DNA of 22,392 nt, from the IMG/VR virus record IMGVR_UViG_3300006099_000006, positions 1-22,392 of that record; one strand, written 5' to 3'. How positions within the stretch are numbered: the first letter of the stretch is position 1; every line of letters starts with the position of its first letter. Below the pieces are notes generated by a model. The model ran no database searches. It was not told where the DNA came from and saw nothing but the letters and a program-made list of their open reading frames with translations. The DNA comes from a virus. Taxonomy: Duplodnaviria > Heunggongvirae > Uroviricota > Caudoviricetes. The translations under genes and the position numbers were made by a program. Positions 1-22,392 of the stretch are shown here, in pieces.

Positions 1-1
1 G

Positions 2-253
2 GCCGCGCTGCTGACCGCCCTGGTGGTGATCGGTGGCGTTGCCTTATGGTGCCACAGGTTTGTACTGCGGAACAAGAAGCAGGACGAGGCTATCGCGGCA
101 ATCCGCAACGAACAGACCCTTATCTGCTATGGGGTGCTTGCCTGCCTCAAGGGTCTTAAGGAGAAAGGGTGCAACGGCCCTGTAACTGCCGCCTTGGATA
201 AGCTGGAGAAGCATCTGAACCAGGCGGCCCATGATGTTGAAGATACAGACTGA
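2..253 (+). CDS. Small lysis-module membrane protein (holin-like/accessory), 5'-truncated by the window edge
   Basis: The frame is open from position 2 (AALLTALVVIGGVALW, one hydrophobic helix), followed by a soluble tail EQTLICYGVLACLKGLKEKGCNGPV. It lies just upstream of a second membrane protein and the endolysin. Confidence 0.6.
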   Translation, partial: AALLTALVVIGGVALWCHRFVLRNKKQDEAIAAIRNEQTLICYGVLACLKGLKEKGCNGPVTAALDKLEKHLNQAAHDVEDTD

Positions 254-313
254 ACTGCGAAAGGATGATGCGCAACGGACATCTTAAGGTCGATTTTAAT
301 CGCCGCTGCCGCT

Positions 314-697
314 TTGATTGTGGGGGCTGCCCTGGGTATCGTGTTCAGTGCGGCCACTATCCGGCATCTGCGGAAACGGGTGAAGGAACTGCGGACAGGA
401 AAGCCCCGGCCCAATGTCCTGCAGTCGGTAACAAGGTTTCTGTTCGCTACCACCCAAATATTTGCGCTGGGTTGGGTGTCGGTGTCCTACGTCATCGCCG
501 TTTATTCCACCGTCAAGCTATATCAGCCGTTCCCGGTAGTGGAGCTCTCCCAGCAGGCCATTACCACCATTTTGGGAGTGAACGCGCTGAAGGTGCTGGA
601 GAACATCTTCGAGCACAACGAGGGGATGTTATTCGGCAGAAGCAGGCAGGAAGATAAGCCGCCCAATGAGGGCGGGGAAGAAGGAGGAGTCGGATAA
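314..697 (+). CDS. Putative holin-like multi-pass membrane protein (true start may be near 275)
   Basis: Two to three hydrophobic segments (IVGAALGIVF; FLFATTQIFALGWVSVSYVIAVY; AITTILGVNAL), a basic loop and an acidic C-tail. Ends 3 bp before the endolysin. The TTG at 314 lacks an SD; the frame is open back to 269. Confidence 0.6.
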   Translation: MIVGAALGIVFSAATIRHLRKRVKELRTGKPRPNVLQSVTRFLFATTQIFALGWVSVSYVIAVYSTVKLYQPFPVVELSQQAITTILGVNALKVLENIFEHNEGMLFGRSRQEDKPPNEGGEEGGVG

Positions 698-700
698 GCG

Positions 701-2050
701 ATGAATACTGAAGAAAGAATCTGGAGCTTTCTGAAGGCCCAGGGGCTCACCGACGCTGGCGCCGCCGGCCTGATGGGGAACCTCTACGCAGAGTCTGGCC
801 TGCGGCCCAACAACCTCCAGAACAGCTACGAGGGGAAGCTGGGCATGGCCGATGCCGAGTACACCGAGAGGGTGGACAGCGGCAGCTACACCAACTTCGC
901 CCATGATTGCGCCGGGTATGGACTGGCACAGTGGACGTACCACACTCGCAAGGCTAACCTGCATAAATTCGCCAAAGATGCAGGTAAGAGCATCGGCGAC
1001 CTGGAGATGCAGCTTGGCTTTTTGATGCAGGAGCTGTCCACCAGCTACAAGACGGTTCTGGCCACGCTGAAGACCGCCACCAGTGTCCGGGCCGCCTCCG
1101 ATGCCGTCCTGCTCCAGTTCGAACGCCCGGCGGATCAGAGCGAGGCCGTGAAGGCCAAGCGGGCCGGGTACGGCCAGAAGTATTTCGACAAGTACGCACA
1201 GAAAGGAAGTGTCAACACCATGGGATTTTCCAACAGCCCTTTGGCCACGGTCAAGCTGATTTCTCCCAATAAGACCGTCGGCCGGAACCACGCCATCGAC
1301 ACCATCACCATTCACTGCTTTGTCGGCCAGGTGACCGCCAAGCGGGGGTGCGAGGTGTTCCAGCCGAGCAGCAAGCAGGCGTCCTGCAACTATGTTGTGG
1401 GCTATGATGGCTCCATCGGCCTGTGTGTCGAGGAGAAGGACCGCTCTTGGTGTACGGGCGGCTACAAGAAGGTGAACGGGGTCAACGTCCCCATCCGGGT
1501 GAACGGGATCTCTGGCTCCTCCAACGACTACCAGGCTGTTACCATTGAGGTGGCCTGTGAGGCCAAGCACCCCTACGCCATCACCGAGAAGGCCATGGCC
1601 GCGCTGATCGAGCTGTGTGCCGACATCTGCCGACGCAACGGCATCAAGAAGCTGCTGTGGTCCGGGGACAAGAACCTGGTGGGCAACCCCTCCAAGCAGA
1701 ACCTCACGGTTCACCGCTGGTTCGCCAACAAGGCGTGCCCCGGCGACTACATTTATGACCGCCTCGGTGACATCGCCGCAAAAGTGAATGCCAAACTGGG
1801 AAGCAGTTCTACTACTCCTGTGGTTCCTGCTGCCCCGGAAAGTAATGTGCCCTACAAGGTTCGCATTACCGCTACGGATCTTCGTATCCGAAAGGGGCCT
1901 GGTACCAACACCGCTATTGCCCAGAAAGCCATCAAGCCCGGCGTTTATACCATCGTGTCCGAAGCTGATGGCCCCGGTGCTACGAAGTGGGGCAAGTTGA
2001 AGTCCGGCATTGGCTGGGTTTCTCTCGATTACTGCAAGAAGCTGTCATAA
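701..2050 (+). CDS. Modular endolysin: phage-tail-lysozyme-like domain (approx aa 1-165), Amidase_2-type N-acetylmuramoyl-L-alanine amidase (approx aa 174-365), SH3-like cell-wall-binding domain
   Basis: Lysozyme-type motifs GLMGNLYAESGL and GYGLAQWT. Amidase Zn-site motifs ITIHC, SCNYVVG, AVTIEVA, HRWFANKACPG. C-terminal LRIRKGPGTN...WGKLKSGIGWVSLDY. SD AAGGAGG at 681-687. Confidence 0.9.
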   Translation: MNTEERIWSFLKAQGLTDAGAAGLMGNLYAESGLRPNNLQNSYEGKLGMADAEYTERVDSGSYTNFAHDCAGYGLAQWTYHTRKANLHKFAKDAGKSIGDLEMQLGFLMQELSTSYKTVLATLKTATSVRAASDAVLLQFERPADQSEAVKAKRAGYGQKYFDKYAQKGSVNTMGFSNSPLATVKLISPNKTVGRNHAIDTITIHCFVGQVTAKRGCEVFQPSSKQASCNYVVGYDGSIGLCVEEKDRSWCTGGYKKVNGVNVPIRVNGISGSSNDYQAVTIEVACEAKHPYAITEKAMAALIELCADICRRNGIKKLLWSGDKNLVGNPSKQNLTVHRWFANKACPGDYIYDRLGDIAAKVNAKLGSSSTTPVVPAAPESNVPYKVRITATDLRIRKGPGTNTAIAQKAIKPGVYTIVSEADGPGATKWGKLKSGIGWVSLDYCKKLS

Positions 2051-2062
2051 AGGAGCAACCAT

Positions 2063-2440
2063 ATGATTACGTTCAGACAAAAGGGTGACTTCTCCAACCT
2101 GACCAAATTCTTAGAAAGAGCAAAAGAGGTTGTACACCTCGGCGATCTCGATAAGTACGGTCGCGCTGGAGTGGCCGCCCTTGCGTCTGCGACGCCTGTC
2201 GATTCCGGTTTGACAGCGAGTTCGTGGTATTACGAGATCACAAACAAAAACGGAACGGCAACAATTTCGTTCCGCAACTCCAACATTCAAAATGGAGTTC
2301 CTATCGCCATCATCCTGCAATATGGACATGGCACCGGAACAGGCGGCTGGGTAGAAGGGCGAGATTACATCAACCCCGCTATCCAGCCTATTTTTGACCA
2401 AATTGCGAATGACGCATGGAAGGAGGTTGAACGGTTATGA
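2063..2440 (+). CDS. HK97 gp10-like tail-completion/neck protein
   Basis: 125 aa with motif ATPVDSGLTASSW and QYGHGT...YINPAI, resembling the HK97 gp10 family (TPVDTG...EYGT...P). SD AAGGAG upstream. Overlaps the TMP start (ATGA). Confidence 0.72.
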   Translation: MITFRQKGDFSNLTKFLERAKEVVHLGDLDKYGRAGVAALASATPVDSGLTASSWYYEITNKNGTATISFRNSNIQNGVPIAIILQYGHGTGTGGWVEGRDYINPAIQPIFDQIANDAWKEVERL

Positions 2441-5400
2441 GCAAGACTATCGACGAGAGAGTCGTAGAAATGCGATTTGACAACAAACAGTTTGAATCCG
2501 GTGTGCAAACGAGTTTGTCAACCTTAGATAAGCTGAAAAAGGGCTTGGATCTGGACGGAGCCGCTAAGGGCTTTGACCAGCTGAGCGCGGCTGCCAAGAA
2601 GTGCGATATGTCCGCAATCGGGCGCTCTGTCGAGACTGTTCAAGCGAAATTCTCGGCATTTGAAGTCGTAGCTATGACTGCTCTCTCCAACATCACCAAT
2701 TCTGCGGTGAATGCTGGTAAGCGTCTCCTCTCTTCCCTGACTATCGAGCCAATCTCTACGGGTTTCAATGAGTACGAGCTTAAGATGGGTTCTATTCAGA
2801 CCATCATGGCGAGTACCGGTGAAAGTTTGGACAAGGTCAATCAGAAGTTGGATGAGCTGAACAAATATTCAGATCGAACCATCTATTCGTTCTCTGATAT
2901 GACTCAGAATATCGGCAAGTTCACAAATGCCGGTGTCAAACTGGATGATGCTGTTGCCGCAATCCAAGGTGTCAGTAATGTGGCCGCCGTATCCGGGGCG
3001 AATGCCAATGAGGCATCCAGGGCGATGTATAACTTTGCCCAGGCATTGTCGGCTGGTTACGTTAAGCTGATCGACTGGAAATCCATCGAGAATGCCAATA
3101 TGGCAACGGTTGAGTTTAAGACACAGCTTCTTGAATCTGCCGTTGCCGCAGGAACACTAACCCGAACTGCCGATGGTATGTACAAGACTCTGGAAAAGGG
3201 CACCGTCATTGATGCAACCCATATGTTCAATGACAGTCTTCAGGAACAGTGGATGACCACGGAAGTATTGACTGAAACCCTGAAGGACTATGCTGATGAG
3301 ACAACGGAGATTGGTAAGAAAGCATTTGCGGCGGCTCAGGATGTCAAAACTTGGTCCCAGCTTTTAGACACACTTAAGGAAAGTGCTCAGTCGGGCTGGG
3401 CTGAAACCTGGCAGTTGGTCGCCGGAGACTATGAAGAAGCGAAGACTACCCTTCGTACTTTTTCTGAATTCTTCAGCAGTATCATTGACGGGTCCGCCGA
3501 AGCGAGAAATTCCCTTCTGGAAGGGGCACTGATGTCGAGTTGGGGTCAAATCAAAAGCAGAGTCAACGAAACTGGAACATCAGTTGATGCTTTCCGAGAT
3601 ACTCTTCGAGAGACTGCCGAGAGTTCTGTTGAGGGTTTGGACAAGATAATCGAAGAGGCTGGATCGTTCGATGCCGCTCTTTCAAAAGGATGGCTTACCA
3701 CCGATATTCTTTCTGCCACTTTGGATAACCTGGTCAGTAAAGCAGCCGGAACTCAGGTGAGCATTTCGGAACTCTCAGATGAGCAGTTGCAGAACATCGG
3801 CTACACTCAGGAACAGATCGATGCTCTTCGTGCTCTTTCGGAAGAAGCCAAGTCTTCTGGCAGCAATCTCGCTTCTTTGGTCAGCACATTAGGCCGTCAG
3901 AGTGGCCGTGAACTCCTGTTTGATTCCCTCCTGAACGGAGCTAAAGCCGTTCAAGGATTGTTTCAGACCATCAAAGGCGCATGGCAGGATATTTTTCCTC
4001 ACACCACATCTGAACAACTCTATTCTTTCATTGAAGCGCTACACTCCGCATCTGAGAAGATAAGAGATTTCTTCACACAGGCGGAGGAAGGCGCGGACGG
4101 ATTTACGGGAGCAATCAACAAACCATTACAAGATATCGGAAACACATTCAAAGGTCTCTTTGCGGTACTTGATATCGTGAAGCAGGCCTTTACTGCTTTT
4201 CTGCGGGCTGTCAGTCCTGCGGGTTCGGCAGTTGGCGAGATACTTACCGGCGTCCTTGGATTAACCGGCTCCTTTGGAGAATGGCTCTCTAAACTTGATG
4301 AAAGCATCAAGAAAGGCGATGTCTTCTACAAGGGGCTTAAGTCTATTGTTGACATCGTTAAGGGCGCTATCACTGCTGTGACTGGTTTTGCCGCTGCGAT
4401 TGGAGAAAGTTTGGGCTTCCCCGGCCTCGATAGTGCGACGGCTTCTGTTGAAGCGTTCCTTGGAACTTTGAAGGGAAAAATCGGCGCTCCTGGTCTGGAG
4501 AAATTGGAAGCCATTTTTGATGGGATCTGCACGAGCGCCAAATGGGTCAAAGACGCTATCGTTGGTATGAAAGACGGTGTCGTCGATTCGATGGGTAAGA
4601 TTGACGGAGCTGTTTCCGGAAACAAATTTGTTCAGGTCCTGACGGGTATTGGCACGTTTATCAAACAGGTGGCCAGTGCAATCGGAGGACTGCTCGGAAA
4701 AGCTATTGACGGTCTTATCAACACATTGAGCAACGCCGATTTCAACGGAATCCTCGACTTCCTGAACGCCTTGGCCGCCGGCGGCATTATAGCCGCAATC
4801 CGTAAATTTATTGATCCAGTCGAAGAGTTGCAGGACACATTCGGCAGCCTCAAAGATTGGGTTAAAGGGCTCGGCAAAGGAGTTACCAAAATCCTGGACG
4901 GCGTTCGCGGAAGCTTAGAGGCATGGCAGACCAAGTTGAAGTCTGATGCTCTTGGCAAAATTGCGGCCTCTATTGCTGTCCTCTCCGTCAGTTTGCTTGT
5001 ATTGTCATCTATCGACTCTGATAAGGTGACCGGGTCGCTCGCCGCAATGGGCACTATGTTCGCAGAGCTCATGGTGTCCATGGCTGTGCTGGACAAGCTG
5101 AGCATTGACGGGAAAGCCGCCAATAAGACCGCATCTGCCATGATAAAAATGGGAGCGGCGCTTCTGGTCCTGAGCATGGCGATGAAGAATCTCGGCGAAT
5201 TGGAACCCGAGCAGTTGGCGGCGGGGCTGGTTGGCGTTGGCGTATTGCTGGCAGAAATCGATCTCTTCCTCAATACAGCCAAATTCGACAAGAACGCCTC
5301 TAAGGCTGCAACCGGTATGATCCTGTTCGCCGCGGCAATCAAAATCCTCTCTTCGGCAGTAAAGAGCCTGGGCGAAATGGACTGGGACGACATGGCGAAG

Positions 5401-8400
5401 GGGCTTGTCGGAGTAGGGGGGCTTTTGGCTGAAGTCGAGATCTTCCTGAACAATGCCAAGTTCAACGGAAAGGCTGTTTTAACGGCAACAGGGATTGTTA
5501 TTCTCGCTTCCGCAATTAAAGTCCTTGCCTCTGCCTGTAAAGACTTTGGCTCCATGTCCTGGGGAGAGATCACCAAAGGACTGGTATCCATTGCCGCTCT
5601 TCTGGTAGAGATCACTGTGTTTACCAAACTGACCGGAGATGCGAAGCATGTTATCAGTACAGGCGTCGCGTTGATTGAGATTGCGGCAGCTATGAAGATA
5701 TTTGCCTCCGCTATGGCCGACTTTGGCAGTATGAGCGGGGCGGAAATCGCAAAGGGTCTCATCGCCATGGGTGGTGCCTTGACGGAGGTTGCCATCGCTA
5801 CCAAACTGATGCCGAAGAACATGATCGGTATTGGCGCGGGTCTGGTCATTGTCGGAGCGGCACTCAAAATTGTTGCGAGTGCTCTCGGGTCTATGGGCAG
5901 TATGAGCTGGGAAGGAATTGCGAAGGGCATTGTCGCCATTGGCGTTGCACTTGCTGAGCTGGCCATCGGATTGAATCTGATGAACGGCACATTGGCTGGT
6001 TCTGCCGCACTACTCGTAGCCGCAGGAGCTTTGGCAGTTTTGACCCCGGTGCTTGTGGTTCTCGGCAATATGAGCTGGGAATCTATCGCAAAGGGGCTTA
6101 TCACGATTGCCGGGGCATTCACGGTTATGGGCGTGGCCGGTGCTGTGCTTGGGCCATTGGCACCCTCTATCCTTGCCATTTCAGGAGCATTGGCGTTGCT
6201 TGGGGTTGGCGCTGTCGCTATAGGCGCAGGGCTGACCTTGATCGGAGCAGGATTGTCTTCCGTCTCTGTTGGGCTGGTGTCATTAGCAGCCTCGTTGGCC
6301 TCCAGCGGCACCCTCATTGTTGGCGGACTTTCAGCAATCGTTCTCGGATTTGCTGGACTAATTCCGGCTATTGCCGAGAAAATCGGCGAGGCCATTGTAG
6401 CTTTCTGCGGTATTATTGCAAATGGCGCTCCGGCTATCGGCGATGCTGTGAAAGCAGTCGTTCTAACTCTCGTCGATGTTCTGGTCGAGTGCGTGCCGGC
6501 TATTGCCGACGGAGCCCTTCAGTTGGTAACGGGTGTCCTCGCATCTCTGGTCACCTACACGCCCCAGATCATCGATTCACTGATGCAGTTCCTGATCGAG
6601 ATCCTGGAGGGTATCGCTCGCAATATGCCCCAGCTCATTCAGGCTGCAATGGACGTGGTTGGCGCATTCTTCGCAGGCGTTCTCAGTGCGTTGAGCAGTA
6701 TTGACGCGGACAGCCTTATCAAAGGTATCGGGGCAGTCGGTCTATTAACCGCTTTGGTTGGGGCTCTTGGCCTGGTGGCAGGGCTTGTACCGGCAGCCAT
6801 GGTTGGCGTTCTCGGTATGGGTGCTATGATTACCGAGTTGGCAATCGTCCTGGCCGCTGTTGGCGGACTGGCACAAATCCCGGGGCTTGAGTGGCTTATC
6901 AGCGAAGGCGGCCAACTTCTCCAAACCATCGGTACTGCAATCGGCGGGTTCGTCGGTGGTATTGTTGGCGGGTTTATGAGTGGGGTTTCCAGTTCGTTCC
7001 CGCAAATCGGGGCGGACTTGTCCTCCTTCATGACCAATGTACAGCCGTTCATCGACGGGGCATCCAGTATCAGCCCCAATATGCTGACCGGCGTCAAAGC
7101 CCTTACCGAAGCTATCATACTCATCACTGCCGCTGATCTGCTGGAAGGTTTAACCTCCTGGCTTACTGGCGGTTCCTCTTTGTCGGACTTCGCGGAGCAG
7201 CTTGTTCCATTTGGCGAAGCCATGATGAAGTTTTCCAACACGATTACCGGACTGGATGGCGATCTGGTCAGCACGGCCGCTATTGCCGGCAAAACCCTTG
7301 CCGAAATGGCCGCCACGTTACCCAATAGTGGTGGCGTTGTGGGGTTCTTTGCCGGGGAGAATGACATGGCTGAGTTCGGCAATCAACTTGTCGGCTTTGG
7401 CAAATCCATGATGGACTTCGCCGACAGTATCAAAGGCTTGGATACCGAGGCAGTTCAAAATGCCGCAATCGCAGGCAAGGCAATGGCCGAGATGGCCGCC
7501 ACCCTTCCGAACACCGGCGGGGCGGTTGCATTCTTTGCCGGAGAGAACGACATGGACACCTTTGGCGAACAGCTTGTTCCGTTTGGCAAGGCCATTAAGG
7601 AATACTCCAATGCTGTGGCAGGGCTTGATACGGATGCTGTCGTGAATTCGGCAACGGCCGGTAAGGCCCTTGTGGAACTCGCAAACACCGTTCCTAATAC
7701 CGGCGGGGCAGTCGCGTTCTTTACCGGGGACAACGATCTTGCCACATTTGGCGAACAAATTGTTGTCTTTGGTAATGCGATGAAAGAGTATTCTCAGACG
7801 GTATCCGGCTTGGATGGCGATGCTGTCGCCAACTCCGCTACGGCTGGGGCCGCTCTTGTGGAACTCGCAAATACCGTTCCTAATACCGGCGGGGCAGTCG
7901 CGTTCTTTACCGGGGACAACGATCTTAAGACCTTTGGCGAGCAGATCGTTCCCTTTGGAGAGTCGATGAAGGCCTACTCTGATTCTATCGCAGGCATCGA
8001 CGCTGAAGCAGTAAGCGCATCCACCACTGCCGCATTGGCTCTGGCTGAGCTTCAATCTACCCTTCCGAATGTTGGCGGGGTTGTTGACTTCTTCACAGGA
8101 GGAAACGATCTTGGTACGTTTGGTGAGGGTATTAAGACCTTTGGCGAAGCCATGAACTCCTATGGAGCGGCCGTAAGCGGGATTGACGCGGAAGCTGTGA
8201 CTGCATCTGCAACTGCGGCTCAGGCGTTGGCTCAACTCCAGACGTCTCTTCCTAATATGGGCGGATTCATGAGTTTCTTTACCGGTGATAACGACCTTTC
8301 CGCATTCGCAGAAGGGATTATCCCATTCGGCGAGGCCATGAAGTCTTATGGCCAGGCCGTGTCCGGTATTGACGCTGGAGCCATTACCGCCTCTGCGGTG

Positions 8401-11400
8401 GCGGCACAGTCCCTTTCTGAGCTTCAGTCCACACTCCCCAATGTTGGGGGCGTGATGGAATTCTTCACCGGAAGCAACGATCTTGGCAAATTCTCTGAGG
8501 GGTTGATCCCCTTCGGGAAAGCTATGAAATCCTACAGCGATTCTGTCGTTGGGATCAACGCTGAAGCCATCACAGCTTCCGCTACCGCCGCCAAATCATT
8601 GGCAGAACTCCAATCCGTTCTCCCGAATGTGGGAGGGGTAATGGAGTTCTTCACCGGCGGAAACGATCTTGGCACATTTGCCACTGGTATTATCCCGTTC
8701 GGCGCGGCTATGAAATCCTATGGGAATGCTGTCGCCGACATCAATGCGGAAGCAATCACCGCATCCGCGATTGCAGCCCAGTCCCTCGCACAGCTCCAGA
8801 CCACCCTTCCGCAGATCGGCGGTGTGATGGAGTTCTTCACTGGACGTTATGACCTTACCGCCTTTGGCGAAGCATTGATTCCCTTCGGGGAAGCCATGCA
8901 CTCCTATGGAACTGCTGTAGCTGGTATCGATGCCGGCGCAGTAGCAAATTCGGCCACCGCAGGTAAGGCGCTTGTGGAGCTGGCAAATACTCTTCCCAAA
9001 TGCGGAGGTTTGGCGGAGGTCTTCACGGGAAGCAACAGCTTGGCCGGATTCGGCGATGAAATCGTCCAGTTCGGTAAAGATCTCTCCGCTTACGCCAACG
9101 CCATCAAAGATGTGAAACCCGAGGCGGTAACCGCCTCCGCAAATGCGGCGCAAGCCCTGTCTAATCTGGCCACAGGTCTGCCGGATAGCAGCCTCTTTGA
9201 CAAATGGTTTGGCGGAGATCAAACACTCGCCTCCTTTGGCAAAGATATTTCCTCCTTCGGGGAAAGCATGGGAAGCTACTATTCCAAGGTTTCCAGCATC
9301 GACCTGACAAAGCTGTCCGGGGTTGTGACCCAGGTTTGGTCCCTTGTGGATCTGGCCAAGGGTATTCAAGGACTTGACACCAGCGGATTCAATTCATTCG
9401 GGACTGCCCTTAAGACCATGGCGAATACGGGAATCAACGAATTTGTTTCGGCGTTCTCGAATTCGACCACCGAAGTCAATAAGGCTGTTCAAGGGATGTT
9501 GAGTTCGGTAAGCACCTCTATCTCGAATGGCAAGACCCTCACGACACCCGGAATAGAATCGGTGATGAAGTCGCTGGCTGACATCGTTACGAAGAAAGCC
9601 ACCGAAATCAACAATTCCGTCACGACGATGATGAAGGGCGTCGCCACTACTATTCGCAATAGCGCCCCATCTGTCCAAAATGCCACACGCACTGTCTTCT
9701 CCAATGCGGTCAATGTCCTTAACGGCATGAAAGGTCAGTTTGAAAATGCTGGCCAAAACGCCGGCCAGGGCTTTGTGAACGGTATCAACTCCAAGATGGG
9801 CGCTTCGACAGTGGCCGGCCGCAATCTGGGCTTGGCCGCCTTGAATGCTGCAAAGAAGGCACTGGACAGTCATTCACCTTCTCGTGAATTCATCTATCTG
9901 GGTGAAAACATGGGTGAGGGTTTGGCAATCGGAGCCGAGAACAGCATTGTGCCTGCTTCTCAGGCCACTTCCAAGATGATCGGCGAAGTTCTCAAGGTAA
10001 GCTCCAAGGGAATCGAGGCGTTCCAGAAGTGGGCCGAGGAAAAGAAGTATTATGGCGAGTTAAGTCTGAAAGATGAGCTTGCCGGGTACGAAAATCTGCA
10101 ACAGAAGTACAAAGCTGGCAGCGAAGAGCGCATCAAGATCGACCGCGAGGTTTACCGGATTCAAAATGAACTGGTTGCGTCTACCTATCAGGCCTCTATC
10201 GATTGGATCGAGGAGCAGAAGTATTACAACCAGCTCAGCACCCAGGAAGAGCTTGAGGCCTATGAGCGGATGCAGCAGCGGTACATCGAGGGCAGTGAGG
10301 AACGTAAGAAGATCGACCGCGAGGTCTATGCCCTCCGGAAACAGCTCATGGATGAGTCCTATCAGCATTCCATGGACTGGATCGAGGAGGAGAAGTATTA
10401 CAATCGCATGAGCCTTTCTGACGAGCTCGCCGCCTATAAGCGGGTACAGAGCCGTTATGCCAAAGGCACCGACGAGCGCAAGAAGATGGATCGTGAGGTC
10501 TACCGTCTTGAGCAGGAGATCTATGAGGCTCAGAAGCAGTACATCGCCGATGTTCAGAGTGTTCAGGCGACGGCAAATCAGAAACGCCTTGATCTCGAAG
10601 AGGAGTATGCCGATAAGGTCAAATCCATCAACGAGAAATTGGCGTCGGACATCAAGTCACTGAACGACAAGTACCAAAGTGCCCTTGAATCTCGCACCAA
10701 TAGCCTTTACCAATCTTATGGCCTCTTTGATGAGGTTAAAGAGCGGGAAGAGGTAAACGGCGAAGCCCTGATGAAGAACCTGACGGATCAGGTGCAGGAG
10801 TTTGGCGAGTGGCAGGATATTTTGGACAGTCTCTCGGCGAGAGGTCTGGATTCCGAGCTGATCGGCGAGCTTCAGGAGATGGGCCCCTCCGCAATCGCGG
10901 AGTTGAAGGCTCTTAATTCCATGAGTGACTCCGAGTTGGAGAAGTATGCCGCTCTTTGGTCCATCAAACATGCCCAGGCCCGTGAACAGGCCGTCGGCGA
11001 GTTAGAGGGCCTTCGTATTGAAACCCAAAACAACATTGCTCAGCTTCGTGTCGAGGCCGAGCGAGAGCTGGATGACTATCGCGCTGTCTGGCAGACCAAG
11101 ATGAACCAGGTCACCATCGATGCTAACGCGGAGCTGGAACAGCTTCGGAAAGCATTTGGTGAGAAGGTCGGTCTTATCAAGAAGGACACCGAAAAAGAAA
11201 CGCAGGAGATGGTCGATGCCGCTCAAGCGATTCTTCAGGAAGCCGGATGGGATGAGACTGGCAAACAAATCGTGACCGGAATCAAGAATGGCGTCGAGGA
11301 AGAGAAACCTGCGTTCCTGGATGCCCTGACACAAATGGCCCTGGAGGGTGTTCAGGCGGTTAAGACCGCATGGGATGAGCATTCTCCTTCCCGGGTCTTC

Positions 11401-11898
11401 CGGAAGCTCGGCAATTTTGCCGGTCTTGGTCTTGTGAATGGTTTGACCGACTATGCCGATAAGTCCTACTCTGCCGGGGCCAATGTGGCGGATCGCGCTA
11501 CGGATGGCCTTTCCAACGCAATTTCTACTATGTCCGACTTGGTCAACGGCGAATTTGACATGCAGCCGACGATTCGGCCTGTGTTGGATTTCTCCAATGT
11601 CTCCAGAGGAGCCAATGAACTCGATGGGTTCTTCAACTCCGCAAGGACGGTGGCTCTCGCCGGACAAACCAGTCTGGCCTTTAATGCCACCATGGACAAG
11701 GAGAGCATGACTGTCACCGTAGACAACGACGGTGTTGTGCAGGAACTGCGCTCTCTGCGCGGCGAAATGGGTGAAATGATGGCCCGTCTGGAACGGATGC
11801 AGGTCGTCTTGGACACCGGTACTCTGGTTGGCGAAATGGCCGATCCGTTGGATGCTGCCCTTGGGCAGAAACAGACTTATAGGGGAAGGGGGATTTAG
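2437..11898 (+). CDS. Tape measure protein, 3153 aa
   Basis: N-terminal tape-measure domain (LDELNKYSDRTIYSFSDMTQNIGKF...AQALSAGYVKLIDWKSIENA), long Ala/Gly-rich amphipathic helical repeats, HSPSR motifs near the C-terminus, and position directly upstream of the distal tail gene. Confidence 0.95.
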   Translation: MSKTIDERVVEMRFDNKQFESGVQTSLSTLDKLKKGLDLDGAAKGFDQLSAAAKKCDMSAIGRSVETVQAKFSAFEVVAMTALSNITNSAVNAGKRLLSSLTIEPISTGFNEYELKMGSIQTIMASTGESLDKVNQKLDELNKYSDRTIYSFSDMTQNIGKFTNAGVKLDDAVAAIQGVSNVAAVSGANANEASRAMYNFAQALSAGYVKLIDWKSIENANMATVEFKTQLLESAVAAGTLTRTADGMYKTLEKGTVIDATHMFNDSLQEQWMTTEVLTETLKDYADETTEIGKKAFAAAQDVKTWSQLLDTLKESAQSGWAETWQLVAGDYEEAKTTLRTFSEFFSSIIDGSAEARNSLLEGALMSSWGQIKSRVNETGTSVDAFRDTLRETAESSVEGLDKIIEEAGSFDAALSKGWLTTDILSATLDNLVSKAAGTQVSISELSDEQLQNIGYTQEQIDALRALSEEAKSSGSNLASLVSTLGRQSGRELLFDSLLNGAKAVQGLFQTIKGAWQDIFPHTTSEQLYSFIEALHSASEKIRDFFTQAEEGADGFTGAINKPLQDIGNTFKGLFAVLDIVKQAFTAFLRAVSPAGSAVGEILTGVLGLTGSFGEWLSKLDESIKKGDVFYKGLKSIVDIVKGAITAVTGFAAAIGESLGFPGLDSATASVEAFLGTLKGKIGAPGLEKLEAIFDGICTSAKWVKDAIVGMKDGVVDSMGKIDGAVSGNKFVQVLTGIGTFIKQVASAIGGLLGKAIDGLINTLSNADFNGILDFLNALAAGGIIAAIRKFIDPVEELQDTFGSLKDWVKGLGKGVTKILDGVRGSLEAWQTKLKSDALGKIAASIAVLSVSLLVLSSIDSDKVTGSLAAMGTMFAELMVSMAVLDKLSIDGKAANKTASAMIKMGAALLVLSMAMKNLGELEPEQLAAGLVGVGVLLAEIDLFLNTAKFDKNASKAATGMILFAAAIKILSSAVKSLGEMDWDDMAKGLVGVGGLLAEVEIFLNNAKFNGKAVLTATGIVILASAIKVLASACKDFGSMSWGEITKGLVSIAALLVEITVFTKLTGDAKHVISTGVALIEIAAAMKIFASAMADFGSMSGAEIAKGLIAMGGALTEVAIATKLMPKNMIGIGAGLVIVGAALKIVASALGSMGSMSWEGIAKGIVAIGVALAELAIGLNLMNGTLAGSAALLVAAGALAVLTPVLVVLGNMSWESIAKGLITIAGAFTVMGVAGAVLGPLAPSILAISGALALLGVGAVAIGAGLTLIGAGLSSVSVGLVSLAASLASSGTLIVGGLSAIVLGFAGLIPAIAEKIGEAIVAFCGIIANGAPAIGDAVKAVVLTLVDVLVECVPAIADGALQLVTGVLASLVTYTPQIIDSLMQFLIEILEGIARNMPQLIQAAMDVVGAFFAGVLSALSSIDADSLIKGIGAVGLLTALVGALGLVAGLVPAAMVGVLGMGAMITELAIVLAAVGGLAQIPGLEWLISEGGQLLQTIGTAIGGFVGGIVGGFMSGVSSSFPQIGADLSSFMTNVQPFIDGASSISPNMLTGVKALTEAIILITAADLLEGLTSWLTGGSSLSDFAEQLVPFGEAMMKFSNTITGLDGDLVSTAAIAGKTLAEMAATLPNSGGVVGFFAGENDMAEFGNQLVGFGKSMMDFADSIKGLDTEAVQNAAIAGKAMAEMAATLPNTGGAVAFFAGENDMDTFGEQLVPFGKAIKEYSNAVAGLDTDAVVNSATAGKALVELANTVPNTGGAVAFFTGDNDLATFGEQIVVFGNAMKEYSQTVSGLDGDAVANSATAGAALVELANTVPNTGGAVAFFTGDNDLKTFGEQIVPFGESMKAYSDSIAGIDAEAVSASTTAALALAELQSTLPNVGGVVDFFTGGNDLGTFGEGIKTFGEAMNSYGAAVSGIDAEAVTASATAAQALAQLQTSLPNMGGFMSFFTGDNDLSAFAEGIIPFGEAMKSYGQAVSGIDAGAITASAVAAQSLSELQSTLPNVGGVMEFFTGSNDLGKFSEGLIPFGKAMKSYSDSVVGINAEAITASATAAKSLAELQSVLPNVGGVMEFFTGGNDLGTFATGIIPFGAAMKSYGNAVADINAEAITASAIAAQSLAQLQTTLPQIGGVMEFFTGRYDLTAFGEALIPFGEAMHSYGTAVAGIDAGAVANSATAGKALVELANTLPKCGGLAEVFTGSNSLAGFGDEIVQFGKDLSAYANAIKDVKPEAVTASANAAQALSNLATGLPDSSLFDKWFGGDQTLASFGKDISSFGESMGSYYSKVSSIDLTKLSGVVTQVWSLVDLAKGIQGLDTSGFNSFGTALKTMANTGINEFVSAFSNSTTEVNKAVQGMLSSVSTSISNGKTLTTPGIESVMKSLADIVTKKATEINNSVTTMMKGVATTIRNSAPSVQNATRTVFSNAVNVLNGMKGQFENAGQNAGQGFVNGINSKMGASTVAGRNLGLAALNAAKKALDSHSPSREFIYLGENMGEGLAIGAENSIVPASQATSKMIGEVLKVSSKGIEAFQKWAEEKKYYGELSLKDELAGYENLQQKYKAGSEERIKIDREVYRIQNELVASTYQASIDWIEEQKYYNQLSTQEELEAYERMQQRYIEGSEERKKIDREVYALRKQLMDESYQHSMDWIEEEKYYNRMSLSDELAAYKRVQSRYAKGTDERKKMDREVYRLEQEIYEAQKQYIADVQSVQATANQKRLDLEEEYADKVKSINEKLASDIKSLNDKYQSALESRTNSLYQSYGLFDEVKEREEVNGEALMKNLTDQVQEFGEWQDILDSLSARGLDSELIGELQEMGPSAIAELKALNSMSDSELEKYAALWSIKHAQAREQAVGELEGLRIETQNNIAQLRVEAERELDDYRAVWQTKMNQVTIDANAELEQLRKAFGEKVGLIKKDTEKETQEMVDAAQAILQEAGWDETGKQIVTGIKNGVEEEKPAFLDALTQMALEGVQAVKTAWDEHSPSRVFRKLGNFAGLGLVNGLTDYADKSYSAGANVADRATDGLSNAISTMSDLVNGEFDMQPTIRPVLDFSNVSRGANELDGFFNSARTVALAGQTSLAFNATMDKESMTVTVDNDGVVQELRSLRGEMGEMMARLERMQVVLDTGTLVGEMADPLDAALGQKQTYRGRGI
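4942..6156 (+). repeat. About 7 degenerate 56-59-aa hydrophobic repeats in the TMP
   Basis: Recurring pattern AIKIL.SA...LGxMSW..IAKGLV...L.E visible in the translation. Confidence 0.7.
7132..9363 (+). repeat. 12 tandem 62-aa (186-bp) repeats in the TMP
   Basis: Units LPNxGG...FFxGxNDL..FGE...PFG.AM..Y start at 7318, 7504, 7690, 7876, 8062, 8248, 8434, 8620, 8806, 8992 and 9178, plus a degenerate unit at 7132. The period is exactly 186 nt. Segments 7669-7740 and 7855-7926 are 71/72 identical. Confidence 0.92.
10021..10542 (+). repeat. Three 58-aa charged helical repeats in the TMP
   Basis: W(I/A)EExKYY...ELxxY...G(S/T)xERxKxDREVY, with Trp codons at 10030, 10204 and 10378 (174-nt period). 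Confidence 0.85.
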
Positions 11899-11899
11899 T

Positions 11900-12691
11900 A
11901 TGTATCATTCTATCACATTCGGCGAGAAGAACACATGGGATGACTGGCATCTGGTTCCCACTTCCCTGCCTGTTTTCAGCCCTCCGGCACAAAAAGTAAA
12001 GACCCTGGACATTCCCGGTGGGGACGGCGTCATTGATTTGTCGCAAGCCCTCACCGGGTATCCTATTTACCAAAACCGCACAGGCTCCTTTGAGTTCATC
12101 GTTCCGAACGGCTTTGAACCGTGGGAGCCCGGAAGGATCGAGAAGGCCCCTTGGCACTCGGTCTACTCCGAAATCATGGATTATCTCCACGGACAGAAGC
12201 TTCGTGCAGTGCTGGAGGATGATCCCGAGTATTTCTATGAAGGACGGTTCACGGTCAAAGACTGGAAATCGCCGAGGGACTGGTCTCGCATTACCATTGA
12301 CTACGATGTCGGCCCCTATAAGTGGGCAGTTCTGTCATCCACCGATGGATGGCTTTGGGACCCGTTCAACTTTCAAAATGGAGTTATCCGAGTCGCGATT
12401 TTTGCCAACATCCCGGTCACGACTGAAAAGCATGTCATGAACCTGGACGCAGAATTCTTCGGAAGAGCGCCTATCTGCCCTTCTTTCATCGTCAGGACGA
12501 CGGTTGGCCGCGGAATGCATATCCGTTTTGTGAATCCGCGGTTGGGACTGGACACCACTAAGCTTCTTCCTGAGGGGACAAGTCAGATCCCGGAATTTGT
12601 TTTCTTTGGAGAGCAGGGCGCTACCATTTACTTCTGGTGCGATTCTGGAACCGGGAGCGTGTCCGTCAATTTCAGGCAGGGGAGGTTATGA
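11900..12691 (+). CDS. Distal tail (Dit-like) protein, 263 aa
   Basis: Follows the TMP stop by 1 bp. MYHSITFG...LDIPGGDGVIDLSQALTGYPIYQNRTGSFEF resembles siphophage Dit N-termini. The ATG at 11900 is preferred over the ORF-track start at 11828, which overlaps the TMP. Confidence 0.82.
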   Translation: MYHSITFGEKNTWDDWHLVPTSLPVFSPPAQKVKTLDIPGGDGVIDLSQALTGYPIYQNRTGSFEFIVPNGFEPWEPGRIEKAPWHSVYSEIMDYLHGQKLRAVLEDDPEYFYEGRFTVKDWKSPRDWSRITIDYDVGPYKWAVLSSTDGWLWDPFNFQNGVIRVAIFANIPVTTEKHVMNLDAEFFGRAPICPSFIVRTTVGRGMHIRFVNPRLGLDTTKLLPEGTSQIPEFVFFGEQGATIYFWCDSGTGSVSVNFRQGRL

Positions 12692-12694
12692 CCG

Positions 12695-15370
12695 ATGTAT
12701 ACTATTTATGCGGATGGCGTCTGTATCTATAACGATGTCTTTGCGGTCGGCGATATGAAGGTCGTAAATCCCAAACTGGTGATGGAGGATTGCGCGGCAG
12801 GTTCCCTCACGATGGCTCTCCCCCCGTCCAATAAGGCCTATAGCACCATTGCCCGCCTTACCACGGATATTCGGGTGGATAAGGATGGAAAAGAGTTGTG
12901 GTCAGGCCGTGTTCTCTCCGAAAGCAAGGATTTCTGGAACAACCGGATCCTCGTCTGCGAAGGAGAGCTTGCCTTTTTCAACGACAGCACTCAGCCGCCC
13001 AAGGAATATGCGGGGTTGAGTATCCGTGCTTTTATGTCAGACCTGATCGCGGTTCACAATTCCAAGGTTCCTGCCAACCGGCGGTTCGCCATCGGTGCGG
13101 TCACTGTGGAGGATACCGATTTCCCAACCCGTTACACCAATCACGAGAAGACCATCGAGCTGTTCAACGCTCTTGTTGAGCAGTACGGCGGTCATCTTCG
13201 TATCCGAAAGGAAAATGGCGTTCGGTATGTGGACTACCTAAAGGACTATCCGGACACATGCAGCCAGCTGATCCAATTTGGTTCCAACCTGATCGAGTTT
13301 ACCCGGAACTGGGATTCCACGGAGTTTGCGACTGTCCTTGTTCCTTTAGGCGGAAGGCTCGACAAGAGTCCTATCGAGGCATTGGATGCTTATCTGACCG
13401 TGGAGAGCGTGAACAACGGCAGTATGTACATCCAGTCTGACGAAGCAGTAGCCGCGTTTGGATGGATCGAAAAGGTTGTTACCTGGGATCGGGTAACTGA
13501 TCCGGCCGTTCTGCTGAAGAAAGCGAAAGCCTACCTCTCGGATCTCCAGTTCGACAACATGGAGCTGGAGCTGACCGCTCTGGATCTGCATTACTTGGAT
13601 GTGGACTACGAGGCCGTAAAGCTCCTGGATGAAATCCGGGTCATTTCTCGCCCTCATGGTTTGGACAGGCAATTCCCGGTGACCAAGTTGGAGATTCCCC
13701 TTGACAGCCCTGAGAAAACCCAGTTTACGTTGGGCGATTCTGTGAAAACCAATTTAACCAGCGTCAACAACCAAATCAGTTCCGCCATCCTGCAAAAGAT
13801 CGAGGAGCTACCCAAGGCCCACAACATCCTGAAAGAGGCCAAGGACAACGCCACCCAGATCATGAACATGGCTACCACCGGTTACATTACTATCACGAAG
13901 GATGACTACGGCTCGGAAACCCTTTATATTTCAAACACCAGGGACTATACCAAGGCGAACAAGCTCTGGAAATGGAACATGAATGGGCTGGGTTATTCCA
14001 ATGATGGCGGAAAGACCTTTGGATTGGCCATTACCATGGACGGCTCCATTGTGGCTGATTACATCACCACCGGCGTACTTAACGCCAATGTGATCCGAGC
14101 GGGCGTGCTGAAGGACTATGGCGGTAATTTCAGCCTTGACTTTGAGACCGGGAAGCTGGTCATGAAGAGAGGGTCGATTAACCTCGGGAACAACTTCATT
14201 GTTGATGAAGAGGGGAATCTGACGGCTACACGGGGTACATTTGCTGGAACACTGGTTGCCGCGAAGGGTACTTTCGGCGGACAGCTCACGGCTGCTACCG
14301 GTAACTTCAAAGGCGTTGTTCAGGCGGAAGACTTTCTTGACAAGTACGGCAACAGTATGCTGGACCTCGCAAAGCAGAAATTTACCGCCGACTACCTGGA
14401 TCTGTATGGTATTACCATCACCAGCCGGTATGACCGATCTGTCACGTTCAAAGTGGATGGAACCAGCGGCGAGGTCACAATCAACGGGAAAGTGACTATG
14501 GGTGCTGGAAGCTCCATCAACTGGGCGCAGGTTTCAAACCAAAACCTTGGCTACAATCCGGCCTATACCGAAGCAATCAACGCTGGAAATTTGGCGAGCA
14601 ATGCCTATTGGAAAGCTGACGATGCCTATGACGAAGCATCTGCCGCATGGTCACGGGCGAATGACGCCTACTATGAGCGATGCACCGATCAGAATGTGTT
14701 TAACGTCCTGACAAGCGGCGGAACGAAGTTTGGGATATTCAGCGATTCGACCTATGGCCGGTTGTACATCAATGCCAGTTACATCAAGGCCGGAACAATC
14801 GACGCCAACTATGTGGATCTCTCCTGCGGCTATGGAGGATTCTGTAAAGGGCATGGGTATGACGGACAAAGAACTACCTACGGGGCCATGATGTATGGAT
14901 CGAACGGGCCGGGCTGGGAGCCGTATATCATTGTCACAAACGCCGGCGCACGAATGACTGGTCAGGGAGCCTCTATCTGGGTCGGTTATGGCGTGAACGC
15001 TACCGAGGAGATCACCATTAGCTCCGATGCCCGGCTCAAGAATACTATCAGCTACAATCTGGACAAGTACGATGCCTTCTTTATGGCATTGAAACCCACC
15101 CGCTTTAAGTACAATCACGGCGCTTCCGGCCGTCTGCACCTTGGGTTTATTGCTCAGGATGTGGAGAAGGCTCTCTTGGATGCCGGGTTGACTGCGGATG
15201 AGCTGGCCGCCCTGGTGAAGGCCCCTGTTCAGGAAGTGATGGAGGATGGTATCTCCGATTTCCGTTACAGCCTCCGTTATGGAGAGTTCATTGCACTCAA
15301 CACGCACATGATCCAAAAGCTCTACCGTATGGTGAGCGAACTAATTCAACAAAAGGGGGAATCGCGTTGA
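12695..15370 (+). CDS. Tail-associated spike/minor structural protein (Tal-like) with C-terminal Peptidase S74-type intramolecular chaperone
   Basis: Position after Dit. N-terminal WSGRVL...CEGELAFFNDS is typical of phage tail endopeptidase-family baseplate proteins. The central part is Gly/Thr-rich beta repeats. The C-terminal SDARLKN...LGFIAQDVE...LRYGEFIA motif starts at about 15023. Confidence 0.82.
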   Translation: MYTIYADGVCIYNDVFAVGDMKVVNPKLVMEDCAAGSLTMALPPSNKAYSTIARLTTDIRVDKDGKELWSGRVLSESKDFWNNRILVCEGELAFFNDSTQPPKEYAGLSIRAFMSDLIAVHNSKVPANRRFAIGAVTVEDTDFPTRYTNHEKTIELFNALVEQYGGHLRIRKENGVRYVDYLKDYPDTCSQLIQFGSNLIEFTRNWDSTEFATVLVPLGGRLDKSPIEALDAYLTVESVNNGSMYIQSDEAVAAFGWIEKVVTWDRVTDPAVLLKKAKAYLSDLQFDNMELELTALDLHYLDVDYEAVKLLDEIRVISRPHGLDRQFPVTKLEIPLDSPEKTQFTLGDSVKTNLTSVNNQISSAILQKIEELPKAHNILKEAKDNATQIMNMATTGYITITKDDYGSETLYISNTRDYTKANKLWKWNMNGLGYSNDGGKTFGLAITMDGSIVADYITTGVLNANVIRAGVLKDYGGNFSLDFETGKLVMKRGSINLGNNFIVDEEGNLTATRGTFAGTLVAAKGTFGGQLTAATGNFKGVVQAEDFLDKYGNSMLDLAKQKFTADYLDLYGITITSRYDRSVTFKVDGTSGEVTINGKVTMGAGSSINWAQVSNQNLGYNPAYTEAINAGNLASNAYWKADDAYDEASAAWSRANDAYYERCTDQNVFNVLTSGGTKFGIFSDSTYGRLYINASYIKAGTIDANYVDLSCGYGGFCKGHGYDGQRTTYGAMMYGSNGPGWEPYIIVTNAGARMTGQGASIWVGYGVNATEEITISSDARLKNTISYNLDKYDAFFMALKPTRFKYNHGASGRLHLGFIAQDVEKALLDAGLTADELAALVKAPVQEVMEDGISDFRYSLRYGEFIALNTHMIQKLYRMVSELIQQKGESR

Positions 15371-15747
15371 AAAAGCTCTTGAAGAAGAATTCGGAGTTGG
15401 TCGTCATGCTGAATCAACTGGAGCCGATCCTGGCCCAGCGAAACAAGCTTGGCTATGTAGCCGCGCGAAACTTCCGGATTCTCTCTGATACGCTGACTGA
15501 GTACAACCGGTTCAAAATGGAGCTGGTCGAAAAGTACGGCGAGCCGGATAAGGCAGAAGACGGAACCGAGCTGCCTACCGTATCCATCAAAGTCGGTTCC
15601 CCGAACTTCAAGTCGTTCTGCGACGAGATGGCTCCGTACAACAACATGGAGCATGAGGTCGAACTCATGGTTGCCAAGTACGAGGACACCATCGGCGTTC
15701 TCTCTGGCGGGGAAATCGTTGGAATCGACTGGATGCTGGAAGATTAG
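15367..15747 (+). CDS. Conserved-looking phage hypothetical protein following the tail spike, 126 aa
   Basis: TTG start overlapping the upstream stop (TTGA), SD-like AAGGGGGA upstream, helical acidic protein. Function is not determinable from the sequence. Confidence 0.6.
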   Translation: MKKLLKKNSELVVMLNQLEPILAQRNKLGYVAARNFRILSDTLTEYNRFKMELVEKYGEPDKAEDGTELPTVSIKVGSPNFKSFCDEMAPYNNMEHEVELMVAKYEDTIGVLSGGEIVGIDWMLED

Positions 15748-15759
15748 GAGGTGAGCTGA

Positions 15760-17046
15760 TTGGCTGACATTAGCAGCTACCTCCAGAAGATTCTGGAAGC
15801 GATCTATGGTGAAGAGGTGCGTGGGTCTATCCATGACGCCTTGGCGGCCATGAACGTGGAGTCCAATAAGGCCATGGAGTTCGCCTCCACCGCAAAGGAT
15901 TCTGCACAGGCTTCCGCCGCTTTGGCGAGGGATTCTGCGGATACCGCCATCACCAAGGCAAATGAGGTCGTCGAATCGGCAAACGCCGCAAAGCTCTCGG
16001 AAACGAATGCCCGGGATGCTGAAACCAATGCGGTACAGAAGGCCGCCGATGCCGCCGCTTCCGAGGCCGCTGCAAAGCTCTCGGAGACAAACGCCGCGAG
16101 TTCGGAAGCTGCGGCGATTCAAAAGGCATCTGAAGCCGAGGCCGCCAAGAGTGCCGCCGCTCTCAGCGAGACAAGCACATTGGCTGCTGAGGAGCGGACC
16201 AAAACGGTCAAGACCGAGGTCGAGACCATTGCCGCCCAGACTGCCGCCGATAAGGCTGCTGCCGAGGCCGCCAAAGATGCGGCCAAAGGTTCTCAGACTG
16301 CCGCCGCTCTCAGCGCCAGCAGTGCCGCAACCAGTGCGGGAGACGCCGCTGACGCCAAAGATGCCGCGGAAGACGCGCAGGTTGCTGCTGAGGCCGCCAA
16401 GGATGCCGCCGCTGACGCCAAAGATGCCGCGGAAGACGCGCAGGTTGCTGCTGAGGCCTCGAAGGATGCGGCGGCGACTTCGGAAACGAACGCTGCGGCC
16501 AGCGCCGAAACTGCAAAGCAGTATAGCGGTAAGCCCACGAAACCTCAGGATGGTACCTGGTGGGTTTGGGATGCCACACAACAGAAGTATGTTGACACTG
16601 GTATCGCCTGCGATCTGGTTGGCCCCACCGGAAACGGTATTGAGAGCTTCGTTCTGACCAGCGGCGACCATATGCCGGGCTCAACCGATGTGTACACCGT
16701 CACGATGACGGATGGAAGCACAAAAGAGATTTCCGTGTACAACGGCAAAAACGGAACCGGCATCGGTGATGTAGTGGGCATCGCATTCGACATTGAAATA
16801 CCTGCAAGCGGCTGGATCAATGGTAAGGTCACCATTTCGGACAGCCGTTTTATTGCGTCTGCACGCTACAAGTATTTCATCGACACCTACGACGAATGCC
16901 GCGACGAGGTCAAAGAGAGTGTCATCCGCCCGCAGGACATCAAGGCGAACGGCTATCTCACCTTTACTTCGGAGTTCACACCGCTTACCGATGTGACGGT
17001 GAACATCCTTCGGGTGGAAGTCAACGGCAGCGGCGATACACCATGA
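15760..17046 (+). CDS. Ala-rich coiled-coil tail fibre-like protein, 428 aa
   Basis: SD AGGAGGT at about 15747-15753 and TTG start. N-terminus ISSYLQKILEAIYGEEVRGSIHDAL, long A/S/E/K/D heptad stalk, WWVWD...KYVDTGI and GNGIES...YTVTMTDG motifs seen in fibre proteins, then a C-terminal beta domain. Confidence 0.7.
   Translation: MADISSYLQKILEAIYGEEVRGSIHDALAAMNVESNKAMEFASTAKDSAQASAALARDSADTAITKANEVVESANAAKLSETNARDAETNAVQKAADAAASEAAAKLSETNAASSEAAAIQKASEAEAAKSAAALSETSTLAAEERTKTVKTEVETIAAQTAADKAAAEAAKDAAKGSQTAAALSASSAATSAGDAADAKDAAEDAQVAAEAAKDAAADAKDAAEDAQVAAEASKDAAATSETNAAASAETAKQYSGKPTKPQDGTWWVWDATQQKYVDTGIACDLVGPTGNGIESFVLTSGDHMPGSTDVYTVTMTDGSTKEISVYNGKNGTGIGDVVGIAFDIEIPASGWINGKVTISDSRFIASARYKYFIDTYDECRDEVKESVIRPQDIKANGYLTFTSEFTPLTDVTVNILRVEVNGSGDTP
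16345..16470 (+). repeat. 63-bp in-frame tandem duplication (21 aa, three heptads)
   Basis: GCCGCTGACGCCAAAGATGCCGCGGAAGACGCGCAGGTTGCTGCTGAGGCC is identical at 16345-16395 and 16408-16458. Confidence 0.95.
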
Positions 17047-17062
17047 TTCGGGGGTGAGGAGA

Positions 17063-17236
17063 ATGGTGAATGTTGCAAAGGAGCAGATCACCTCCCTGTT
17101 TGTCGGAAAACAGAGTATCAAGACCATCATGGCCGGAACTATACCTGTTTACGACCGTCCGGGTGGGTACGTTTACCTCACCCTGGACACGGAGACCAAA
17201 GGCCAACCATCGCAAATTCAAAATGAAAAGGAGTAA
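17063..17236 (+). CDS. Small hypothetical tail-module protein (about 57 aa)
   Basis: Fills the gap between two genes, and its stop abuts the SD of the next gene. Beta-type pattern ITSLFVGKQSIKTIMAGTIPVY. Start uncertain (17054 GTG or 17063 ATG). Confidence 0.5.
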   Translation: MVNVAKEQITSLFVGKQSIKTIMAGTIPVYDRPGGYVYLTLDTETKGQPSQIQNEKE

Positions 17237-17242
17237 TCGATT

Positions 17243-17914
17243 ATGGCAAGCTTTTTCAATCTTATCCTGGATACCCTGGCCCCTGAGTCCCTCGCCGTCA
17301 AGGTGAATAACGGGGCCCTCTTTACTTCCAGCGTCAGCGCCACCCTGGGCGTGACTATCGACGACACGGACACCACCGGCTATCAGATGAAGATCTGGGG
17401 CGTGGACGGCGTCGCTGCCGAGGAGGACGCCTCCTGGGAGAGCTTCGCCGCATCCAAGGCCATCACTCTGCCCGCCGGCGACGGCCTGAAGACCGTCAAT
17501 GTCAAGGTGCGGGATAACGTCGGCAATGAGACGGCCGCCGAGACCGCCTCCATCACCCTGGTATCCGATGTGCCCGTGGTCACTGTCACCGGCCCCGACA
17601 AGACCACCATCTCCAAGATCAACGGCTTCGACAGCGCTGTCATCTCCTTCATGGCCGACGTGGCCTTCGTAGCCTACAAGGTCTGCGTCGTCCCCGCCGA
17701 GAACAGCCTGGTGGATGCCGGTACGCTCATTGGCGATACCGCCGGCAGTGTGAACACCAGCGGCTCCGCCGCCGAAGGCGAGGAGTTCGCCGCTGACACT
17801 GCAATCAACGTCACCATCAAGGGCGCCGACCTGGAGATTGCCTCCGGCGGCGATGGCACCAAGATCGTCAAGGTGTTTGTCAAGGATGCCCGTGACATCT
17901 GGAGCGTAGCCTGA
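17243..17914 (+). CDS. Two-domain Ig-like/beta-sandwich virion protein, 223 aa
   Basis: SD AAGGAG at 17228-17233. Beta-rich and T/V/A-rich. Internal repeat GDGLKTVNVKVRD / GDGTKIVKVFVKD. Confidence 0.62.
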   Translation: MASFFNLILDTLAPESLAVKVNNGALFTSSVSATLGVTIDDTDTTGYQMKIWGVDGVAAEEDASWESFAASKAITLPAGDGLKTVNVKVRDNVGNETAAETASITLVSDVPVVTVTGPDKTTISKINGFDSAVISFMADVAFVAYKVCVVPAENSLVDAGTLIGDTAGSVNTSGSAAEGEEFAADTAINVTIKGADLEIASGGDGTKIVKVFVKDARDIWSVA

Positions 17915-18285
17915 TGGGAGCACCGAACCTGACTTTCTCCGTCACCGGGAACAAGCTCTCCGCGGTTAGCGGGTTCGACAAAATCACTGTGTCCTTTCAG
18001 ACGGACGCACCGTACAAAGCATTCGAGTGCCGCGCGACAAAGTCAGGGGAGGCATGGGGAAGGGGGAAGGGCTCGCTGGTTGCGTCCTTCTCCCAAACCC
18101 CGGCAGACACCCCCCGGCAGTTCGACATCTTTGACGAGTATCTGCTGAACGGGGATGGCGAGTACCGGATCGGCCTCTATGTCCAGGGGGAGGACGGAGC
18201 TTGGAATGACAACTGCGGTTTCGTTCCCTCCGGCTCCTCCGGATTGAGGACGGCTGACGGGAAGATATTTATGTGCATGAGGTGA
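17914..18285 (+). CDS. Single beta-sandwich protein, paralogous to domain 2 of the upstream gene, 123 aa
   Basis: TGATG coupling. LSAVSGFDKITVSFQTDAPY...GDGEYRIGLYVQ...W matches ISKINGFDSAVISFMADVAF...GDGTKIVKVFVK...W. Confidence 0.6.
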   Translation: MGAPNLTFSVTGNKLSAVSGFDKITVSFQTDAPYKAFECRATKSGEAWGRGKGSLVASFSQTPADTPRQFDIFDEYLLNGDGEYRIGLYVQGEDGAWNDNCGFVPSGSSGLRTADGKIFMCMR

Positions 18286-18289
18286 GCAT

Positions 18290-18706
18290 ATGGCAACAGT
18301 AGACGAACGCCTCGCAGCACTGGAAGCAAAAGTCGGAGGCCCCGATGAAGAGCTGTATAACAGCCGTCATACCGGGGAGCAGATCGACAACGCTGTCACC
18401 TCGGTGCGGAATAACGAGACGGCCTGGAGCGGCAAGGCAGAGAAAGGGGCCCCTGTGACCCTGGTTCTGAGCAAGGATACCTGGGATGAGACTCAGAAGA
18501 CCCAGACCCTTACCAATCCGCTCCTTGTGGCCAGCAGCGCTTACCGCTATCTCGTGGCCCCTTCCACGAGTGACAGCACCGCTTACGGTAACGCGGGCAT
18601 CAAAGCAGACGACATCACAACCACCGGCCAGATCACATTCCACTGTGAAATGCCCCCTGAGGCTGACCTGACCGTGGAAATCGTGCGACTGGAGGTACAA
18701 ACATGA
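18290..18706 (+). CDS. Small tail-fibre adaptor-like protein, 138 aa
   Basis: SD GAGGTGA upstream. N-terminal YNSRHTGEQIDNAV. The C-terminal approx 80 aa resemble the C-terminus of 15760-17046. Stop overlaps the DGR target start (ATGA). Confidence 0.6.
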   Translation: MATVDERLAALEAKVGGPDEELYNSRHTGEQIDNAVTSVRNNETAWSGKAEKGAPVTLVLSKDTWDETQKTQTLTNPLLVASSAYRYLVAPSTSDSTAYGNAGIKADDITTTGQITFHCEMPPEADLTVEIVRLEVQT

Positions 18707-21666
18707 GTAACAACACGGACGTCGGAAAGGTGTTCAACATCATGTCCGGCACCGGTGGCAGAGACGGTTCTCTCCGGTTGGAGAGTTTGGCCGTGACCAA
18801 GCCGCCCAACAAAACAACCTACAAGTCCGGCGAGACCTTTGACCCCACCGGCATGGTGGTTACCGGCAGCTATGCCTTTGGCCTGACTTCTGATGTGACG
18901 GGCTATACCGTCTCTCCCTCCGTGCTGACGGATGGCGTTTCGGAGGTCACGATCACCTATACCGAGGGACGGGTCACCAAGACCGCCAGCACTCCCGTGA
19001 CGGTGGAAAAGGTGCTGACCGCTATTGAGGTGACTACTCCGCCCACCAAGACCAGCTACAACTATCTGGAGAGCTTCGACCCCGCCGGCATGGTGGTGAC
19101 CGCGAAGTTCTCGGACGGTTCCAGCGCCCCGGCGACGGGCTACACTTACCCCGATACGGCCTTCTCCACGCTGGGGAGCCAGCCGGTGAACATCGGATAC
19201 ACCTATGAGGGCGTGAGCCGGGAGACTACGCTCTCTGTGACGGTCAACGCCATCTCGGTTCCCATCCCTACCCAGGATGGAACTATCTCCTATACCGGCT
19301 TGGAGCAGACCCCTACCTGGAACAACTTCGATTCCGTCAAAATGGCGGTAACCGGAGACACTTCCGGGGTCAACGCCAAGGACAACTACTCGGTGACGTT
19401 CACTCTCGTCTATGGCTATGTCTTCCCCGATGGGAAGAATGAGGCCACGGTGAAGTGGGCGATCAACCGGGCGGTCATCGAGGCCCTGCCCACACAGAAG
19501 GACATCCCCGCCGCTGACGGCGGCGTCAAGTCCCCCTCCTGGGATGGCTACGACCCGGTGAAGATGACCATCGGCGCGGATCGTTCCGGCACTGCCGCCG
19601 GCGACTATACCGCCACATTCACGCCTACCCCCAACTACCAGTGGTGGGACGGCACGACCGGGGCCAAGAGCGTTACCTGGAGCATCGCCAGCGTCATCGT
19701 CCCCATCCCGACCCAGAAGAACATCCCCACCTATGACGGGTCCAACAAGACCCCCGAGTGGGATGACTTCGACACCGACCACTGCACTGTGACGGTCACT
19801 CCCGCGGTCAACGCCGGGGAGTACAGCGCCACATTCAGCCTGCTGGAGGGGCTGTGGGAAGACGGCACCACGGGCGGCAAGACGGTGAAGTGGCGGATCA
19901 ACCGGGCGATCCTTGCCAAGGTCCCCGAACAGAGCGGAACCCCGGTGTATGACGGCAACCCCAAGACCCCGACCTGGGACACCTCTTACGAAAGCGCCAA
20001 GATGACAGTGAGCGTGGAGGCCAAGACCCTGGCCGGGACGGACTATCCCGCCGAGTTCACCCCCACGTCCAACTATCAGTGGTGGGATGGCACAACCGGG
20101 GCCAAGAGCGCCACCTGGAGTATTGCCCGGGCGACTATCACCACGGTTCCCAGTCAGAACGGTACCCTGACCTACACCGGCAGCGAGCAGACGGTTTCGC
20201 TGAAGAACTTCGACAGCAACAAGCTCACCCTGGGCGGCACCACCAAGGGTACGAATGCCGGGGAATACAGCGCCAACGTCACCCCTACGGCCAACTACCA
20301 GTGGAGCGACGGCACCACAACGGCGAAGACCGTGAAGTGGAGCATCGGCAAGGCGGCGGGCAGTCTGAGCCTGAGCGCATCCGCTGTGACGCTGAACCGC
20401 ACCACCCTGAGCAAGACCGTCACGGTAACCAAGGCGGGCGACGGCGCTATCTCCGTCACATCCAGCAACACTGCTGTGGCAACGGCTACGGTGAGTGGGG
20501 CAACCATCACGATCAATCATGTCAACCAGGCCAGCGGTACGGCGACCATCACCGTCAAGGTGGCGGCCGGTACGAACCATGAGGCCCCTGCCAACAAGAC
20601 CATCACGGTGACGGCCCAGTTCACCACCATCTACGGCGTGGAATGGGACTGGACCAGCAGCGGACCTACCAAGGGCACCCGTACCGACGCGGCGGCCGGG
20701 TTCAGCGACCCCAATCCCGCTGTGAACAACGGCACCGGCAGCTCTCCCTTTGATAGCATCATGCCCTGGGCGGGAATGGTCAAGGAGACCCGCGCCGGCG
20801 GCGTTGAGGTTAAAGAGCCCAAGTATTGGTTCAAGTGGACCAAGACGGGGAAGAAGCTGAAACTGCAAATCGCCGACGGTCCTGTGGAAGGGTTCCATGT
20901 GGACCCGGTGAACATGGACCGGGGCGACGGCCTGGGCGAGCTGGACTTCTCCTATATCGGACGGTATCACTGCGCCTCGGGCACCTACAAGTCGGAGACC
21001 AACAAGGCCCAGCAGGTGAACATCACCAGGAGCTCGGCCCGTACCAGTATTCACAATCTGGGGGCTAACTTCTGGCAGATCGACTTCGCCCAGTTCTGGT
21101 ATGTTGGGATGCTGTTCCTGGTGGAATTTGCCGATACCAATGGCGAACGCATTGGCCGTGGCTGTTCTGCCGGCGGCTCCAAGGAGAACAACGGCAAGAC
21201 GGACGCTATGAAGTACCACACCGGTACCACAGCGGCCAACCGGGACAGCTATGGCTACACCCAGTACCGGAACATTGAGGGCTGGTGGGATAACGTGTTT
21301 GACTGGATGGACGGTTGTTATTACAACAATAATGGCCTGAATGTCATCAAGAATCCTAACCAGTTCAGCGATAACGCCAATGGTGTTCTGGTTGGTAAAC
21401 CTGTCGGCGGGTGGACATCCGATCTCGCCATTCCGACCCAAGCCGGTTTCGAGTGGGCGGTGTATCAATGTGCCGCTGCTGGCAGTGCCACAACATATGT
21501 CCCGGATTACTGGTACTTTAACGGTGGTTACCCGTGCCTGCGCCATGGCGGTTGCTATGGCCAGTACCAGTATTGTGGGCCGTTCTGCGTCGACTACAGC
21601 AGTGCGTCGGACACGGGCGGCAGCATCGGCTGTCGCCTCCAGGAACGCCCGCCGAAGGCAGCGTGA
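18703..21666 (+). CDS. DGR target: Ig-repeat adhesin/receptor-binding protein with C-terminal C-type-lectin-fold variable domain, 987 aa
   Basis: Two Big_3-like domains (TKPPNKTTYKSGETFDPTGMVVT; TTPPTKTSY...FDPAGMVVT), five approx 73-aa repeats and a Big_2-like domain (SSNTAVATATVSG). The C-terminal domain has NIEGWWDNVFDWMDG and ends in the VR (...IGCRL), as in CLec-fold DGR targets. SD GGAGGT upstream. Confidence 0.9.
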   Translation: MSNNTDVGKVFNIMSGTGGRDGSLRLESLAVTKPPNKTTYKSGETFDPTGMVVTGSYAFGLTSDVTGYTVSPSVLTDGVSEVTITYTEGRVTKTASTPVTVEKVLTAIEVTTPPTKTSYNYLESFDPAGMVVTAKFSDGSSAPATGYTYPDTAFSTLGSQPVNIGYTYEGVSRETTLSVTVNAISVPIPTQDGTISYTGLEQTPTWNNFDSVKMAVTGDTSGVNAKDNYSVTFTLVYGYVFPDGKNEATVKWAINRAVIEALPTQKDIPAADGGVKSPSWDGYDPVKMTIGADRSGTAAGDYTATFTPTPNYQWWDGTTGAKSVTWSIASVIVPIPTQKNIPTYDGSNKTPEWDDFDTDHCTVTVTPAVNAGEYSATFSLLEGLWEDGTTGGKTVKWRINRAILAKVPEQSGTPVYDGNPKTPTWDTSYESAKMTVSVEAKTLAGTDYPAEFTPTSNYQWWDGTTGAKSATWSIARATITTVPSQNGTLTYTGSEQTVSLKNFDSNKLTLGGTTKGTNAGEYSANVTPTANYQWSDGTTTAKTVKWSIGKAAGSLSLSASAVTLNRTTLSKTVTVTKAGDGAISVTSSNTAVATATVSGATITINHVNQASGTATITVKVAAGTNHEAPANKTITVTAQFTTIYGVEWDWTSSGPTKGTRTDAAAGFSDPNPAVNNGTGSSPFDSIMPWAGMVKETRAGGVEVKEPKYWFKWTKTGKKLKLQIADGPVEGFHVDPVNMDRGDGLGELDFSYIGRYHCASGTYKSETNKAQQVNITRSSARTSIHNLGANFWQIDFAQFWYVGMLFLVEFADTNGERIGRGCSAGGSKENNGKTDAMKYHTGTTAANRDSYGYTQYRNIEGWWDNVFDWMDGCYYNNNGLNVIKNPNQFSDNANGVLVGKPVGGWTSDLAIPTQAGFEWAVYQCAAAGSATTYVPDYWYFNGGYPCLRHGGCYGQYQYCGPFCVDYSSASDTGGSIGCRLQERPPKAA
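19246..20346 (+). repeat. Five approx 73-aa beta-sandwich repeats in the DGR target
   Basis: Pattern PxQ...YxG...PxW...D..K.T......AG.Y...F...Y.W.DGTT..K.V.W.I occurs five times. Confidence 0.85.
21497..21640 (+). repeat. DGR variable repeat (VR), approx aa 932-979 of the target
   Basis: Ungapped 144-bp match to 21837-21980 (offset 340). The 19 mismatches are all opposite TR adenines: 13 G, 5 T, 1 C. Confidence 0.97.
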
Positions 21667-21724
21667 CTACTCCCCTGAGGAGGTAGGGGTGCAGGGGTGA
21701 GGGGGCCGCAGCCCCTTCCCCCGC
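21625..21724 (+). promoter_or_regulatory. Putative IMH region and cis-acting DNA hairpins downstream of the VR
   Basis: GC-rich ATCGGCTGTCGC is shared by the VR and TR ends, and the sequences diverge after 21640/21980. Imperfect hairpin ACGC-cc-GCC-[GAA]-GGC-a-GCGT at 21645-21664 and GGGGC-[CGCA]-GCCCC at 21702-21715. Confidence 0.55.
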
Positions 21725-21836
21725 ATTCCCGTTTACGAAATTCAAAATGGAGTAATTTTACTCCTGAAATAGGAGAGGGCGGAGGCTGAAAAGTACCCCC
21801 CCCCTATTTTTCAGGGGGTCGACTGTGCAGCAGACG

Positions 21837-21980
21837 ATGTCCCGGATAACTGGAACTTTAACGGTGGTAACCCGTGCCTGCACCATGGCGGTTACTATAA
21901 CCAGAACCAGAATTATGGGCCGTTCTACGTCAACTACAACAGTGCGTCGAACACGAACGACAACATCGGCTGTCGCATCC
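21837..21980 (+). ncRNA. DGR template repeat (TR)
   Basis: In the VR frame it reads (D)VPDNWNFNGGNPCLHHGGYYNQNQNYGPFYVNYNSASNTNDNIGCRI. It has 40 adenines and 12 AAY codons, and no adenine at a third codon position. Confidence 0.96.
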
Positions 21981-22176
21981 TTGATAAGCCATAGGCTAAC
22001 CCTCCATTTGGTAGTAAGGGGTCCTCGCCCTTTCTATATCGCACGGTTGACCGCCCAGCTCTTGCTGAAGATGAGCCGTCAGGACACAGCTTAGTACACT
22101 TCGGGCCGGGTCTCGCCTCGGAACACCCCGCGGCGCTGGAACAGTTGTGAGGCTACAAGGAGGAAAAGTATCCCTG
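21981..22176 (+). ncRNA. TR-RT spacer, predicted structured part of the DGR RNA
   Basis: No credible ORF. Nested pairings AGCC(22074-77)/GGCT(22151-54) and CACAGCT(22085-91)/AGTTGTG(22143-49). The RT SD AAGGAGG is at 22157-22163. Confidence 0.55.
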
Positions 22177-22392
22177 ATGAAACGAGTTAGAGTTTACCAA
22201 CAAATCCGCTCCGAGGAGAACCTGCGCCTGGCCATCCAAGAGGTCTGTGCCAGTCACCGGCGCAACGGCGACCATAGCCTGAACAAGAAGGTGCTGGAGA
22301 TCGAGGCCGATCTGGATGACTATGTGAAGAAACTCGACAAGTTCATCCAAGACCTGGTGAGCGGAGACGCGCATATGAACAAACCCATCAAG
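22177..22392 (+). CDS. DGR reverse transcriptase, N-terminal 72 aa (3'-truncated; absent from the ORF track)
   Basis: MKRVRVYQQIRSEENLRLAIQEVCASHRRNGDHSLNKKVLEIEADLDDYVKKLDKFIQDLVSGDAHMNKPIK matches the MKR...Y..I.S.ENL.LA N-terminus typical of DGR/group II-type RTs. It has an SD and lies directly after the TR. The catalytic YxDD motif is outside the window. Confidence 0.83.
   Translation, partial: MKRVRVYQQIRSEENLRLAIQEVCASHRRNGDHSLNKKVLEIEADLDDYVKKLDKFIQDLVSGDAHMNKPIK

Follow-up and report, generated by a model that had tools for sequence, protein, structure and literature searches.

A DGR with a QMDN reverse transcriptase and no accessory gene, apparently still diversifying, in a temperate phage of mouse-gut Oscillospiraceae

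Results

We analyzed a stretch of 22,392 nucleotides (the window) from the 86-kb genome, rated 100% complete, of a temperate phage of mouse-gut Oscillospiraceae. In all probability, the window leads into a complete single-target diversity-generating retroelement (DGR) at the end of the tail module, with the layout target gene with variable repeat (VR), template repeat (TR) and reverse transcriptase (RT) gene, no accessory gene, and a still active RT of QMDN type that works without Avd. The anatomy of the element, the adenine specificity of its repeats, an intact RT gene under purifying selection, the modelled fold of the target, RNA covariation, and differences between samples that fell only on VR sites opposite TR adenines carry this finding.

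Target gene and repeats

The protein-coding parts and the repeats of the element were as follows.

18703–21666, + strand: DGR target gene (P0001, 987 aa), the final gene of the tail module; from the ORF list
21497–21640, + strand: VR; mutable part 21508–21623; 36 of 40 A positions varied among nine VRs (the window and eight close relatives)
21624–21640, + strand: VR 3' end, IMH-like; GC-rich and invariant; fixed C at 21637, where the TR has A
21837–21980, + strand: TR; 40 adenines, none at codon position 3; 11 AAC codons
22177–22392 in the window (full gene 22177–23352 of the genome), + strand: DGR RT gene (P0002, 391 aa); intact ORF

The VR and TR aligned over 144 bp without gaps and differed at 19 positions, all 19 of which lay opposite TR adenines (12 G, 6 T and 1 C on the VR side). 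Every number and position that the preliminary description had given for this alignment was reproduced. When 19 differences were placed randomly in 144 positions with 40 A sites, the probability that all fell on A sites was ~5e-13. In the frame of the target ORF, 16 of the TR adenines were at codon position 1 and 24 at position 2, and no A-to-N change could create a stop codon; the recount thus agreed with the earlier one. The homology ended abruptly at both flanks, and the VR, which stopped 26 nt before the target stop codon, was the only partner of the TR in the whole 86-kb genome. Among relatives with differing VRs, the TR was almost unchanged.

The 3' end of the VR differed from the matching TR stretch only by the C/A pair at 21637, and the homology stopped immediately beyond. 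Because the window shares this difference with all eight of the closest related loci to which it was compared, the difference is, judging from the alignments, most likely an IMH/IMH* marker that did not arise by mutagenesis. All 19 mismatches had been described as lying at TR adenines; this was upheld, but the last one most likely belongs to the marker. Since the last A is fixed and A-to-C changes were nearly absent from the clade, the theoretical repertoire of 4^40 variants proposed previously was too large, and a figure of ~3^38 to 3^39 (1e18 to 4e18) variants, spread over 26 codons, is closer to reality.

The genes upstream of the target encoded a tape-measure protein and Prophage_tail/S74 tail proteins. 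The target itself matched the profiles of PHROG 5302 'tail protein' (E 3.9e-35) and phrog_37900 (E 5.5e-124). Its N-terminal part contained Ig-like repeats (Pfam Big_3, E 1.5e-9), and its DNA consisted of repeated units of ~216–222 nt. The VR was carried by the C-terminal ~340 aa, a C-type-lectin/FGE-like domain for which a sequence-level search of Pfam and PDB gave no match. An AF2 model of residues 650–987 reached a pLDDT of 91.2 and a pTM of 0.92, and the best Foldseek matches of the modelled domain were the DGR variable proteins TaqVP of Thermus aquaticus (5vf4, E 6e-9), Mtd (1yu4) and TvpA (2y3c), followed by FGE. Because the best structural matches were DGR variable proteins, the modelled domain was assigned a C-type-lectin/FGE fold. 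It has this fold in common with TaqVP, Mtd and TvpA but shares only 10–12% sequence identity with them, and within the 987-aa tail protein it is preceded by a long array of Ig-like repeats. Gene position and modelled fold suggested that the target is a tail-fibre-like, receptor-binding virion protein, which is compatible with the virion adhesin named in the preliminary description.

No PF05635 match (avd) was detected in the 86-kb genome, and the small ORFs flanking the element were acidic (pI 4.1–5.2) and matched no family. The element therefore carried none of the accessory genes avd, HRDC, MSL and CH1, which are not universal in DGRs. According to Wu et al. 2018 (PMC5758913), DGRs free of accessory genes (architecture A) made up 29% of the survey, and an Avd-independent variant of retrohoming was proposed; the present element shares its gene order and its lack of an accessory gene with the Avd-less DGRs of architecture A1 (target-TR-RT) and 'Lineage 3' described there.

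Active-site motifs of the reverse transcriptase

The RT gene started 196 nt past the TR end. Only the start of an RT-like ORF had been described, and extension beyond the window showed an undisrupted ORF of 391 aa that matched PHROG 1423 'Reverse transcriptase' (E 7e-44). With a profile built from the RT and 40 relatives, Bordetella bRT ranked first among solved structures (8ub7, E 1.9e-50), above group II intron RTs. The ORF was thus a DGR-type RT, with motif A at E153-C-D155, motif B at I195-G-A-F-F-S-A201, and motif C at Q228-M-D230-N231, and two of these motifs departed from what was expected. The catalytic box was not YxDD but QMDN (residues 228–231), in which N231 aligned with bRT D216. 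Motif B retained the I, G and S of the signature [I/V/L]GxxxSQ, with A in place of Q. In some close relatives this residue was S, while distant YMDN relatives retained SQ; by this comparison, the Q was lost in the sub-clade of the present RT.

Essentially all full-length relatives, down to ~38% identity, contained QMDN or YMDN. The metal-binding Asp of motif A and the first Asp of motif C were invariant. A Glu at motif A minus 2 was present in 13 of 15 DN representatives and in 1 of 79 DD representatives, and the DN type originated at least 4–5 times on the tree. Sequence comparison places the RT within a conserved clade that has Asn for the second Asp of YxDD and Glu for the usual Lys at motif A minus 2. 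Against relatives at 88–92% identity, the dN/dS of the RT was 0.05–0.09; together with the clade-wide conservation, this value indicated that the Asn of motif C is under strong purifying selection.

We know of no RT studied so far that was not inactivated when the second Asp of YxDD was replaced. The L polymerases of non-segmented negative-strand RNA viruses, which carry a GDN motif with a natural Asn for the second motif-C Asp, are active. They are palm-domain polymerases with Asn at the same motif-C position as in the QMDN RT, but they are RNA-dependent RNA polymerases and not homologous to RT at the family level, so they serve as an analogy only. From comparative data we infer that the QMDN enzyme is active. 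In our literature search, no paper was found that mentions YMDN or QMDN DGR RTs, and the main text of Wu et al. 2018 (PMC5758913) contains no mention of a DN catalytic box, its coupling to Glu, or a base-specific spectrum.

RNA elements and the flanking hairpin

Six further features were located between the VR and the RT gene.

21686–21729, + strand: GC-rich inverted repeat 3' of the VR; core stem 21699–21706 / 21711–21718, loop CGCA; from folds
21796–21804, + strand: C9 homopolymer in the target gene–TR spacer; length differs between samples, with one extra C in a run X1 contig
21817–21828, + strand: TR clamp, 5' strand, 8 nt upstream of the TR; pairs with 22041–22052 in the MFE fold
22011–22037, + strand: stem-loop between the TR and the 3' clamp strand; from folds; spacer segment alignable across close relatives
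22041–22052, + strand: TR clamp, 3' strand (spacer positions 61–72); positional analogue of the BPP-1 Sp strand
22056–22162, + strand: Rfam RT-18 RNA (RF03021); occupies the remaining spacer, with the RT ribosome-binding site at its end

The TR-upstream sequence paired with spacer positions 61–72, as in the cPRT-Stop duplex of BPP-1, whose Sp strand spans 59–70 (bioRxiv 10.1101/2023.10.23.563531). Covariation supported this helix across 14 loci. In 11 of the 14, the best contiguous clamp helix was at the homologous site, with many different sequences; in alignment A2, 74% of cells were paired versus 33–45% in shifted registers, and compensatory changes were observed in 11 of 12 pairs.

The RT-18 model (positions 1–84) scored 68 bits against a gathering threshold of 41.3, the E value ranging from ~3e-12 to 9e-12 with the span of sequence searched. 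This RNA lay at the corresponding position in each of the 14 related loci tested (15/15 with the window), and RNAalifold independently confirmed the covarying helices of the region. RT-18 was defined as an RNA beside RT genes, no function was given to it, and only RT-10 was tied to a DGR (Weinberg et al. 2017, PMC5737381); here, RT-18 was the TR–RT spacer of a DGR in 15/15 loci. A sigma-70 scan for a promoter of the TR transcript was negative.

The inverted repeat downstream of the VR formed an 8-bp GC stem closed by a 4-nt loop (21699–21718), 58 nt beyond the point where the VR homology ends, and it was kept with compensatory stem changes in 13/13 related loci examined. The published consensus for hairpins after the VR has a GRNA loop and a distance of 4–34 nt (PMC3240598), from which both the CGCA loop and the distance found here depart. 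By analogy, the repeat is a candidate hairpin or cruciform for target recognition; it may also be a terminator of the tail operon, and possibly nothing more.

Variation between samples and related loci

Runs were examined as assembled contigs, and the differences reported are those between samples. A run X1 contig, from another gut metagenome, was identical to the window over 21000–21652 except at 25 positions, all of which were VR sites opposite TR adenines. For 25 differences placed randomly in the 144 VR positions, the probability of this result was ~6e-18. Over 21637–21990, which includes the TR, a contig of run X1 showed one substitution and one gap. Loci L007–L010 had identical TRs and different VRs. 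The VR variation that had been proposed as a check was thus seen between contigs of independent mouse-gut samples. More broadly, 65 non-redundant loci with a DN-type RT each carried a VR/TR pair that passed a screen in which TR adenines had to account for 85% or more of the mismatches; in most of them, all mismatches or all but one or two were at A, and together they contained 36 non-A mismatches versus 1,091 substitutions at TR adenines. A cultured Oscillospiraceae isolate carried a prophage copy of the element, in which 15 of 15 mismatches fell on A sites.

These results bear on whether the element is an inactive relic, whose RT lost its function through the D-to-N change and whose VR/TR differences are left over from earlier activity. 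The QMDN box and the motif B without the Q of SQ would fit such a relic, as would the Pfam RVT_1 score of 26.6 bits, which is below the gathering cut-off of 29.6. However, the Asn was kept across the clade at the low dN/dS given above, and a decaying pair would gain non-A differences, which were rare. The identical TRs alongside different VRs, and a contig identical over 653 bases apart from 25 TR-A sites, also spoke against it, and we regard a relic as extremely improbable. The ORF was undisrupted and the VRs varied between samples, the opposite of what the preliminary description had expected of a relic.

Another explanation is that the VR is diversified in trans by a canonical DGR RT of the host or of a co-resident phage, with the QMDN protein serving only as an RNA-binding cofactor. 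The non-canonical catalytic box could be read in this way, and remote targets are possible for DGRs according to PMC5758913. Yet no second RT was found in the complete phage genome, and the prophage-bearing Oscillospiraceae isolate contained no other DGR-type RT (its other RT matches had E 8e-19 or weaker). Moreover, the QMDN/YMDN gene was in cis with a TR and RT-18 at every locus, and neither the metal-binding motif A Asp nor the first Asp of motif C varied, which makes action in trans very improbable. Based on these sequence data, the element is apparently still diversifying by means of its own RT.

Substitution spectrum of the DN clade

Substitutions at TR adenines in the DN clade were G 728, T 345 and C 18 (A-to-C ~1.6%), whereas those in the DD clade of YxDD relatives were G 81, T 53 and C 36 (A-to-C ~21%; Fisher p = 2e-20), the deficit being measured on VRs after selection and against a DD control group in which another target family is diversified. 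For AAC codons alone, outcomes with a C amounted to 13/739 in the DN clade versus 20/95 in the DD clade. The near-absence of A-to-C would correspond to a near-absence of dG insertion opposite template A.

The deficit could instead reflect selection on the displayed residues, with Tyr, Ser, Gly, Asp and Asn favoured, and not a property of the DN-type polymerase. Both features of the measurement just named leave room for this explanation, and the AAC outcomes of the DN clade were also poor in position-2 T (Ile, Phe, Val), a selection-like pattern. Nevertheless, C was deficient at both codon positions, for all six or seven C-requiring amino acids, over ~26 codons and in 65 loci. The C share of the DD clade matched that of unselected bRT cDNA, in which dG opposite A accounted for 11.6 of 51.6 percentage points of total misincorporation in vitro, or 22% (PMC7826257), and there was no C among the sample-to-sample differences of run X1. 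Selection is therefore an unlikely source of the deficit, although it keeps an appreciable chance, and a low rate of dG insertion by the DN-type RT is the reading that we prefer.

Comparison with BPP-1 and proposed mechanism

The element had been likened to the DGR of Bordetella phage BPP-1 (mtd-VR / avd / TR / brt; bRT-Avd-RNA structures 8ub7 and others), and every predicted component was present. The two systems agree in TR/VR differences restricted to A, a phage tail-fibre protein as the target, whose C-type-lectin fold (modelled here) carries the VR at its 3' end, a TR immediately upstream of the RT gene, a GC-rich constant VR 3' end, a GC hairpin downstream of the VR, a duplex of the TR-upstream sequence with spacer ~60–72, and an RT whose best solved match is bRT itself. 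The likeness did not extend to avd, which was missing; to the catalytic box, which is YMDD in bRT; to motif A minus 2, where Glu replaces bRT K136; or to motif B, which ends in SA and not SQ. Unlike BPP-1, the element also has RT-18 and not RT-10 as its spacer RNA, a hairpin with a CGCA loop at 58 nt from the VR, and a substitution spectrum nearly without A-to-C.

By analogy with BPP-1, a transcript holding the TR and its flanks would be produced, and the 12-bp helix between the TR-upstream sequence and spacer 61–72, which is supported here by covariation, would clamp the TR. The RT-18 RNA downstream of the clamp would then bind and position the RT, which, operating without Avd, would copy the TR into cDNA and misincorporate only opposite adenines, a specificity observed here; the products would be A-to-G and A-to-T with almost no A-to-C. 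Again as in BPP-1, the cDNA would replace the VR, guided by its invariant GC-rich 3' end and by the GC hairpin past the stop codon. In this way, as many as 26 codons for the binding face of the C-type-lectin-fold domain could be recoded, which would alter the receptor choice of the phage.

As a tentative explanation, which we consider possible but rather doubtful, the DN RTs may have a re-wired active site in which the lost motif-C carboxylate is replaced by the Glu at motif A minus 2, a swap made independently several times. The altered geometry would allow Avd-free work on the RT-18 scaffold and would almost exclude dG opposite A. If this is true, the phage would explore a repertoire of ~1e18 variants rich in Tyr, Ser, Gly, Asp and Asn, and not the full 15-residue code of AAC.

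The VR/TR pair and the cassette

The features of the cassette, with positions on the phage genome and on the strand as given, are as follows:
18703-21666, gene of the target protein (987 aa)
21497-21640, variable repeat (VR), near the 3' end of the target gene
21699-21718, core of a GC-rich inverted repeat downstream of the VR
21817-21828 and 22041-22052, two arms of a putative clamp helix
21837-21980, template repeat (TR)
22056-22162, RT-18 RNA (Rfam RF03021)
22177-23352, gene of the reverse transcriptase (RT) P0002

We aligned the VR with the TR over their 144 bp. As stated in the preliminary description, the alignment was gap-free, and all 19 mismatches (VR positions 21508, 21514, 21529, 21542, 21554, 21559, 21560, 21565, 21571, 21575, 21587, 21592, 21599, 21610, 21616, 21617, 21620, 21623, and 21637) were located opposite TR adenines. 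Under random placement among the 144 positions, the probability that 19 of 19 mismatches fall on the 40 A sites was ~5e-13. The earlier statements on coding were also reproduced: in the frame of the target ORF, the 40 TR adenines occupied codon positions 1 (16) and 2 (24) but never position 3, and no A-to-N change could create a stop codon. AAC accounted for 11 of the A-containing codons of the TR, and no second partner of the TR was found within the genome. The last mismatch, VR 21637 C against TR A, was the same in nine of nine loci (the window and its eight closest relatives); therefore, it most likely distinguishes IMH from IMH*, the sequences at the 3' ends of the VR and TR, rather than being a product of mutagenesis. 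The theoretical 4^40 variants proposed earlier was too high, and the repertoire was nearer 3^38 to 3^39 (1e18 to 4e18), spread over 26 codons.

The RT-like ORF reported after the TR began at 22177, preceded by GGAGG as its ribosome-binding site, and ran unbroken to 23352, encoding the 391-aa P0002, which matched PHROG 1423 'Reverse transcriptase' (E 7e-44). When P0002 alone was searched against PDB sequences by phmmer, no match was obtained; a profile of P0002 and 40 relatives was required to reach bRT, the RT of Bordetella phage BPP-1, whose structure 8ub7 was the best solved match (E 1.9e-50), with group II intron and retron RTs lower. The phage record was a single 86,392-bp virus genome, rated 100% complete, in which P0002 was the only RT. 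For Avd, the accessory protein of bRT, the family PF05635 had no match anywhere in the genome. No basic small ORF was found as an Avd candidate, since those flanking the cassette (17914-18282, 18290-18703, and 23365-23727) all had a pI of 4.2-5.0; these ORFs also gave no informative family match. In the survey of Wu et al., the target-TR-RT order with no accessory gene is called architecture A1 and accounts for 29% of diversity-generating retroelements (DGRs) (PMC5758913). The whole cassette had no megablast match among GenBank phages. Overall, the DGR observation and its interpretation were upheld, and the element is a further member of the known DGR class in a known Avd-less layout.

An unusual RT active site

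Motif C of P0002 was Q228-M-D-N231 where RTs have Y-x-D-D, and N231 was aligned to D216 of bRT. Motif B was I-G-A-F-F-S-A and had lost the final Q of [I/V/L]GxxxSQ, the signature of DGR RTs. A total of 315 RT homologues were found at E up to 1e-5. Among them, the full-length relatives with at least ~63% identity all carried QMDN with SA or SS, the homologues at 38-53% identity carried YMDN with SQ, and those at 26-31% identity had the canonical Y[VI]DD. Damage to the gene, considered as an explanation for QMDN, was rejected because QMDN/YMDN was consistent across relatives down to 38% identity.

Searching 1.84 billion cluster representatives gave 94 full-length neighbours, of which 15 had x-x-D-N (termed DN, with DD for canonical YxDD enzymes). 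The IQ-TREE analysis placed the RT of the window inside a clade of eight DN representatives (support 100/100) whose sister was DD, and the tree contained at least four or five independent DN origins. The residue two positions before the motif-A Asp was Glu (E153-x-D155 in P0002) in 13/15 DN representatives versus 1/79 DD representatives (Fisher p 5e-13); the latter mostly had Lys, as in bRT (K136). None of the 41 aligned RTs deviated at the Asp of motif A or at the first Asp of motif C. All 65 non-redundant DN loci examined had a VR/TR pair that passed our screen, in which at least 85% of mismatches had to lie at TR adenines, and this result makes a strong comparative case that DN enzymes would be functional.

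Our literature search found no paper that mentions YMDN, QMDN, YxDN, or a similar string for an RT or a DGR. Among GenBank phage records, MT838586 came closest (39.5% identity); it was unannotated and likewise carried YMDN. Judged by sequence comparison, P0002 is a conserved, apparently functional enzyme with distinctive traits: Asn replaces the second 'catalytic' Asp, a Glu that co-evolved repeatedly lies near motif A, motif B lacks SQ, and Avd is absent.

Activity of the element

Four lines of evidence indicated that the element is active: variation of the VR against the TR, contigs from other samples, selection on the RT, and a prophage in a cultured isolate. The RTs of the eight closest IMG/VR relatives were 88-91% identical to that of the window. 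Across these nine loci, the TRs were near-identical, the substitution pattern was distinct in every VR, and 36 of the 40 A positions were variable. In the related loci L007-L010, the TRs were identical and the VRs different.

Assembled contigs from four independent gut metagenomes (runs X1-X4) were then aligned to 21000-22392. Over 21000-21652, a 5.2-kb contig of X1 showed 25 differences from the window and was otherwise identical; all 25 lay at TR-A positions within 21508-21622 (P ~6e-18 for random placement among the 144 VR positions). The contigs of X3 and X4 behaved in the same way at the VR. The TR in an X1 contig had one substitution and one gap relative to the window. The refuting outcome named in the preliminary description, a disrupted RT ORF with no VR variation, was not observed: the RT ORF was undisrupted, and the VRs differed between samples at TR-A sites.

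The RT had a dN/dS of 0.05-0.09 at a dS of 0.6-1.0, indicating strong purifying selection. A cultured Oscillospiraceae isolate carried a prophage copy on a contig of 301 kb. The RT of this copy was 88% identical, and 15/15 VR/TR mismatches were at A sites; the isolate genome contained no other DGR-type RT. This copy identified the host as a mouse-gut Oscillospiraceae.

The contigs also showed differences in the interval from the target gene to the TR. The noncoding C9 homopolymer at 21796-21804 had an additional C in one X1 contig. Contigs of X1, X2, and X4 joined 21666 to 21815, skipping 148 nt, with or without other sequence between; therefore, co-occurring relatives differ from the window in the segment that follows the stop codon and precedes the TR. 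These junctions were consistent with the spacers of 161-180 nt in the related loci L003-L011, versus 196 nt in the window.

RNA and DNA signals

The RT-18 motif in the TR-RT spacer scored 68 bits versus a gathering score of 41.3. It was located directly 5' of the RT gene in 14/14 related loci, including the YVDD ones, and its covarying helices were recovered independently by RNAalifold. Weinberg et al. described RT-18 only as an RNA near RT genes, and the motif that they tied to a DGR was RT-10, not RT-18 (PMC5737381). As far as we found, the assignment of RT-18 as a DGR spacer RNA is new. At four loci of the YVDD clade (L027, L030, L041, and L044), RT-18 preceded canonical RTs, and the targets had an N-terminal Phage_tail_fib domain; beyond this domain, Pfam detected nothing on the YVDD-clade targets. 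RT-18 therefore marks a DGR lineage wider than the DN clade.

Just 5' of RT-18, positions 22041-22052 (spacer 61-72) paired with a segment 8 nt upstream of the TR. The best contiguous clamp helix was at the homologous site in 11 of 14 loci and had an internal mismatch in the other three, and the sequences were widely different. On the alignment, 74% of cells were paired versus 33-45% in shifted registers, with compensatory changes in 11/12 pairs. Lone 8-bp clamp helices were not significant against shuffles, and the support came from constant position and covariation. Pairs were counted by script, as RNAduplex gave too much noise when long loops were allowed, and the MAFFT alignment was off by one column, which hid the clamp from RNAalifold. 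The clamp is positioned like the avd:Sp 'cPRT Stop' duplex of BPP-1, at Sp 59-70 (bioRxiv 10.1101/2023.10.23.563531).

Every relative examined had the GC-rich inverted repeat after the VR, and its stem showed compensatory changes. It resembles the hairpin/cruciform required for BPP-1 retrohoming, but its loop is CGCA instead of GRNA, and it lies 58 nt from the VR instead of 4-34 (PMC3240598). The repeat could also be a terminator. Terminator-like sites within 21400-22392 were detected on the minus strand only, and a scan of the same interval found no sigma-70 promoter. In L022, a related IMG/VR contig, a tmRNA gene (9282-9604) lay ~3 kb downstream of a YMDN-type DGR, which may be the boundary of a prophage integrated at ssrA.

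Substitution spectrum

In the DN clade (65 loci), the substitutions at TR adenines were G 728, T 345, and C 18 (C 1.6%), versus G 81, T 53, and C 36 (C 21%) in 13 Y[VI]DD loci from the same search (Fisher p 2e-20). For AAC codons only, C-containing outcomes were 13/739 in DN versus 20/95 in DD loci. The simplest reading is that DN-type RTs would insert dG opposite A almost never, with the result that AAC gives mainly Tyr (211), Ser (169), Asn (124), Gly (113), and Asp (65) in the DN clade (VRs of L003-L127; n=739). For unselected bRT cDNA, dG was inserted opposite A at 11.6%, within a total misincorporation of 51.6%, and thus made up 22% of errors, and the bias of bRT shifts when the last residue of the SQ motif is changed (PMC7826257). 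Selection on the displayed residues is a possible alternative explanation for the A-to-C deficit because the DD control loci diversify a different target family.

The near-lack of A-to-C is a new observation as far as our literature search showed: no published base-specific DGR spectra were found, and 'A-to-C' matches were base-editor papers only. Minimal Tyr/Ser/Gly/Asp codes are used in synthetic antibody libraries, and the AAC outcomes of the DN clade resemble them.

The target protein

The target gene closes the tail module, downstream of genes for a 3,153-aa tape-measure protein, a Prophage_tail/Peptidase_S74 protein, and tail-fibre-like PHROG matches. The N-terminal two thirds of the target consisted of Ig-like (Big_3) repeats, which account for the 216-222-nt DNA repeats in the gene. 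The C-terminal 338 residues, which form the VR-bearing domain, had no match in Pfam, NCBIfam, or PDB sequences. We modelled this domain by AlphaFold2; with only 17 sequences the pLDDT was 38.8, and an alignment of 55 natural homologues was needed to reach a pLDDT of 91.2 and a pTM of 0.92. Foldseek matched the model to TaqVP 5vf4 (E 6e-9), Mtd 1yu4, and TvpA 2y3c, and then to formylglycine-generating enzymes (FGE) and PvdO. This grouping with DGR variable proteins places the VR in the usual C-type-lectin/FGE scaffold. From the gene position and the fold, we infer that the target is a receptor-binding tail fibre. Homologues of the domain numbered 2,722 (E up to 0.001) in the protein collection, and IMG/VR contained at least 517 homologous stretches.

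The target had 987 aa; most close homologues had 913-915 aa, and a few had 676-702 aa. The gap of 74 aa to the commonest length approximates one Ig-like repeat (array 18703-20650), so related phages seem to differ in repeat number and, with it, in stalk length. At the end of the related contig L059 (2501-3541), the target domain was 82% identical and had the window's residues YSSASDTGGSIGCR over the last part of the VR. After the VR, its coding sequence was unlike that of the window and open to the contig end; misassembly at the repeat may account for this.

Significance

To our knowledge, no natural protein diversifier is more powerful than DGRs, which are under development as directed-evolution tools. 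The DGR mechanism studies that we know of all rest on one enzyme, the Bordetella bRT, with its YMDD box and its dependence on Avd. The second motif-C Asp is considered catalytically essential. The DN clade, which is abundant in gut phages, appears from comparative data to work with Asn at that position, without Avd, using the defined small RNA RT-18, and with a narrower spectrum. The enzyme traits, the RT-18 spacer, and the A-to-C-poor spectrum set this element above an ordinary DGR. Since a cultured Oscillospiraceae isolate has a close prophage copy, the system is testable at the bench. If confirmed, these findings would provide a mutagenic RT that works as a single protein and whose spectrum is different and predictable, a function for the orphan Rfam motif RT-18, and a natural experiment on the roles of SQ in motif B and of the second Asp in motif C.
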